A stretch of 64,000 nt of DNA, from positions 1,536,001 through 1,600,000 of the forward strand of contig CBDDCX010000008.1 in the NCBI GenBank assembly GCA_965226375.1, written 5' to 3'. The position numbers and the translations under genes were made by a program. Under the pieces are notes generated by a model. That model was not told the origin of the DNA, did no database searches, and saw only the letters and a program-made list of their open reading frames with translations. Source of the DNA: Longimicrobiales bacterium (GTDB taxonomy: Bacteria > Gemmatimonadota > Gemmatimonadetes > Longimicrobiales > Gaopeijiaceae). Shown piece after piece: positions 1 to 64,000 of the stretch (within the stretch, counting starts at the first letter, position 1; each line of letters begins with the position of its first letter).

Positions 1-2448
1 GACCCTGAGGGACCGGAGACCCTCTTCGTGTCCTCCAGTGAGGCCGAGGACCGACTCTCGAGCCTCGCCCGGGTGGACGTATCGCCCGATGCGAGCGACT
101 TCCTCGAGCTCGCGTGTGTAGCGCCGCCGGTCGTCGACCGGGACATGTCCCGCTTGGGAGCGGCTCTCAGGGCGGCCTCCGGCATGGGGCACAAGAGCCT
201 CGTCCTCTGCGACAACCGTGGTCAGTGCGACCGGCTAGAAGAGATTCTCGGTGGCCCCGAAAAGATCCCTCCGGGGGCCAACGTCGTGGTCGGATCCCTC
301 GCCGCGGGATTCGTGCTCGAATGCGCCGATCCTCCGCTCCAGGTTCTGACGGATCATGAAATTTTCAGACGCTCCCGGAGGGTGCGTAGAACTCGGCGCT
401 TCCGAGGTGCGGTGGCACTGGAAAGCCTCTCGCAGCTGTCCCCCGGGGACCACGTGGTGCACATGGACCACGGCGTAGGCGTATTCAGGGGCCTCGAACG
501 GGTCGAGATCGCGGGCAAGGAGCTCGAATCCATGGCCATCGAGTACGCTGGTGGGGAGATCCTCCGCGTGCCCGTGTACCGTCTGGATCAAGTGGAACGG
601 TGGGTTGGAGAGTCGGAAACGGCCAAGGCCCCCGCCCTGCACAGAATCGGGGGCAAGCGCTGGAAAACCCTGAAGTGCAAGACCACCCAAGCCATCGAAA
701 AAATGACCGTGGAGCTACTGCAACTGTACGCCAGCCGTTCCACGATCCCGGGTTTCGCTTACTCACCCGATACCCTATGGCAAAAGGAGATGGAGTCCTC
801 GTTCCTCTACGAGGACACGCCGGACCAGCGTCTGGCCACAGAGGACGTAAAGCGCGACATGGAGTCGTCGGGGCCGATGGACCGACTGATCTGTGGAGAC
901 GTCGGGTACGGCAAGACCGAAATCGCCATACGGGCGGCTTTCAAGGCAATCCAGGACGGCAAACAGGTAGCCCTCCTGGCCCCCACCACCGTCCTCGTGG
1001 AACAACACCGTCACACCTTTGAAGAGCGACTGGCCGACTACCCGGTCAAGATCGGCGCCCTGAGCCGCTTCCGGACCCCCAAAGAGCAGAAGTTGCTCCT
1101 CCAAGGGGTGAAGACCGGCGAGATCGACATCGTACTCGGCACCCATCGGCTTCTCTCCAAGGACGTGGAGATGCCTCGCCTCGGGCTCCTCATCGTGGAC
1201 GAGGAGCAGCGCTTCGGGGTTCGGCACAAAGAGCGACTCAAGCAACTCCGCACCTCGGTGGACGTGTTGACACTCACGGCGACCCCGATCCCCCGCACCC
1301 TGTACCTGTCCCTCACCGGTATCCGTGATCTCTCGCTCATCCGAACACCGCCGCGGGACCGCATGCCGATTATCACCCACTTGGTCCCCTGGTCCGATCA
1401 AATCATCGCCGAAGCCCTCCAACGAGAACTCGACCGGGGAGGGCAAGCGTTCTTTCTCCACAATCTGGTGTCGACCATTCAGGGTGCCGCCGACCGCATG
1501 CGGAGCCTGGCCCCGGAAGCCAGGGTCGAGGTGGCCCACGGGCAGATGAAGGCACGAGAACTGGACCGGGTCATGCGGGACTTCGTGGACGGACAGGTCG
1601 ACATCCTGGTGTGTTCATCCATCATCGAGAACGGTCTGGACGTGCCCAACGCCAACACGCTGATCGTCAACCGGGCGGACCACTTCGGACTGTCCCAGCT
1701 CTACCAGATCCGAGGTCGCGTAGGACGCTCCGACCGCCGGGCCTACTGCTACCTGATCGTGCCGGACAGCCTCAACGACGAGGCCGAGCGCCGTCTCAGG
1801 GTGCTGGAGCACTACACAGAGTTGGGGAGTGGTTATTCGGTAGCGCTTCGCGACATGGAGCTCAGAGGCGCGGGAAACCTACTCGGCGGAGATCAAACCG
1901 GATTTACCCACGCCATCGGCATCGACGCCTACATGCGCCTCTTGGAGCAGACCGTGAAACGGCTCAAGGAAGGCGATGTCGAGCAGGAGTATCCTCATCC
2001 TGAAATCACGATGGCCGGCTCGGCGTATCTACCCGACGAATACATCCCGGACTCGGGACAGAAACTGCACCTATACCGCCGCCTCTCCAAGCTCACACAT
2101 ATTGCGGAAGTGGAGGCCTTACGCGAGGAGCTCGAAGACCGGTTCGGCACCCTTCCGAAAGAGGTCGAGCGCCTTCTCGATGGAGCCGGACTGCGAATTC
2201 TCGGGCGCAAGCTCGGGGTCGAGCGTATTCTGCTACGAAAGGGTGAAGCGAGGGTGAACTTCAGATCCACCGCCACGCCCCGGCTGGCCGTTTTGGAAGG
2301 CCCGCTTCGCGACCATCAGGTCGACGTCGAGGTGCGCAGGTTGACGCCTCTTTCGTTGGCCCTTCATCAGGTCGGGCCCGATACGCTAGTTTCGACGTTG
2401 ATCCTCGCGCTTTCGACTTTATTGAATACTCGAAGTGAAACCGTTTAA
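1..2448 (+). CDS. mfd: Transcription-repair coupling factor (5' end outside window)
   Basis: Frame open from base 1. CarD-like RID (VVHMDHGVGVF), SF2 motifs GDVGYGKT, DEEQRFG, TATPIPRT, QIRGRVGR, then TRCF C-terminal domain. Confidence 0.97.
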   Translation, partial: DPEGPETLFVSSSEAEDRLSSLARVDVSPDASDFLELACVAPPVVDRDMSRLGAALRAASGMGHKSLVLCDNRGQCDRLEEILGGPEKIPPGANVVVGSLAAGFVLECADPPLQVLTDHEIFRRSRRVRRTRRFRGAVALESLSQLSPGDHVVHMDHGVGVFRGLERVEIAGKELESMAIEYAGGEILRVPVYRLDQVERWVGESETAKAPALHRIGGKRWKTLKCKTTQAIEKMTVELLQLYASRSTIPGFAYSPDTLWQKEMESSFLYEDTPDQRLATEDVKRDMESSGPMDRLICGDVGYGKTEIAIRAAFKAIQDGKQVALLAPTTVLVEQHRHTFEERLADYPVKIGALSRFRTPKEQKLLLQGVKTGEIDIVLGTHRLLSKDVEMPRLGLLIVDEEQRFGVRHKERLKQLRTSVDVLTLTATPIPRTLYLSLTGIRDLSLIRTPPRDRMPIITHLVPWSDQIIAEALQRELDRGGQAFFLHNLVSTIQGAADRMRSLAPEARVEVAHGQMKARELDRVMRDFVDGQVDILVCSSIIENGLDVPNANTLIVNRADHFGLSQLYQIRGRVGRSDRRAYCYLIVPDSLNDEAERRLRVLEHYTELGSGYSVALRDMELRGAGNLLGGDQTGFTHAIGIDAYMRLLEQTVKRLKEGDVEQEYPHPEITMAGSAYLPDEYIPDSGQKLHLYRRLSKLTHIAEVEALREELEDRFGTLPKEVERLLDGAGLRILGRKLGVERILLRKGEARVNFRSTATPRLAVLEGPLRDHQVDVEVRRLTPLSLALHQVGPDTLVSTLILALSTLLNTRSETV

Positions 2449-2473
2449 CCAGATATGCCATAGTATGTTAAGG

Positions 2474-3946
2474 ATGACAGCGATGTACACAGCCCAGCCT
2501 CTTCCCCGGATAGCACGTGCCGTCCGCGCCGCAACCCTCGGATTGGTGACGATCCTCGGAGCGTGTGATGCGGGATCCGATCGGACCGTGGCCAGGGTCG
2601 GAGACCACGAGCTCTCTGTCGACCAACTCGTCGAGCTCCTGGCCCGTCAAAACGCGGTACCCAATCAGCCGGATGTCGTAGAGGCTCTCGCGAACTTCTG
2701 GGTCGACTACGCTCTGCTTGCTGAGTCCGCGCAGGAGGACCCTCTGTTCACGAACCTCGATCTGAGCCCACTCCTGGATCCTCAGTTCCAGCAGGAGATC
2801 ATCGAACTGTACCTCGCCTCGGCCGTAGACCCGGATACGGCGCTCTCCGACGATGCGCTCCGAGCGTTGTGGGACGCGGATCCGCCCGCGGATTCCGTGC
2901 GGGCCCGGCACATTCTGCTCACCTTTCCGGCCCAGGCCACGGAGACTCAGGTCGACAGCGTCATGAGACTGGCCGTCGAGTTGAAGAACCGGGCGCAACG
3001 GGGGGAGTCCTTCGAGGCGCTCGCCCGTCGATATTCCGAAGATACGGGGAGCGGGTCGCTCGGCGGCGATCTGGGCTACTTCGGGCCCGGCGCCATGGTG
3101 CCGAGCTTCGAGGAGGCGGCCTATGCCCTCGAAGTGGGAGGTGTGAGCGACCCCGTGGGAAGCCAGTTCGGAGTGCACATGATTCAACTGGTCGACCGCA
3201 AGCCGACGACCTTCGACAACGGTGCGGCCGCCTTCAGGACTTTCGTGGTCGCGCAACGGGTCCGCCAAGCCGACTCGACGTTCCTCGCCGACCTGGACGA
3301 AGAGGCCGGCATCGAAGTGACGCCGGCGGCCGTTGCCGTACTGAGGGAACTCGCCGCCCGACCGCAAGAGCGGTTGAGCGGACGCGCCGCCAGTCGGACG
3401 GTGGTCGATTACCAAGGCGGCAAGTATTCGGCGGGAGAGCTTCGCGAGTTCTTACAATCCAGACCCGTCGAGTTCGCCACTCAGGTCCAGGGCGCCTCAG
3501 AAGAGGACGTGCGCGTGCTCCTGCAGCGGCTGGGTCAGGCTCGCGTGCTAATCGCGAAGGCCGAAGATGCGGGCATCACGCTGTCGGAGGAGCGTAAGGA
3601 CACGCTGCGTACTGCTACGATAGCCCAGGTGACCCAGGCGGCCGACGCCCTCGGTATCCGCCAAATAACGGCGTTGGAAAACGAGACGGCGGACGAAGCA
3701 CTCGATCGTACGCTACTACAGATTCTGCGGGAGCTGGTGGCAGGCACTCGCAACGCCATCCCACTCAGTGTGATCACCGTTACTCTCCGACGAGACGAGC
3801 ACTGGACGGTTTCGGATCGCTCCATCGCGGCCACCGTGGCTCGGATCGACGAACTCCTCGGGGTGACGGAGGGAACACAGCCGCCGGCCGCGCCCATCGC
3901 GCAACCCGCACCGGATGAGCCGGTCCAGGATACGACCGAAAACTGA
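2474..3946 (+). CDS. Parvulin/PpiC-type peptidyl-prolyl isomerase, probable lipoprotein
   Basis: VRARHILL...FEALARRYSED...GGDLGYF...MVPSFEEAA rotamase motif; LGAC lipobox. Start uncertain (2435/2474/2483). Confidence 0.85.
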   Translation: MTAMYTAQPLPRIARAVRAATLGLVTILGACDAGSDRTVARVGDHELSVDQLVELLARQNAVPNQPDVVEALANFWVDYALLAESAQEDPLFTNLDLSPLLDPQFQQEIIELYLASAVDPDTALSDDALRALWDADPPADSVRARHILLTFPAQATETQVDSVMRLAVELKNRAQRGESFEALARRYSEDTGSGSLGGDLGYFGPGAMVPSFEEAAYALEVGGVSDPVGSQFGVHMIQLVDRKPTTFDNGAAAFRTFVVAQRVRQADSTFLADLDEEAGIEVTPAAVAVLRELAARPQERLSGRAASRTVVDYQGGKYSAGELREFLQSRPVEFATQVQGASEEDVRVLLQRLGQARVLIAKAEDAGITLSEERKDTLRTATIAQVTQAADALGIRQITALENETADEALDRTLLQILRELVAGTRNAIPLSVITVTLRRDEHWTVSDRSIAATVARIDELLGVTEGTQPPAAPIAQPAPDEPVQDTTEN

Positions 3947-4001
3947 CGAGAACTCGTATGCGCCGATCGGAACATGACTTTTCGAAGAGGTTAGAGAACG
4001 G

Positions 4002-5375
4002 ATGAGAAACCGTTCAGTGAAATCAGCATCCGCAATGCGAGCCGGGGGCCGGATCCTGATGACCCCCCTGTTCATCGCGGTACTCGTGGCAGCCAACACA
4101 GAGTCGGCCGCCGCGCAGAACCCTCCGGGCCTCACCGACGTGGTCGAACAGGTGGCCGCCGTCGTGGGTGACTCCGTGATCCTCATGACGGAGATCGATT
4201 CCTACCTTCTCCGACTGGAGGCGCAGGGTTGGACTCGCCCCGAGACCACGTCCGAGCTGATGTCCTTCAAAGCCGATGTGCTCGATCTCCTGATCAACGA
4301 GCAACTGGTGATTCAGGATGCCGGACGCGACAGCACGCTCGCCGTGGGTGAAGAAGAGCTGGAGGAACGGCTCCAGTTGGAGATCGACGGCCAGATCCGT
4401 CAGTTCGGCACGCTGTCGCGGCTACAGGAAGCGCTCGCAGAGCAAAGCATGACCATGTCGATCTTTCGTGACCAACGCAGGAGCGCCATCAAGCGCCAAC
4501 TCCTGCAAGAGCGCTACATGGCCAAGAGGGGTCGCAGCGCAAGGAACGTCGTCATCTCCGAGGAAGAGCTCCGGACCTTCTTCGCCGAGAACAAGGAGCA
4601 GCTGCCCCAGCTCCCGCCCACCATCGCCTTCATGAACCTGCAATTGGCTCCCTTACCGACGGAGGCCGCGAAGGCCGAAGCGCTCGCTGAGGCCGATAGC
4701 GTCTTGCGGATGTTACGCGACGGTGAACAAGACGACTTCGGCGAGCTGGCGAGGCAATTCTCGGACGGACCGTCGGCGAGTGACGGGGGGCAGCTAGGCT
4801 GGGTTCGGCGCGACGGCGCGTTCGTCGAAGAATTTGAAGAAGTCGCGTTCATGCTCGCACCGGGAATGGTGAGTGTTCCGACCGAGACCGACTTCGGGTA
4901 CCACTTGATCCTGGTGGAGCGAGTTCGAGGCGGTGAGCGACGAGTTCGGCACATTCTCTTCCAGCCGGAGATCACCGAAGCGGACATCGCGGCCAATCTG
5001 GAACGGGCCACCGAGTACAGGGATCGCTTGCGCGACGGGGAAGATATGGGGGAATTGGCCGAGCTGATCGAAGAATCAGTGGACACCCTGGACCTGACCG
5101 TCGCCGAGATCAATCAGATCTCGAACGTCTATGCCGAAGCCCTCCAGACGGCAGAACCGGGTGATATCCTGGGCCCTCTCCGTTTCGGAGCGGAAGGCGA
5201 CAATACCCTGGCGCTCATCAAGGTGACAACCGTCAAAGGGGGAGGAGACGTCCAGTTCGAGGATGTGCGGGATCAGATCGAGACGCGCATGCAGTCGGCG
5301 CGGCTCACCGAGGGCGTGGTCGAGGGCTTGAGAGATCGCGTATTCATCGAGATCCGACTCGCTGGAGCGCGCTGA
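4002..5375 (+). CDS. surA: SurA-like periplasmic chaperone/PPIase
   Basis: SurA N-domain (QVAAVVGDSVI), parvulin domain (FGELARQFSDGPSASDGGQLGW, GYHLI, VRHIL); directly upstream of pdxA. Confidence 0.8.
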   Translation: MRNRSVKSASAMRAGGRILMTPLFIAVLVAANTESAAAQNPPGLTDVVEQVAAVVGDSVILMTEIDSYLLRLEAQGWTRPETTSELMSFKADVLDLLINEQLVIQDAGRDSTLAVGEEELEERLQLEIDGQIRQFGTLSRLQEALAEQSMTMSIFRDQRRSAIKRQLLQERYMAKRGRSARNVVISEEELRTFFAENKEQLPQLPPTIAFMNLQLAPLPTEAAKAEALAEADSVLRMLRDGEQDDFGELARQFSDGPSASDGGQLGWVRRDGAFVEEFEEVAFMLAPGMVSVPTETDFGYHLILVERVRGGERRVRHILFQPEITEADIAANLERATEYRDRLRDGEDMGELAELIEESVDTLDLTVAEINQISNVYAEALQTAEPGDILGPLRFGAEGDNTLALIKVTTVKGGGDVQFEDVRDQIETRMQSARLTEGVVEGLRDRVFIEIRLAGAR

Positions 5376-5391
5376 CGCGCTGTAGCAGCAG

Positions 5392-6336
5392 ATGTCGGCG
5401 AACCGTCTTGCGGTCACGTTGGGAGACCCGCGGGGCATAGGGCCGGAGGTAGTGCTGAAGGCCGTGGCCAACCTTCAGCCTCGAGAGGACGCCGCTCCGA
5501 TCGTCTTGGTCGGCCCGGACGGCTACGACCCCGGCGTCGGTCCATACGAGTCGGTCGGATCCTTCGACGGCACAGAGGCCTCGGCCGGCTCCGTGTCCGC
5601 CTTGGCCATCGAGCGGGCCGTGACCCTGGCGCTGGAAGGCTCAGTCTCAGGCATCGTAACGGGTCCTATCCATAAACCTGCCCTCCGCGCTGCCGGCCTT
5701 GTCGATCCGGGACACACCGAGATGCTAAAACGGCTCACGGGTGCCCCCGAAGTGGGCATGCTCATGGCCGCGGAGGAGACGGGGCTCGGCGGCCCCTTAC
5801 GGGTCCTCCTGGCCACGACCCACGTCGCGCTGAGACGTGTACCCGACCTCGTGAGCCTGCAGGTGCTCGTCAGCCAGACCACTCTGTTGAGTCGGGCGCT
5901 GGAGAACGATTGGGGCATCGCGACACCCCAGATCGCGCTGTGTGCGCTCAACCCCCACGCGTCGGACGAGGGGCTTTTCGGAGACGACGAGGCCGTCGTC
6001 TTCCTTCCCGCTGTGGAGGAACTTCGGAGGGCAGGCGTCCTCGCCCATGGCCCCATTCCGGCGGATACGGTGTTCAGCCGTGCGCTTAGGGGTGAATTCG
6101 ACGCGGTCGTGGCGCCCTACCACGACGTGGGCATGGCCCCGTTCAAGACCGTGACCTTCGGGCAGGGCGTCAACGTCACGTTGGGACTGCCCTTCGTTCG
6201 GACCTCGCCGGACCACGGTACGGCGTTCGACCTGGTGGGAACCGGGCGAGCGGACTCGTCTTCCATGGAAGAGGCCATCCGTATGGCCGAACTCATAACA
6301 CAAAACCGTTTTGACACGCTGCCCGCCCAGGCTTAG
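5392..6336 (+). CDS. pdxA: 4-hydroxythreonine-4-phosphate dehydrogenase
   Basis: TLGDPRGIGPE, PGHTE, LNPHA, YHDVG, RTSPDHGTAFD motifs. Confidence 0.95.
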   Translation: MSANRLAVTLGDPRGIGPEVVLKAVANLQPREDAAPIVLVGPDGYDPGVGPYESVGSFDGTEASAGSVSALAIERAVTLALEGSVSGIVTGPIHKPALRAAGLVDPGHTEMLKRLTGAPEVGMLMAAEETGLGGPLRVLLATTHVALRRVPDLVSLQVLVSQTTLLSRALENDWGIATPQIALCALNPHASDEGLFGDDEAVVFLPAVEELRRAGVLAHGPIPADTVFSRALRGEFDAVVAPYHDVGMAPFKTVTFGQGVNVTLGLPFVRTSPDHGTAFDLVGTGRADSSSMEEAIRMAELITQNRFDTLPAQA

Positions 6337-6339
6337 CTT
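6311..6339 (+). promoter_or_regulatory. Putative sigma70 promoter for ftsEX-envC
   Basis: TTGACA-17 nt-TAGCTT overlapping the end of pdxA. Confidence 0.55.
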
Positions 6340-6408
6340 TTTTACCCGGGCACTCGTTGCTCCCGGAAGTGGATGGCAAATACCAACTTACGGGGTCGCG
6401 ACAACCGC

Positions 6409-7104
6409 GTGATAAAGTTCATTCACGTCACAAAAGAGTATGGTCGGGGTGAGCCCGCCCTCAAGGACATTTCCTTCCATCTACCCAAGGCCCAGTTCGC
6501 TTTCCTCAGGGGCCATTCAGGTTCGGGCAAATCCACGACGATGCGACTCGTCCACATGGTCGAGAAGCCGAGTCGGGGTGAGGTCCGGGTGAGCGGTTTT
6601 TCGTCAGAGCGTACCTCCGCGCGTGACGTCTGGAAGCTCCGCCGGCGCGTTGGATACGTCTTCCAGGACTTCCGCTTGCTGCCTGGCCGCACGGCGATGG
6701 AGAACGTGGCCTTCGCACTCGAGGTGACGGGCACGAGCAGAAAGCAGATCAAGCCTCGCGCACAGCGTCTGCTGTCCCAGGTGGGACTGGCCCCGAAGGC
6801 CGGTTCAGCGGTTCACGAGCTCTCGGGCGGGGAACAACAGCGGGTTGCCATCGCCCGTGCACTCGCACATGAGCCCCTCCTGCTGCTGGCCGACGAACCC
6901 TCGGGCAACCTCGACGATCGCGCCACGCGCGGCATCATGGAGCTGTTCTGGGAAATCAATGCCTTGGGGATGGCCGTCCTGATGGCCACCCACGATCTGG
7001 ACCTGATCCGCCGCTATCCGTCGGCTCGAGTTCTGGAGCTCGACCAAGGACGGTTGGTGTACGACTCCCACGAAACGCCTCAGGCGGAAGGGAGCGAGGA
7101 CTGA
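6409..7104 (+). CDS. ftsE: Cell division ATP-binding protein FtsE
   Basis: GHSGSGKST, VFQDFRLL, LSGGEQQRVAIARA, LADEPSGNLD; followed by ftsX. GTG start chosen; ATG at 6373 possible. Confidence 0.93.
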   Translation: MIKFIHVTKEYGRGEPALKDISFHLPKAQFAFLRGHSGSGKSTTMRLVHMVEKPSRGEVRVSGFSSERTSARDVWKLRRRVGYVFQDFRLLPGRTAMENVAFALEVTGTSRKQIKPRAQRLLSQVGLAPKAGSAVHELSGGEQQRVAIARALAHEPLLLLADEPSGNLDDRATRGIMELFWEINALGMAVLMATHDLDLIRRYPSARVLELDQGRLVYDSHETPQAEGSED

Positions 7105-7105
7105 C

Positions 7106-7963
7106 GTGTTCTACACCGTCCGAGAAACCATCTCCGCCTTTCGCCGGGCCCCACTCCTGACCGGTCTTTCGGCCGCAATGGTGGCCCTGGCCCTGTTCGT
7201 AGTCGGGCTGTTTTCCCTCGCGGCCCACAATCTGAAGCTCGCTTTCGACACCCTCGAGGAACGGGTGGAGATCGTCGCCTACCTCGGGGACGATGCGACC
7301 AATGACCAGATCGCTGAAATGGAGAGCGCCATGTCGGCGCTTCCCGAGGTGGTGGCCGTCGAGTTCGTAACCAAGAACGAGGCGCTCGAGAAAGCACGTC
7401 GGGAGCTTCCCGAATTCCGCGAGGTGATGACCGACCTGGAGGTAAACCCCCTCCCGGCCTCACTCGAGATCGAACTGCAACCTGGCAGTCGGACACCGGC
7501 AACGGTCGATAGGCTGGCCCGACAGGCCCGGCTCTATCCCTTCGTGGAGGACGTACAGTACGGACGGGAGTGGGTAGACAAGCTCTTCACGCTCCGGCGG
7601 ATGGGGGGCGTCACCGCCACCGTGCTGGGCGTTGCGTTCGCCGTGGTGGCCGCCCTCATCATCGGGACAGCCGTTCGGATCGCCATCTTCGCCAGGCGTG
7701 AAGAGATCAAAGTGATGCAGTTGGTCGGCGCACGGAACGGGTTCATTCGGCGCCCCTTCCTCGTCGAGGGCGGGATTACCGGAGCCCTGGGCGGGATCCT
7801 GGCGGTCGGACTCACGTACGCGACCTTCAGGGCGGTCTTCCACTATCTGTTCTCCATCGAATGGATCCCGATGGAGTGGGCCGGCGGCGTGGTCTTGGCA
7901 GGTGTGGTCTTCGGCGTCATCGCCAGCGGCTTCGCTGTACGCAAACACCTCAGGGAAGTCTGA
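7106..7963 (+). CDS. ftsX: Cell division permease FtsX
   Basis: NPLPASLE periplasmic motif, RREEIKVMQLVGA...IRRPFLVEG, four TM segments. Confidence 0.93.
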   Translation: MFYTVRETISAFRRAPLLTGLSAAMVALALFVVGLFSLAAHNLKLAFDTLEERVEIVAYLGDDATNDQIAEMESAMSALPEVVAVEFVTKNEALEKARRELPEFREVMTDLEVNPLPASLEIELQPGSRTPATVDRLARQARLYPFVEDVQYGREWVDKLFTLRRMGGVTATVLGVAFAVVAALIIGTAVRIAIFARREEIKVMQLVGARNGFIRRPFLVEGGITGALGGILAVGLTYATFRAVFHYLFSIEWIPMEWAGGVVLAGVVFGVIASGFAVRKHLREV

Positions 7964-7965
7964 TC

Positions 7966-9177
7966 GTGTCCCATCGCCCGTCTCTGCTGATTCCAGCTCT
8001 CCTCTTCGGGGCAGTCCTCGTTGGGCCGTCGAGTCTCACGGGTCAGGCCGAGGGCATACGGAGGGAGATCCTCGAGAGCCAACGACGCCTCGAACAGGTG
8101 CGCGCGGAGCGGGTGCTGCTGCAGCGCGAAATGTCCAACCTGGAGGGTCGCGTCCGCGACGTATCGGGGGAACTCGCCAACATCGAGCGCCAGATCAGTG
8201 CCTCCCGGTCGGCTCTCGGCGAGATCGACTTCCAAGTCGACGCGGTGGCAGGCGAGATCGAAGGCTCAGCGCGCAACCTCGTGGTCACCAGGGAAAGGCT
8301 GAAGAACGGGGCCGCTGTGCTCAATCGCCGGCTACGGGATATCTATAAGCGAGGCCCCCTTCATTCGGTGAGCGTGATGCTGGGGGCCGCGTCGTTCTCC
8401 GACCTGCTCACCCGCTATCGGTATCTGAGGCTTATCGCTTCTTACGATCGCACGCTTGTGCGGCGGGTGGGGGAGCTCGAGGCCAATCTGGTGGTTCAGA
8501 ATGACGATCTCGAGAACCAGATGTCCGACCTCGGTCGTCTGCGGCAGGCCAAGCAAGGAGAGGTGGTGTCACTCAGAACGGTGGAAGACCGACACCGGAG
8601 AGCACTGGAAAGCTTCCGATCTGAGGAGCGGCGAGCGGGAAGCCGTCTGGAGGAGCTCGACAGTGACGAGACCCGCCTGACGGGATTGGTCACCGACCTC
8701 GAAGCCCGACGCCTCGAGGCGGAGCGTCGTTCGGCAAGTGGCGCCCCGACCCTGTCTTCCGAAGACGTAGGCTCCCTCGACTGGCCTGTGAACGGCGAGC
8801 TGATCTATCGCTTTGGTCGAGAGCGGAGACCGAACGGGATCGTCCTCAGATGGAACGGAATCGGCATTCGGGCTTCCATCGGGTCGCCCGTTCGGGCAGT
8901 TCGTGCGGGAACGGTGGTCCTGGCGGGACCGTTCGAGGGGTATGGCCCCACCGTGGTGCTCAGTCACGGCCAGGGCTTCTATACACTCTATCTCTACCTC
9001 GAAGAGATAGGGGTAATCCAGGGGCGGCAGGTGGTGGCGAGTCAGGTAGTCGGGACGGTGGGTGGGTCCGATACGCCCGAAGGCCCACACATCGAGTTCC
9101 AGGTAAGGGCACCCGTCGACGGCGGGTCACCGCAAGCCCGGGATCCACTCCAGTGGCTACGGCCCTTGGGCAGGTGA
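7966..9177 (+). CDS. envC: EnvC-like coiled-coil M23-domain murein hydrolase activator
   Basis: Signal peptide, long coiled coil, C-terminal LytM domain with degenerate Zn ligands (WNGIGI, YLYL, HIEF); follows ftsEX. Confidence 0.8.
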   Translation: MSHRPSLLIPALLFGAVLVGPSSLTGQAEGIRREILESQRRLEQVRAERVLLQREMSNLEGRVRDVSGELANIERQISASRSALGEIDFQVDAVAGEIEGSARNLVVTRERLKNGAAVLNRRLRDIYKRGPLHSVSVMLGAASFSDLLTRYRYLRLIASYDRTLVRRVGELEANLVVQNDDLENQMSDLGRLRQAKQGEVVSLRTVEDRHRRALESFRSEERRAGSRLEELDSDETRLTGLVTDLEARRLEAERRSASGAPTLSSEDVGSLDWPVNGELIYRFGRERRPNGIVLRWNGIGIRASIGSPVRAVRAGTVVLAGPFEGYGPTVVLSHGQGFYTLYLYLEEIGVIQGRQVVASQVVGTVGGSDTPEGPHIEFQVRAPVDGGSPQARDPLQWLRPLGR

Positions 9178-10322
9178 GCCTTCACCACTTCGTAGGGCAC
9201 GATACCGTCCGTTCCTCGCTCGCCCTCGCTTGGGAGCGTGGTTCCCTGCCAGTCACCATGTTGATCCACGGACCCAGGGGTGTCGGCAAGCAGCGACTCG
9301 CCCTGTGGCTTGGACAACTCCTGATGTGTACCGCACCGACCGCCGTCGGCCCATGCGCCGAGTGTAAGGCCTGCCGGATGGCGCTGTCCCTGGAGCATCC
9401 GGACCTCCACTGGTATTTCCCCCTGCCGAAGCCGCCGCGGGTGCGTCCCGACAAGCTCGCCGCGGCCATGGAAGAGGCGCGACATGAGGCCCTGGCAGAT
9501 CGCAGGCAGAACACGCTCAGACCAGCCGTGCAAGCAACTGAACCCACCGGCCTCTACCTGGCGGTGGCGCAGCACCTACGCTCGCAGGCCCGAAAGCGGC
9601 CGGCCATGGGCGCCCGGCAGGTCTTCGTCATCGGTGACGCGGAGACCCTGGTGCCCCAGGAATCCAGCCAGGCGGCGGCCAACGCCTTGCTGAAGCTGCT
9701 GGAGGAGCCTCCGGCAGATACCTCGTTGATCCTGACCTCGAGCGAGCCGGGCCGCCTCTTGGCCACGATCCGCTCCAGGACCATGCCGCTTCACCTGCCG
9801 GGACTCCCGGACCGAGACGTGGCAGCGTTCCTCGTGGCGGTGGCCGAGGTCGACCAGGAGAGCGCGGACAGGGCGGCACAACTGGGTCGAGGTTCCATAA
9901 GCCGCGCCCTGGGATTTCTTCCCGAAGGTGACGATCCCGGGCCATTGGAAAAGCTGCGACAGCAAGCCTTCCGTCTTCTGAAGGCGGCGTCGGCCCCGGA
10001 CGCCGGCTCCATTTACCGTCAATCTCTCGAATTCCAGTCTGTACGGGGCCGCGGCCTGATCGCGCTCCTGGACCTGTTCGAAGATGCTCTCCGGGACCTG
10101 TCCGCTACGGCGGCGGGAGTCCCTGATCGGGTCATCAGCCGCGACACGGCCGACTTTCTGGAACGGATTCAGACCGAGCGGGATATCCACCCTGTCGCGA
10201 TCGCCGCCGCATTCGCCAGGTTGGAGGAAGCCAAGGAGATGGCGGCGGGGAACGTAAACCCCCAGCTCGTCGTTGCGGGACTCTTGACCGGGATCCGAGA
10301 GGCACTGAATGGCAGCGTCTGA
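9174..10322 (+). CDS. holB: DNA polymerase III delta' subunit
   Basis: HGPRGVGK, CxxC Zn module, HPDLH, AANALLKLLEEPP, TIRSR. Confidence 0.9.
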   Translation: MSLHHFVGHDTVRSSLALAWERGSLPVTMLIHGPRGVGKQRLALWLGQLLMCTAPTAVGPCAECKACRMALSLEHPDLHWYFPLPKPPRVRPDKLAAAMEEARHEALADRRQNTLRPAVQATEPTGLYLAVAQHLRSQARKRPAMGARQVFVIGDAETLVPQESSQAAANALLKLLEEPPADTSLILTSSEPGRLLATIRSRTMPLHLPGLPDRDVAAFLVAVAEVDQESADRAAQLGRGSISRALGFLPEGDDPGPLEKLRQQAFRLLKAASAPDAGSIYRQSLEFQSVRGRGLIALLDLFEDALRDLSATAAGVPDRVISRDTADFLERIQTERDIHPVAIAAAFARLEEAKEMAAGNVNPQLVVAGLLTGIREALNGSV

Positions 10323-10821
10323 TCAAGACGACAGATCGGGTACGGCAGGTCTGACACACCTGGACCCCGAAGGGCGCGCCCACATGGTCGACGTCACGCA
10401 GAAGAATGTCACCCAGCGAACCGCGGTGGCCGAGGGTCGCATTCGCATGTCCGCTGAGACCTTTAGCGCCATCGAGGCTGGGGACATGAAGAAGGGCGAC
10501 GTCGTCCAGGTAGCCCGGGTGGCTGCCATTGTGGCAGGAAAACGTACCGGCGAACTGATTCCTCTCTGTCATATGCTCCCCGGTGCATCGTTTAGCATAG
10601 ACGTGGAGATGGACCGGGACCTACCTGGAATCGTAATGCGAGCCGAGGTGACGGTCGCCGGGCAAACGGGCGTGGAAATGGAAGCCCTCACCTCCGTGAC
10701 CGTGGGTCTGCTGACGGTGTACGACATGGCCAAGTCCATCGATCGTGGCATGGTGATCGAGGGCGTCCGCCTCCTGCTCAAGGACGGTGGAAAGTCCGGC
10801 CGTTGGTCCGCCGACGACTGA
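10309..10821 (+). CDS. moaC: Cyclic pyranopterin monophosphate synthase
   Basis: LTHLD...AHMVDV, LIPLCH, TGVEMEALT, YDMAKSID, GGKSG. Confidence 0.96.
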   Translation: MAASDQDDRSGTAGLTHLDPEGRAHMVDVTQKNVTQRTAVAEGRIRMSAETFSAIEAGDMKKGDVVQVARVAAIVAGKRTGELIPLCHMLPGASFSIDVEMDRDLPGIVMRAEVTVAGQTGVEMEALTSVTVGLLTVYDMAKSIDRGMVIEGVRLLLKDGGKSGRWSADD

Positions 10822-10861
10822 GCAACACACAACAACTCGATTCACTTCTGGAGACGTATCC

Positions 10862-12454
10862 GTGAGAAACTCAGTCCTGATTGCGTTCATCACAGTCGGT
10901 GTCGGCGCTTGCACAGGGGGTGGGGCCTCCACCTCCACCCCCGCCCCCGCAGCACGGCCGGCCCAGCCCGAAGCGGTCTCCTCCGTGGCGGATTACTCGG
11001 GAGCGATGACCCGCGCGGCCGCCACCATCAGGCCGAACCGGATCCAGGAGCACATAACGTACCTGGCGAGCGACGAACTGGGCGGACGCGACACCCCGAG
11101 TCCCGGCCTGGAAATGGCCGCCGAGTACCTGGCCGCCGAGTTGGAGAGCGCCGGCCTCGAGCCCGCCGGAGACGACGGGACGTTCCTTCAGCGCTTCCCC
11201 TACACTCGCACTGCCATGGTGGTCGGGCGTCGGCGGGTGGCCTACGACAGTCCGTCCGGAACGACGCAACTCGAGTTTGGGGGGGACTACTACGTGATCC
11301 CGGGGCAACAGGTCGCCGAAGGAGCCGAGGTGGTCTTCGGTGGGCCGGCCGGGCAGCCGCCCGACGGTCTCGTGCAGGTGGCCCGGGGCAAGGTGCTTCT
11401 CTTCACCACGGAGGGAAACCCGGTGGTGGGACCCGGCGAAGCTCTCCTTGCCGCGTTCCAGGTGGCAGCACAAGGTGGCGCCTCGGCCCTGGTCCTTCTC
11501 CTCGATGACACCAACGCTCCGGACAGCATTCTCGATCTCGCGAGCGGAATCCAAGGTGCGGGGTTGGCCACGCCGCTGCCGGTAGTCGGGCTGTCCGCCG
11601 CTCGGTCTCGCGAGCTGTTCTCGGCTGCCGGCCTGGATCTGCCGGCCTTGCGAGCGTCCCCTCCGGCGAGCGCCGTCACCCTGGAGGGAGTCACCATGAC
11701 GGTGGCCGCACCGTTCGAGATCTCCGAGCACACTCCCCCCAACGTGGTAGCCATGCTCAGAGGAAACGATCCGGTTCTCCAGGACGAGTACATCGTGTAT
11801 AGCGCACACTTCGACCACGTGGGCATCGGCATGCCGAACGAGGCGGGCGACTCCATCTACAATGGCGCCGACGACGACGCGTCGGGCACGTCCGTACTCC
11901 TGGAGGCGGCCGCCGCGTTCGCGGCCATGGACGTGCCACCGGCACGTTCCGTGATCTTCCTCGCCGTGAGCGGCGAAGAAAAGGGACTCCTCGGCTCCAA
12001 GTACTTCTCAGAAAACCCGACCGTGCCCATCGAGGGGATCATCATGAACATCAACCTCGACATGGTGGGCAGAAACCATCCCGACACCCTCATCGGCGTG
12101 GGTCGGCAATACACCAACCTCGGCCCCCTTACGGATCGCATCCTGGAGGAGCATCCGGAGCTCGGACTTACGGTCATCGAAGATCCCAAGCCCGAGGAGC
12201 AGGCGTTCTTCCGCAGCGATCACCTTCACTTCGTCAACAAGGACATTCCGGCGATCTTCTTCACCACCTGGGACCACGAGGACTACCACAAGCCCTCCGA
12301 TGAAGCCCACCTGATCGACTCGGAGAAGGCGGCGCGAATCGCGAAGCTGGTGTTCTACCTCGGCGCACGCATCGCCGGTGGAGACGAAGATCCGCAGTGG
12401 ACAGAGACCGGCCTGGCCGAGGTGCAACAGATCATCGCCGAAAACGGGAACTGA
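10862..12454 (+). CDS. M28 family peptidase lipoprotein with PA-like insert
   Basis: VGAC lipobox; SAHFDH, NGADDDASG, GEEKGLLGS, NLDMVG, RSDH, DYHKPSD. Confidence 0.9.
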   Translation: MRNSVLIAFITVGVGACTGGGASTSTPAPAARPAQPEAVSSVADYSGAMTRAAATIRPNRIQEHITYLASDELGGRDTPSPGLEMAAEYLAAELESAGLEPAGDDGTFLQRFPYTRTAMVVGRRRVAYDSPSGTTQLEFGGDYYVIPGQQVAEGAEVVFGGPAGQPPDGLVQVARGKVLLFTTEGNPVVGPGEALLAAFQVAAQGGASALVLLLDDTNAPDSILDLASGIQGAGLATPLPVVGLSAARSRELFSAAGLDLPALRASPPASAVTLEGVTMTVAAPFEISEHTPPNVVAMLRGNDPVLQDEYIVYSAHFDHVGIGMPNEAGDSIYNGADDDASGTSVLLEAAAAFAAMDVPPARSVIFLAVSGEEKGLLGSKYFSENPTVPIEGIIMNINLDMVGRNHPDTLIGVGRQYTNLGPLTDRILEEHPELGLTVIEDPKPEEQAFFRSDHLHFVNKDIPAIFFTTWDHEDYHKPSDEAHLIDSEKAARIAKLVFYLGARIAGGDEDPQWTETGLAEVQQIIAENGN

Positions 12455-12469
12455 TCGGGTTAGTCCACA

Positions 12470-13726
12470 CTAGGATCCCCTACGGCCCCGCTCGCCGGTT
12501 CGGGGGGCCCGGGGGACGACCACCCACTGGCCGATCTGCAGCCGCCGCGGCTCGATGCCCGGGTTGGCTGCCTGCAACAGACCCAGGCTCACGCCGTACC
12601 GCACCGCGATGTGGCTGAACGTCTCACCACTCTGGACCCGGTGCTCCAGGAAGCTGACGCGTCGTTCCGGGGGGATCAGGGCGTAGTTTTCTTCGAACAC
12701 ACGGCCCTGGCCTTCGGGCACCCGCACGATCGTCTCCCGATCGGGTGGTGTGAATCCTCGCACGAGCTGCGGATTCAGCTCCTCGATGGCCTCCTGCCGG
12801 CTCTCAGCCGCTTGTGCGATCACGTCCACGGACGTCGCATCCGGGACCGTGACCTTCTCGAAGCGGAGCGGAGTCGTGGAAGGCGGCTCGAACCCGTACC
12901 GTTCGGGAGATCCCGCCAAGGTCGAGGCAGCGAGAAGCTTCGGGATAAAGTCGCGTGTCTCAGCCGGAAGCGCTTCGTAAAGCACCAGAAAGAGGCTGTC
13001 CCCCTGAGGCGCAAGCGGGGCCCGGCTCCTCAGAATACGCGAGACACGAGCCGGCCGTTACGCGAGACACGAGCCGGCCCGGCGTTGTATGCGGCGAGCG
13101 CAAGATACCAGGAGCCGAATCGCTCGTAGTGCTCCGCCAGGACGTCCAGAGCCTTGGGAGTGGATCGCACCGGGTCCCGGCGTTCGTCGAGTAGTGGACT
13201 CACCGTCAATCCGACATCGCAGGTGGCGTTGTATGCGGCGTCCGCAAGCTCAGGAGCCGAACGTAGTGCCACAGACCCACAGCGGACGCATCGCGCGCCG
13301 TCCCGCTCATGGGCTTCGGGCGGCCGGAGCATACCCGCTCTCGATGATGGGCCAGTAGCGAAGGGAGCGCGGGAGCCCCCTGGCCGCGATTTCCCGATCC
13401 ACGACCTCGCGGTACCGCTCCATGCGAGTCAGGTACAGCTGAAAGTCCCGGGCTCCCGGCCCGGTCCAGCGTTCGATCCAGCGTTCCGTGCGATCGGCCA
13501 ACGTCGGGTGACGCGCCCAGCGGGAACCGAGGATGGGATCTCGCACCACCTCTGGAGGTTCGGTGAGAACGGGGCCTCGCCCGGCGTCGAGAAATGCGGG
13601 CCGATCCGACTTCAGGGCGGGCCCCGGGACCGAGGGAGGGGGATCGGGCATACCGGCCGCGCAGCCCACCCCGAGCCACGAAGCCGTCGCGGCCACGACG
13701 GTCCGGAGTACCCGGCCCCTATTCAT
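12470..13726 (-). pseudogene. MltD-like lytic transglycosylase (SLT + LysM), disrupted
   Basis: Pieces in different frames: lipoprotein N-terminus to IIESGY; AVGLW; DERRDP...LAAYNAG; ETRDFIPK...LysM (HRVQSGETFSHIA). Broken by a rearranged segment at about 13220-13311 and a 23-bp insertion at 13036-13079. Confidence 0.85.
13036..13079. repeat. 21-bp tandem duplication with 2-bp spacer
   Basis: tacgcgagacacgagccggcc at 13036-13056 and 13059-13079. Removing 23 bp restores AGPARVSRILRSRAPLAPQGDSLFLVLYEALP. Confidence 0.9.
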
Positions 13727-13894
13727 CTAGGCGAGCACTTGATCCACCGCACTCAAGAGGCGATCCACGGCCTCGTCCGTGGCGCTCGACCCCATGCCGA
13801 CGGTGGGGTGGGCCATGGCAGACAGAACCCGGTCCGAGACGGGAGAGGGGCCGGGACCCAGCAGGAGCCGAGCCGGTATGTCGTGTACTCGCAT
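13727..13894 (-). pseudogene. Class V (alanine-glyoxylate/serine-pyruvate) aminotransferase remnant, N- and C-termini fused in frame
   Basis: 55 aa: MRVHDIPARLLLGPGPSPVSDRVLSAMAHPTVG (family N-terminus) joined to MGSSATDEAVDRLLSAVDQVLA (family C-terminus); PLP-binding core absent. Confidence 0.8.
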
Positions 13895-13911
13895 AAAGTG
13901 GGTGTGCCGGC

Positions 13912-15369
13912 CTACATATGGTAGTTGGGGGCTTCCCGAGTGATCGTGACGTCGTGGGGATGAGACTCCCGAAGACCGCCGGGGGTCACGCGTACGAATC
14001 TGGCCTTCTCCCAAAGCTCGCGGAGGTTCGCGGCCCCGCAATAGCCCATACCGCTTTGGAGTCCGCCCACAAGTTGGAATACCGAGTCCGCCATGGGGCC
14101 CTTGTACGGCACACGAGCCTCGATCCCCTCGGGCACCAGCTTGTGCTTCTCCGTCCCGGGATCCTGGAAATAACGGTCCGCCGAGCCCTCTTGCATGGCG
14201 GACAGCGAGCCCATTCCCCGCACCGTCTTGAAGCGACGTCCCTCCATGAGAAAACTTTCGCCCGGAGACTCCTCGGTGCCCGCGAACATGGACCCCATCA
14301 TCACCGACTGGGCTCCCGCCGCCAGCGCCTTGACCAGGTCCCCGGAGTAACGGATGCCTCCGTCTGCTATCACGGGAATCTCACCCTGTACGCCCTCTAC
14401 CGCGTCCATGATGGCCGTCAACTGCGGTAGGCCCACCCCTGTCACGATCCGCGTCGTACAGATCGACCCCGGCCCCACGCCGACCTTGATGGCGTCGGCG
14501 CCTCTCTCGAGCAGGGCGGCGGCGCCTTCGGTGGTTCCGATATTTCCGGCCACGATCTGTGCATCGGGGAACTTCTCCCGGGTGCGCGCCACGGCCTGGA
14601 GCACACCCTCCGCATGGCCATGAGCGGTATCGATCACCAGGGCGTCGACCCCGGCCGCCACGAGCTCGGCGGCGCGATCCAGGTCCTTGTGCGACGCCCC
14701 GATCGCCGCGCCCACCCGAAGACGCCCGTGTTCGTCCTTGCAGGAATTCGGAAAGAGGCGGCGCTTGAAGATGTCCTTGACCGTAATCAAGCCCTGGAGA
14801 ATCCCTTCGTCATCGACCACAGGGAGCTTTTCGATACGGTGCTGGTGGAGGATCTTCTCCGCGTCCTCCAGGGTCGTGCCCACGGGCGCCACCACCAGAC
14901 CTTCTGCCGTCATGACGTCATGAATCGTGCGATCGAGATCGGTCTCGAACTGGAGATCGCGATTCGTGACGATCCCGATCAGGCGGCCACCTTCTTCGAT
15001 GATCGGCACTCCCGAGATCGAGAAGCGTGCCATGAGCCCGTGAGCGTCACGTAGCGTCTTGTCCGGAGGCAGCGTGATGGGATCTCTGATCATGCCGCTC
15101 TCGGACCGTTTGACCCGGTCGACTTCCTCGGCTTGCCGCTCGATGGAGAGATTCTTGTGAATGATCCCCAGCCCCCCCTGCCGAGCGATGGCAATGGCCA
15201 TACCCGACTCGGTCACCGTATCCATCGCGGCGGTAAGGAGAGGGATCTGGAGTTGGATATCCTTTGTCAGGGAAGAGGTGACCGAGGTGTCCTTCGGGTG
15301 CACGGTCGAATGCCCGGGCACGAGAAGCACGTCATCAAACGTCAGGGATTCCTTGACTATCACCGCCAT
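13912..15369 (-). CDS. guaB: Inosine-5'-monophosphate dehydrogenase
   Basis: [17 protein letters not shown], two CBS domains, [16 protein letters not shown]. Start may be 15390, 15369 or 15363. Confidence 0.98.
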
Positions 15370-15466
15370 GAGGTCATTCCGATCACCCATAAACGAGACG
15401 CCCGCCCACCCGAAGTCTCCAGCAGAGACCCCCGGCGAACAGGCGCAGTATTGGCTACCATGGAAG

Positions 15467-15496
15467 ATCTTACCCGAAGGCGTCTCGGGGTGTCAA
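15467..15496 (-). promoter_or_regulatory. Putative sigma70 promoter for guaB operon
   Basis: Minus strand TTGACA-18 nt-TAAGAT. Confidence 0.6.
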
Positions 15497-15882
15497 CCCT
15501 CCTCTTTCGGAGCGTCGTCGGAGTGTTCGTCTCCGTCGTTTTCCGCTTCGTCCAAGCTCGGGTCCTCCGACCCGGAGGGCTCTCCGAGGGACGGCGTCAG
15601 TTCCTCGAGGAGTTGCTTACCGGCCGATGACACATTCGAGAGGACCCGATCGGCCGCGGATATGAGCTGAAACGCCTCCCTCAGCGTCGCGGGGCTCATA
15701 GCCTTCTTCCGGAGCTTGTCCTCCATGGACTCCGCAAACTTCTGAAGCCCCGAGGCTTCCTGGGCGATATCGGTGGCGTACTTACCTTCGAGGAACTCGA
15801 TGTAGTCGAGGATTTGGTACACCTGCTCCTCAGGCAGACTCTCGATCTTCCGCATCAGGCGTTGCCGGAGTACGTCGTGCAT
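15493..15882 (-). CDS. Hypothetical protein (DUF2281-like N-terminus)
   Basis: 129-aa ORF with KIESLPEEQVYQILDYIEFL helix pair and an acidic tail. Confidence 0.7.
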   Translation of the reverse strand: MHDVLRQRLMRKIESLPEEQVYQILDYIEFLEGKYATDIAQEASGLQKFAESMEDKLRKKAMSPATLREAFQLISAADRVLSNVSSAGKQLLEELTPSLGEPSGSEDPSLDEAENDGDEHSDDAPKEEG

Positions 15883-16043
15883 GGTCGATCTTCCCGAATC
15901 GGTTACAGTTCCCGGTCCAGACGGGCCCAGAGCAAGTTAACACGGCCCCCGGGGGAGAGGCGACGGCTTCGCCTGGCGGATCGCAGCCCCTATCGTCCAC
16001 CGTCGCCCCGGAACTCCCTTGTCCCTACGGGGCTAAACGCCCA

Positions 16044-16865
16044 ATGGTTTTCCTCCCCAATCGCAGAGTCGACATCGCCGACGAAGCCGCTCGTCTCTAC
16101 GTGGCCTGGCTCGGCTCCATCGAGGAACGTCTCGAGGATCCCTCGTGCGATCGCTATGAACTGTGCCGCTCGGTTCTGACGGAGATCCACTATCCGGAGC
16201 TGGTTGGAGTGGATCTCCAGACACTCCCCCTATCGACACAGGTGTTACTGGCACAGATGGACGCGCGCAGCGTCACGCTGGAGCCCGAGTATTACGCCGA
16301 GACAGACCTCGAGCGGTACGACCTGGTCAAGCCCCTCATCTGGATGTGGGAGGGGTTCGACCGGAGCGCTCTGGGAGAGAACGTGCACCTGGGGGTCAAG
16401 TTCCGGAGGATGCTCGCGAAGCGCATCTTCCGGAGGTGTGGAGACAACTTCAAGGCCTTTCACCATGTGAAGCTGTCCTTCGGCTACAACATGGACGTGG
16501 GCGACAATGTCGTGGTCCACCGGCACGTGCTCCTCGACGACCGGGGTGGCATCCAACTCGGAAACGGCGCTTCCATCTCCGACTTTGCCAACATCTACAG
16601 TCACTCCCACGACCTGGTCGAGGGGCGGGACATCACCACTCCGGTGACCGTTATCGGCGCCGGAGTCCGGATCACCTACCACGCCACCGTCATGTCTGGA
16701 GTCCATATCGCAGACGGTACCATGCTAGGATCGTTCGGAATGGCCACCCGTGACACAGAACCCGAGAGTATCTACGCGGGCATCCCGGCAAAGAAGATCA
16801 AGGACAAACCGTCTCGGGAGCGTCCGCCGCCTACCCGAGATCCGTTGGCGGACGACGGCGACTAG
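16044..16865 (+). CDS. Hexapeptide-repeat (left-handed beta-helix) acyltransferase
   Basis: VGDNVVV, IQLGNGASI, YSHSH, VIGAGVRI, IYAGIPAK. Confidence 0.85.
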   Translation: MVFLPNRRVDIADEAARLYVAWLGSIEERLEDPSCDRYELCRSVLTEIHYPELVGVDLQTLPLSTQVLLAQMDARSVTLEPEYYAETDLERYDLVKPLIWMWEGFDRSALGENVHLGVKFRRMLAKRIFRRCGDNFKAFHHVKLSFGYNMDVGDNVVVHRHVLLDDRGGIQLGNGASISDFANIYSHSHDLVEGRDITTPVTVIGAGVRITYHATVMSGVHIADGTMLGSFGMATRDTEPESIYAGIPAKKIKDKPSRERPPPTRDPLADDGD

Positions 16866-16870
16866 CGCGG

Positions 16871-18829
16871 CTACCCCTCCTCGGCTTCGTACTGCGCCTG
16901 AAGGCGCGCCACGACCTCCGGGTCCGCCAGGGTGGTCGTGTCACCCAGCGCATGGCCTTCAGCCACATCCTTCAGCAAACGTCTCATGATCTTGCCGGAT
17001 CGCGTCTTTGGAAGGTCCGCAGTAAAGACGACGATCTCGGGGCGGGCAATAGCGCCGATCTTGCCGGCGACGTGGGCCTTCAGCTCCTTTACCAGATCGT
17101 CACTGCCGTCCCGGCCCTGTCCTAACGTCACGAAGGCGGCAATCGACTGACCCTTCACGTCGTGCGTCTTAGCCACGACGGCGGCCTCGACCACGGCCTC
17201 ATGATCGACTAACGCGCTCTCCACCTCCATGGTACCGATTCTGTGGCCGGCAACGTTGAGAACGTCATCCACGCGGCCCAGAATCCAGAGGTAGCCGTCA
17301 TCGTCGAACTTGGCACCGTCTCCGGGAAAGTAGATCCCGTCCCATTTGGACCAGTACGTCTCGCGGTAGCGTTCTTCGTCTCCGTAGATCGTACGCAACA
17401 TGGAGGGCCAGGGCCGCGTGATGGCAAGGAACCCCGCCGTCACCTCATTCCCGTTGTTGTCGAGAAGGGCGGCCGAAATGCCGGGAAAGGGCTCGGTCGC
17501 GCTGCCCGGGCGGGTCGTGGTCACCGCGGGTAGCGGAGTGATCATGATCGCCCCGGTCTCGGTCTGCCACCACGTGTCGACGATGGGACAACGCTCACCT
17601 CCGATCACCTCGTGATACCACATCCAAGCCTCGGGATTGATCGGCTCCCCGACAGATCCAAGGAGCCTCAGCTTGGACAGGTCGTGCTTCGCGGGCCACT
17701 CGTCACCCCACTTCATGAAGGCCCGAATCGCTGTGGGAGCGGTGTAGAAGACCGTGACCCCATACTTGTCACACAACTCCCAGAACCGGTCGTTCTCAGG
17801 CCAGTTGGGAGCGCCCTCATACATGAGGGCCGTGGTCCCGTTCGACAGCGGTCCGTAGACGATGTAGCTGTGCCCCGTAACCCAACCCACATCAGCGGTG
17901 CACCAGTAGACGTCATCTTCTCTGAGATCGAAGACACATTTTGTGGTGGCGTTGACCTGGGTCAGATACCCACCCGTCGTGTGCACGACTCCTTTGGGCT
18001 TACCGGTGGTCCCGGAGGTGTAGAGGATGTAGAGCAGATCCTCCGAGTCCATCACCTCGGGCGGACAGTCAGTGCCGGCGTCGGCCACGAGTTCGTGGTA
18101 CCAGTGATCCCGGCCTTCCACCATATGTGCATCGACCTCCTGGGTGAGTGCTCCGCCGCGAGCCACGACCACCACACTCTCGATGGTGGGACACGACTCC
18201 ACGGCCACGTCGGCGTTGACCTTGAGCGGCACGATTCCACCTCGACGATACCCACCGTCGGCAGTGATCAGCGCCTTGGCCTCGGCGTCGTTGATTCGGT
18301 CGGACAGGGACTCGGGACTGAAGCCGCCGAAGACCACCGAATGCGGCGCACCGATCCGGGCGCAGGCCAGCATGGCGATGGCCGCCTCAGGGATCATGGG
18401 CAAGTAGATGGCCACTCGATCCCCCTTCCCCACCCCCAGGCCCTTCAGGGCGTTGGCGAACCGGCACACCTCCGCGTGCAGCTCGCAGTAGGTGTAGGAG
18501 CGAGTGTCGCCGGGTTCTCCCTCCCAGATCAAGGCAGGCTTGTCGCGACGGGGACCGTCGAGGTGACGATCCAAACAGTTGTGGGAGACGTTGAGCTTGC
18601 CGCCCACAAACCACTTCGCGTGAGGTGGATTCCATTCGAGAACCGTGTGCCACTTCTCGAACCAATCGAGCTCCTCCGCCCAGGATTCCCAGAAGGCGAG
18701 ATAATCTTCGGAAGCCTGATCGTAGGGTCGTCGATCCACCACGACCGCGCCGTTCTTGAACTGCTCGGGTGGGGGGAAGAGACGTTCTTCGGTCAGTAGT
18801 ACATCGAGAGCTCCGCCTTCAGCACTCAT
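16871..18829 (-). CDS. acs: Acetyl-CoA synthetase
   Basis: [36 protein letters not shown]. Confidence 0.97.
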
Positions 18830-19386
18830 TCATCCTCCAAGTGTGGGATAATGAAATCGTCGTGTACCAACGCTCGTTCAAACGCGGCGACGGTGGCGGA
18901 CGCTAGCGCCGAAACCGCATCCGCTCCGGCCCTCATCGCCTTGGCGGGAATCCGGAGCTTGAGACGGATCTCACTCTCGGCGCCGTCCGGATCGTCATCC
19001 GACCCATCCATACGCAATCGTACCGTAAAGGGCGTTCGATGTCCCTCGGGCATGCACTGTGCGCTCACCTTGGCAAGGGCGGAAAGGAAGTCCTTCATGG
19101 GCCCGAGACGGGAAAGCTCCGGACCTTCCACAACCAGGGCCAGATTGCCCCTGAGACCCTTCGTCGTCTCGTCCAGGAACACGTCGACGCTCACGATGTC
19201 CGGAAACCTCGCGTTGTGGAAAAAGAGGTAGGCGCTCCTGGAGCTCTGCCCATCCCATCGACCCTCGAACTGATGGCTGGTCGTCTTCTGTAGACCCGAC
19301 AGATTCCACCCGGCCCCGGATACCCCCTCCCGAACAGCATCGATGAGTGGCTCGAGGGTCAAAAGCGGTTCGCTCGTCGTCGTCAT
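18826..19386 (-). CDS. Hypothetical protein
   Basis: 186-aa ORF overlapping the acs start (ATGA); protein-like composition. Confidence 0.7.
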
Positions 19387-19421
19387 GGATCACTAAAGGC
19401 GCTCTCGGGTATGGCCGCAAC

Positions 19422-19892
19422 ATGTCTACATCTTCCAGCTCGAGCGACCAGGTCCTCCGGCGGGCACTCGAGGCGCGTGGGCATCGGTTCACAGATCAGC
19501 GTGCGGCCGTCTATCGGCTCCTTGCTCACACCACCGTCCACCCCACGGCGGACGAAGTGTTTCTCGGTGTACGGGACGAGGTGCCCGGAATTTCTTTGGC
19601 CACGGTATACAAGAGTCTCGAGACCATCGTGTCTTGCGGTCTGGCCAACAAGCTGAGTCACGCCGACGGCTCGGCCCGTTATGATGGCAGGACCGATCCG
19701 CATCACCATGCCAGATGCATCACCTGCGGGTCCGTGTCCGATATTCCAGGTGAGCTCCATGATTCCGACCTCTCCTGCGTCAGTGCGGGGACCGACGGCT
19801 TCCAGGTGACCGGATATCAGCTCGAGCTCACCGGATATTGCCCTGAGTGTGCTCGAGAGTCGGATGGCGAGGCGATCGCCGCCGTCGGCTGA
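19422..19892 (+). CDS. Fur-family regulator, PerR-like
   Basis: HPTADEV, ISLATVYKSL, HHHARCxxC and C-terminal CxxC. Confidence 0.88.
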   Translation: MSTSSSSSDQVLRRALEARGHRFTDQRAAVYRLLAHTTVHPTADEVFLGVRDEVPGISLATVYKSLETIVSCGLANKLSHADGSARYDGRTDPHHHARCITCGSVSDIPGELHDSDLSCVSAGTDGFQVTGYQLELTGYCPECARESDGEAIAAVG

Positions 19893-21435
19893 CACCACGC
19901 TGGACCGTCTCGCCCGGCTCCCAGCGATCAGGGGCGAGACCCTGCTGGACGATCTCTCCCTCGCTCCCTACCGCAGTGCATCCGGACCCGTAAGCATTGC
20001 ACCGATCGCTTGCGTCCGACCGCTCGACGAGGACGATCTCTCTTCGCTCTTGTCCTGGGCCGCGAATGAAGGGATGTCGCTGATCCCGCGGGGCGCGGGC
20101 ACCGGAATGCCCGGTGGCAACGTGGGTCCCGGAGTGACGCTCGATCTCAGCACGTCGTTTACCGGCGTCGGCCCCCCTCAGCAAGAAGATCGGACGATCA
20201 AGGTCGGTGCTGGCGCCGTGGCTGCCGACGTAGAGCGGGCTGCACGATCCGTGGGACTCTTTCTGCCACCCCTCCCGTCGAGCGCCGAGAGGTGCACGAT
20301 CGGCGGCATGGTGGCGAACAACGCGGCGGGAGCACGCACCTACAAATACGGAGCGATTCGTGATTGGGTGCGGGAGCTGGAGGTCGTGATGCACGATGGA
20401 TCACAGCTTCGCTTGGTCCGGGGAAAGCGAGGACCCGGTCTGTTCGAAGCCCTGCATCGATCCCTTCAGGAAGAGATGGGTTCCGGCCCCACTTCCTGGC
20501 CATCCGTGCGTAAGAACTCCAGCGGGTATGCCCTCGATCGCTTCATGCCACAAGGAAATCCCATCGAGCTCGTGGTGGGAAGCGAGGGGACATTGGCCGT
20601 GGTCACATCGGTCACGCTCGACCTGGAGCCGGTCCCGCAAGCCACCGCGCTCGCCCTGGTGGCGGTGCACAGCCTCGACGACACCCCATCGGTGCTCGCC
20701 GAGGCGGCCACTCTGGGCGCCTCGGCCTGCGAATTCTTCGGTCGCCGCTTCCTGGAGATCACGTCCATGTCATCGCACCCCGTGGTCGGGCCGACCGTTG
20801 CGGATGCCGCGGCGGCGTTTCTCGTCGAGGTCGACGGAACGGTCGATGAAGTCAGCCGCGGTTTGGAAGCGTTGCGACGACTCGGCCGGGAGCTAGGTTC
20901 ACCTGCCGTCACGGCGTTGGACCGCACCGACCAGGAGCTTTTGTGGGAGATCCGACACGCCGCCAGTCCCGTGATCGCCGGGTGCGCCGATCGTGGCCTT
21001 CGGTCGACGCAGATCATCGAGGACTCAGTCGTCCCTACCGAGAGCTTGGGCCGATACATCACACAGCTAGACGGGATTCTCAGCAGGTGGGAGACGGATG
21101 CCGTGCTCTTCGGCCACGCCGGTGACGCGAACGTCCACGTGAATCCTCTCTTGGACGTCACCGACGCGGCATGGCGTGAACGAGCACGGGGGATTCTGGA
21201 GGATACCACGGACCTCGTTGCAGACCTGGGCGGAACGCTCGCCGGAGAGCACGGGGACGGGCGCATTAGGGCGCCACTCCTCGAGCGGATCTGGGGGGAC
21301 ACTCTTACCGGCGCGTTTTTCCGCGTCAAGGATCATTTCGACCCTGGGGGCATCCTCAACCCGGGAGTGATCGTCCCCCTTCCCGGCCAGGACCCGCTGG
21401 AAGGACTGTGGCCCGAAGCAGGCGGGTGGGCGTGA
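19864..21435 (+). CDS. FAD-linked oxidoreductase (GlcD/D-lactate dehydrogenase family)
   Basis: PRGAGTG, CTIGGMVANNAAG, GSEGTLAVV, GHAGDANVH, GEHGDG, DPGGILNPG. Confidence 0.88.
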   Translation: MARRSPPSADTTLDRLARLPAIRGETLLDDLSLAPYRSASGPVSIAPIACVRPLDEDDLSSLLSWAANEGMSLIPRGAGTGMPGGNVGPGVTLDLSTSFTGVGPPQQEDRTIKVGAGAVAADVERAARSVGLFLPPLPSSAERCTIGGMVANNAAGARTYKYGAIRDWVRELEVVMHDGSQLRLVRGKRGPGLFEALHRSLQEEMGSGPTSWPSVRKNSSGYALDRFMPQGNPIELVVGSEGTLAVVTSVTLDLEPVPQATALALVAVHSLDDTPSVLAEAATLGASACEFFGRRFLEITSMSSHPVVGPTVADAAAAFLVEVDGTVDEVSRGLEALRRLGRELGSPAVTALDRTDQELLWEIRHAASPVIAGCADRGLRSTQIIEDSVVPTESLGRYITQLDGILSRWETDAVLFGHAGDANVHVNPLLDVTDAAWRERARGILEDTTDLVADLGGTLAGEHGDGRIRAPLLERIWGDTLTGAFFRVKDHFDPGGILNPGVIVPLPGQDPLEGLWPEAGGWA

Positions 21436-23048
21436 CGAGTCCACGCCTTCTACTGCTAGGGCTGGGTGCGCTACTGGCCAGTTCCCTGGCCTGGAGGCCC
21501 GGGGCTTCCGTGGATGCCGTCCCACCGACGTCGGCACTTGTGGAAAGCCAGGCGGAGACCAGCACACAACCCCCCTCTCCGCCGAGCCCCGAGATCGAAG
21601 CCCTCCGCCGCGACCTTTCCGGGTTTCTGGACGGCACGCGGCTGCGCTCGGCAACGGCAGCTCGGCAAAGGGGCGTCCTCGTCGTGTCGCTCGACCGGGG
21701 CGATACGCTGTTCGCCAGGAACGAGAATCTTCTCCTGACCCCGGCCTCGAACATGAAGGTCGTGACCACGGCAGCCGCACTCCACTTTCTGGGCCCATCC
21801 TTCACCTATCCGACGTTCTTGCTAGGCGATGGCGTGGTCGAGGACGGCCACTTGCAGGGTGATCTGATCCTCTATGGAACCGGCGACCCGGGGATCTCAG
21901 ATCGATGCTTCCGTACCCGTACCCGTGTGTTCGAGGAGCTGGCGGAACAGCTGACCGCGGCCGGAATAACGCACATCGATGGCAACATTGTGGGGGACGC
22001 GACCTATTTTTCGGGGCCGGACCTCGGGCCGGAATGGAATCCGCGCGATCTGAACGAGCGGTTCGCGGCACCGGCCTCCGCCCTCTCGTTCAACGAAAAC
22101 ATCGTCACGTTGCGCATCATCCCCTCACCACGGCTCGGTGGCGTGCCCACGGTCGAGACCATCCCCACCGGTTTCCCGCTGGAGATGAACAACACGGCCG
22201 AGACCGTCGCCGGCAGGCCACGACCGAGGCTGTGGCTCGACCGACCCACGCCCACATCGCTCATACGCATCGAAGGCGAGATGACGCGGGGCGGTCCGGC
22301 CATCTGGAGGCGACTCACGGTGCCCGATCCAGCCCTGTTCGCCGCCCGCGCCCTGCTGGAGGTACTGGAATCGAGCGGTTTCGTCGTGAACGGTGAGGCA
22401 CGTGCGGTCCACAGAGCCGCCCGCTCACGCATTACCGACCGGGAAGCGTGGGTCCCGAGCCTTCCGGAAGACGAGGAGCCGCGGATTTTGGCCCGCCATA
22501 CGTCCCCGGAGATGATCCAGTATCTGAACGTGGTCAACCACGAGAGTCACAACCTGTTCGCCGAGACCATCTACAAGACCATGGGCAGAGTCGTCATGGG
22601 CCAGGGATCGTTCGAAGGGGGGGCCCGAGCAGTCCGCCGCTTCACGGCCGGCGAGGTCGGGCTGGACGATAACGATATCATCGCGGTGGACGGATCCGGC
22701 CTCTCCGAAAGCAACCGTGTAACGGCGGGTGGACTGGTGGCGATCCTACGCTACGTGGCCAGATCTCCCCAATGGGATGCATACCTCTCCACCCTCCCCG
22801 AAGCTGGTCGATCCCTACGCCGCATGTACCGGACCCGAGCGGCCAGGAATCTACGTGCCAAGACGGGCACGATCGACGGGGTTTCGGCCCTGACGGGCGT
22901 GGTCTCGGCGCGGGACGGTGAAAGGCTGCTCTTCAGCATCCTCTCGAACGAACTCACGTCCACGGGCGCCGCCAAGCGAGTGGAGGATCGAATCGGATCG
23001 AGGTTGTCGGACTTTCAACGGGCTGTACCCGGGGTACCCCCGCCCTAG
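21432..23048 (+). CDS. dacB: D-alanyl-D-alanine carboxypeptidase/endopeptidase (PBP4, S13)
   Basis: PASNMK (SxxK), SHN (SxN), DGSGLS, AKTGT. Confidence 0.93.
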   Translation: MTSPRLLLLGLGALLASSLAWRPGASVDAVPPTSALVESQAETSTQPPSPPSPEIEALRRDLSGFLDGTRLRSATAARQRGVLVVSLDRGDTLFARNENLLLTPASNMKVVTTAAALHFLGPSFTYPTFLLGDGVVEDGHLQGDLILYGTGDPGISDRCFRTRTRVFEELAEQLTAAGITHIDGNIVGDATYFSGPDLGPEWNPRDLNERFAAPASALSFNENIVTLRIIPSPRLGGVPTVETIPTGFPLEMNNTAETVAGRPRPRLWLDRPTPTSLIRIEGEMTRGGPAIWRRLTVPDPALFAARALLEVLESSGFVVNGEARAVHRAARSRITDREAWVPSLPEDEEPRILARHTSPEMIQYLNVVNHESHNLFAETIYKTMGRVVMGQGSFEGGARAVRRFTAGEVGLDDNDIIAVDGSGLSESNRVTAGGLVAILRYVARSPQWDAYLSTLPEAGRSLRRMYRTRAARNLRAKTGTIDGVSALTGVVSARDGERLLFSILSNELTSTGAAKRVEDRIGSRLSDFQRAVPGVPPP

Positions 23049-23055
23049 TGTTCGC

Positions 23056-23295
23056 CTAAGAAGCCCGACCTAGAGCTGAGCGCAATCGTCTGCGCAACTC
23101 GACGTCAGACATGGCGGCGAGCGCCCGTTCCGCCGTGCCCGAGCTGTTCCAGCGTACGTCCACGAGGCTCACACCATCGTCGGCGGCGCCCTCCACATGG
23201 AGGTGCAGGTAGTAGCGACCCTTGTAGTCCGTACCCGACTCCGATCGCACGGTCGCCACCCAAGCGCTTCCGTTTTCGTCCAGGAATTCAGTCAT
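23056..23295 (-). CDS. Small hypothetical protein (79 aa)
   Basis: MTEFLDENGSAWVATV...ELRRRLRSALGRAS; lies 47 bp downstream of the AraC-type gene on the same strand. Confidence 0.65.
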   Translation of the reverse strand: MTEFLDENGSAWVATVRSESGTDYKGRYYLHLHVEGAADDGVSLVDVRWNSSGTAERALAAMSDVELRRRLRSALGRAS

Positions 23296-23342
23296 GAGAT
23301 TGGATTGAAGGTGATCGTTTCGGACCACATCAGGCGCAGCGA

Positions 23343-24146
23343 TCAGGCGACCGAGATGCGCGACGTGGTCGAAGTCTCGAACCCACAATCTCGCAGAAAG
23401 TGTCTGAGCACGAAGGACAGCACCCCCCGCTCGGCCACCGTCGTGGGCGTTGCGCCGGTAAAACCCTTCAGGGCCCGTCGGAAGGCCGCACCGGACGAAT
23501 ATTCCAACTGGCGACTGACACTCTGCCCGGTCCGCCCGGGATCCCCCAGCCAATGCCCCGCATGGAGGAGTCGAGACCACACGAGGAGGCGTCCGATAGC
23601 CGGCAGACCGGTCCTCTTCAAGCAAACGCTAAGGAAGGGTCGCGACAGGCCCATGAGTTCGGAGAAGCCCTCGGCCGACCAGCACTTGTGAACCTGGTCC
23701 AGGACGAGCCGTAGTGCCTTCGACTCGCGTGGCGTGAGGTCGGGGCTGACCTCCCGCAGAACGCGCGAGGTCACACCTCGTTCTTGAGCCTTGTCGACAC
23801 TTCGGCGCAGGCGCCACGCCTGATCCTCACTGTTCAGGACTACGAGGCTTCGGAAGCCCAGGCGCCCCACCTCGAACAGTGTTCGTGGATCCTCCTTGTC
23901 GCCGGCCAAGAGCACGAATCCCACGCTCGGGAACTGACGGCGCACCCTCAGAAGCCGCTCCAGTCCACCGGGCCCCCATCCGAGCGATGTCAAATCGACC
24001 ATACACACACTCACAGGTCGCTCTCGAAGTGACAGTGCCAGCCAACCAAGCGTTCTGGCCTCGGCAACGTCATGCACGGTCGAGAGTGCCTCTCGGAGGC
24101 CGGATTGCACCTCGGGATTCCGGGTAAAAGTGCTTACAAGTGCCAT
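23343..24146 (-). CDS. AraC-type transcriptional regulator with degenerate receiver-like N-domain
   Basis: C-terminal double HTH (WSAEGFSELMGLSRPFLS...VSRQLEYSSGAAFRRALKGFTGATP); N-terminal REC-like pattern (VCMVDL...VRRQFPSVGFVLL). Confidence 0.82.
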   Translation of the reverse strand: MALVSTFTRNPEVQSGLREALSTVHDVAEARTLGWLALSLRERPVSVCMVDLTSLGWGPGGLERLLRVRRQFPSVGFVLLAGDKEDPRTLFEVGRLGFRSLVVLNSEDQAWRLRRSVDKAQERGVTSRVLREVSPDLTPRESKALRLVLDQVHKCWSAEGFSELMGLSRPFLSVCLKRTGLPAIGRLLVWSRLLHAGHWLGDPGRTGQSVSRQLEYSSGAAFRRALKGFTGATPTTVAERGVLSFVLRHFLRDCGFETSTTSRISVA

Positions 24147-24151
24147 GACCT

Positions 24152-24205
24152 TCGGAAAAGGTATACCCCTAGTCGGAAATGATTGCGGCACCCAAAGATG
24201 CCGCA
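24152..24205. promoter_or_regulatory. Candidate operator region between divergent AraC gene and peptide gene
   Basis: TCGGAAA direct repeats at 24152 and 24173 (21-bp period) flanking GGTATACC; inverted repeat TGCGGCA-N8-TGCCGCA at 24184-24205. Confidence 0.45.
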
Positions 24206-24278
24206 TCCACCTTATTAACGAGCTATACCGTCCAGTCCCCCCTCACCAGAGCCCATCTTCGGGAAGGAACCCGGTCTA

Positions 24279-24413
24279 ATGACGAAGCTTCGCCTCTTTT
24301 TCGCCGTCGCAGCCCTCTCGTTCGCGTTGAGCGCGTGCTCATCGCCCGCGGGCCTGGACTGCGCTGCCGGAGACAGCATGTGCCAGACACTCGCTCCGGG
24401 TGGCAACGGTTAA
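24279..24413 (+). CDS. 44-aa exported/lipoprotein pro-peptide (not in the ORF track)
   Basis: GGGAAGGA RBS at 24261-24268. MTKLRLFFAVAALSFALSAC-SSPAGLDCAAGDSMCQTLAPGGNG*: basic n-region, hydrophobic h-region, LSAC lipobox. Confidence 0.8.
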   Translation: MTKLRLFFAVAALSFALSACSSPAGLDCAAGDSMCQTLAPGGNG

Positions 24414-26224
24414 GGGCCCTGCGCTTCCGTTGAAACCAGCTGGTCCCGCATAGAACTCAACTCACTACGTACCCCCTCGATATCTTCGAGGGTCGTGGTA
24501 TCAAAGCTCGCACCGGCATCCTCGGCCACGGGTTCTCCCGCCCTGAGGGCTTCGAGTGCAGCCTCTGCCTGGAAGAAGATCTGGTGGTTGCCGTGCTCTT
24601 CGGAGTGCGTCTTCGCTTCGGTCATCCAACGTCCGGCGAGTTCGATATCTCCGAAGAGGCCGAAGGCTTGGCCTCGATTCAGAAGCAGTTCGGAGACCAT
24701 GAAGGACGGCCCGTTTCGCCATCCAGTCTCGTCCACGGCTTCGAGTCGATCCTCGAACTGTTTGCGACGGCCCAGCCGAGCCTCGATGTAGGCCAGGGCT
24801 TGTAGCGCATAGACCTTATAGCGGAAATCCTCCGTACGATGGGCCACCACCGTGTACGCGTCTTCCGCCGAGCCGAGCTCCCCCACCTCGACGAACACCC
24901 AAGCCAGGTCCGTCAGGGCGTGGAGCTGGTGCCGCTCGGTCGGATGGAGGCGAACGGCCTCCCACCCGTGGTGGATAGCCTTTCCGTATCGACCGGACAA
25001 CTGCTCGTCGGTCATGAGGTCGTGGTGGCCGAGTCCCTGGACATAGCCGTCACCGTCAGATTCTCCCCACTCGAGGCTCTGACGATGTAGCTCGAGGGCC
25101 TTAGGCAGATTTCCCTTCTCACGGGCGGTGTTCCCGAGCCCGTTCAGGGCCAGTGCGGACAGCCTGCCGTCGCCGAGGGCCTCACCAAGGTCCTGGGCCA
25201 CCCCATACCATTGCTCGCTATCCTCCCAGGCGCCGAACCGGCGATGCGCTCTACCGAGGAAACGGGCGGCGGGGCCGGCGATGGCCGCCGATCCACAGGT
25301 CATGGCGACCTGGTAGGCGAGGCGGAAGATCTCCCGGGCTCCATGCAGGTGTCCGAGCATGTCCACCCGGTCGCCCAACTCGAGGAGCGATCGGCCCAAC
25401 TCCACCCCGTCACCCGAGCCGAGGGCCTCCAGAACCGCGCTCCAGCTCTCGCGCTCGGGATCACCCGCGTCCACGGCGTCCAGCTCGCACTTCACGCCTT
25501 CGACCTGCTGTCGAAGCGCTTCGGGATCCATGGTGAGCTCTTCATCCAGCGCGGAGCGCACAGCCCGGGCCACCAGGAAGCGGGTGGCAATGCGGCGATT
25601 CGTCTCGGCATCGTTCTCCCGTCCCTCCAGGTCTTTGAGGACCGCCCATCCGGAGAAGGTCTCGCCTGCCGCTGGATCGGAACTCTTGCTGAAGCGCTTG
25701 GGACCCGTGGCCTTACGGTCCAGATCTTGATGGAGAACCACGGCCGCCGCCTCACCTGCGACGAACATCAACTCGTCGGTGACATCCACGGCCAATCGCT
25801 GTCGAGGGGTCAGCGAGTCCACGATGAGGAACCAAGCCCTGGTCCCGTCACTGCCCATAGCGACGCAGCAGGAACTGCGAACACCAGAGATCGGGATTTC
25901 TCCGGCCCGCTCGATATCCGGCTTGTCGAGCAGACCCGGTACGCCCTTACCCCACGCCACCCTGCACGCCTCTACCGCGAAGTTACGTCGTGGGGGCTTG
26001 CCCACGAGATCGAGCAGGCAGTGCACGTGAACCAGACCGGGCCCGTACTCATCGACCCATACGACGGCGGCCCGATCGGCCTCCAGCAACTCTTGCGCAC
26101 ATGCGAGATGCCCCAAAAGGCAGGAGCGTACAGGGTCTCCGCGGTAGAGCGCCGCGATCTCCTCTGACCGCTTTGCCCGCCCACTACGGTAATCTGAGAG
26201 TCGTGGAACGTTCGAAGTAGACAT
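24410..26224 (-). CDS. TPR-repeat protein with N-terminal GAF-like domain
   Basis: C-terminal TPR-like helices (ALALNGLGNTAREKGNLPKALELHRQSL, ALTDLAWVFVEVGELGSAEDAY). N-terminal GAF-like pattern (ADRAAVVW...VRSSCCVAM...WFLIVDS...DELMFVAGEAA). No HTH seen. Confidence 0.8.
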   Translation of the reverse strand: MSTSNVPRLSDYRSGRAKRSEEIAALYRGDPVRSCLLGHLACAQELLEADRAAVVWVDEYGPGLVHVHCLLDLVGKPPRRNFAVEACRVAWGKGVPGLLDKPDIERAGEIPISGVRSSCCVAMGSDGTRAWFLIVDSLTPRQRLAVDVTDELMFVAGEAAAVVLHQDLDRKATGPKRFSKSSDPAAGETFSGWAVLKDLEGRENDAETNRRIATRFLVARAVRSALDEELTMDPEALRQQVEGVKCELDAVDAGDPERESWSAVLEALGSGDGVELGRSLLELGDRVDMLGHLHGAREIFRLAYQVAMTCGSAAIAGPAARFLGRAHRRFGAWEDSEQWYGVAQDLGEALGDGRLSALALNGLGNTAREKGNLPKALELHRQSLEWGESDGDGYVQGLGHHDLMTDEQLSGRYGKAIHHGWEAVRLHPTERHQLHALTDLAWVFVEVGELGSAEDAYTVVAHRTEDFRYKVYALQALAYIEARLGRRKQFEDRLEAVDETGWRNGPSFMVSELLLNRGQAFGLFGDIELAGRWMTEAKTHSEEHGNHQIFFQAEAALEALRAGEPVAEDAGASFDTTTLEDIEGVRSELSSMRDQLVSTEAQGP

Positions 26225-26323
26225 CTACACCGGAATAAATAGCTTGTGGGGGGATCACTCCAAGCTAGGCGCCCCGAGTTGGAAAGACAACGGTGACGTT
26301 GACCCACCCCTCACGCCCTTTGA

Positions 26324-27310
26324 ATGACCCCTGATCAAGCCGAGGATCGGCCAGGAAGCCAAGCAGCGCCCGCTTCCCGGGTACTCGAGCCCACGTTTCG
26401 GGTCGACATCGGCCTGGTGACACTCTGTGTCATCTGGGGGGTGAACTTCTCGGTCATCAAGGTGGCCCTGGTCGAGATAGAACCTCTCGCCTTCAACGCT
26501 CTCCGCTTCCTCCTCGCCTCCGCGACCCTGTTCGTCTTGTTGAGATGGAGGGGGCCTGTCCCCATTCCACGCCGAGAACATTGGGTGCGGGTGGTCCTTC
26601 TTGGTCTCCTCGGCAACGTGGTATATCAGTTCCTGTTCATCTTCGGCCTCGACGGCACCCTTGCCGGTAACGCCGGCCTCGTCCTGGCGACGACGCCCGT
26701 GTGGACCCTGGTCCTATCCACCGTGCTGGGACAGGAACAGCACACGGTGGCTGTGTGGCTCGGTGTGCTGGCAACCCTGGGGGGCATGGTCTTCGTGGTC
26801 GCTGGCGGGGCCGGTGCCGCGGGCTACTCCGGCGGTATCCCGAGGGGCGATCTACTCCTGATCGCCGCAGCCGTCACTTGGTCCGTCTACACGGTCGGAG
26901 CGCAGGATTTGACGCGCCGCTACGGTGCCCTGGCCGTGACCTCGTGGACACTGTGGGTCGGCACCATAGTCCTCGTGGCGGCCGGCGCCTCGGCAGTAGG
27001 GCGTATGGATGTTCGCGCCGTCTCGCCCATGGCATGGACTGGAGTGGTCTACGCGGGCGTCCTGGCCATTGCGGTCGCGTATTTGCTGTGGAATTACGGC
27101 TTGGAGCACATCGGCAGCGCACGGACCTCCGTATTCTCGAACCTGGTGCCTATCGTGGCACTCATCACCGCCGCCATCTGGCTCGACGAAAGACCCTCCG
27201 CTCTGCAGATGGTGGGTGCAGCAATCATCATCGGAGGGGTGTGGATGGCTCGGGTGGCAAGGGCCAGAGAGGGAGAGTCCGCCGGAGAGGCGGCAACCGA
27301 AGGCCTCTAG
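26324..27310 (+). CDS. DMT/EamA family transporter
   Basis: IWGVNFSVIK, two EamA repeats, about ten TM segments. Confidence 0.92.
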   Translation: MTPDQAEDRPGSQAAPASRVLEPTFRVDIGLVTLCVIWGVNFSVIKVALVEIEPLAFNALRFLLASATLFVLLRWRGPVPIPRREHWVRVVLLGLLGNVVYQFLFIFGLDGTLAGNAGLVLATTPVWTLVLSTVLGQEQHTVAVWLGVLATLGGMVFVVAGGAGAAGYSGGIPRGDLLLIAAAVTWSVYTVGAQDLTRRYGALAVTSWTLWVGTIVLVAAGASAVGRMDVRAVSPMAWTGVVYAGVLAIAVAYLLWNYGLEHIGSARTSVFSNLVPIVALITAAIWLDERPSALQMVGAAIIIGGVWMARVARAREGESAGEAATEGL

Positions 27311-27314
27311 CCTT

Positions 27315-28112
27315 CTAGCCCGGCGAGCCCGACTCGAGCCTGGGATGATGCCGAACCTCGGGGAACTCGTACACGATAATCCCCTGGTTGGTCACGTCGG
27401 AACGGACTCTGAGCCCGTCGTCCATGCCCTCCAGCACGCTCTCGGCCGCAGCCAGGGACAGGTTGAGCGAGGCGGCCACTTCGGTCACGGTGAGGGTCCC
27501 CCCCTTTTCGGTGGCCAGAAGCAGCACGCGACGCTGTAGCCGCGTCATCAGGGCTCTCCGGCGATCCTGACGCGCTTTGAGCCCCCACCAGATGGTGCCG
27601 GTCCCGGCGGCCCCCAGTACGCTGCCCACAGCCACGGCCTCTAGTGCGAACGAGATAATACCGACCGAGATCATCAGCGCTGCGCCTAGGACCATACCCA
27701 CGCCAATCGTCCTCCGGACAATTCCCCTTCGGGGAAGCCCCTCGTCGGCCCCGAAGCGAGGGCGGGCACCAACCGGGCCGCCCCAGGCAGGCGCACGGGC
27801 CGCACCGGGTCCCAACACCGCCGCATTCTCCCAGCCCAAGCCGCACTGCGGGCAAATGCGGTGTTTTCGGCGAGCCAGCCAGTAGGCCAGTCCCCCCAAT
27901 CCGTACGTAAAAAGGGACACGCCGATGAGCAGACCCATGTGTCCGGGCCGCCTGAAATACTCGATGCCGTTTCCGACGTAGGCACAGCGCGGGCAGTTCC
28001 GCACGCCCATTCCGACCGGACGAACTATGGACCGAGATGAGACCGCCACCCCACAAGTGGGACAGGCGGTCTCATGCTCTCTCAGATGCTCACCACAGGT
28101 AGAACAGCGCAT
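27315..28112 (-). CDS. Membrane protein with zinc ribbons and C-terminal winged-helix-like domain
   Basis: CSTC/CPTC, CPRC...CPQC, three hydrophobic segments, C-terminal GGTLTVTEVAASLNLSLAAAESVL...IVYEFP. Confidence 0.7.
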   Translation of the reverse strand: MRCSTCGEHLREHETACPTCGVAVSSRSIVRPVGMGVRNCPRCAYVGNGIEYFRRPGHMGLLIGVSLFTYGLGGLAYWLARRKHRICPQCGLGWENAAVLGPGAARAPAWGGPVGARPRFGADEGLPRRGIVRRTIGVGMVLGAALMISVGIISFALEAVAVGSVLGAAGTGTIWWGLKARQDRRRALMTRLQRRVLLLATEKGGTLTVTEVAASLNLSLAAAESVLEGMDDGLRVRSDVTNQGIIVYEFPEVRHHPRLESGSPG

Positions 28113-28208
28113 TCAGCCTCGACGCAGGAGTCTTCCTCCAAGGTAGACACTCGATACTACGTGTTCGTTCCGGCAAAGATTCAGCCCTTTCACCGTCCCG
28201 CTCGGGTC

Positions 28209-30395
28209 CTAGAACAACCGCACCAACTTGAGACGCAGCCCCGCCTGAGGGGCAGCCACTCCACCCTCCCCGCCCGCCAAGCTCAAGGCCAATCCGCCCA
28301 CTCCGCTTCCCAGCAAGAAGTGTGCACCCGAAGACGACCAGAGCCGTCCATCGACGTGGAAATCCCCTACCGTGATGACGGTGGGGGCTAGCGAGTAGGA
28401 CCCGAGGCCCTCCGTAATGGTCTCGACCAAATCGACGCCGGGGTACTCGAGCATCGGGCGGACCGGGAGCAGGCTGTTGCCCGAGAGCTGGTCTTCCACA
28501 GCGACCGCAGCATTCCAGTCCGAGAACAGATCTTCCCAGGACGAGCCCGTCACCGCTTCAACGTTGTCGATTCCTGTACGCGTGGTCCGGGTCAGCGACC
28601 CCAGCAGAGCGTCGCTTCCCGCCTGATCCCTCAGGTAACGTAGGTACATCCACCCGGCACCCCGTTCTCCGAGCGTCCCCTGGCCGGTAACCACGATCAA
28701 GCTCACGTCAGCTGGATCCGAGAGAAACTGATTCGCTCTTCGCCAATTACCCTTCTGGTAGTCCTCCGCCTCGGAGCTTCCGCGTCGACGCAGTTCTTCC
28801 CCGACAAGGTCCTCACCCATCTGGGCCAGTCCCTCGGAGAGCCACAACGCATCGGCACGCTCACCGCCGAGGTTGATGATCCGTTCGTTGTGGTGGATCA
28901 TGTGTTGGAGCTCATGTGCGAGAACGGCCGGTACGGTGCTTTGGATGAGGCTCAGGCTCTGTACGTTCCCATACTGCCCCGTGGGATCGGGGACCATGAC
29001 GTAGAAGACCTCAGCCGCGTTGCTGTTTTCGGCCTCCGTGAACAGGTCGAGGCCGAAGAAGAACCCACCGACGAACTCACCTGAGCCCGGTGTTGACAGC
29101 CGGTTGACGCTGGGGGTGAAGAGAATGATCACTTTGTCGTTGTCGTCTACGTCGGACGTAGCTCCGAAGACACTCGTGTCCACCGTGTAGATCGGGTCGT
29201 CGAAGAGCGTGCCAAAACGCTCAATATCTTCCTGTGGAAGGCTGGCTAGCACCTCGACATCGACATACAGCATGGCTCGCTCCGAGGTCATCCGGAGCTC
29301 GGCCGTGACCTGATCGAACTCGCCGTCGCCGCGCACGACCTGAAAATCTCTGCGATCCCCAAGGTCGGGCGCTCGCTCTGAAGGCGAGAGAGCGGGTTCC
29401 TCTCCCGCCGATCGCTTTTTCCTGAGGAGCTGCTTTTCGAGACCTCTGAGGAACACTTTCCAATTTTCGCGTGCGGAGCCGGTTCCAGCGGAAGGGTTCG
29501 TGTCCACACGCGACGGCATGACCATGCGGGCCGGCGGAGCCACACCGCGCGACGCCACGCCCTGGGGCGTCTGCCTCAGACCCGTCAGCCGATAGTCGAA
29601 GCGCGCCGCGCCGATCGTGCTTACCGACTGGGCCACGGCCAGCCAGTTCCCCGCCGCGAGACGGACACACGAAGGGGCCTCTTCGACGACCACGGTCGTG
29701 TCGCCGCCGAAGTCGAAGTCCAGCACCTCGCCGGAGGCCTGAACGGCCAATGGGAGGACACCGCTCACCTCGCCTCCCAGCCGCACCGACACATCCACTT
29801 CTCTGCTGGGCAGACACGCCGGGACCTCCACGGACATCTGCGTCGGCTCAGCCACGAGCACGGATCCACGAATCCCGGAGAACAGAACAACGTTGTGAGA
29901 CGCAATCGCGCTGAAGTTGTCTCCCTCGAGAGTGATGACCTGCCCGGCATCCGCAGCGGGCGTGGAGAGCGAGGTGAGCTGCGGAGGTAACACGGCCCAC
30001 GCCTCGAATTCGACCAGCCGCTCCGGTTGGTCTCGAAGGCGTGCCTCTACACGGTAGACTCCCAGCGCCGCACCCAGACGCAACTGCACGGTTGCGAGCC
30101 CGGTGGAGTCGCTGTGTGTGGTGGCCGGCTCCAAGACGGCCCCGGAGCCCTCGACGACCGTCCAGTCGACCACCACGTCCTCCGCTGGTCGCCCATCACC
30201 GAGTTGTTGAACGGCCACGATGAGGGGATCGATGAGCAGCTGGTCGGTCGGTCCGAATTGGCCGCTCCCCGACACGGCCACCAGCTCGACCTCCGCCGTG
30301 GGCGGTTGAGTCGGGCCGTCCTTGGAACAGGCCACGATGCTCAGGGAGGTGACAAGGGTGACTCCGGCGAGGAGTCTGTGTAGAAGTGTGTCCAT
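28209..30395 (-). CDS. Lipoprotein with Ig-like and IPT/TIG domains and a gluzincin (HEXXH) metallopeptidase domain
   Basis: IVAC lipobox; Big-like domain; TIG (GQVITLEGDNFS); VLAHELQHMIH plus WLSEGLA third ligand. Confidence 0.8.
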   Translation of the reverse strand: MDTLLHRLLAGVTLVTSLSIVACSKDGPTQPPTAEVELVAVSGSGQFGPTDQLLIDPLIVAVQQLGDGRPAEDVVVDWTVVEGSGAVLEPATTHSDSTGLATVQLRLGAALGVYRVEARLRDQPERLVEFEAWAVLPPQLTSLSTPAADAGQVITLEGDNFSAIASHNVVLFSGIRGSVLVAEPTQMSVEVPACLPSREVDVSVRLGGEVSGVLPLAVQASGEVLDFDFGGDTTVVVEEAPSCVRLAAGNWLAVAQSVSTIGAARFDYRLTGLRQTPQGVASRGVAPPARMVMPSRVDTNPSAGTGSARENWKVFLRGLEKQLLRKKRSAGEEPALSPSERAPDLGDRRDFQVVRGDGEFDQVTAELRMTSERAMLYVDVEVLASLPQEDIERFGTLFDDPIYTVDTSVFGATSDVDDNDKVIILFTPSVNRLSTPGSGEFVGGFFFGLDLFTEAENSNAAEVFYVMVPDPTGQYGNVQSLSLIQSTVPAVLAHELQHMIHHNERIINLGGERADALWLSEGLAQMGEDLVGEELRRRGSSEAEDYQKGNWRRANQFLSDPADVSLIVVTGQGTLGERGAGWMYLRYLRDQAGSDALLGSLTRTTRTGIDNVEAVTGSSWEDLFSDWNAAVAVEDQLSGNSLLPVRPMLEYPGVDLVETITEGLGSYSLAPTVITVGDFHVDGRLWSSSGAHFLLGSGVGGLALSLAGGEGGVAAPQAGLRLKLVRLF

Positions 30396-31390
30396 CACCG
30401 AGGAATGGTCGAGAACGCCAGAAGCTCCAGAATCGGACTCCCGGTCAGGGTCGCGGCTCCGGTTCTGACACGTCCGACTACCCGGATACGTTCCAGCGGA
30501 CTCAAGCCCTCGGCCTCCGGGAGCCGCTCAGGCGGGATGGCCACATAGACGAACGCACCAGCTCCCCGGCCGGTTTTGGTCAGGAGAAACGGCTCTCCTT
30601 CATAGAAGTCCGTGCGGATCTTCTCCGCACGCTCCAGGGAGATGAATTGCACATCCCATTGCAGGACCCGGCCCCGGTACTCGAGGGGTGCAGCAACAAC
30701 GTCTTCGAAGCTGACGTCCGTAAGGACCGTGGTCTCTCCCTCGGCCACGGTGCCCTGCGGAAGCCACAACCATCCGTCCATCCTGACCCTGGCCCAGTTT
30801 CCCTCTCTTGCCAGGATCCTGAGGTTCGCCCCGGGTACGGCCGAGGCCAAGGTGTCTCCGTCCGGAGTGCTGAGGATGGCAGCATTGACCTCTCCACTGA
30901 TGGTCCACTCATCGGCGAGAACAACGTCCGTCCCCCCGCGGACCCCTCCCGGCGGCTCGTCGAGTGCCACGGACGGACTCCAGATCCAAGCCCTACGCCG
31001 CACTCTGACCCAGCCAGACACCCGCTCCACTTCCTGTAGCAAGGTCCCTTCTTCCAAACGGCCCAGGACGTCGCCGGATGGAGTGGCGCGAAGGTTCTCA
31101 CCCTCCGCGGCCGACACCACCAGATCGAAGTCGCCGCGGCCGCCTACCTGAAGCGACTGGGTCCAGACCCAACCGGCCAACTCGAACTCGAGCCAATCGT
31201 CTCCGGTGGCCAGGATATCAAGCGTCGTTCCGGGGGCGAGCTGACCCAGCAAGGTCCCGTTGGCCTGGGCCCGAAAGTTCTCGTCGGCCGTCACGGTTCC
31301 GCTCTGTCCAGAGAGACCCTGGGCCAAAATCGTCAGACCGACGCCGAAGAAGACGGTAGTGGCCCGCAATCGCTTGAAATCCGCGCTCAT
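30395..31390 (-). CDS. Secreted protein with repeated bacterial SH3-like domains
   Basis: Signal peptide and three ENxR...G..L..L.....W....GW/AW repeats. Confidence 0.75.
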   Translation of the reverse strand: MSADFKRLRATTVFFGVGLTILAQGLSGQSGTVTADENFRAQANGTLLGQLAPGTTLDILATGDDWLEFELAGWVWTQSLQVGGRGDFDLVVSAAEGENLRATPSGDVLGRLEEGTLLQEVERVSGWVRVRRRAWIWSPSVALDEPPGGVRGGTDVVLADEWTISGEVNAAILSTPDGDTLASAVPGANLRILAREGNWARVRMDGWLWLPQGTVAEGETTVLTDVSFEDVVAAPLEYRGRVLQWDVQFISLERAEKIRTDFYEGEPFLLTKTGRGAGAFVYVAIPPERLPEAEGLSPLERIRVVGRVRTGAATLTGSPILELLAFSTIPR

Positions 31391-31532
31391 TTTCCTGAAA
31401 CGATCCTCGACAGATGGTGTTGAAAGGGTGATCTTCCGGCCCTCTGGAAGGGGCCTGACGCCACTTGCACGAATGTGTTCCGGCCGGTGGCGGTCGTCAA
31501 ATACCACTAAACGAAACGTCGAACCAGCTTTT

Positions 31533-32231
31533 ATGCCACACCCGAGAACGATCTGCCTGCTGCTGTGGGGAGCGATTCTACTCCAGTCCAGCCCCGCTGC
31601 CGCCCAGGATATTCCGTCGTCCTACCGTTTTGTCGAGAATAGTCATGAAGCAGGCCTGTTCGCGGGCGTCGCGAGCGTGAATCCGGGCCAGCTCGGACTC
31701 GGGCCCAAGTCGGCTGACGTGTACGGCGGACGATACTCGTTCATGTTCGGCAGTGCTCTCGTGTTCGAGGCTGATGCGACGTTCTTCAAGGGCACACGCG
31801 ATGTCATCGACATCCGCCGGGAAGAGGAGGATCGGGTTCTCGGCGAATCCACCGTCGACATACTGGCCATGGAAGCTCGTCTCAGAATAAACCTGACGGG
31901 CCAGCGGACCTGGCACGGCCTGCAGCCGTTTCTCGGCTTCGGAGGGGGGATGGCCTTGAGCAGCAATCTGGACCGGACCTTGGAGGATGCGGCCGACATG
32001 CCGCAAACGGACCGGTGGGACTTCGGGAGCAAGTTCATCACCAGTCTTTTCGGAGGTATGAACTTCCACCTCTCGCCAAGCATCATGCTGCGGGTCGATG
32101 GCGTGATGAACCTCTGGAAGATCAGCACGCCGGGGGGATGGTTTGGCTCCGAGGACGATCTCGGGGTACTTCCGCAGAGCGAGTGGACGTCGGCCAAGAG
32201 CCTGTCCTTCGGAGCCAGCTGGCGTCTCTGA
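31533..32231 (+). CDS. Putative outer-membrane beta-barrel protein
   Basis: Signal peptide (AAAQ), amphipathic beta strands, C-terminal SFGASWRL. Confidence 0.65.
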   Translation: MPHPRTICLLLWGAILLQSSPAAAQDIPSSYRFVENSHEAGLFAGVASVNPGQLGLGPKSADVYGGRYSFMFGSALVFEADATFFKGTRDVIDIRREEEDRVLGESTVDILAMEARLRINLTGQRTWHGLQPFLGFGGGMALSSNLDRTLEDAADMPQTDRWDFGSKFITSLFGGMNFHLSPSIMLRVDGVMNLWKISTPGGWFGSEDDLGVLPQSEWTSAKSLSFGASWRL

Positions 32232-32274
32232 GATACTCGGTGGCACACCCCCGCGCTACGAGGCCGAAGTCTCG

Positions 32275-33588
32275 ATGACGGACTTCGAATCCAGAGTCGC
32301 CGATTGGCTCTCGGTCGGGGAGGCCATGCAGAGGATCCTCACCGCCGCCTCGCCCCTCGACATCGAACAGGTGCCCCTCCCCGAAGCTCTCGGACGAGCC
32401 CTGGCGTCGGACCTCATCGCCCCGACCGGACTGCCCCCATGGGACAGCAGCGCGATGGACGGGTACGCCGTTCGCGGCGATGACATCGCCGGCGCTGACG
32501 CGGACGAGCCCGTCACGCTCACCGTTGTCGGTGCGGTGCTGGCGGCCACGCGCTTCGAGGGGGTGGTAGCCCCCGGCCAGGCCGTACGGATCATGACCGG
32601 GGGAACCGTTCCCGCGGGCGCGGATACCATCGTTCGCGTCGAAGACACCGATCGGGAGCAGGGTGCCCCGGGGCGGGTCCTGATCCGTTCCGCCCGTGAC
32701 CAGGGTCGACACGTTCGGCCGGCCGCGGAGGACTGGAGCCGGGGCGATGTAGCCCTGGAGGCGGGCACGGGCCTCGGCCCCGGTCAGATCGGCGTGTTGG
32801 CCAGCGCGCACGCCGGCAAGGTTTTGGTACGACAGAGGCCCGTGGTAGCCATCCTCGCCAGTGGAGACGAGCTCCAGGACATCGAGATCGCCCCCCCCAG
32901 TCCCGACCGCATCCCCGAAAGCAACGGTCGTGTCGTGGAGGCTGCCGTCCGACTGGCCGGGTGCACGCCCCTGCGAGTGGGTATCGCGAAAGACGATCCG
33001 GACGACATTCGTGCACACATTGTGAAGGCCGCAGACGCCGATGTACTCGTGACTCTCGGCGGCGCATCGATGGGAGAGGGCGACCTTTTCAAGAGGGCTC
33101 TCGACGACATGGGTCTTCGGTTGGATTTCTGGCGTGTGAAGATCAGACCGGGCACTCCGACGAGCTTTGGACACCTACCCCGGGAGGGCCACCCGGACCA
33201 GCCCGTGTTCGGGCTTCCCGGAAACCCGGCATCGGCCTTCGTGACCTTCGAGATCCTGGTACGTCCGTTTCTTCTGGCTCTTGCGGGACACAGCAGGGTT
33301 CACCGCACCATGCTATCGGCCCGCGCCGGCGAGGATCTCGGTGCCGCAGCCTCGGTCACCGCCTTTCTTCGAGTGTCGTTGACCCGGGCGGGTGGAGCCG
33401 TCGAGGCCTCTCTCACGGGGTCCCAAGGCTCTGGGCTGGTCAGCAGCCTTGGCGCGGCCGACGGTCTGGCCGTTGTTCCCGAGGGGATCGAGACGATCAG
33501 CCAGGGCTCTCCCGTCGACGTGATCCTCCTCGACAACGCTCCCGGGCTCGCCACCGGAGCGCCCCTCTTCGAACCGGCCCAGGGGTGA
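32275..33588 (+). CDS. moeA: Molybdopterin molybdotransferase
   Basis: SAMDGYAV, RIMTG, SGDEL, GGASMG, GLPGNPAS. Confidence 0.95.
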   Translation: MTDFESRVADWLSVGEAMQRILTAASPLDIEQVPLPEALGRALASDLIAPTGLPPWDSSAMDGYAVRGDDIAGADADEPVTLTVVGAVLAATRFEGVVAPGQAVRIMTGGTVPAGADTIVRVEDTDREQGAPGRVLIRSARDQGRHVRPAAEDWSRGDVALEAGTGLGPGQIGVLASAHAGKVLVRQRPVVAILASGDELQDIEIAPPSPDRIPESNGRVVEAAVRLAGCTPLRVGIAKDDPDDIRAHIVKAADADVLVTLGGASMGEGDLFKRALDDMGLRLDFWRVKIRPGTPTSFGHLPREGHPDQPVFGLPGNPASAFVTFEILVRPFLLALAGHSRVHRTMLSARAGEDLGAAASVTAFLRVSLTRAGGAVEASLTGSQGSGLVSSLGAADGLAVVPEGIETISQGSPVDVILLDNAPGLATGAPLFEPAQG

Positions 33589-34040
33589 GCTCAGCGCTCG
33601 CCAACCGGGCATCCGTACTGTTTTGTGTGACTTTGGTGGTAGGCTGCAGCATCCCACGATGGCCCGTGGCAGGACCTCTCGGGGCCCCGTTCGGAGTACG
33701 GTGGGATGGTGCTCTTCCCGACGTCCATCGAGGGGTCGACATTCTGGTTCCCACCGGAACCCCGGTGGCCGCCATGTCCGAGGGACAGGTGCGGTTCTCA
33801 GGCACCATGGACGACTTTGGGCTGGTGGTCTGGCTAGACCACGACAACGAGGTGGTCACGGTCTACGCACACCTCTCGGAATTGAGGGTCGAGACCGGTG
33901 ATCAGCTGGCCAGGGGCCACATTGTCGGCCTCAGCGGAAGCACGGGAAACGCCTCGGGGCCACACCTCCATTTCGAGATCTGGCGGCGGGGCGTCCAGCT
34001 CGACCCGGTAGCGATGTTGGGGGGCCCTCCCGGGCTTTGA
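33585..34040 (+). CDS. M23 family metallopeptidase (small lipoprotein)
   Basis: HRGVD, YAHL, GPHLHFE intact LytM motifs; VVGC lipobox. Confidence 0.88.
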   Translation: MSSALANRASVLFCVTLVVGCSIPRWPVAGPLGAPFGVRWDGALPDVHRGVDILVPTGTPVAAMSEGQVRFSGTMDDFGLVVWLDHDNEVVTVYAHLSELRVETGDQLARGHIVGLSGSTGNASGPHLHFEIWRRGVQLDPVAMLGGPPGL

Positions 34041-34068
34041 GAACGAGCGTCCTCCCTCAACCGGCCTC

Positions 34069-35055
34069 TTAATCCTCGGCTCGAAGAGCCTCGATCGCTT
34101 GTGTGAGTCGCGGCAACACCTCGAAGGCATCTCCTACGATACCATAATCCGCTATGCCGAAGATGGGCGCGTCGGCGTCCTTGTTCACCGCCACGATGGT
34201 CTGAGACGTCCTCATTCCGGCCAAATGTTGAATGGCTCCCGAAATACCGATCGCAAAATAGAGCGTCGGAGCGACCGTCTTTCCGGTCTGACCCACCTGC
34301 TCCGAATGAGGCCTCCAGCCTGCGTCCACGACTGCACGAGACGCGCCAAGAGCCGTTCCGGGGCCGAGTGCATCTCGAAGATCCTCCAGGAGGTTCCAGT
34401 GTTCAGCCTCTTTCAAGCCCCTCCCACCGGAGACGATCACACTGGCCTCGGACACGTCGACGGATCCACCCTCCGCGGCTTGGAACTCTAACGTGCGCAT
34501 GCCCACGTCCGCCGGAATCGTCGGGCTCAGCACCTCGACCGTGCCCGCACCGCCGACCTCTTCCGGACCGAACGAATTCGGTCGGAGGGTCATGACGCAT
34601 GGAGAAGACCGGAACGTGAGCCGAGCCAGTGCCTTGCCCGCATATATAGGCCGCACGGCCACCAACTCCCCGCCGTCCACCTCCAGGCGCGTGATATCGG
34701 ATGCCATGGGTGCGTCGAGGAGTGCTGCCACCCGGGGCGCCAGGTCCTTGCCCTGGGCCGTAGCCGGAAACAGGACCGCGCCGTAGCCACCCGCTCGCGC
34801 AACATCGACTACCGCCGACGCGTAGATTCTCGGCGAGTACTCGGCCAGAGCCTGGTCCTCGGCTACGCGAACGGTTGCGGCGCCATACAATCCCAGTCCA
34901 GTCACCGTGTCTCCGACACCCGGACCCCCGAGGACCAACGCGTCCGCCGAGCCGCCCAGCTCCGCTGCCCTGGCGGCGGCCGCGGACACCACTTCATTGG
35001 CCGCCGTTCTGATCTGGCCGGCTTTCTGTTCTGCAAAGGCGAGAATGTCGCCCAT
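34069..35055 (-). CDS. etfA: Electron transfer flavoprotein alpha subunit
   Basis: SGGRG, GASRAVVDAGW, QVGQTGK, GISGAIQHLAGM. Confidence 0.96.
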   Translation of the reverse strand: MGDILAFAEQKAGQIRTAANEVVSAAAARAAELGGSADALVLGGPGVGDTVTGLGLYGAATVRVAEDQALAEYSPRIYASAVVDVARAGGYGAVLFPATAQGKDLAPRVAALLDAPMASDITRLEVDGGELVAVRPIYAGKALARLTFRSSPCVMTLRPNSFGPEEVGGAGTVEVLSPTIPADVGMRTLEFQAAEGGSVDVSEASVIVSGGRGLKEAEHWNLLEDLRDALGPGTALGASRAVVDAGWRPHSEQVGQTGKTVAPTLYFAIGISGAIQHLAGMRTSQTIVAVNKDADAPIFGIADYGIVGDAFEVLPRLTQAIEALRAED

Positions 35056-35128
35056 TTCTAGTCTCCGATATCTGTCAGTCTGAAGCACTGGTTGGTCGGT
35101 CCGTCCGAGATCGTTCGGTAGCCGAGCA

Positions 35129-35887
35129 CTAAAGAGCGTTCGCCTCTTCGCGGAGGAGTCGCACCAGCTCGGGCACCGCATCGGCACCCTCCCCGACGAT
35201 ACGACCTTCGGCTCGAGCGGCCGGATACTCGAGGCGCTCCAGGGTGATTCGGCTCTCTGGCACCTCGGCATCTTTTTGCTCGAGCGGCTTCCTCTTGGCG
35301 GCCATGATCCCCTTCAGAGACGCGTAGCGCGGCTCGAACGCACCCTTGGTTATCGACACGACAGCCGGCAGCTGCAGTTCGACCACCTCGGTACCGCCTT
35401 CCACCTCTCGTCGGCACGTGACCACCCCGTCTCCGAGCTCGAAGCTCGTCACGTTCGAGGCACAGGGACGATCGAGCAGGGTGGCGACCATGGGACCGAC
35501 CTGCTGCTGGTCGTCATCGGCCGCCTTCACTCCGAAGAGAACGAGCGGAGCGTCCCGGCCTTCGAGCTCTGCGGCCAGAACCTTCGCTGTGGCGAGTCCG
35601 TCCATGGTGACTGCCCCTTTGAGGAGAACGGCGGCATCCGCCCCCACCGCCAGGCCCGCACGCAGCGTCTCCTGGGCACTGTCGTCACCGAGGGTCAGCA
35701 GGGTTACCTCACCCTCGCCGAGCTCGTACCGCATGCGCAGGCCCGCCTCGAGGGCGAACTCGTCATAGGGGCTCATGACGTACTTCACACCGGCCGGATC
35801 GATGTCCTTTTCGCCATCCGCAAGACGGACCCGTGTCTCGGTATCCGGGACCCGCTTGATGCACACGATGATATTCAAGTCATCCAC
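35129..35887 (-). CDS. etfB: Electron transfer flavoprotein beta subunit
   Basis: IIVCIKRVPD, PYDEFALE, EPRYASLKGIMAAK. Confidence 0.96.
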   Translation of the reverse strand: MDDLNIIVCIKRVPDTETRVRLADGEKDIDPAGVKYVMSPYDEFALEAGLRMRYELGEGEVTLLTLGDDSAQETLRAGLAVGADAAVLLKGAVTMDGLATAKVLAAELEGRDAPLVLFGVKAADDDQQQVGPMVATLLDRPCASNVTSFELGDGVVTCRREVEGGTEVVELQLPAVVSITKGAFEPRYASLKGIMAAKRKPLEQKDAEVPESRITLERLEYPAARAEGRIVGEGADAVPELVRLLREEANAL

Positions 35888-35954
35888 TCCAATTCATTGC
35901 CGTTCAACGATTTGGCCCACTGAATTTACCGCCCTGCAAAAGGCCGTTCAAGCG

Positions 35955-36599
35955 TCAGCCGCCTCGGCTTCGGGACACACAAGGATTGCCCAGAACGTAG
36001 AAGCGGAGCGGCCGTTCCTTCGCTCGGGTGATCCCGATTCGTGGGGATATCCCGACAGAGGAAAGCGCCACGGGCCATCCGGCGCAGATCGTGAGCGGAG
36101 GCGCAGAAAAGTCGTGGCCGTCCAGTGCTCCTGTCACCCCTAGAGCCTGACCCACCCGGCCCGGACCCGAACCCAGGTCCCGTGATCGGCCCCGGCGGTC
36201 GGACATGACGTCGAGCCCGTATGTAGGGTCCACGGCTCGGATGAGGACTGCACCCGGCTCGCCGTCTTGCCCTGTCACCACGTTGAGGCACCAATGGATG
36301 CCGTAGCTGAGATAGACATAGGCCAGGCCCGCCGGGCCGAACATCGTGGCGTTGCGTCGAGTCCGCCCATACTTGGTCGCGCCGTGCGAGGCCGGATCAG
36401 ACAGGCCGAGGTAGGCCTCGACCTCTACGACGACACCTTCGGTGCGTCGCCCGTCCACAGTAGAAACCACTCGGGTACCGAGAAGATCGGGGGCTACCTC
36501 TTGAGCCGGCCGCGCGAAAAAGTCCCGGTGTAGTTTTTCCTTAGACGGCGCGCCCGCCCACCTGAGCGGGGACTGTACGCTCACAGACCCTGCCGTCAT
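35955..36599 (-). CDS. mpg: DNA-3-methyladenine glycosylase (MPG/AAG family)
   Basis: VEVEAY, YVYLSYGIHWCLN, AVLIRA, GPGR, PRIGI. Confidence 0.93.
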   Translation of the reverse strand: MTAGSVSVQSPLRWAGAPSKEKLHRDFFARPAQEVAPDLLGTRVVSTVDGRRTEGVVVEVEAYLGLSDPASHGATKYGRTRRNATMFGPAGLAYVYLSYGIHWCLNVVTGQDGEPGAVLIRAVDPTYGLDVMSDRRGRSRDLGSGPGRVGQALGVTGALDGHDFSAPPLTICAGWPVALSSVGISPRIGITRAKERPLRFYVLGNPCVSRSRGG

Positions 36600-36617
36600 C
36601 GGATCGTCCGGTCAACT

Positions 36618-38714
36618 CTACTCGCCGTCGGAGTCGGAAGAATCTCGCCTCGACCCACGGCGGGTTCGTCGGGCTCCGTCACGACCTCGCGGCGCAACCC
36701 CCGAAGACTCCTCCTGGCGTGGCTGCTCAGCCTCGGCACTGTGGCTGGAGTCGCTTTGCCTCTCCGGCTGCCGCTCCACCGAAGCCTGGCTCTGATCTCT
36801 CGGTTGGCGTTCCGTCCGAGATCGGCCTTCATCTCTCGGCGGGCGTCCTCCCCTGGACTCACGCTGTTCCGCAGGCGGGCGTCCTCCCTGCGGACGCTCC
36901 CCCCTCGGCGAGCGTCCCCCCTGAGGCCGACGCTCTTCCTTCGGCGAGCGTCCTCCGCGGGGCTGGCGGTCCCGACTCGAGCCGCGCTCGTCGGACTTGT
37001 GGGTCTCGGCGCCGGGCGACGGAGCAGACGACTCCACGCGCCGTCCCCCTTCGGTTCGGCGGGCGTAATCCGTCCGCCACTCGGCCAGGACTTGCTCGGC
37101 CCGCCGCGGCACGACTTCGTTCACACGCTTCGGCGTATTTTGGAAGACCTCGAAAAGAGAATCACCGAACGCCTCCACTAGAGCCTCGGCCGTTTTCTTG
37201 CCCACACCCTTGTAGGAGTTGGTCAGGTAGCCGATCATGGCCTCGCTTCCAGTGGGCAGGTCCAAAGCGCTCACCGTCGTCGCACCCGCGTCAGAAGTCG
37301 GCGAAGAAACCCTGGTGCTCTGGCCGACGGCCTGTCCTTCGAAGAGCACGGGACCCTCCCCGTCTCGCCGCCGTCCCGAACCGCCTCGGGGGCCCAGGCG
37401 GCCCGCAGACCGCCCGCTGGCCTGGCCGCGAGGCTCGGCCACGCGCACCTGTTCGGTGCCTCGAGACTCGGCGGCCTCACCGGAGGAATCTCCAGACGAC
37501 ATGTCACTCTGTGGGGATGCTGCGCCGGCGCCACCCTCCTTGAGGGAGACCCTGTAGTTACCCGTCTCGGTCTTCTCGAGGTCGACTACGCCGTGTTCCT
37601 CGGCCTGCAGAAGGAACTTGCTGAACTTGGCGAAACCGAGCTCGGCCTCATCGAACCCGGAAACACGCTCGAGCATCTTCCGCTTCACATCGGAATCACG
37701 GACCGAGTCCCTGCCCTTTTCCTTGAGAGTACGAAGGCACCCCGACATCAGATCGTACGCAGCCTGGAGCGGATCACCTCCGGACTCCTCCAACGTGGCA
37801 GGCGGTTCCGGGGCCCTCGCAGACCGACCGGTGCGGTCCGACCTCTCAGGCTTCTCAGGACGGGGTCGCTCGGATCTCGTCCGACGGGCGGGCCCCCGGC
37901 TCTTACGTTCCCGACTTCCGGTATCCGCCGCCGCACTCGCTCCCCTGCGAGCCGTCTTCACCTCGTATTGACCGTTCTCCAGCTTGTGGAGTTGGATGAT
38001 GCCCCGGGACGCCGCCTCAGACAGGAACTTGGAGAACTTGCTGAACCCGAAGCCTCCCTCGTCGAAACCGGGGTCGAGCTCGATCATGACCTGCTTGAGG
38101 CGGTCCGAGCGCATGACGTCGTTCCGCTTGGTCATGCGAGCCAGGGCTTCGCCCACCAACTCCCATGGATCCGCAGGCTTGCCCGTCGTGTCCGTGGTCT
38201 TTCTCAGACCGGTGAGGCTCGTGTACGAGTAGTATTCGTCGCAGTTCTGCACCAGAATGTCCGAACTGGACTCCTGGATCCCCACGCCGATCACGTACTT
38301 TCCGTACTCCTTGAGCTTCAAGACGAGGCTCGAAAAGTCCGAATCACCGGTCAACAGGATATAGGTCCCGATCTCGGGACGAATAAAGACGAGCTCTACC
38401 CCATCGATGGCCATCCGGATGTCGGTGGCATTCTTCTTGGAGCTCCCATAGGCGGGAGCAAAGATGAGGTCGACGGAGGCTTCGGAGAGAGGCACGATGT
38501 ACTGCGGGTAACGACGCCAATCGGCATAGGCCCTCTGTACGGTGACCTTACCTCGAATGACGTCGGACTGGAGGAGGCTCTTCAGTTCCTTGGAGAGGTC
38601 ACTCCGCATCCCCATCGTGACGTTGTCGAAGTCGATGAGAAGGGCCGCGTTGGGCGCATCGGCCATCGCCTTGCTGGGCCCCTCTACATGGGGGGCCTGA
38701 ATGTACTGATTCAT
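36618..38714 (-). CDS. NYN-domain ribonuclease with two LOTUS/OST-HTH domains, an HhH module and disordered Arg/Gly-rich linkers
   Basis: LIDFDN, KNATDIRMAID, TGDSDF (NYN); two FDExxxGFxKFSKFL LOTUS motifs; KGVGKKTAEALVEAFG HhH. Confidence 0.88.
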   Translation of the reverse strand: MNQYIQAPHVEGPSKAMADAPNAALLIDFDNVTMGMRSDLSKELKSLLQSDVIRGKVTVQRAYADWRRYPQYIVPLSEASVDLIFAPAYGSSKKNATDIRMAIDGVELVFIRPEIGTYILLTGDSDFSSLVLKLKEYGKYVIGVGIQESSSDILVQNCDEYYSYTSLTGLRKTTDTTGKPADPWELVGEALARMTKRNDVMRSDRLKQVMIELDPGFDEGGFGFSKFSKFLSEAASRGIIQLHKLENGQYEVKTARRGASAAADTGSRERKSRGPARRTRSERPRPEKPERSDRTGRSARAPEPPATLEESGGDPLQAAYDLMSGCLRTLKEKGRDSVRDSDVKRKMLERVSGFDEAELGFAKFSKFLLQAEEHGVVDLEKTETGNYRVSLKEGGAGAASPQSDMSSGDSSGEAAESRGTEQVRVAEPRGQASGRSAGRLGPRGGSGRRRDGEGPVLFEGQAVGQSTRVSSPTSDAGATTVSALDLPTGSEAMIGYLTNSYKGVGKKTAEALVEAFGDSLFEVFQNTPKRVNEVVPRRAEQVLAEWRTDYARRTEGGRRVESSAPSPGAETHKSDERGSSRDRQPRGGRSPKEERRPQGGRSPRGERPQGGRPPAEQRESRGGRPPRDEGRSRTERQPRDQSQASVERQPERQSDSSHSAEAEQPRQEESSGVAPRGRDGARRTRRGSRRDSSDSDGE

Positions 38715-38850
38715 GATTCCTTCTTGCGATTTGTGTGTGCCGGCCCCACTCGCAAGACCTCCCCACCCGTGCCGGCTCATCGTGCCTGGTTCGGCAGTCG
38801 AATCCGGTACGGGTAAGGGGGGCCAGGTATTCAGAGTGCCCGGCTTTGCT

Positions 38851-40478
38851 TCATGTCTTGTAGCGCTCGTGCTCCGCACGGACTCTGCGAGAGAGTTCTA
38901 CCCGTCGGACTTTTCCGGTGCCCGTCAGCGGAAAATCGTCCACAAAGTGGACAAGATCGGGAACCTTGTAGTCCGCGAGCGTCGCCGCGCACCAATCTAT
39001 GATTTCCTGACCGGTGACAATGGCGCCCTCGTCGGGAACGACGCACGCGCAGATGGCCTCTCCCAGAATATCATCCGGAACTCCAGCCACCACGGCCTCC
39101 CGCACCGCCGGGTGTGAGTGAAGTCGATCCTCAACTTCCCGGGGTAAACGTTGTAGCCACCGCGGATGATAACCTCTTTCTGGCGACCGACCAAATGGAT
39201 GAACCCCTCTTCGTCGATCATTCCGAGGTCTCCCGTCAGGAAGAATCCGTCGGCATTGAAGGAGTTCGACGTCTCCCTGGGCTGCCTGTAGTAGCCGTGC
39301 ATCAGGCCGGGTCCGCGCACCCCGATCTCACCCACGCTCTCCACCGGAAGCTCCTCGCCCCCGTTCGGATCGAGGATTTTCACCTCGGTACCGTCGATTG
39401 GCCGACCGACCGTGAAGAGACGTTTGGGCGCTGGGTCGTCCGTCCGAGTTATGCAAACGGTCGACGAGGCTTCCGTAAGGGAGTAGGCGATGAGCAGCTC
39501 CGGACACAGGTGCTCCGTCACCGCCCGGACGAAGTCGTCCGAGACGGGTGCTCCCGCCACCAAGCCCACCCGGAGAGATGAAAGGTCGCGGGGTTGCGCC
39601 TTCTGTTCATAAAGCTCGGTCGCAAAGAGTGTGGGGACTCCGTGATGCACCGTCGCCTGATGACGCTCGATCAGATCGAGCGAACCGGCGCCCCCGAAAT
39701 CATCCTGGAGCACCAACGCGGACCCGGATACCAGCGATCCAAGAACGCCCGGGCCGAGGCCGAAAACGTGGAAGAGAGCCGTGACGCCCACGACTCGGTC
39801 GTCCGAGGTCAGGCCCAGGACCTGCGCCGTGCTCGCGGCCACACCCAGGACGTTGGCGTGGGTCAATTCGACGCCCTTGGGTTTGCCGGTGGTCCCCGAG
39901 GTATAGACGATCGCGAACAGATCTTCGCTCGGTTCTACGGCCTGAGCCGAATAGTCCCGACCGCCGCCCGCCGACAACAGATCTTCGAACTGAAAAATTC
40001 GATCGTCATACCAGAGATCTTCTTCGCCCACCGTGATCAGGTACTGGAGCTCCGGAAGCTGCACCAGGAGGTCTTCGAGGAGCTGCAGGAAGTCCACGTC
40101 CTCCAGTGTCTCGGCGGTGATCGCCGCCACGGCCTCGGAGTGGCGCAGCGTGTACTGGAGGTCAGGACCCGTGAGACGGGGGTTCAACGGCACGAGAACG
40201 GCACCGAGCTTGGCCACGGCGAACATCGAGATGACGAATTCCGGCCAGGAAGGCATGATGACCGCAACGCGGTCCTCCGCCTCGATCCCGAGCCCGGCGA
40301 GAGAAGCGGCCAGGGCCTCAGTCCGGCTCTCCATTTGGCCGAACGTGACCTCGTCGTCGTCCAGGACCAGGAACACCCCTTCGGGTTGCGACGTCGCCCT
40401 CGCCGCCAGAACGCCCGCGACGCTCAGGTGCGTTATTCGCCCCAGCTCCATTTCGGTGTCCTCTGAGAGTGCTACCAT
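38851..40478 (-). pseudogene. Long-chain acyl-CoA ligase (ANL family) with a 1-bp frameshift near 39141
   Basis: [32 protein letters not shown]. The expected [16 protein letters not shown]...PLTGTGKV continues in another frame. Could be a sequencing error. Confidence 0.8.
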
Positions 40479-41587
40479 TACCCTTTCGCGGCCATCGAAT
40501 TCAACAAGTCCAACACCAAGCTTTCGTCCACGGCCTGACTCCAGGAATCATCGGCGCAGTGTACCGTCCCGCTCCGAGTGAGAAGCACGAACCTCGGTCG
40601 GCCGTGTCGGGTCTTCTTGTCGAGCCTAAGATACGACATGATCTCGCTCGGCGCGGCCCCACCGGGTAATTCAAGGCCTATCCCGAGAGTTTCCGTGATC
40701 CGGGCGAAACGTTCGGCGACACCACTTTCGGTCACACCCAGTACCTGCCCCAGACGGGCCTCCAGATACATACCCAGGGCAACGGCCGTCCCATGAGGCA
40801 TCTCGTACGCCGAGGCAGCCTCGACGGCATGGCCCAGAGTGTGCCCGAAGTTGAGGATTTCGCGCCGCCCCGATTCGTGCTCGTCTGCGGAGACCACCTC
40901 CGCCTTCAGCTCAACGGAGCGGGCGACGGCCCGCTCGACCGCCCCAACCTCGCCGTCCAGCAGGGCCGGCATGTTCAACTCCAGATCCTCGAGGTAGAGA
41001 TCGTCCATGATGGCGCCGTGCTTCACGGCCTCTACCAGACCCTGCGCGCGCTCCTCGCGTGGTAGGGTACGGATCACATCCGGATCCGCCACCACGAGGT
41101 TGGGGGCATGAAACGCGCCCACCAGGTTCTTGCCCACCTCGACATCCACCCCAGTCTTACCACCGATGGACGCGTCGATCATGGCCACCAGGCTTGTCGG
41201 CACCTGCACGACGGGCACTCCCCGCATGTACGTAGCAGCCACGAATCCAGCTAGGTCCCCCACCACCCCGCCACCGAGTGCGACCACGCATGAATCCCGG
41301 CCATAGCCTCCGGCGAGCAGGCCGTCCGTGAGGTCCGCCCAATGCGCTCTGGTCTTATGCCGCTCTCCCGCCGGAAAGGAAAACAGGTCGGCCGCGAGGC
41401 CCGATCCACGTAGAGCCTCCAGCACGGCGTTGCCATACAGTCCGGCCACGGTGGAATCGGTGATGAGGGCATAACGATGTGCCGGCGCGTGGTCCGCGAG
41501 TAGGTCTGGAAGAGCGGCGAGCAGACCACTCCCGACGAGCACCCGGTAGTCGGCGGCCTGCCCTCCAGCGCGCACAGTGGTCACCAT
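40478..41587 (-). CDS. aroB: 3-dehydroquinate synthase
   Basis: GGGVVGDLAGF, DASIGGKT, KNLVGAF, LNFGHTLGHA, HGTAV. Confidence 0.96.
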   Translation of the reverse strand: MVTTVRAGGQAADYRVLVGSGLLAALPDLLADHAPAHRYALITDSTVAGLYGNAVLEALRGSGLAADLFSFPAGERHKTRAHWADLTDGLLAGGYGRDSCVVALGGGVVGDLAGFVAATYMRGVPVVQVPTSLVAMIDASIGGKTGVDVEVGKNLVGAFHAPNLVVADPDVIRTLPREERAQGLVEAVKHGAIMDDLYLEDLELNMPALLDGEVGAVERAVARSVELKAEVVSADEHESGRREILNFGHTLGHAVEAASAYEMPHGTAVALGMYLEARLGQVLGVTESGVAERFARITETLGIGLELPGGAAPSEIMSYLRLDKKTRHGRPRFVLLTRSGTVHCADDSWSQAVDESLVLDLLNSMAAKG

Positions 41588-41609
41588 CGTACCCGGAGTG
41601 TCACGACAC

Positions 41610-42827
41610 TCAGTGTCCTGTCGGTCCCGCGAGAGACACTTCCACGTCCGGGGCGCCCCCGATCACGAGACGCACGGCGGGGCGGTCGGCCACCTCGATC
41701 GCGCCGACGGCAGCCGCCACTGGAAATCCACTCAGGTTCGGACCCAGCGCATCGACAAACCGGTCGCGCTGACCCTGGCTGTCCCAGACGCTCACCCAAA
41801 CCAGAGCGCGCATCCCCTCGTCGTTCTCGAGGAGGAGATAGCGGTCGCCGTCCCATCCCTCCGCCGGGGCTCGAGATCCCGTGTGCGTTTCCAACAAGAT
41901 TCCGGTCTCCAGCTCACCCAGGCTGTCGTCGTAGAGCCCGCTCCACCCCGCAGGTGCCCCCAGCTCCACGGTCACCGGCAAGTCCGGCTCATCGCCCAGA
42001 AACCTCTCGGGGTGGAGAATATGCTCGGTCGACGAGGGTAGCCGCGAACCGAAGGGTGGGGGACGTCCCGGCTCCTGCTTCCAGAGAGCCTCCACGAACG
42101 ACGCTCCGCCGAGGTACGGAAAGAGAAGCGACTCCTGCAGCACCAGAGGCGCCCCGGCCAGAGCGGGCGACTCGGTCCGTGCCGCCTCGAGGGCGGGGCG
42201 CACAAGATCGGTGAAGTTGGTCATCTCGGTCAGGTCGACCGAGCCCCCTTGCAGCGCCATGAGGAACTCGAACATGACCAGGGTAGCGTGACCTTCTATG
42301 GCCGCCTGAGCCGCCACCTGTCGGTCATTCCCCAGGTCTGCATCGGTAATCGCGTCCAAATCCGTGCTCTGATCCTGGATCGCGTGAACGAGCTCGTGGA
42401 CCAGAAGTGACTCCAGGGCGTCCTCGGGCTGATCGTCCAGAACGAATAGCGTGGTGGAATCCGGATCGTAGAAGCCCGCGACCTGCTCCAGATAGAGCCC
42501 CTTGAGGACCGCCCGCAAGTCCATGTCTAGTGGCACCATCCCGAGTAGTCCATAAGACGCTGTGATGAGCTCGGCCTCGTCGGCCGGAAGTTCCTCGTCG
42601 AGTTTGGACTCCAGATAACGCTCCAACTCACTACGTGTCCGGCGCTCGAGGCGCACCGGCGCCAGAAGCTCGAGACCGGCACGATCGGCGAGATCGGGCA
42701 GGAGCCTGGCCGCAGCGCGGGCCAAAGTCGGGTCCGACGACGTGACCAGGGCGGCGCTCGGCTCCGCCTGGTCTGCGGCGCACGCGTAGCACGCCAGAAA
42801 CACGAGCATCATCATGAGTGGTTTCAT
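41610..42827 (-). CDS. Exported hypothetical protein with HEXXH metallopeptidase-like motif
   Basis: Signal/lipobox (CYAC), VAGFYDP, VHELVHAIQDQ, AIEGHA. Confidence 0.75.
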   Translation of the reverse strand: MKPLMMMLVFLACYACAADQAEPSAALVTSSDPTLARAAARLLPDLADRAGLELLAPVRLERRTRSELERYLESKLDEELPADEAELITASYGLLGMVPLDMDLRAVLKGLYLEQVAGFYDPDSTTLFVLDDQPEDALESLLVHELVHAIQDQSTDLDAITDADLGNDRQVAAQAAIEGHATLVMFEFLMALQGGSVDLTEMTNFTDLVRPALEAARTESPALAGAPLVLQESLLFPYLGGASFVEALWKQEPGRPPPFGSRLPSSTEHILHPERFLGDEPDLPVTVELGAPAGWSGLYDDSLGELETGILLETHTGSRAPAEGWDGDRYLLLENDEGMRALVWVSVWDSQGQRDRFVDALGPNLSGFPVAAAVGAIEVADRPAVRLVIGGAPDVEVSLAGPTGH

Positions 42828-42861
42828 CCTTGTCGCTCCACGCCCGGGTCGGGCACGCGGA

Positions 42862-43227
42862 TCACTCCCCCGCCGGAGCCCGGCCGTATCGATCGTCGAG
42901 GCGCACCACGTCGCCGAGATGAGGGGTCGAGGCCTCGAGCACATCACAATCCGTAACGGCCGTCATGCGATGGATTGTACCGGCGCGAACGTGGTAACTC
43001 TCCCCGATCTTCAAATCGATGTCCTCGAGTAGATCGGGAGAAGCGCCCGCCTCGAATCTCATTTCGCCTGAGAGCAAGTGAATGGTCTCGTCCTTTTGCT
43101 CATGGTACTGCAGGGAGAGGGCCTCGCCGGCCCTGATATGGAGAGTTTTCCCCACGTACTCTTCGGTTTCGGCCCAGATGAGCTCGTGGCCCCAGGGTTT
43201 TTCTACGCGCGTCGGAGTTCGTTTCAA
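42862..43227 (-). CDS. Cupin protein (mannose-6-phosphate isomerase type II C-terminal-like)
   Basis: VEKPWG, LSLQYHEQKDET, IHRM, DVVRLDDRYGR. Confidence 0.85.
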   Translation of the reverse strand: MKRTPTRVEKPWGHELIWAETEEYVGKTLHIRAGEALSLQYHEQKDETIHLLSGEMRFEAGASPDLLEDIDLKIGESYHVRAGTIHRMTAVTDCDVLEASTPHLGDVVRLDDRYGRAPAGE

Positions 43228-43401
43228 GGTCGGGCTCAGCCGGCTTCGGCCTCAAGGGAATGCAGCGACTCGATCTAAGGACGGCCTTCGGCAGGGACAG
43301 TGCCAAGGGCTCCGACCCTGGTCAAGGGCCCATCGGCTCGGTCCCGGCTCACGAATTGCGGTCTAAACCCGGCGGCGGCGAACGTCTCGGCAGCGACTTC
43401 G

Positions 43402-43417
43402 TGGCATGAAAGCTGCA
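43402..43417 (+). promoter_or_regulatory. Possible sigma54 (-24/-12) promoter upstream of PBP1A gene
   Basis: TGGCATGAAAGCTGCA = GG-N10-GC with good flanks, in a 320-bp intergenic region. Confidence 0.4.
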
Positions 43418-43545
43418 CTACTCGGGAGACGACATCGATGGAGGGACCCTCGTGGTCCCAGCCCGGTACTCTGTCTGCGAGCGTCGTGCATCGGGCGCGC
43501 GCACACCAGGCCGGGGCCTTCTATGAACCGACGGAGAACGGATCA

Positions 43546-45696
43546 GTGATCAAGAAGCTATGGCGACCCCGGCTATTCCTTCTCTCGGGATTCCTGCTGG
43601 TCGGGGTCGGGTCGGGAGTGGCTTGGGGATCCTGGCAGAACATCTGCTCCGACTGCCCCTCCATCGCCCAGATCCGGACCTTCGAGCCGGAGCAGACCAG
43701 CAAGCTCTACAGCCACGACGGTAGACTGCTTGCCGAAATCGGCATCGAGCGTCGCACCCCCGTCTCGATCAACGCGCTCCCGGACTACGTGCGGCAGGCC
43801 TTCGTGGCCGTGGAGGACAAGCGCTTCTACAACCACGGCGGCATCGATGTGCGGGGAATCGCCCGCGCCGTGGTCGGTGTGCTGACCGGGCAGAATCTGG
43901 GTGGAGGCAGCACCATCACGCAGCAGCTCGCCCGGAACATGTTCGACCAGATAGGCTTCGAGCGACGCATTTTCTGGAAGCTGATCGTTCGGAAGCTCAA
44001 GGAACTCCAGGTGGCCTTCGCGCTCGAGCGGGCGTATACGAAGGACCAGATCCTGGAGGCCTACATCAACGAGATCAACTACGGCCACGGCTGGTGGGGT
44101 ATCCAGACCGCGGCCCGAAACTACTTTGCCAAGAACGCCTCGGAGCTGAATCCGGCTGAGACGGCCCTCCTCGCCGCCATTCCCAACCGGCCGGCTTCGT
44201 ACAGTCCCCTGCTCCGTCCCGACAACGCGAAGCGGCGCCGGGACCTCGTACTACGTCGGATGGTCGAGCAGGGCTTTCTTCCCGCTGAAGACCTGGAGCG
44301 ATACACGTCGGCCCCCGTCCCGACCGAAAGGGCTGTGGCGGGCGGCAGCATCGCACCGTACTTCGAGGAGTGGGTCCGTCAGATTTTGGACGACCGCTTC
44401 GGGAGCAAGCTCTACACGGCCGGCCTACGGGTCTACACCACTCTGGATGTCCGCATGCAGCGGACCGCTGAAGTCTCGATGCAGGAGGGGTGGGCACGCA
44501 TCGAGGCGCGGCCCGGGTTCGAGCACCTGAGCTACGAGGCGTACCAGGATTCCGTGGCCGCAGATGTCGACATGACCGAGCTGAAATACGTCCAGGGGCT
44601 CTTCATATCGCTCGATCCCTGGACGGGCTCGGTCCGGGCCATGATCGGCGGACGAGACTTTCAGGTGTCGAAGTTCAACCGCGCCACCCAGGCGCTCCGG
44701 CAGGCGGGTTCCGGCTTCAAGCCGTTCGTCTACACCGCCGCCATCGCCGCGCGCATCCCTCCCACGTTCGTCGTGGTGGACGCGCCGGTCGTAACCATGC
44801 AGGTCGACGGTACGGAGTGGAGACCCGCGAACTTCACAGAGCGGTTCGAGGGGCCGATGACCATCCGCACGGGGCTCATGAAGTCGCAGAACATCATCGC
44901 CATCAAACTGGCCGACGAGGTGGGACTCGAGAGCGTAGCGCAGACGGCGCGGCGCATGGGCATCCGAAGTGAGATCGAGCGCTTTCCGTCGACCGCTATC
45001 GGGGCAGCCGAGGTGATCCCCCTCCAGATGGCGGAGGCGTACTCCACGTTTGCCAACCAGGGTACCAAGGTGCGTCCCTTCCCCATTCTGAGGGTGGAAG
45101 ACGCCCAGGGGCGCATCATTTGGGATCCACAGCCCGAGCGTACTCAGGTACTGGACCCGCCTGTGGCCCGCATCATGACCTCCATGCTGCAAGGCGTGGT
45201 AGACGGGGGCACCGGGAACATCGCCGTCCGTATCGTGGCGGGTCTCAACCGAGAGGTAGTCGCTGCGGGTAAGACCGGCACGACGAATGACGGGACCGAC
45301 GTTTGGTTCAACGGCTTCACCCCCAACCTGCTCGCCACCGTCTGGTTCGGGTTGGATCTGCCTCAATCTATTCGACGCGGTGGAGCCACGGGCGGCGGTG
45401 ATGCCGCTCCCGTCTGGGGAAACTTCATGCGCCGCATCTACTATGGCGACCCGGAGTCGCTCGACGAGGAGATGCGCGAGCCGGTTCTACCCATCCCGGA
45501 GCCGTGGCCGCTCCCCGATGGCCTCGTCACCCGGCTGATCGACAAGACGACGGGCAAGCTCGCGTCTCAGTGGTGCCCCCAGGGGGACCAGATCCTGGAG
45601 ATCTTCCTGCCGGGAACCGAACCTACCGAGTACTGCGACCGTGACGACTCCCGTCTCTTCCGCATTCCCTCGGATATCGGCGACAGCGGAAACTGA
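43546..45696 (+). CDS. Class A penicillin-binding protein (PBP1A family)
   Basis: EDKRFYNH, GGSTITQQL, RKLKE (transglycosylase); SGFK, SQN, KTG (transpeptidase). Confidence 0.95.
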   Translation: MIKKLWRPRLFLLSGFLLVGVGSGVAWGSWQNICSDCPSIAQIRTFEPEQTSKLYSHDGRLLAEIGIERRTPVSINALPDYVRQAFVAVEDKRFYNHGGIDVRGIARAVVGVLTGQNLGGGSTITQQLARNMFDQIGFERRIFWKLIVRKLKELQVAFALERAYTKDQILEAYINEINYGHGWWGIQTAARNYFAKNASELNPAETALLAAIPNRPASYSPLLRPDNAKRRRDLVLRRMVEQGFLPAEDLERYTSAPVPTERAVAGGSIAPYFEEWVRQILDDRFGSKLYTAGLRVYTTLDVRMQRTAEVSMQEGWARIEARPGFEHLSYEAYQDSVAADVDMTELKYVQGLFISLDPWTGSVRAMIGGRDFQVSKFNRATQALRQAGSGFKPFVYTAAIAARIPPTFVVVDAPVVTMQVDGTEWRPANFTERFEGPMTIRTGLMKSQNIIAIKLADEVGLESVAQTARRMGIRSEIERFPSTAIGAAEVIPLQMAEAYSTFANQGTKVRPFPILRVEDAQGRIIWDPQPERTQVLDPPVARIMTSMLQGVVDGGTGNIAVRIVAGLNREVVAAGKTGTTNDGTDVWFNGFTPNLLATVWFGLDLPQSIRRGGATGGGDAAPVWGNFMRRIYYGDPESLDEEMREPVLPIPEPWPLPDGLVTRLIDKTTGKLASQWCPQGDQILEIFLPGTEPTEYCDRDDSRLFRIPSDIGDSGN

Positions 45697-45733
45697 ATGG
45701 CAGGGGCCGACGGCCCCGACCTGAAGGACCTCG

Positions 45734-45982
45734 CTACCTGGTCTCGAACTTCTTTCGTGCACCTCGCACCGCGTCGTCCACCCTGGACTTCACGTCTTCC
45801 GCGAAGTCGTCCATCTGATCCGTCGCGGTCTCCCTGATCTCGCCGGCGACCCGACGAATCCTGCGACGGGTACGGTTCCCCGCCTCGGGAGCCGTGAGGA
45901 GGGCGATGCCCGCGCCGACGACGGCCCCCAGCAGAAACCCCGACACGAAGTTGATGGCGTTGGCGTCTTGATCGTATTGCAT
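45734..45982 (-). CDS. YtxH-domain protein
   Basis: FVSGFLLGAVVGAGIALLTAPEAGNRTR. Confidence 0.85.
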   Translation of the reverse strand: MQYDQDANAINFVSGFLLGAVVGAGIALLTAPEAGNRTRRRIRRVAGEIRETATDQMDDFAEDVKSRVDDAVRGARKKFETR

Positions 45983-46151
45983 CGTCCACTCCTGGAATTC
46001 AGTCCACTTGGCCAGTCGTCGTCCGGACGGCGGCGCCCCCCCACCACGGGTTGTTCCCCGGCACCGGAATGGGTCGGCCCGGCCCAATTCGGGTGTATAT
46101 TGAGCGCCGGACCGATGTACCTAATCTATCCCAACCCTTCGTAAGGGGGAT

Positions 46152-46577
46152 ATGCGCGTCCTGGGAATCGATTTCGGCGAACGAAGGGTGGGTGTCGCGA
46201 TCAGCGACCCGACGGGGGTGATCGCCCAACCACTCCCCACTCTCCAACGGCGTAGGGGCAAACGTATGCCCCTACGGGCTCTCGAAGAACTCGTAGAAGA
46301 GTACGGAGTCGAGGCCATCGTCGTGGGTCTGCCGCTGGCCCCCTCGGGCCACGACACGGACTGGACGCGTGAGGTGAGGGATACGGCAGAGAAGCTGCAC
46401 GAGCGGTCGGGCCTGCCGGTCCATCTGGTGGACGAGCGGTTCACATCAGTCCGCGCCGAGCGGGCAGTCCGGAGCATCGGCCTCCCGAAAAAGAAGAAGG
46501 AAGAAAAAGGCCGGATAGACGCCGCCGCCGCCGTGCTGATCCTCCAGAGCTGGCTCGATAGAGCGGGACGCTCATGA
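46152..46577 (+). CDS. ruvX: YqgF/RuvX family nuclease
   Basis: LGIDFGERRVGVA, VVGLP, DERFTS, IDAAAAVLILQ. Confidence 0.95.
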   Translation: MRVLGIDFGERRVGVAISDPTGVIAQPLPTLQRRRGKRMPLRALEELVEEYGVEAIVVGLPLAPSGHDTDWTREVRDTAEKLHERSGLPVHLVDERFTSVRAERAVRSIGLPKKKKEEKGRIDAAAAVLILQSWLDRAGRS

Positions 46578-47584
46578 CACCGTCCGTGTTCCGGAAATCC
46601 GCCCAGTTCGGCGTGCACGCGCTTCTGGTGACCTCCGTCCTTTCCGGCTGTGGTGCCGATGAGCCGAACGAACCGGTACGCATCACCGTGCCGGCCGGTG
46701 TGACGTTCGCGACCGTCCTGGACACGCTCGTGGAGCGTGGCATCGTGCGCGGACCTCGCCGATTCGGACTCTACGCCCGACTGAAGGGCGCCGATCGTCA
46801 GATTCGTTCCGGGGACTACGATCTGACACCGGGCGGTTCTTGGGGGCAGATCCTGGAGACCCTCACGACCGGTCGGGTAAGCACGGAAGTGATCACGATC
46901 CCCGAAGGGTTCACGCTGGCCGACATGGTCGCTCGGATCGCCGGGGTGACGGAGGAGACTCCGGAGAGCGTCGCAGCACGCCTGGCCGATGCGACGGCCC
47001 ATGAACGCTGGGGAGTGCCCGGTCCCGGGCTCGAAGGCTACCTCTTCCCGGACACCTACCGCTTCGCGAGGGGAGTCGATCTCGACGTCATCGTAGGAGC
47101 CATGGTCGGGCAGTACCACTCTGCCTGGACTCCAGAACGGATGTCCAGACTCGACGAGCTCGAGATGAGCGAAACGGAGATCGTGACCCTGGCCTCCATC
47201 ATCCAGGCTGAAGCGCGGCAGGTCGGGGAGATGCCCACCATCTCGGCGGTATATCACAACCGCCTTAGGCTAGGGTATCTCCTCCAGGCAGATCCGACCG
47301 TGTTGTATGCCCTGGGAGGTCGGCGCGAACGCCTGCTGTTCGCAGCCATCGACTCCGTCGCGGACCATCCCTACAACACCTACACTCAGCGGGGCCTACC
47401 CCCAGGACCCATCGGGGCGCCTGGCGACGCGGCGCTACAGGCCGCGCTCTATCCCTCCGACGACGGGTACCTCTACTTCGTAGCGCGCCCGGACGGCAGC
47501 CACCTGTTCACGAACAGCCTCGAGGAACACAACCGGGCAAGGGGCGTCGCTCGCAGAGAGTGGGACGCGTCGAATCGTCCATAG
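46574..47584 (+). CDS. mltG: Endolytic transglycosylase MltG
   Basis: TIPEG, LEGYLFPDTY, LASIIQAE, LQADPT, PYNTY, GLPPGPI. Confidence 0.95.
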   Translation: MTPSVFRKSAQFGVHALLVTSVLSGCGADEPNEPVRITVPAGVTFATVLDTLVERGIVRGPRRFGLYARLKGADRQIRSGDYDLTPGGSWGQILETLTTGRVSTEVITIPEGFTLADMVARIAGVTEETPESVAARLADATAHERWGVPGPGLEGYLFPDTYRFARGVDLDVIVGAMVGQYHSAWTPERMSRLDELEMSETEIVTLASIIQAEARQVGEMPTISAVYHNRLRLGYLLQADPTVLYALGGRRERLLFAAIDSVADHPYNTYTQRGLPPGPIGAPGDAALQAALYPSDDGYLYFVARPDGSHLFTNSLEEHNRARGVARREWDASNRP

Positions 47585-48225
47585 TGAACCGGTCCGAACT
47601 TCGTAGACGGCTGCGTCTGGTTGTGATCACGGACGAAGCTTTGGCCGAACCGCTCGGGGTCGACCACGTGATCAGACAAGCGTTGGCAGCGGGAGCACCC
47701 GCGATACAGCTGAGGGCCAAGGACGCCAGCGCGCGCGCGCTCACGGCCACGGCCCGGCGGCTCCTTCCCATGGTGCGCGAGGCAGGAGCCCTCTTCTTCG
47801 TGAACGATCGGCTCGACGTGGCCCTGGCCACCGGAGCCGACGGGGTCCATCTCGGGCCCGACGACCTTCCGGTCGGGGATGTCCGGTCTGCCGCTCCTGC
47901 GGACTTTATCGTGGGTTACTCGACCGACGATCCCGAAGAGGCCGCGAGGGCCGAAGGCGAAGGTGCCGACTATCTCGGCTCGGGCACCGTATATCCGACC
48001 GCCCACAAGTCCGATCCGGGCGCGGTAATCGGCCCTCCGGGCCTACAGCGCGTCGTGGCGGCCGTATCAATCCCGGTCGTGGGAATCGGCGGCATCACAC
48101 CGGACAATGCGGACGCCGTGGCGGGAGTCGGGGCCGACGGAATCGCGGTGATCGGGGCCGTCATGAGCGCCCCCGACCCGGGAGAGGCTGTACGGAGACT
48201 CCTGAAGGCGTTCGGGACGCCCTGA
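47584..48225 (+). CDS. thiE: Thiamine-phosphate synthase
   Basis: IQLRAK, VNDRLDVA, GVHLGPDD, VGIGGI. Confidence 0.93.
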   Translation: MNRSELRRRLRLVVITDEALAEPLGVDHVIRQALAAGAPAIQLRAKDASARALTATARRLLPMVREAGALFFVNDRLDVALATGADGVHLGPDDLPVGDVRSAAPADFIVGYSTDDPEEAARAEGEGADYLGSGTVYPTAHKSDPGAVIGPPGLQRVVAAVSIPVVGIGGITPDNADAVAGVGADGIAVIGAVMSAPDPGEAVRRLLKAFGTP

Positions 48226-48263
48226 ACCCGCACGGGGCCACGCCCCGGGCATCCCCCCTCCCC

Positions 48264-49082
48264 CTACATCCCCCCCGCTTCCAACAGCTTGGCCACTTCG
48301 TCTTCCGTAACGAAGAAGTCCCCCAGCGACGCGCCACTGTCGGGCGTATGCCAGTCCGACCCACCGGTCATCAATAGGTCAGATGCCCTGGCCGCCTGCT
48401 CGAGTGCCAGAATCTGATCGGGCCGCGACCGCGGCCGATAGACCTCCAGGCCACGGAGTCCAGCCTGAACCAGATCAGGCAGCACCCGAGAGCGGCCGGC
48501 AAGCGGCGGATGAGCCCAAACTGGAATCCCCCCGGAGTCCAGGATGACCTGAATGGCTTCGGCAGGGGTCGACAACCGCGTCGGGACGTGAGCCGGGTGC
48601 CCATCGCCGATCAGGCGATCGAAGGCATCGGGTGTCGAAGATGCATATCCCTTGGCCACGAGCACCCGGGCCAGGTGAGGGCGGGCGATGGCAGAGCGAT
48701 CCGGCCCCGCCTCTTCCAGGACGTCGTCATACTCGATCAGAAGGCCCTGCCGGCGCAGGCGGTCGACCATCTCCATCATCCGCCGCTCGCGCCCCTCGAG
48801 CGCCATCCGCTCGTGACCCTTGAGCGCTGTTGCGTCCGGATCCACGAAGTATCCCAGGATGTGGTATTCCGAGTCCTGGAGGGTGCTGCTCATTTCCACA
48901 CCCGGAATGACGTGTACGCTGTGGCCGGCCGCCTCCTCGATGGCCTTGGGTAGCCCCGCCACCGTGTCGTGGTCCGTGATCGAGATCACGTCCAGGCCCG
49001 CCCGGCCGGCAAGCGAGACCACCTCCTTCGGGTCACACGCTCCGTCGGACGCCGACGTATGTACGTGAAGATCCAGCTTCAT
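48264..49082 (-). CDS. PHP-domain phosphoesterase
   Basis: DLHVHTSASDG, ITDHD, HILGY, AHP, GGSDWH. Confidence 0.92.
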   Translation of the reverse strand: MKLDLHVHTSASDGACDPKEVVSLAGRAGLDVISITDHDTVAGLPKAIEEAAGHSVHVIPGVEMSSTLQDSEYHILGYFVDPDATALKGHERMALEGRERRMMEMVDRLRRQGLLIEYDDVLEEAGPDRSAIARPHLARVLVAKGYASSTPDAFDRLIGDGHPAHVPTRLSTPAEAIQVILDSGGIPVWAHPPLAGRSRVLPDLVQAGLRGLEVYRPRSRPDQILALEQAARASDLLMTGGSDWHTPDSGASLGDFFVTEDEVAKLLEAGGM

Positions 49083-49098
49083 ACGTCACCACGGAGCG

Positions 49099-49430
49099 TC
49101 AGGCTTCGCCCCCCATCTCCTCGAAGATGGCGTCCACATCGACCCGTGCGCCCGAGGGCAGATCCTCCGGGGGTTCCGAGCCGGCATATTCCGTGAGGAT
49201 GGTCAGCTCGCGACCCTCCACCTTCAGCACGCCTCCCGCCACGTAGAAGCGCTCGCTCCCACCGGAAGGCAGATCGATGGACAGCTCTCCCGAGCCGAGC
49301 AGCGCGATCATCGGAGCGTGTCCGGGGAGCACCCCCACCTTTCCGTCCCAGGCCGGTGCAACCACCGAAGCGGCCGCGCCCTCGAACAAAAGCTCCTCGG
49401 GGGAGACGACCCGAACGTTGAGTTCGGCCA

Positions 49431-49431
<1 letters not shown>
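49099..49431 (-). CDS. atpC: ATP synthase epsilon subunit (no C-terminal helical domain evident)
   Basis: VVSPE, GVLPGHAPMI; last gene of the atp operon. Confidence 0.9.
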
Positions 49432-50891
<1,460 letters not shown>

Positions 50892-51752
50892 CTACTCGAG
50901 GGCGGCGGCGCCACCCACGATCTCGGCGATCTCCTGAGTGGTTTTGCCCTGACGGGCCCTGTTGTATGTGCGTGTGAGGTGCTCGAGCACGTCACCGGCG
51001 TTGTCGGTTGCACTCTTCATGGCCGTTCGCCGAGCACCCTGCTCTGCGGCGGCGTTCTCCACCAACGCGCGGTACGTGGCGTTACGGACGTATGCTGGAA
51101 GCAGCCGCTGAAGAAGGAGCTCGGCCTTCGGGCTGAGGAGGTAATTGTCCAACGATGCGGACCCGGCCGTTGGGCGAATCGGCAATAGCTCCTTCACCCC
51201 GGGCGGGGTCGACAGCGCCGACCGGAATTTGGAGCTGACCAGGTGGACCGCGTCGACGCGGCCCGCCGCAAAATCGTCTCGTACTCCGGCGATCACCGAC
51301 TCCGCGTCATCCATCGACGGGCTGTCGCTGATGTCGACGTTGCTCGACGCGATCTCACGCCCTCGGAAACGGAAGTAGGCGATCCCCTTCTTGCCCACGA
51401 TGTGGAGGTCCGTCTCGACCCCTTCGCCCTCGAGGCGCTCCAGGAGAAGTCGCGTTTCCTTGATCAGGTTGGCGTTGAAGCCACCCGCCAGCCCGCGGTT
51501 GGCGGTCATGAGAAGCACCGCGGCTCGCCTTATGCGTTCCGGGCTACGAAGGAGTGGAAAGTGCTCGGCCAGTTCGGGTGCGTACAGGCTTGCGACCACT
51601 TCCGCCAACGCGTCGGCGTACGGCACGGCCGCCCGGACCCGATCCGTGGCCTTCTTGAGCTTGGACGTGGCCACCAACTCCATCGTCCGCGTGATCTGTC
51701 GGGTATTCTCTACCGACTTGATCCGCCTTTTGACGTCGCTATCACCTGCCAT
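50892..51752 (-). CDS. atpG: ATP synthase gamma subunit
   Basis: QITRTMELVA, RGLAGGFN, AMKSATDNA, TQEIAEIVGGA. Confidence 0.97.
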   Translation of the reverse strand: MAGDSDVKRRIKSVENTRQITRTMELVATSKLKKATDRVRAAVPYADALAEVVASLYAPELAEHFPLLRSPERIRRAAVLLMTANRGLAGGFNANLIKETRLLLERLEGEGVETDLHIVGKKGIAYFRFRGREIASSNVDISDSPSMDDAESVIAGVRDDFAAGRVDAVHLVSSKFRSALSTPPGVKELLPIRPTAGSASLDNYLLSPKAELLLQRLLPAYVRNATYRALVENAAAEQGARRTAMKSATDNAGDVLEHLTRTYNRARQGKTTQEIAEIVGGAAALE

Positions 51753-51782
51753 CGGCTAGCTCCCCTCGCCCTCTCGGCCGGC

Positions 51783-53414
51783 TCAGGCCGACGCTCCGGC
51801 GGTTGGTGCCCCGGTGGTTGGTGCCCCGGTGGGTGCCCCGGTGGTCGCTGTCTCGTCCGCCGGCGCCTCCGCGTCCATCTCTGCCGCGAACACCTTGTTG
51901 TACTCGGCGATGGCGGCCACCAGCTTCTCGGTAATCTCTGATGTGAGCTCCTGTTCCTCCCTGATTCCCTTGAGGACGTCGCCCTCATGGGTGGAGAGGA
52001 ACTCATGGAAGCCACGCTCCCAACGCTTGAGGTGACGGACCTCGACGTCGTCGACGTGACCCTGAGTGACGGCGAAGATGACGCACACCTGATTCTCCAC
52101 CGCCATGGGCTGGTACTGTCCCTGCTTGAGCATCTCGACGGTGCGCTCACCACGCGCCAACTGGCGCTGCGTGGTGGCGTCGAGGTCGGAGCCGAACTGT
52201 GCGAAGGCCTCGAGCTCACGGTACTGGGCCAGGTCGAGGCGGAGCCGTCCGGCAACCTTTTTCATGGCCTTGATCTGAGCGGCACCCCCGACGCGTGATA
52301 CCGAGATGCCCACGTTCACGGCCGGCCGTACACCCGAGTAGAACAGATTCGGCTCCAGGTAGATCTGGCCGTCGGTAATGGAGATCACGTTCGTGGGGAT
52401 GTACGCCGACACGTCGCCAGCCTGAGTCTCGATGATGGGAAGGGCCGTCATCGACCCGCCACCCTGATCGTCTGACAGCTTGGCTGCCCTCTCGAGAAGC
52501 CTGGAGTGCAGGTAGAAGACGTCTCCCGGAAAGGCCTCGCGGCCCGGAGGCCGCCGGAGGACCAGCGAGAGCTGCCGGTACGCCGTGGCCTGTTTGGAGA
52601 GGTCGTCGAAGACCACCAGGGTGTGCTTGCCCTGCCACATGAAGTGCTCGGCGATGGCACAAGCCGAGTAAGGCGCGATGTACTGCATGGGCGCCGGGTC
52701 AGAGGCATTGGACGCCACGACGATCGTGTAGTCCATCGCCCCGTGCTCTCGAAGCGTCTCGACCACGCCGGCCACTTTACTCGCGCGCTGCCCGATGGCG
52801 CAGTAGACGCAGATGACGTCGGTGTCCTTCTGGTTGATGATCGTGTCGAGGGCGATGGCCGTCTTTCCGGTCCCGCGGTCCCCGATGATCAGCTCGCGCT
52901 GGCCCCGTCCGATCGGAATCATGGAGTCGATGGCCTTGAGTCCCGTCTGGAGGGGCTCACCGACCGGCTGGCGCATGACGATGCCCGGAGCCACGACGTC
53001 GATGTGACGTCGGTCCTGGGACTCGATCGGGCCCTTGCCGTCGATCGCGGTGCCTAGAGCGTCCACTACTCGCCCGACATATGCCTCACCGACAGGAATG
53101 TCCAGCACCCGGCCGGTCCGGCGCACCTGATCACCCTCATGGAGACTCGTCCAGTCTCCCATGATGACCGCACCGATGTTGTCCTCTTCGAGGTTGAGCG
53201 CCAAAGCCGTCACGGCCTCGTCGCTGTCAGCCGGCGTGATCTCCAGCATCTCGCTGGCCATCGCCTTGGTGAGCCCGTAGATGCGTGCGATCCCGTCCTT
53301 TACCTCGAGAACCTCGCCCACTTCTTCGGCCTCTAGCCGCTCCCCGTAATTCTCGATTTCCGAAAGGAGGACGCCCTTGATCTCACTCGCGCGAAGTCCC
53401 GAATCGTTAGCCAT
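51783..53414 (-). CDS. atpA: ATP synthase alpha subunit
   Basis: [29 protein letters not shown]. Confidence 0.98.
51801..51845. repeat. Short tandem repeat in atpA 3' end
   Basis: ggttggtgccccggt x2 plus gggtgccccggt; encodes [15 protein letters not shown]. Confidence 0.8.
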
Positions 53415-53465
53415 TGCCTAGAAGCCCTTTGAGAAAGCCGGCTCGGGCCGGCCCGATTGTATCCG

Positions 53466-54029
53466 TCATGCCTCCCCCACCCTGGGGAGGTCCGTCGTTA
53501 GCAGCTTTTGGCGCAACCCGTCCAACCTGCGCCGCAGGGATCCATCGTAGATCGTGTCACCCGCCCGAACGACGACGCCGCCCAGAATACCCGGCTTTAC
53601 GCGCACGCTGGGAATCGCCTCTCGGCCAAGAAGCGACGAAAGTCGCTCCTGTAGGTCGGCCAGCGAGGCGTCGTCCATCTTGCGGGCCAAGGTCACCTCG
53701 ACACGAACACGGCCCAGACGCTCGTCCACGAGAGTGTGGAACTCCCGCGCAATCTCTCCGATGAGACGCTGCCGCCTCTTATCGATCGTCACGAGCAGAA
53801 AGTTGATGAGCGTTCCGGGAAGACTGTCGGCAAACACACGTCGCACGACGTCCTTCTTCTGGCCGGCCGCAATCCGCGGTGTCGCTAGGAACGTTCGGAA
53901 ACTCGGATTCTCGTCGATGAGACGGGCCACGACTTCCAGACCGTCCCCGAAAACCTCCAGGCCCTCGTGTCGCTCCGCCACCTCGACCAGGGTCTCGGCG
54001 TAGTTGCGGGCGACCGTTTCCTCTCTCAC
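53466..54029 (-). CDS. atpH: ATP synthase delta subunit
   Basis: VARNYAETL, ILGGVVVRAGDTIYDGS. Confidence 0.95.
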   Translation of the reverse strand: MREETVARNYAETLVEVAERHEGLEVFGDGLEVVARLIDENPSFRTFLATPRIAAGQKKDVVRRVFADSLPGTLINFLLVTIDKRRQRLIGEIAREFHTLVDERLGRVRVEVTLARKMDDASLADLQERLSSLLGREAIPSVRVKPGILGGVVVRAGDTIYDGSLRRRLDGLRQKLLTTDLPRVGEA

Positions 54030-54529
54030 GCCTGGGCTCCCCCACCCTGCTCGCTGAGATCGTCGATGTAGCCCATGACCAACTCACGGTCCCTGGCGTC
54101 GTCGAGGCTCTCGTGCAGGAGCTTGGCCGCGGCGGCCAAGGCCAGATCGACCGACTCCTTTCGGAGTGCTTCGAGGGCCAAGTCCTTCTCACGTCCGATG
54201 GACTCCCGCGCACGCTCGATCAGGGCCTGGCCTTCGGACCTGGCCTTCTCTTCGATGTCCTGCCGGACCTTCTCGCCCGCCTCTTTGCCTTCGGCGATCA
54301 ACTGCTGCGCCTGGCGGCGTGCTTCGGCCATCTGCTGCCGGTGCTCGGCGAGCAGCTTGGCGGCCTCTTCCCTCTCATGGGCCGCCTTGTCCAGCGTATC
54401 CTGGATACCACTCTCGCGCGCGTCGACCGCCGCGAGTACCGGCCCCCAAGCGAACTTCCACAGGATGCCTAGCAACGCGAGGAAGACGAACGTGGTCCAG
54501 ACTGAAAGTCCGAGGTTGAGGTCGAACAT
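54026..54529 (-). CDS. atpF: ATP synthase b subunit
   Basis: N-terminal TM (LWKFAWGP) followed by a coiled coil. Confidence 0.95.
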   Translation of the reverse strand: MFDLNLGLSVWTTFVFLALLGILWKFAWGPVLAAVDARESGIQDTLDKAAHEREEAAKLLAEHRQQMAEARRQAQQLIAEGKEAGEKVRQDIEEKARSEGQALIERARESIGREKDLALEALRKESVDLALAAAAKLLHESLDDARDRELVMGYIDDLSEQGGGAQA

Positions 54530-54552
54530 GCAGACTCCTTATGACTCTTCGA

Positions 54553-54807
54553 CTAGAACATCACGAACGCGAGGCCGAGACCGAAGAGGGCGACGCCCTC
54601 GATGAGGGCCGCGAAGATGATCGCTGCGGTCTGGATCTGCGCCCCGACTTCCGGCTGACGGGCGATCCCCGACGCCGCAGCGGCACCGATGGGTCCGATT
54701 CCGAGTCCGGCACCGATGGCGGCACCGCCGATCGCCAGTCCGGCACCGATGAGGGCGTTGCCGCCATTCCCTGCGGCTTCCTGAACCGCGGTAAGCAAGA
54801 AGTGCAT
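54553..54807 (-). CDS. atpE: ATP synthase c subunit
   Basis: GxGxG helix, ARQPE loop, conserved Glu in ALIEG. Confidence 0.96.
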   Translation of the reverse strand: MHFLLTAVQEAAGNGGNALIGAGLAIGGAAIGAGLGIGPIGAAAASGIARQPEVGAQIQTAAIIFAALIEGVALFGLGLAFVMF

Positions 54808-54829
54808 CTTTCGTCCTTTGTGACAGTGA

Positions 54830-55753
54830 CTAGTGAGCGTGACGGATGAGCCCGATAAAGACGGACGTGAGCATCACGAAGATGTAGGCCTGCAAGAAGG
54901 CGATGAACAATTCGAGAATCATGAGAAGGCTGGCCATGGTGACCGAGGTGACGCCCATGACGTAGCTCTGGAGCACGAAGATCATCCCCATGATGGCAAG
55001 GATCAGCGTGTGACCGGCTGTCATGTTGGCGAGGAGACGCACGGCCAACGCGAACGGCTTGGTCAGCTTCCCGAGGGCCTCGACTATCGTGAGGATGCCG
55101 AGTATGAAGGGCTTCATGAAGGTCGGAACACCCGGCGGCATGAAGAAGATCGTCTTGGCGTACCCCACGGGGCCCAAAGCCCGAAATCCCGAGACTTCGA
55201 TGACGACGAAGCTGATGATGGCCAGAGCGGCGGTCACGGAGATGTTCGCCGTAGGCGTGATCCCCAAAGGTGTAAGCCCGATCAGGTTCATGCCCAGAAT
55301 GAAGAAGAACAACGTGAGGATAAACGGCGTAAAGGTGTCCGCCCCGTGCCCGATGTTGGTCCGCACAACCTCGTTCCGGAAATAGATGATCAGGGCTTCC
55401 ATGGCATTGGCGAAGCCACTCGGAGCCTTTTCCACACCCTTCGACCGGATGAGCCTCGCCACCGGGATGAAGATCAGGGGGAGCAGAACCGCCACGAACA
55501 ACATCACAACGAGTTGACGGGTCGGAGACAGATCGATGGCGATCGATCCCAAGTGGATGGGATCGATGCTCAACGATTCCAGACTCCAGTGCCCACCGGC
55601 GAACTCAATTTCCTTGGCGTCACCGATGTGGTGGGAAATGAAATCGGGCAGGCCTTCCATGCTAAGGCCGACCTCGGCACCGTGGGCACCCTCTTGGGCG
55701 GCTCCCTGGGCTCCACCCTCGGCGTGCTCCTGCAGAGCTCCGAATAGACTCAT
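54830..55753 (-). CDS. atpB: ATP synthase a subunit
   Basis: PTANISVT, LAVRLLANMTAGH, LQAYIF. Confidence 0.96.
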   Translation of the reverse strand: MSLFGALQEHAEGGAQGAAQEGAHGAEVGLSMEGLPDFISHHIGDAKEIEFAGGHWSLESLSIDPIHLGSIAIDLSPTRQLVVMLFVAVLLPLIFIPVARLIRSKGVEKAPSGFANAMEALIIYFRNEVVRTNIGHGADTFTPFILTLFFFILGMNLIGLTPLGITPTANISVTAALAIISFVVIEVSGFRALGPVGYAKTIFFMPPGVPTFMKPFILGILTIVEALGKLTKPFALAVRLLANMTAGHTLILAIMGMIFVLQSYVMGVTSVTMASLLMILELFIAFLQAYIFVMLTSVFIGLIRHAH

Positions 55754-56136
55754 GTTGTCGTCCGTGCGTCCTTATCATCGGCCTTTAGGAAGGCCGGTTC
55801 TATCAACAACAAGACGAAGAAGAATCCCACCAGCGACAGCACAAGTGCTGCCGGTTCCACCGACACGAGCATCGTGGAGGCAAATCCCACGGCTACGACG
55901 ACCGCCACCCGAAGCGCAATTCCGGCTCCCCACCACACCATGAAACGAGTCGGCTCACCTCGCGCGCGAAGCAGCAATCCGAATGCCATGACCTGAACAG
56001 GGTAAGCGATTAACGCCGCCAGGAGAATCCCTCTTCTGCCCGCGTCGTCCAAAAACGCCGAAAGTGCCACCGCTCCCAAACCGACTATCAAGAGCGCGAC
56101 CAAAGCGTACCTACCAAGGCCACTAATCCGTCTCAC
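55750..56136 (-). CDS. AtpI-like four-TM membrane protein
   Basis: Four hydrophobic helices, directly upstream of atpB. Confidence 0.7.
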   Translation of the reverse strand: MRRISGLGRYALVALLIVGLGAVALSAFLDDAGRRGILLAALIAYPVQVMAFGLLLRARGEPTRFMVWWGAGIALRVAVVVAVGFASTMLVSVEPAALVLSLVGFFFVLLLIEPAFLKADDKDARTTT

Positions 56137-56392
56137 TCTCCTCGCGATCCTGCTCCTGTCGTGGACGTACCACCAATTGAACGTAGAGATTGTAGAAACC
56201 GGCCGCGCCGCCCAAGAATATCCCGAGAAGCGTGAGCAACGACTGGAACCCGACCCGCTCTCCGATCTCGGAGCCGACCCATCCGAAGAGCGCCACCGAC
56301 GCGGCCATGGCCATCCCGTGCCCCATGTACTGGGACGAGGCGCGGACCACGTCTTCCCCTCGATCTCCGCTCGGATTTCCTGACCTCTTCAT
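56123..56392 (-). CDS. AtpZ/AtpI family (ATPase gene 1) protein
   Basis: G..MA.SV.LFGW.G...LTLLGIFLGGAAGF pattern; first gene of the operon. Confidence 0.8.
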   Translation of the reverse strand: MKRSGNPSGDRGEDVVRASSQYMGHGMAMAASVALFGWVGSEIGERVGFQSLLTLLGIFLGGAAGFYNLYVQLVVRPRQEQDREESETD

Positions 56393-56439
56393 TGGCTGGA
56401 ACTCCGGTCGGTTGCCCAAAGCCAGCAAAATCTAGAAGC

Positions 56440-56457
56440 TTGTGAAAAAAATCGCAA
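56440..56457. promoter_or_regulatory. Rex-like (or CRP/FNR-like) palindromic operator upstream of atp operon
   Basis: TTGTGAAAAAAATCGCAA; Rex consensus TTGTGAA-N4-TTCACAA with 2 mismatches; palindrome extends to GC...GC. Confidence 0.6.
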
Positions 56458-56505
56458 GCGCCGCTTTTGCCATGTAGCAAGGGCTTTCCGGGCAATCGAC
56501 GACGC

Positions 56506-56534
56506 TTGACGGGGAACGGCACCGTGGTCAACTT
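56506..56534 (+). promoter_or_regulatory. Possible sigma70 promoter for moxR
   Basis: TTGACG-17 nt-CAACTT. Confidence 0.35.
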
Positions 56535-56707
56535 CGCGACGTGAAAAGTAGGCTCGAATCGGCCCGAGTCAGTCGCCCTGCGTTCCTCATGAGAGATCTC
56601 GCCACGGGACCTCTCATGATCGGTGGCGGGTACGCTGCGTGGTCGGTGTACCTCGCCACGCCCGCCGCGCGGCTAAACCCTTTCAGCAGGGCGTGGAAAG
56701 CGATCTG

Positions 56708-57727
<1,020 letters not shown>

Positions 57728-57776
57728 GTCCAAGGAGGAAGGCGGGCGATCGTCCGCCGAATCCCTGGGGACTGAC

Positions 57777-59033
57777 ATGATCTGGCTGCTGCTGGCCGCT
57801 GCGGCCGTCTCCATCTTGCTGTCTGCTGTGCTCTCCGCGGCTGAAGCAGCAACCTTCGCGGTCGGATTGTCACGCCTGCGGACCCTCGAGGAAGAGGGAT
57901 TCCATGGCGCCGAGGCCCTCGCCGACCTGAGAGGCCGGCCCGAGGCCGTGCGGACATCCCTGCTCGCCCTGACCACTGTACTCAACGCCTGTGCGGTAGG
58001 TATCTCGGTTATCATGGGCACCCTGCTCAGGGGTACCACCGGAGGTGTCCTCGGCCTATTGATCGGCGGCGGAGTCGTCCTGGTCATGGGGCAAAGCCTC
58101 CCTCGCTTCCTGGCGACCGTCCGGCCCCTGCGCCTGGCCCTCGCGGCCGCGCCTCTTCTCATCCTTGTCGACGGAGTGGTCGCAGCGACAACGGTGCCCA
58201 TCGGGCAGATCACCGGGTTGCTCGTACGGCGCAACGGGGACGAGGGCTCGACGGAAGAAGAGCGGGCCGTCCGTGAGATCTCCGAACTGGGCCAGGAGGA
58301 GGGCTTGGTGGGAGTGGAGGAGCACCTGCTCGTGGAGAGGGCCTTCCGCCTGGACGAGTTGACCGTCTGGGAGGTCATGACTCCCAGGGTCGACATCTTC
58401 GCCTGGAAGGACTCGCTCACCCTCGAGGAGATCATCGGTGAACTTGCGACAGTGCCCTACTCCAGGGTGCCCGTCTACAGAGAGACCACGGACGACATTT
58501 CGGGCATCCTGTACATACGCGAGGCCTATGAGAACTACGTGGCCGGCCGGGCCTCGATGACCCTGGACCAGCTGTCCCGGGAACCGCTCTTCGTACCGGG
58601 CTCCCTATCGCTGACTCGGTTACTCGGACAGTTCCAGGCCCGTCGCATTCACATGGGCATCGTCGCGGACGAGTTCGGGGGAACGGACGGACTCGCCACC
58701 CTGGAGGACATTCTCGAAGAGCTGGTCGGAGAGATCGTCGACGAGACCGACGTGGACGAAGAGGCCCTGGTCCGCCTGTCCCGCACCGAAGTCGAAGCAC
58801 CCGGAGGCATGGACCTGCGGGAGATCAACCATGCGTTCAACGTGACACTCCCCCAGCTCGAGCACCGCTCCCTGAACGGGTTCATCCTCGAGGAGTTGGG
58901 CCATGTCCCCCAAGCTGGTGAGACACTCGATCGCGCCGGAGTGCGGATCGAGATCCTGGAGGCCTCGGACACGCAGGTCATCCGCGCACGTCTTGCCAAG
59001 CTCACCCCGACGGGCAGAGACGGGAGCGACTAG
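57777..59033 (+). CDS. Hemolysin-family (CNNM/DUF21-CBS-CorC) membrane protein
   Basis: SAAEAA, TM helices, VMTPRVD, YSRVPV, DEFGGTDGLATLEDILEELVGEI. Confidence 0.92.
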   Translation: MIWLLLAAAAVSILLSAVLSAAEAATFAVGLSRLRTLEEEGFHGAEALADLRGRPEAVRTSLLALTTVLNACAVGISVIMGTLLRGTTGGVLGLLIGGGVVLVMGQSLPRFLATVRPLRLALAAAPLLILVDGVVAATTVPIGQITGLLVRRNGDEGSTEEERAVREISELGQEEGLVGVEEHLLVERAFRLDELTVWEVMTPRVDIFAWKDSLTLEEIIGELATVPYSRVPVYRETTDDISGILYIREAYENYVAGRASMTLDQLSREPLFVPGSLSLTRLLGQFQARRIHMGIVADEFGGTDGLATLEDILEELVGEIVDETDVDEEALVRLSRTEVEAPGGMDLREINHAFNVTLPQLEHRSLNGFILEELGHVPQAGETLDRAGVRIEILEASDTQVIRARLAKLTPTGRDGSD

Positions 59034-59099
59034 TGCCGTTATGCGCTGGATCGGTGGCGTTCGTGACGCGACCCGCTGCACTCCTTCCATAGGCGCCTG

Positions 59100-59729
59100 A
59101 TGGCCATCATCCTGCCCTTCAACGGTAAGCGGCCCCGCATTGCCGAGTCCGCCTTCGTCGCACCCAATGCTGTCCTGGTGGGAGACGTGACGGTCGGCGA
59201 GGAGGCCAGCATCTGGTTCGGCGCCGTGCTCCGCGGTGACGACCCCAACCACGGGATCATCGTCGGGGCGGGCAGCAGCGTTCAGGACAACTGTGTGGTG
59301 CATGTCGGCGACTGGGGCCCGACACGCATCGGCGAGCAGGTGACCGTCGGGCACGGAGCCAAGTTCGAGAGCTGCGACATCGGTGATCGAACCGTGGTCG
59401 GCATGAACGCCGTCATTCTCCAGAAGGCCCGCATCGGCATCGAGTGTGTCATCGGGGCCAACGCGGTTGTGCTGGAGGGCACCGAGATCCCGGACCGGAG
59501 TCTGGTGGCGGGAGTCCCGGCGGTCGTGAAGCGGACGCTCGACGAATCCGCACCCTGGATCGCGCGGGGCGGACGCCACTATATCGAGCTGTCGCGGGAG
59601 TACCTCGATCAGGGCGTAGGCCAAGCCGACGTAGCCCGCTGTGAGGTGTGCGGAGGCCCCGTGTTGGAGCGTCACTGCAAAATCGTTTGCCTGGACTGCG
59701 GCTATCAACGAGACTGCTCGGACCCTTAG
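59100..59729 (+). CDS. Gamma-carbonic anhydrase family protein with C-terminal zinc-ribbon extension
   Basis: IWFGAVLRGD, VQDNCVVH, TVGH; tail CEVCGGPVLERHCKIVCLDCGYQRDCSDP. Confidence 0.9.
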   Translation: MAIILPFNGKRPRIAESAFVAPNAVLVGDVTVGEEASIWFGAVLRGDDPNHGIIVGAGSSVQDNCVVHVGDWGPTRIGEQVTVGHGAKFESCDIGDRTVVGMNAVILQKARIGIECVIGANAVVLEGTEIPDRSLVAGVPAVVKRTLDESAPWIARGGRHYIELSREYLDQGVGQADVARCEVCGGPVLERHCKIVCLDCGYQRDCSDP

Positions 59730-59785
59730 CGGGCCGAGGCAGAAGCGGAACCTGTCAACGACAATGGGACACTCTACGGGATTAA

Positions 59786-60793
59786 TTAGAGAGCAATGTC
59801 CTGTGTGGTGAGGGAAGGGATGGGAGGATTGATGAAGACGGCCTCCGGGAGCGGTTTGGGCTTCGGCACACCTCTGACGAAGCGTTCGGGATGAGCGGCC
59901 CATGCTTCGCGGAGCACGGATTTCCTGCCGGCAATGACCTGATCGGCGTTCCCGAAGTGGACCTGCTCGGGGGTTAGCATCGAGATGCCGCCATGGCGGT
60001 GCTCGGCATTGTACCAGCGGAAGAACGATCGACAGAACGTCTTGGCTTGGCCCTGATCCCCGAACCGTCCGGGAAACGAGGGATGGTACTTCAAGGTTTT
60101 GAACTGAGCCTCGGAAAACGGGTTGTCATCCGACACCTGAGGCCGGCTCAACGAGCGGGTCACGCCGAGGTCAGCGAGAAGTTGAGCGGTGCATTGGCTC
60201 GTCATTGGAGCTCCCCGATCCGAGTGCAGGGTCAGGACCCGGGGCTGGACGCCATGCTTCAGGCAGCTCTGCTGGATCAACCGGCCGGCCAGGGCCGAGT
60301 TCTCCCGGTCCGCCACCATCCAGCCCACGACGTAGCGGCTGTAGATGTCCATGATGACGTAGAGGTAGTAATAGCTCCACTTCTTCGGCCCGAGCAGCCG
60401 CGTGATATCCCAGGACCACACCTGGTTCGGCGCCGTGGCCATCAACTCGGGCTTCTTGTACTCGGGATGGGTGCGCTGCGCCCGGCGTTCCTGAACCGGC
60501 ACCTCGGAGGCCAGAACACGATACATCGTGCGTTCGCTGCACAGGTAGACCTCTTCGTCGAGCAGCGTGGCCACCACCTCGGCGGGTGAGCGGTCCACGA
60601 ACCGCTCCGAACACAGCGTGTCGAAGACCTCGCCTCGTTCCGTCTCGCTCAATGCCCGGGCGGGCGTCGGGCGGGGCTGCTGTTGCCCGGTTGATGGGCC
60701 TCGACGACGGTACAACGTCGATCGGGAGACCTCGAGGGCCGCGCACGCCGGTTTTACACCGACGTGCTTAGCCAGCTCATCGGCCGCCTTCAA
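59786..60793 (-). CDS. IS3-family transposase OrfB (DDE)
   Basis: WSWDIT, LHSDRG, DNPFSEAQFKTLK. Confidence 0.93.
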   Translation of the reverse strand: MKAADELAKHVGVKPACAALEVSRSTLYRRRGPSTGQQQPRPTPARALSETERGEVFDTLCSERFVDRSPAEVVATLLDEEVYLCSERTMYRVLASEVPVQERRAQRTHPEYKKPELMATAPNQVWSWDITRLLGPKKWSYYYLYVIMDIYSRYVVGWMVADRENSALAGRLIQQSCLKHGVQPRVLTLHSDRGAPMTSQCTAQLLADLGVTRSLSRPQVSDDNPFSEAQFKTLKYHPSFPGRFGDQGQAKTFCRSFFRWYNAEHRHGGISMLTPEQVHFGNADQVIAGRKSVLREAWAAHPERFVRGVPKPKPLPEAVFINPPIPSLTTQDIAL

Positions 60794-61239
60794 GAGTTTG
60801 TCCCGTCGTCGAGGCTTATCCCCAGCAGCCCCGCAACTTTTCCCTGCACGTCGATGATCAGGTGTGCCTTCCTGAGCTCATTCCCGAGCCGTGCGTTTCG
60901 CCGCTCCAGCTTGCGTACCTTCTCATCCAGCGGATTTCGCTCCGGCTTGCGGCCGCGTTTCTTCGACAGGGCCTTCAGCGACCCGCTATGCGCCGCCTTG
61001 CGCCACGTCGTCAGGTGCGACGAGTACAGGCCCTCTCGCCGCAGGACTTGACCCACCTCGCCGGGCTCGGTGCACCGGTCCGCTTCTTCGACGATCCGCA
61101 GCTTGTACGACGGACTGAACCGCCGCCGTAGCGGCCTATCTACTACCTCCGGGTCCGCAGGAGCTGCCGCGCTTCGCTTGGCCTCCCCGGTTCCAGGGGC
61201 ACTACCATTCTCTGCCATTCTCTCTCGCAGTCCCAACAT
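60790..61239 (-). CDS. IS3-family transposase OrfA
   Basis: RRRFSPSYKLRIV...LRREGLYSSHLTTWR HTH plus coiled coil. Confidence 0.9.
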   Translation of the reverse strand: MLGLRERMAENGSAPGTGEAKRSAAAPADPEVVDRPLRRRFSPSYKLRIVEEADRCTEPGEVGQVLRREGLYSSHLTTWRKAAHSGSLKALSKKRGRKPERNPLDEKVRKLERRNARLGNELRKAHLIIDVQGKVAGLLGISLDDGTNS

Positions 61240-61493
61240 GTTCGTTTTCTCTGCCTTCGCCCTACTCTAATTCTTTGCGTGCTCCGTGTCTCACGTACGT
61301 TGGCAGAGAGGGGACGGGGGAGTCAGGTTCACCCTGGATCCCATTGACCTCACTCATTGGGTGCCCTGGAGGCGATCGGCAGACTGGTTACCATTCCTTC
61401 GAGCCCAACGGTAGGTATGAGATCAAACTTGCTCCTGCCAATAACACTCGTTCGATTCGCTGTGAGTGCACCAGCTACACCACCGGCGGTACA

Positions 61494-61586
61494 GTGACGA
61501 CAGATTGGACACTTCGACCATACGCTCCCGGCGATGAACGCGCAGCGTCAGGTCTGTTTCGCGAGGTCTTCGCTGCGCAGATGACG
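61494..61586 (+). pseudogene. N-terminal fragment of a GNAT-like acetyltransferase
   Basis: [31 protein letters not shown]; truncated where the opposite-strand kinase fragment begins. Confidence 0.5.
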
Positions 61587-61754
61587 GCGACTCCCGCCCG
61601 CTGTGCCCACGGCGAGCGCGATGCCGAAATCCGCTATCACCGGCTCGCCGTCCTGAAGCAGGATGTTCGCGGGCTTGATGTCGCGGTGGATCACCTCGTG
61701 GCGATGGGCGTGGTCCAGCGCATTTGCCACGGCAGTCGCAATCCGAACCGCCTC
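61587..61754 (-). pseudogene. Internal fragment of a Hanks-type Ser/Thr kinase
   Basis: [49 protein letters not shown]: catalytic loop and DFG only. Confidence 0.85.
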
Positions 61755-61775
61755 GCGGGCTTCCTTTTACATCAG

Positions 61776-61848
61776 TGGAGCCAGCCGGGATCGAACCGGC
61801 GACCTCTGGCTTGCAAAGCCAGCGCTCTCCCAACTGAGCTATGGCCCC
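61776..61848 (-). tRNA. tRNA-Ala(UGC), CCA not encoded
   Basis: GGGGCCATAGCTCAGTTGGGAGAGCGCTGGCTTTGCAAGCCAGAGGTCGCCGGTTCGATCCCGGCTGGCTCCA; full cloverleaf, G3:U70 identity pair. Confidence 0.97.
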
Positions 61849-61930
61849 TCTTTGCTGTTTCGTCCTATAGGCAAGCGATTCTTTTGTTTCCGGGAATCCC
61901 GCCGACGAACGAGCGTGCACGTTGGGGGGT

Positions 61931-62062
61931 CTACCGGGCCTCCCGAAGCTCGCCCGCCTCAAGAACGACACGTAAGGTAGTCTCACTGTCGGCCTGCTGG
62001 TAGGCAGTCTTGAGGCTCACGATGTTTTTCCATCCACCCGCGTGAGCGGCATGGACATCCGG
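61931..62062 (-). pseudogene. C-terminal remnant of a tyrosine recombinase/integrase
   Basis: PDVHAAHAGGWKNIVSLKTAYQQADSETTLRVVLEAGELREAR*, matching box II (GGW...Y nucleophile); in-frame stop immediately upstream; next to a tRNA. Confidence 0.65.
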
Positions 62063-62225
62063 TCAAGAGCGGATGGTCAAGGATATCGGTCACCGCTTTT
62101 TTGCGCGTTTTGTCCTTGGCACTCACCTTCCGCGCGCTGGCTCTGATCAACGTACGATTGTCGACCGATGGAGTGCGCCGCCGTGAGCATCGAATGAAAG
62201 TGGCTACCAGGATGCTGCAAGGCTC

Positions 62226-62435
62226 GTGAGGTACAGCAAGGTGTACCTCGAAGCCATCAGCTACGAGCTCCCGCCGGTTGTGGTCACATCGGAGGAGATC
62301 GAAGAGCGTCTCGAGCCCCTTTACGAAAAGCTCAACGTCCGAACGGGCACTCTTCGGATGCTCACGGGAATCAGCGAGCGCCGCTGGTGGAAGCCGCGCC
62401 ATTCGCTGTCGCAAAACGCGGCGGCGGCGGCCGAG
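62226..62435 (+). pseudogene. N-terminal fragment of an OleA-like (KAS III/thiolase fold) condensing enzyme
   Basis: VRYSKVYLEAISYELPPVVVTSEEIEERLEPLYEKL...LTGISERRWW. Confidence 0.75.
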
Positions 62436-62727
62436 AGCGATCAAGCACGTCGTTGGAGCGACGGCTCCGGACGTCGCCGAAAGCTCGACCAAGTCCGTGC
62501 ATGGGCACCTGGTGGGGGCGTCCGGGGCCCTCGAGTGCGCGATTACTGCGCTCGCGCTCCACGGGCGCCGGATTCCGCCGACCGCGCACCTGACGGTTCC
62601 CGATCCGGCGTGTGACCTCGATTGTGTAGCGGGGGTCGGACGCGATGCCCCGGGCCTCGAGATCGCCCTGTCGAACTCATTCGCGTTCGGGGGGTCGAAC
62701 GCTTCGCTCGTGTTGAAGCGGGCCTGA
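62434..62727 (+). pseudogene. C-terminal fragment of FabF-type beta-ketoacyl-ACP synthase
   Basis: RAIKHV...SSTKSVHGHLVGASGALE...IPPT...SNSFAFGGSNASLV; out of frame with the OleA fragment. Confidence 0.85.
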
Positions 62728-63774
62728 ACACGCCTCCGCGATGCGCTCTTCTGCCATTTGATCGGCCGCCTCCGCGGTGGAGATGCCACGTTGCTCAGCC
62801 GTCGCGATCACCGTGAGCGTCTGGCCGTAGATCTGGCCCACCTTCCGTAGAATTCGAGCGTCGTCTACGCTCTCACCCAGCACCTCTGCCTGACATCGGA
62901 TCAGTCCACCCGAGTTGACGAGGTAATCCGGCCCATAGACGATCCCTCGCTCTCTCAACGCCACCCCATGCCGGGGTTCTGCAAGAACGTTGTTGGCCCC
63001 GCCCGAGATGCCGCGACAGCGTAGCTCGGGAATCGTTTCGTCGTTGAGCACGGCCCCCATGGAGCAAGGCGAAAACACATCACACTCGACTGCGTATATG
63101 CTGTCCGGCGCCACGACACTGACACCAAACTCCTCCACGACCCTGTCGACGGATTCCTGCAGGACATCGGTCACCGTGATTCTAGCGCCGGCTTCGTGGC
63201 AGTACTTGGCAACGAAATATCCTACGTTACCCACACCCTGAATGACGACATGGCGGTCGGCTAGCGAATCGCCTCCCGTCGTCGCCTGGAGGACTGCGCG
63301 TATACCCGCGGTCACACCGTAGGCCATGGCGAACGAAGGATCTCCCGCTCCTCCCGCCGATTCGTGAACGCACGAGACATGTCGGGTTTCTCCCCTTATC
63401 ACAGCCATGTCGTGCGAGTCCGTTCCGATGTCTTGGCCCGCAATATATTGGCCGCCCAAGCTATTGATGAACCGACCCATGGACCGAAGCAGAGCCTCCG
63501 ACTTCTGCGTCTCGGGATCTGCGATGACCACGGACTTGCCCCCACCGAGGTCGACACCGCTGATCGCCGCCTTGTAGGTCATGCCTCGCGCCAGCCGAAG
63601 GACGTCCCGTAACGCGTCTTCTTCAGTGGCGAAGGGCCGCATCCGCACTCCTCCGAGTGCGGGCCCCAACGTCGTGTCATGGATGGCGATGATGGCGCGT
63701 AACCCGGATGCATCATCGCTACAAAAAAACACGTTCTGGAAACCGTGCGGAGTCATCTGATCGAAGATTCCCAC
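62677..63774 (-). CDS. Leu/Phe/Val dehydrogenase family protein
   Basis: IAIHDTTLGPALGGVRM, MTYKAA, GGGKSV, QGVGNVG, GGANN, PDYLVNSGG. Confidence 0.92.
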   Translation of the reverse strand: MGIFDQMTPHGFQNVFFCSDDASGLRAIIAIHDTTLGPALGGVRMRPFATEEDALRDVLRLARGMTYKAAISGVDLGGGKSVVIADPETQKSEALLRSMGRFINSLGGQYIAGQDIGTDSHDMAVIRGETRHVSCVHESAGGAGDPSFAMAYGVTAGIRAVLQATTGGDSLADRHVVIQGVGNVGYFVAKYCHEAGARITVTDVLQESVDRVVEEFGVSVVAPDSIYAVECDVFSPCSMGAVLNDETIPELRCRGISGGANNVLAEPRHGVALRERGIVYGPDYLVNSGGLIRCQAEVLGESVDDARILRKVGQIYGQTLTVIATAEQRGISTAEAADQMAEERIAEACSGPLQHERSVRPPERE

Positions 63775-64000
63775 CTATTCCTCCCCTTCCCCCCTGGTCT
63801 TCCCGGAAAAAAAACGATGCTAGCGGTCGGTCCCATACGTTGGCAACATGCGCTCGTCATCTGTTATCCGAGATCGTCGCATGTGGGTGGTCCACCTGGA
63901 TGTTGCTGCCTGAGATTGGCGCAGATACAGTACGATGATGGCCGTCATTGAATTGGATGATCTCTTCGCGGGGGAGGTGAACGCGCATCCCCATGAGTAC

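Follow-up and report, generated by a model that had tools for sequence, protein, structure and literature searches.

A conserved lipopeptide–TPR–AraC cassette in Gemmatimonadota as a candidate Rap–Phr-like peptide signalling circuit

Does a small exported peptide, encoded between an AraC-type regulator and a TPR protein in a bacterium with two membranes, act as the signal of a peptide communication circuit? In the literature, quorum sensing by peptides that act on cytoplasmic TPR receptors is attributed to Bacillota (PMC10075063, PMC9765709). The locus lies in a 64,000-nt stretch of a Longimicrobiales contig, analysed as a whole and called the window here. Its open reading frames comprise a set of three genes, coding for an AraC-type regulator (minus strand), a 44-aa peptide (plus strand) and a 604-aa TPR protein (minus strand), and bear out the arrangement proposed in an earlier note: the AraC gene is divergent from the peptide gene, which converges on the TPR gene with stop codons overlapping by 4 nt. 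The span of the cassette, which that note had begun at nucleotide 23056, has to be shortened, as the reading frame 23056–23295 (minus strand) is a flanking gene. It encodes a conserved 79-aa protein of no known family and, by neighbourhood comparison, marks the insertion site. We rejected it as a fourth cassette member since it adjoins EamA in three of five genomes devoid of the TPR gene; it is also retained where the cassette has decayed. The long subfamily, to which the window's cassette belongs, is usually flanked by an EamA transporter gene, the 79-aa gene and a DacB-type carboxypeptidase gene.

All three genes are genuine and belong to a cassette that is conserved in Gemmatimonadota; their arrangement is far from chance. 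Where a locus offers 400 nt or more of downstream sequence, a convergent small lipobox ORF adjoins the TPR gene in 198 of 210 cases, compared to 31 of 7,013 control windows (0.44%); the ORF filter was loosened once, and the stricter version yields 187/210 loci and 18/7,013 windows. The stop-to-stop gap is 30 nt or less in 84/118, and the AraC gene follows the TPR gene, in the same orientation, in 181/192 loci. The prospect that homologues might lack the neighbouring small ORF or AraC gene, on which the note had staked its proposal, is thereby decisively countered. Its assignment of the host to Gemmatimonadota holds as well, with taxa of this phylum named for 78 of 79 records. TPR matches occur in 155 of 301 sampled Gemmatimonadota genomes, and in three of the five TPR-less genomes all three cassette genes are jointly absent. 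The cassette exists in two subfamilies, long (with a GAF-like domain) and short. In sister cassettes, the third gene beside a related TPR protein and lipopeptide is not AraC but either an XRE-type HTH gene or one of unknown kind, so that the link to AraC is not obligatory. Several close relatives of the window's cassette are damaged, and a search for a second, paralogous cassette in the window's own genome returned none. A short-subfamily cassette resides on plasmid 1 of the cultured Gemmatirosa kalamazoonensis KBS708 (NZ_CP007129.1); the plasmid search gave two weak records, 41 pattern matches in viral contigs included no relative of the cassette, and an Rfam search of the locus gave 0 matches. 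Four RNA runs of one study contained a fraction of 0.08–0.12 of the sequence words; two of them gave short contigs that covered only the 5′ part of the AraC gene and the GAF part and left out the peptide gene, a result that bears neither way on its expression.

The predicted receptor (24410–26224, minus strand) is a soluble GAF–helical–TPR protein according to Pfam and the ESM Atlas, with neither signal peptide nor membrane segment. TPR_12 is found at E 1.7e-12 in the window and in 81/81 family members, and the N-terminus (about aa 20–170; 25715–26167, minus strand) resembles GAF clusters in the ESM Atlas at 0.98 (GAF_2 in 3/81 members), as the note's GAF–TPR reading had it. Seven TPR-like repeats span aa 277–546 (24587–25396, minus strand; register from the sequence consensus) and contain the conserved residues Arg321 and Arg328. 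The GAF-like domain is confined to the long subfamily; matches to the short subfamily begin near profile position 200. We judged membership in the RRNPP group on the five criteria of PMC10075063: a TPR receptor, a receptor size of 250–500 aa, gene adjacency, a propeptide of 10–100 aa and a Sec-type export signal. The window's receptor exceeds 500 aa because of its GAF-like domain, and short-subfamily receptors, mostly open frames of about 410–480 aa, fall within the range. RRNPP family models in Pfam, NCBIfam or PHROGs did not match the TPR proteins, and PHROGs returned nothing for the four TPR proteins searched. In the PDB, entry 5dbk, which we take to be NprR-like, was matched weakly (E 0.0012), and generic TPR proteins, LGN/Pins among them (E 1e-15), ranked higher.

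The 44-aa precursor (24279–24413, plus strand) consists of a basic and hydrophobic signal peptide, a lipobox (LSA-C20), a two-Cys linker and one C-terminal unit. An export signal is thus present as claimed, but it is a lipobox and not a plain secretion signal; NCBIfam lipoprotein-signal models match it weakly, below cut-off. Across the family, precursors measure 29–98 aa (long subfamily, n = 107) or 39–88 aa (short subfamily, n = 80), within the RRNPP propeptide range, and carry a basic n-region, a hydrophobic h-region and a lipobox Cys at position 19–28, a signal that was called by a custom lipobox filter in place of SignalP and is predicted to be of SPII rather than SPI type. Tandem repeats are present in 85 of 107 long-subfamily precursors, with a unit of 7 aa in 77 of these 85; most precursors end in 2–10 heptapeptides, and copy number ranges from 1 to 10. 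Adjacent copies differ at 619 synonymous versus 28 non-synonymous codons (40/29/622 differences by codon position), where the demand of the repeat detector for near-identical units biases the non-synonymous count downwards. The heptapeptide repeats are conserved as protein. About 70 different, lineage-specific units occur across 100 loci. While the nearest relatives of the window have 3–7 copies of HNPGGNG or HNPGSNG, its own precursor holds a single variant unit, LAPGGNG (24390–24410, plus strand), the predicted ligand. One gapless contig spans the peptide gene in each of two independent DNA runs, and the single unit is therefore not a collapsed repeat.

The earlier note had pointed to covariation between peptide C-termini and residues of the TPR groove as a check, and the outcome is positive. 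We scanned 85 loci and 710 columns against a null simulated on the tree. Heptapeptide position 1 covaries with TPR residues 478 (z 8.2), 475 (z 7.9) and 516 (z 6.7), position 3 with residue 472 (z 6.2) and position 5 with residue 361 (z 7.1). The best AraC control column reached z 5.4, and 11 signal and linker control positions reached at most z 5.4 with some nominally significant columns, which renders the null somewhat lenient; matches below z 6 (e.g. 61, 71, 199, 316, 322 and 398) were set aside for this reason. The same TPR sites were recovered after dropping the window and using an AraC-only tree. At z > 5, covarying sites are enriched at the canonical TPR groove positions 2/5/6/9/12/13 (PMC1261162), with 5/38 compared to 2/212 (p 0.001). 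The main rule, linking position 1 to residue 475, is upheld in 28/28 held-out loci: His/Tyr1 coincides with Asp475 in 23/23, and another residue 1 with the absence of Asp475 in 5/5. Exceptions in the training loci are Asp475 without His/Tyr1 (four loci) and the reverse (one locus); for position 5, Ser/Thr5 occurs without Asp361 in 6 of 20 held-out loci. This covariation supports recognition of the C-terminal unit by the TPR protein, and from the sequences we consider it highly probable that the peptide binds there. The window's receptor carries Q475 and N516, changes that match its LAPGGNG unit, and the pair likely represents a switched, new pherotype. Given the damage in several close relatives, the odd unit could also be drift in a decaying system.

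The likely output of the cassette is the AraC-family regulator of 267 aa (23343–24146, minus strand; Pfam and homologues). From its first ATG the frame would extend over 23343–24206; the conserved start is at 24146, with Met in 82/85 homologues. HTH_18 is matched at E 1.1e-6, and the receiver-like N-terminus gives weak matches (HupR1 receiver, E 0.35; Response_reg in 1/77 members). Asp51 and Asp10, which we presume to map onto the receiver phosphorylation site, are present in 79/85 and 66/85 homologues, and among the 85 sequences neither Thr/Ser nor Lys appears to be conserved where a receiver would have them; a pseudo-receiver is plausible. The divergent spacer (24147–24278) contains TCGGAAA twice, at 24152 and 24173, and a third box near 24209–24213, and likely harbours the AraC operator and promoters. 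A profile of 99 spacers has its best self-match at lag 21 in both subfamilies. Spacing of 21 bp is typical of AraC/XylS sites, and the HTH_18 domain, divergent gene and direct repeats resemble AraC-family activators with tandem half-sites. Unlike typical members, this regulator has a receiver-like N-terminus, no kinase in the cassette and a predicted protein partner as input. A sigma-70 promoter scan gave 0 sites. The cassette spacer is the sole strong match of the operator profile in its own genome, and with no second strong site found, no regulon was identified. For TPR and AraC, mutual information with APC across 85 locus pairs, uncorrected for the tree, lacked any coherent pattern, with a few columns dominating the top pairs, and speaks neither for nor against contact. 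That the TPR protein acts directly on AraC is a reasonably favoured reading.

Rap–Phr, the HTH-less RRNPP/RRNPPA branch of Bacillus and its phages with anti-activators such as RapF on ComA in particular, is the closest known system. Both pair a soluble HTH-less TPR protein with a small exported precursor next to it, and both use a C-terminal unit of 5–7 residues that may occur in tandem copies (PMC9765709, PMC11343458). A conserved helical region precedes the TPRs, where Rap holds its target-binding 3-helix bundle (PMC3601965), and the predicted peptide polarity is that of Rap3T, in which a C-terminal Asp contacts the peptide N-terminus (PMC11343458). In contrast to Rap–Phr, the host is a diderm, the genes are convergent and not tandem, a dedicated AraC gene is adjacent, the window's subfamily has a GAF-like domain and 604 aa, and all precursors found by the lipobox filter possess a lipobox, while SPII cleavage is predicted for only 211 of 2,734 RRNPPA propeptides (PMC9765709). 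NprR/NprX, PlcR/PapR and AimR/AimP share the TPR receptor with an adjacent precursor, a ligand of heptapeptide size and repeated pheromones; unlike these receptors, which bind DNA themselves, the system described here would place DNA binding on the separate AraC protein. The resemblance to Rap–Phr is one of working, and it may or may not reflect common descent with the TPR domains of Rap, NprR, PlcR and AimR.

We therefore propose, at a probability of roughly 60%, a Rap–Phr-like circuit in a diderm, in which the precursor heptapeptide enters the TPR groove and thereby controls AraC. The precursor would be exported by Sec, lipidated and cleaved by signal peptidase II, free units would be released by proteolysis, with tandem copies raising the dose, and a peptide permease would return them to the cytoplasm. 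The genome encodes one signal peptidase II (LspA) and two family-5 peptide-binding proteins; neither protease nor importer is encoded within the cassette. The peptide N-terminus is predicted at TPR6–7 (Asp475) and its C-terminal part at TPR2–4 (residue 361, Arg321/Arg328). Peptide-free TPR protein would most likely keep AraC inactive, and peptide binding would release AraC, which could then engage the 21-bp repeats and switch on the precursor gene in positive feedback, with the GAF domain as a possible second input. A circuit of this kind faces the difficulty that a lipid-anchored precursor needs cutting free and that the signal must cross two membranes. Passage of the signal between cells appears fairly likely.

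The main competitor, to which we assign a minor share of the probability, is cell-autonomous, with the same recognition of the peptide by the TPR protein: the precursor would monitor export by the cell that makes it, the maturation of lipoproteins or proteolysis in the periplasm, or serve as a delay timer, and the units bound by the TPR protein would never leave the cell. The lipid anchor and the outer membrane both hinder release, the neighbouring DacB-type carboxypeptidase gene and EamA transporter of the long subfamily would fit such a role, no other target site was found in the genome, and covariation suits any direct contact. On the other hand, the high diversity of units with matched receptor changes and their up to ten tandem copies look like the outcome of selection for private signals and for dose, as RRNPPA propeptides are reported to show (PMC9765709, PMC11343458), and an export monitor would presumably not require private codes. 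Improbable, by comparison, is a small membrane-active effector with the TPR protein as cognate chaperone or immunity protein and AraC as a simple activator. Models for this are entericidin- or microcin-like, small lipoprotein toxins being alike in size and lipobox, and toxin–immunity pairs are also expected to covary; yet the mature regions are, by inspection, polar and Gly/Pro-rich instead of amphipathic, the TPR protein is cytoplasmic with a GAF-like sensor domain, and copy number varies freely between 1 and 10.

A RiPP-type locus, with the repeats as core peptides and the TPR protein as a scaffold for their maturation, in the manner of HaaT or of the TPR protein from the FxSxx system, is more doubtful still. 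RiPP precursors often carry their cores in several copies, and NCBIfam models give weak matches (HaaT in 53/81 members, FxSxx_TPR in 1), but the window's TPR protein scores 24 bits against a HaaT cut-off of 1125 and over the TPR part only. The usual bounds, EamA and the 79-aa gene, leave no space for a modifying enzyme, the flanks including DacB supply none, and a lipoprotein signal stands in place of a leader peptide. Only its small size would favour reading the peptide gene as a chance ORF or neutral DNA repeat beside unrelated neighbours; the locus counts against control windows and the codon-position differences refute this, and the covariation with TPR residues opposes it, leaving it a negligible probability.

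Peptide signalling of a kind so far described in Gram-positive bacteria thus likely operates in a double-membraned phylum. Our search of the freely accessible literature, supplementary tables such as that of RRNPP_detector aside, found no description of RRNPP or TPR–peptide quorum sensing in Gemmatimonadota. A broader reading, to which we give even odds, is an independently evolved, phylum-wide peptide communication family in diderms, with lipid-anchored polyprotein precursors, coded TPR receptors and swappable outputs, in which the window would record a joint peptide–receptor pherotype switch. On this broader reading, precursors are linear heptapeptide arrays or Cys-closed loops, and outputs are AraC or XRE. 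With about 70 ligand–receptor pairs, the family is a natural collection of unusual clarity, and its code (position 1 versus 475/478/516, 3 versus 472 and 5 versus 361) is open to testing. If the circuit is real, diderms would use gene-encoded peptide signals, which raises the question of how a peptide borne on a lipoprotein is released and crosses two membranes.

Re-examination of the window sequence confirmed the positions of all three ORFs that the earlier note had proposed as a Rap/Phr-like module. The AraC-type gene (minus strand, 267 aa) begins at a conserved start at nucleotide 24146, with Met in 82/85 homologues; the small precursor ORF (44 aa) occupies 24279–24413 on the plus strand and the TPR gene (604 aa) 24410–26224 on the minus strand, and the stop codons of the latter two share 4 nt. 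Pfam matches are TPR_12 in the 604-aa protein and HTH_18 in the AraC-type protein, and residues 20–170 of the TPR protein are GAF-like (ESM Atlas 0.98; GAF_2 in 3/81 members). Neither of these two large proteins contains a signal or membrane segment, and the 44-aa protein carries the lipobox LSA-C20. All three genes are intact, and a genome-wide search found a single cassette copy. Contigs from two DNA runs of different studies (1 and 7 differing letters over ~3 kb) cover the peptide gene gap-free, and the single C-terminal unit of the precursor is therefore real. The proposed span, starting at 23056, also included a conserved 79-aa gene (23056–23295, minus strand), which belongs to no Pfam, NCBIfam or PHROGs family. 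This gene is present in 5/5 family genomes lacking the TPR gene, and in three of them it adjoins EamA with all three cassette genes absent. Because the trio is missing together there, we define the cassette as the trio, retaining those three genes from the span and assigning the 79-aa gene to the flank.

The cassette is real and phylum-wide. The window TPR protein was matched in 155/301 genomes across the phylum (E ≤ 0.001; four unpublished genomes enter this tally and nothing else) and the TPR alignment in 106/251 genomes of the family (E ≤ 1e-20); 78 of the 79 genome loci found with the alignment are labelled as Gemmatimonadota taxa and the remaining one as an uncultured bacterium. Two subfamilies with ~25% identity between them are distinguished, one long and GAF-bearing (~600 aa), the other short (~430 aa). 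We examined 79 genome, 80 metagenome and 89 phylum loci (L-numbers), partly duplicates of one another, where the phylum loci are the best-scoring of the 155 matching genomes after skipping unpublished genomes and some contig-end matches. Where the TPR frame is closed and followed by at least 400 nt of sequence, a lipobox ORF converges on it in 66/69 genome, 49/53 metagenome and 83/88 phylum loci, against a background of 31/7,013 control windows from the same loci (an earlier, stricter filter gave 187/210 loci versus 18/7,013). AraC lies ≤800 nt downstream of the TPR gene in 65/67, 35/37 and 81/88 loci, respectively, and upstream in four further loci. The condition on which the earlier note would have been refuted, homologues with no adjacent small ORF or AraC gene, thus does not hold: overall, the lipobox ORF accompanies the TPR gene in 198/210 loci and AraC lies downstream in 181/192. 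The 12 misses of the lipobox ORF include a frameshift (L032), an N gap (L052) and a deleted 5′ end (L141); in L103, L185 and L150 the TPR gene is truncated and AraC absent; L110 was scored as a miss, yet the gene is present; the other five are L007, L029, L201, L247 and L248. Gene order is rearranged in L005, L006, L007 and L029, where a co-directional AraC gene lies upstream of TPR, and the L005 and L006 precursors have an acidic tail with NNN at the end. Gemmatirosa kalamazoonensis KBS708, a cultured organism, has an unannotated short-subfamily cassette on its plasmid 1 (L346, NZ_CP007129.1).

Tandem repeats of 2–10 copies occur in 85/107 distinct long-subfamily precursors, 77 of these 85 with 7-residue repeats; units include HTIGSGN, YTPGPNS, YNPDPGQ and IQPGTGN, and ~70 different units were found among 100 loci. 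Neighbouring copies show 619 synonymous versus 28 non-synonymous codon differences (40/29/622 by codon position); the repeat detector demands near-identical units and biases the non-synonymous count down, a bias from which the third-position excess cannot arise. Short-subfamily precursors rarely contain repeats (6/80), and 54/79 have at least two further cysteines, which suggests loops. L042 contains two tandem precursor genes between TPR and AraC, both with IIPGPNT, a gene-level rather than intragenic duplication. In L114 and L141, AraC and the precursor 5′ end are deleted, and 1–3 orphan INPGPNG units adjoin the open TPR frame.

We determined covariation between the unit, the C-terminal heptapeptide and predicted ligand, and 494 TPR-protein and 216 AraC columns in 85 loci with all three genes, comparing mutual information with characters simulated on the tree (344–400 simulations per position). 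Unit phase was set by hand in four cases, and one locus without a parsable unit was left out. The covariation test proposed in the earlier note is positive: unit position 1 covaries with TPR residues 478 (z 8.2), 475 (7.9) and 516 (6.7), position 3 with 472 (6.2) and position 5 with 361 (7.1), and no AraC column exceeds 5.4. With an AraC-only tree and the window left out, the values are 9.3 (475), 8.1 (478), 7.3 (472), 7.3 (361) and 6.0 (516). Because 11 signal-peptide and linker control positions reach up to 5.4, some nominally significant, we trust only z ≥ 6, and the p-values overstate significance since kin are not independent. TPR positions 2, 5, 6, 9, 12 and 13, ligand contacts in HOP TPRs (PMC1261162), are enriched at z > 5 (5/38 versus 2/212 columns, p 0.001) and at z > 4 (11/38 versus 12/212), in a repeat register set by hand from the consensus Leu-Gly/Ala signature after the hits were known. 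In 28 held-out loci, 38–91% identical to training (excluded: an identical locus, another carrying an internal stop, and six from another subfamily), Asp475 accompanies His/Tyr1 in 23/23 and is absent with other residues at position 1 in 5/5; Ser/Thr5 occurs in 8/8 loci with Asp361, but also in 6/20 without it. In training, the His/Tyr1–Asp475 rule is broken in 5/85 loci. All 81 long members have Arg328, which is also found in 78/79 short ones. This residue-level evidence supports recognition of the peptide by the TPR protein. From the covariation pattern, the peptide N-terminus would lie at TPR6–7 and its C-terminal part at TPR2–4. Rap3T is reported to hold its peptide with the same polarity, through Asp338 at the N-end and Gln182 at the C-end (PMC11343458). 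Free peptide ends would imply proteolytic release.

Relatives at 78–83% identity carry 3–7 copies of HNPGGNG or HNPGSNG with Asp475/Tyr516/Lys519; in the window, a single LAPGGNG is paired with Gln475/Asn516/Gln519. The same TPR sites are changed in other lineages that lost His/Tyr1 (L116, L117, L053, L062, L081, L098), and a pherotype switch is the reading that best fits the window's combination. Alternatively, the odd unit may represent drift in a decaying system, as near relatives show AraC in pieces (L031, L033), a precursor frameshift (L032) and an internal stop (L078), each possibly an assembly error; the window trio is intact.

The spacer boxes likely constitute an operator through which AraC drives expression of the precursor gene: conserved boxes in 99 long-subfamily spacers match themselves best at a 21-bp lag, many short-subfamily spacers contain plain 21–22-bp direct repeats, and TCGGAAA recurs at 24152 and 24173 in the window spacer. 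Genome-wide, only this spacer, itself in the training set, scores high with the box profile (45.7; next 9.5), and the scan revealed no wider regulon. The receiver-like domain of the AraC protein has weak matches behind it; Asp51 is kept in 79/85, and the receiver Thr/Ser and Lys, at what we take to be the equivalent sites, appear lost. Direct TPR–AraC contact would fit the synteny and co-loss of the genes. The module apparently exchanges its output regulator. In L327 (3228–4100, minus strand) and L329 (906–1787, plus strand), related TPR and convergent lipopeptide pairs lack AraC and have an XRE-type (HTH_31) gene of ~290 aa upstream, on the opposite strand. One genome of the window's genus contains a second type of cassette, in which a 208-aa gene without Pfam family takes the AraC position (L321:3307–3933, minus strand). 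Stand-alone ~200-aa homologues of the GAF-like domain only (G000:C6:520079–520684, L333–L340) have no lipopeptide neighbour; those of L334 and L335 lie near an ORF resembling an ECF sigma factor by eye.

Compared with the five RRNPP criteria of PMC10075063, the cassette agrees with four, and the long subfamily departs in receptor length. RRNPP family models in Pfam, NCBIfam and PHROGs gave no match for the TPR proteins, and generic TPR structures rank above an NprR-like entry among PDB matches; we therefore liken the cassette to Rap-Phr in its working, with the Rap mechanism as in PMC3601965, and do not file it as a member. It differs from RRNPPA/Rap-Phr systems in that the host is a diderm, the genes converge, an AraC is dedicated to the cassette and the receptor has a GAF-like domain; its lipobox is constant, whereas SPII-type signals occur in 211/2,734 RRNPPA propeptides (PMC9765709). 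The available portion of PMC12700828 does not mention Gram-negative hosts, and searches of open-access main texts yielded no link between RRNPP or peptide–TPR signalling and Gemmatimonadota. The cassette is apparently undescribed so far, and we infer that it would release a peptide for signalling between cells.

Follow-up and report, generated by a model that had tools for sequence, protein, structure and literature searches.

A conserved lipoprotein-signal micro-gene in a Rap-Phr-like cassette of Longimicrobiales, with a Leu-type heptapeptide allele and a matching change in the predicted receptor

Signalling by peptides that are read inside the cell by TPR proteins has been described for Firmicutes, and the signals NprX and PapR are heptapeptide-sized. 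According to the accessible text of the respective studies, precursors of Rap-Phr-type systems hold the mature peptide in up to six copies, and 211 of 2,734 are of the SPII type (PMC9765709), RRNPPA propeptides have 10-100 aa and lie within -60 to 400 bp of the receptor (PMC10075063), and Rap-Phr specificity shifts via transient peptide duplication (PMC5199041). The accessible text of a structural study describes a 3-helix bundle and an anchor between RapJ Asp192 and PhrC Arg2, with a compensating exception in RapG (PMC3601965). No paper on a system such as the one reported here was found in the mostly open-access literature covered.

The window, i.e. the whole stretch of 64,000 nucleotides that was analysed, contains a 44-codon micro-ORF with a single copy of the unit LAPGGNG. 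The features of the locus are as follows.

23343 to 24146, reverse strand: regulator with a receiver-fold domain and an AraC-type HTH; likely start 24146
24150 to 24183, no strand assigned: conserved non-coding direct repeat, predicted operator of the AraC-type protein; half-sites 24152-24162 and 24173-24183, 21-bp period
24261 to 24268, forward strand: Shine-Dalgarno-like GGGAAGGA, 10 nt 5' of the ATG, from the sequence
24279 to 24413, forward strand: precursor gene of 44 aa; residues 1-19 as predicted Sec/SPII signal, Cys20 as predicted lipidation site, a linker that holds Cys28/Cys35, and a single heptapeptide unit
24279 to 24338, forward strand: predicted signal peptide and lipobox LSA-C, from lipobox pattern and hydropathy
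24360 to 24383, forward strand: Cys-X6-Cys loop of the linker, optional and likely disulfide-bonded
24390 to 24410, forward strand: LAPGGNG, the heptapeptide predicted to act as ligand; present once here and in 2-4 copies in precursors that are nearly identical
24410 to 26224, reverse strand: predicted receptor, 604 aa; GAF-like domain at about 31-170, followed by three helices (206-270), seven pairs of TPR helices (273-543) and a cap

In this cassette of Longimicrobiales (Gemmatimonadota), the pseudo-receiver/AraC regulator gene is divergent from the lipoprotein-signal precursor gene, which in turn converges on the gene of a cytoplasmic GAF and TPR protein. The earlier note had linked the micro-ORF to the TPR gene and proposed a search for sister micro-ORFs beside other TPR genes. 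That link was borne out, since a precursor was found at 118/118 evaluable receptor loci, defined by at least 33% identity, a match up to residue 500 and at least 350 nt downstream, with the window counted in. The detector required a lipobox, a hydrophobic window, a basic N-terminus, the opposite strand and closeness to the receptor stop. It recovered a precursor at 64/68 distinct evaluable loci and in 49/51 further rows (48/50 once one locus fetched twice was removed), compared with 9/1233 long ORFs of the same genome, the locus itself among these. The six loci missed by the detector have a precursor on hand reading, and one of these precursors, L073, is frameshifted. Broken precursors beside intact-looking receptors were seen at L073:5781-6060 (frameshift) and L075:5620-5960 (early stop, at a locus that the detector had scored as positive); they could reflect a loss of the signal-deaf-producer kind or assembly errors. 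The AraC-type gene was divergent from the precursor at 64/65 loci with enough DNA, and the receptor and precursor genes were convergent at every locus.

The cassette has a fixed chromosomal place, with a zinc-ribbon neighbour at 93/97 loci, EamA at 69/97 and a small upstream gene at 46/59. The zinc-ribbon membrane protein (window 27315-28112, reverse strand) adjoins the receptor gene, which may be plain synteny. The receptor was found at E <= 1e-60 in 93/314 genomes of the family, many of which are incomplete, and its relatives at 79-83% identity come from Longimicrobiales records. In other families of the order or class (L015, L016, L021, L023, L025, L069, L070), distant TPR relatives, with up to 11 matches per genome, have convergent lipobox micro-ORFs that carry one C-terminal motif ending in NNN or GSGG. 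At L015-L018 the AraC-type gene shares the strand of the receptor and is located upstream of it.

Translation of the micro-ORF agrees with what the earlier note had described, namely 44 aa with a 19-aa signal ending in LSA, Cys20 and a mature part of 25 aa, which includes Cys28-X6-Cys35 and a Gly-rich end. Its ribosome-binding site had been called strong; GGGAAGGA is present, but the 10 nt spacing is on the long side. The stop of the precursor gene overlaps that of the convergent TPR gene by 4 nt. The lipoprotein-type signal was called by lipobox pattern and Kyte-Doolittle window, not by SignalP, and on these measures the precursor shows the basic n-region, hydrophobic h-region and lipobox Cys of a bacterial lipoprotein (Sec/SPII), as had been proposed. 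The Kyte-Doolittle value was 2.48 for the precursor and -0.82 for the TPR protein. Signal length was 19-22 aa in 114/114 precursors (exactly 19 in 79), and all 114 have a lipobox and none an Asp at +2. Signal peptidase II (Lsp) and LolA families are encoded in the same genome.

Compared with five relatives, codons 1-37 of the precursor gene differ at 10-13 codons synonymously and at 1-6 non-synonymously. This is the coding-type conservation that the earlier note had called for, and because of the synonymous excess the ORF can be regarded as a gene under purifying selection. On comparative sequence grounds, the 44-codon ORF is a real, conserved gene. Two runs from two studies yielded contigs that cover it and show no difference, and one of these runs may be where this DNA came from. 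Two RNA runs of one study gave short contigs over the start of the AraC gene and over the TPR gene and none over the micro-ORF, and such contigs cannot show expression. The description of the ORF as unannotated holds, as the exact 44-aa sequence was absent from a collection of 15 billion proteins in which the adjoining TPR protein was present; Pfam gave no match for the 44-aa precursor. A sigma-70 promoter scan returned 0 sites, and a terminator scan returned one terminator-like match, which is within chance. No second precursor of this type was detected among 9 short lipobox ORFs with an RBS in the genome (90% complete), which has one receptor and one close AraC-type gene.

Across the precursors, the conserved part is a 7-residue unit repeated 1-10 times and not the CX6C loop. 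Among 66 precursors, 46 had tandem units of period 7, one had period 6, and 19 had a single or irregular unit. Position 1 of the unit (n=62) was His in 40, Tyr in 13, Gly in 5, Ile in 3 and Leu in 1, and position 3 was Pro in 53 of these 62. A count over 80 precursors gave, inside the repeat runs, 407 extra codon states that are synonymous versus 81 extra amino-acid states, and thus the peptide rather than the DNA is what the repeats preserve. The loop had been put forward as a defining feature, a role that it does not have: 114 distinct precursors contained two extra Cys in 50 cases, none in 63 and one in 1, the spacing ranged over 4-10 with CX6C in 23, and the pair was gained or lost 6 times on the receptor tree. 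The proposal that the two Cys form a disulfide gains from the same counts, since two-or-none in 113/114 precursors suggests such a bond. The Cys pair was commoner in single-unit precursors (14/39 versus 4/61).

Near-identical precursors repeat LAPGGNG three times (P0122), four times (P0145) or twice (P0144/P0146), and P0123 has LGPGGNG four times. The register of the unit is therefore LAPGGNG and not TLAPGGNG, so that the tail proposed earlier as a released signal is likely the signal, shortened by one residue. The repetition in near-identical precursors also makes the Leu unit a maintained allele; LAPGGNG was retained at 1-4 copies although signal and linker had diverged between precursors. 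Decay or assembly collapse as the origin of the single Leu unit was ruled out by the matching contigs and the multi-copy near-identical precursors. Receptor P0127, putatively paired with precursor P0122, differs from the receptor of the window at two residues, and copy number of the unit likely varies within the species. Both same-genus genomes have six copies of HNPGGNG, which is also the unit of most sister alleles. At L162:1074-1377 two tandem precursor genes, both with IIPGPNT, lie between regulator and receptor, a whole-gene duplication and not unit repeats. The precursors of L004, L074, L099 and L197 mix units (HSPGSGN/HSPGSQN; His and Tyr starts) and are possible intermediates of a specificity shift.

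The predicted receptor has no signal peptide or N-terminal hydrophobic stretch by hydropathy. Its model was folded from P0002, one residue off the protein of the window, with a pLDDT of 90. Residues 31-170 or thereabouts form an alpha/beta domain that a language-model search placed closest to clusters of GAF proteins (score 0.97), an assignment based on secondary structure and that search, with no GAF listing in the TPR-dominated fold searches. No other part of the receptor is as well conserved as this GAF-like region (38/126 columns at >=90%). A short stand-alone protein at L026:235-700 matches solely the GAF-like region, residues 25-173. Arg321 was present in 111/112 receptors and Arg328 in 112/112. 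Residues 209-547 of the model align to residues 4-370 of RapH (Z 22.6, rmsd 5.6, 326 aligned), and NprR aligned with Z 21.9. Since eukaryotic LGN scored higher than RapH (Z 25.1, rmsd 5.2, 314 aligned), the likeness of fold is generic and does not by itself point to descent from Rap. A profile match to the Rap of pLS20 spanned 36 positions with an E of 0.00066, and generic TPR proteins ranked far above it. No HTH was found in the receptor by Pfam or in the model, and a Pfam scan matched no toxin family in the receptor or the cassette neighbours.

The regulator start chosen by the ORF finder, 24206, would run through the DNA motif. HTH_18 was found in 57/57 regulators, and the N-terminal domain aligns to a receiver domain (Z 16.0, rmsd 1.8, 118 aligned). 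The signature of response regulators consists of an acidic pair after beta1, an Asp in beta3, a Ser/Thr after beta4 and a Lys after beta5. The beta3 Asp (Asp51) was present in 53/57 regulators, and the other positions hold Thr/Arg at 8-9, Ala/Arg at 81-82 and no conserved Lys at 103-106. The protein thus resembles a phosphorylatable response regulator in its receiver fold but lacks most of the phosphorylation-site residues.

AraC-family operators can be built as 21-bp direct repeats, a spacing for which the literature covered gave no confirmation. A motif common to 112 upstream regions lies directly 5' of the regulator start, and its self-similarity peaks at 21 bp (5.85 of 11, versus 2.3-4.6 at other offsets). 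The reading of the motif as the coding N-terminus of the regulator was rejected, as invariance falls on what would then be the third positions of codons; one homologue, L141, has an in-frame ATG at the upstream motif. When the operator matrix was run over the genome, one full site was found (51.0 bits), the next scoring 8.3 and the shuffled top 13.5, with no second site above shuffled background. With one full operator in the genome, no regulon beyond the cassette was identified.

TPR A-helices line the groove of such proteins. In 62 precursor-receptor pairs, the receptor columns most tied to the unit were 478/479 (Tyr1), 472 (position 3), 436 (Asp4), 361 (position 5) and 369 (Asn7), and the top columns for His1, Asn6 and Gly7 were 98, 239 and 238, outside the TPR repeats. 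Five of the eight distinct top columns fall on TPR A-helices, which hold 20% of the residues (p 0.01). The A-helix columns run in reverse order, from TPR6 back to TPR3, toward Arg321/Arg328, as an extended peptide would lie. The rules, read from 61 pairs, were checked in 41 pairs fetched afterwards, which are kin of the first set: Tyr1 with Gly/Ser478 held in 9/13 versus 3/28, Leu/Ile3 with Leu472 in 10/10 versus 0/31, Asp4 with Cys/Ser/Gly436 in 20/20 versus 1/21, Ser5 with Asp361 in 13/17 versus 6/24, and Asn7 with Asp369 in 16/22 versus 2/19. The perfect tables for positions 3 and 4 are mostly kinship, since position 3 changed once and position 4 three times. In independent-pairs tests on the tree no single rule reached p < 0.05; Tyr1-478 gave 5.4 pairs in the same and 0 in the opposite direction of 8 (median p 0.06).

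A further rule, found after looking at the data, concerns receptor residue 475, which was Asp in 85/85 receptors with a His- or Tyr-starting unit and in 0/8 with a Leu-, Ile- or Val-starting unit. Omitted from this count were 8 units that start with Gly (Asp in 4, Glu in 3, Asn in 1), L077 (receptor misaligned after about residue 470, likely a frameshift), L075, L095, L170 and seven precursors that did not match the pattern. Loss of Asp475 with Leu/Ile/Val units had 4 independent origins (4/4 pairs, sign test p 0.125). Column 475 alone among 46 columns conserved at 95% follows the unit start in this way, and random clade sets of like sizes gave such a column in 0/3000 draws, with branch lengths not matched. 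Sixteen rows were read later, the omitted ones included, and Asp475 was found in 9/9 further His/Tyr units of the usual pattern and Glu in a further Ile unit. The exception to the rule is L165, a Tyr-starting unit with Gly475. Close receptors with a residue other than Asp at 475 are P0004 (Glu, together with Asn516), P0006 (Gln, together with Arg483 and Asn516), P0140 (Asn) and P0141 (Asn).

The receptor of the window carries Gln475 (GAC to CAA) together with Leu483Arg, Tyr516Asn and Lys519Gln in TPR6-7, i.e. Gln475, Arg483, Asn516 and Gln519. Asn516 was also seen in a separate Ile lineage, L087/L106. This receptor has 43 private changes, compared with 6-20 in four relatives; 6 of them are at predicted groove positions, a number which alone is not clearly above expectation. 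In the TPR region pN/pS was 0.39 on its own branch versus 0.19 on that of a relative (Fisher p 0.03), and in the regulator it was 0.11. In the sister alleles LAPGGNG goes with Gln475/Asn516 and HNPGGNG with Asp475/Tyr516, in receptors that are about 80% identical. As far as sequences can tell, the TPR protein has changed in step with the unit at the level of residues. In this lineage Leu has replaced His at position 1 and Asp475 of the receptor is gone, so that it likely has a different dialect from its HNPGGNG sisters.

Taken together, the micro-ORF likely encodes the precursor of the signal in a peptide-receptor circuit of a bacterium with two membranes, here re-tuned to a new variant of the peptide. 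The precursor would be exported by Sec, lipidated and sorted by Lol, and proteolysis ahead of position 1 of each unit would free the heptapeptide LAPGGNG. The peptide would then be imported into the cytoplasm, where it may bind directly in the TPR groove, with position 1 near TPR6-7 and the C-terminus near Arg321/Arg328 of TPR2. Binding would make the TPR protein let go of the AraC-type regulator, an anti-activator step as in RapF-ComA, and the freed regulator would act on the repeat, activating the precursor gene and repressing its own, with positive feedback. This whole explanation, from the exported lipoprotein to the regulator freed onto the repeat, seems to us rather probable. The mechanism is weakest in the sign of control and in what its output would be beyond the cassette. 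Release and re-entry are harder than in Bacillus because of the lipid anchor and the two membranes, and no protease or importer tied to the cassette was found. The genome encodes two family-5 peptide-binding proteins. A candidate processing protease is encoded at a distance of 2 kb (window 28209-30398, reverse strand), namely a large predicted lipoprotein with Ig/TIG domains, an HExxH motif and a weak Peptidase_M30 match.

The same genes could serve a cell that talks to itself, the tethered precursor being cut in the periplasm and the unit returning to the same cell to keep time or to monitor lipoprotein export and envelope turnover. The lipobox of all 114 precursors, always without Asp at +2, the single cassette at a fixed chromosomal place beside the zinc-ribbon gene, and a sole full operator that is the cassette's own would all suit such a loop. 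We nevertheless consider it unlikely, as there is little reason for a private loop to diversify, and dozens of lineage-specific units with matched receptor changes and 1-10 copies are the outcome of shared-signal selection in Rap-Phr systems, going by the accessible text of two studies (PMC5199041; PMC9765709). The TPR protein might instead be a cytoplasmic effector, a growth brake or a means of kin discrimination acting through its GAF-like domain and neutralised by the cognate peptide, with the AraC-type protein merely supplying the antidote. High conservation of the GAF-like region (38/126 columns), which has no known target, and the position of the only strong site of the regulator ahead of the precursor fit this reading. 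It is very improbable in view of the broken precursors L073 and L075 beside intact-looking receptors, which may be assembly errors, of a cassette that is patchily absent (present in 93/314 family genomes) yet not mobile, and of the failure to match any toxin family.

That the intact lipopeptide is a surface ligand with the disulfide loop as its active part had been suggested in the earlier note. The coming and going of the two Cys together (113/114) and their enrichment in single-unit precursors speak for it; the lack of the loop in 63/114 precursors, its spacing of 4-10 and the co-variation of the receptor with the unit speak against it, and a receptor without an export signal cannot meet a surface ligand, so this suggestion has scarcely any plausibility left. 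Enterococcal lipoprotein-derived pheromones are cut from the signal peptide, and tandem cores resemble multi-core RiPP precursors. The SPII-type signal here would allow a pheromone cut from the signal peptide itself, or the gene could encode a multi-core RiPP precursor, a RiPP-like precursor having been raised earlier as well. Both are highly improbable: the signal peptide of this genome is the same as that of G001, and the two differ in the unit and in receptor residue 475, and no maturase family was found among nine neighbouring proteins scanned (19849 to 31507), with trans-acting enzymes outside that scope. The nine neighbours match only transport, cell-wall, oxidase, Ig/SH3 and regulator families.

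If the preferred reading, a peptide signal shared between cells and read by the TPR protein, is true, a widespread and hardly cultured group would have a means of communication, and such signalling in a diderm phylum would require a way of its own to release and import a precursor that is held by a lipid anchor. Beyond the earlier note, relatives carry the unit in tandem copies, and the cassette also takes in the divergent AraC-type gene and the conserved DNA repeat; the class of gene escapes annotation when the unit is single. What is new here is the apparent co-change of peptide and receptor at the level of alleles, and with LAPGGNG and HNPGGNG in such similar receptors the locus offers a sharp test of the reading. 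More tentatively, Gemmatimonadota may possess an undescribed family of peptide languages between cells: multi-copy heptapeptides on a lipid anchor would pass through both membranes and reach a cytoplasmic GAF-TPR receptor, a readable code would tie residues of the receptor to positions of the peptide, and this lineage would stand for a completed His-to-Leu dialect switch that a single pocket change, Asp475Gln, has fixed.

In RRNPP/RRNPPA systems the receptor is cytoplasmic with 5-9 TPR helix pairs and adjoins a propeptide of 10-100 aa with a secretion signal; here seven pairs and a cap are predicted, next to a 44-aa propeptide with a 4-nt overlap. The propeptide gene of the Bacillales branch lies immediately 3' on the same strand, and the genes here are convergent in all loci; the 'downstream' gene of PMC9765709 was taken as co-directional. 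The receptor, at 604 aa, exceeds the 250-500 aa of that family, and the host is Longimicrobiales instead of Firmicutes. For these reasons of host, orientation and length the cassette was not filed as RRNPP; the Z and E values given above speak neither for nor against common descent with the Rap/NprR/PlcR receptors. With NprR-NprX and PlcR-PapR it shares a heptapeptide-sized signal that would be read by a TPR groove, but those receptors have their own HTH and this one has none. The closest parallel is Rap-Phr of Bacillus, the branch of that family without an HTH, and within it above all the anti-activator pair RapF-ComA; there, too, a TPR protein of the cytoplasm is encoded next to a small precursor that is exported. 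The three helices before the TPR domain align with the Rap N-terminus, the presumed target has a receiver fold as in RapF-ComA, and Asp475/His1 resembles the Asp-basic anchor Asp192/Arg2, as far as the accessible text of PMC3601965 describes it. In contrast to Rap-Phr, the host is diderm, the genes are convergent, the receptor has 604 aa and an extra GAF-like domain, a lipobox in every precursor and repeats are the rule and not the exception, and the presumed target is a cassette-encoded pseudo-receiver/AraC protein; no specific sequence homology emerged from the comparison. The locus is thus a real gene in an undescribed Rap-Phr-like cassette of a diderm phylum, present as a Leu-type allele whose receptor has changed to match, and by analogy the cassette would work like Rap-Phr.
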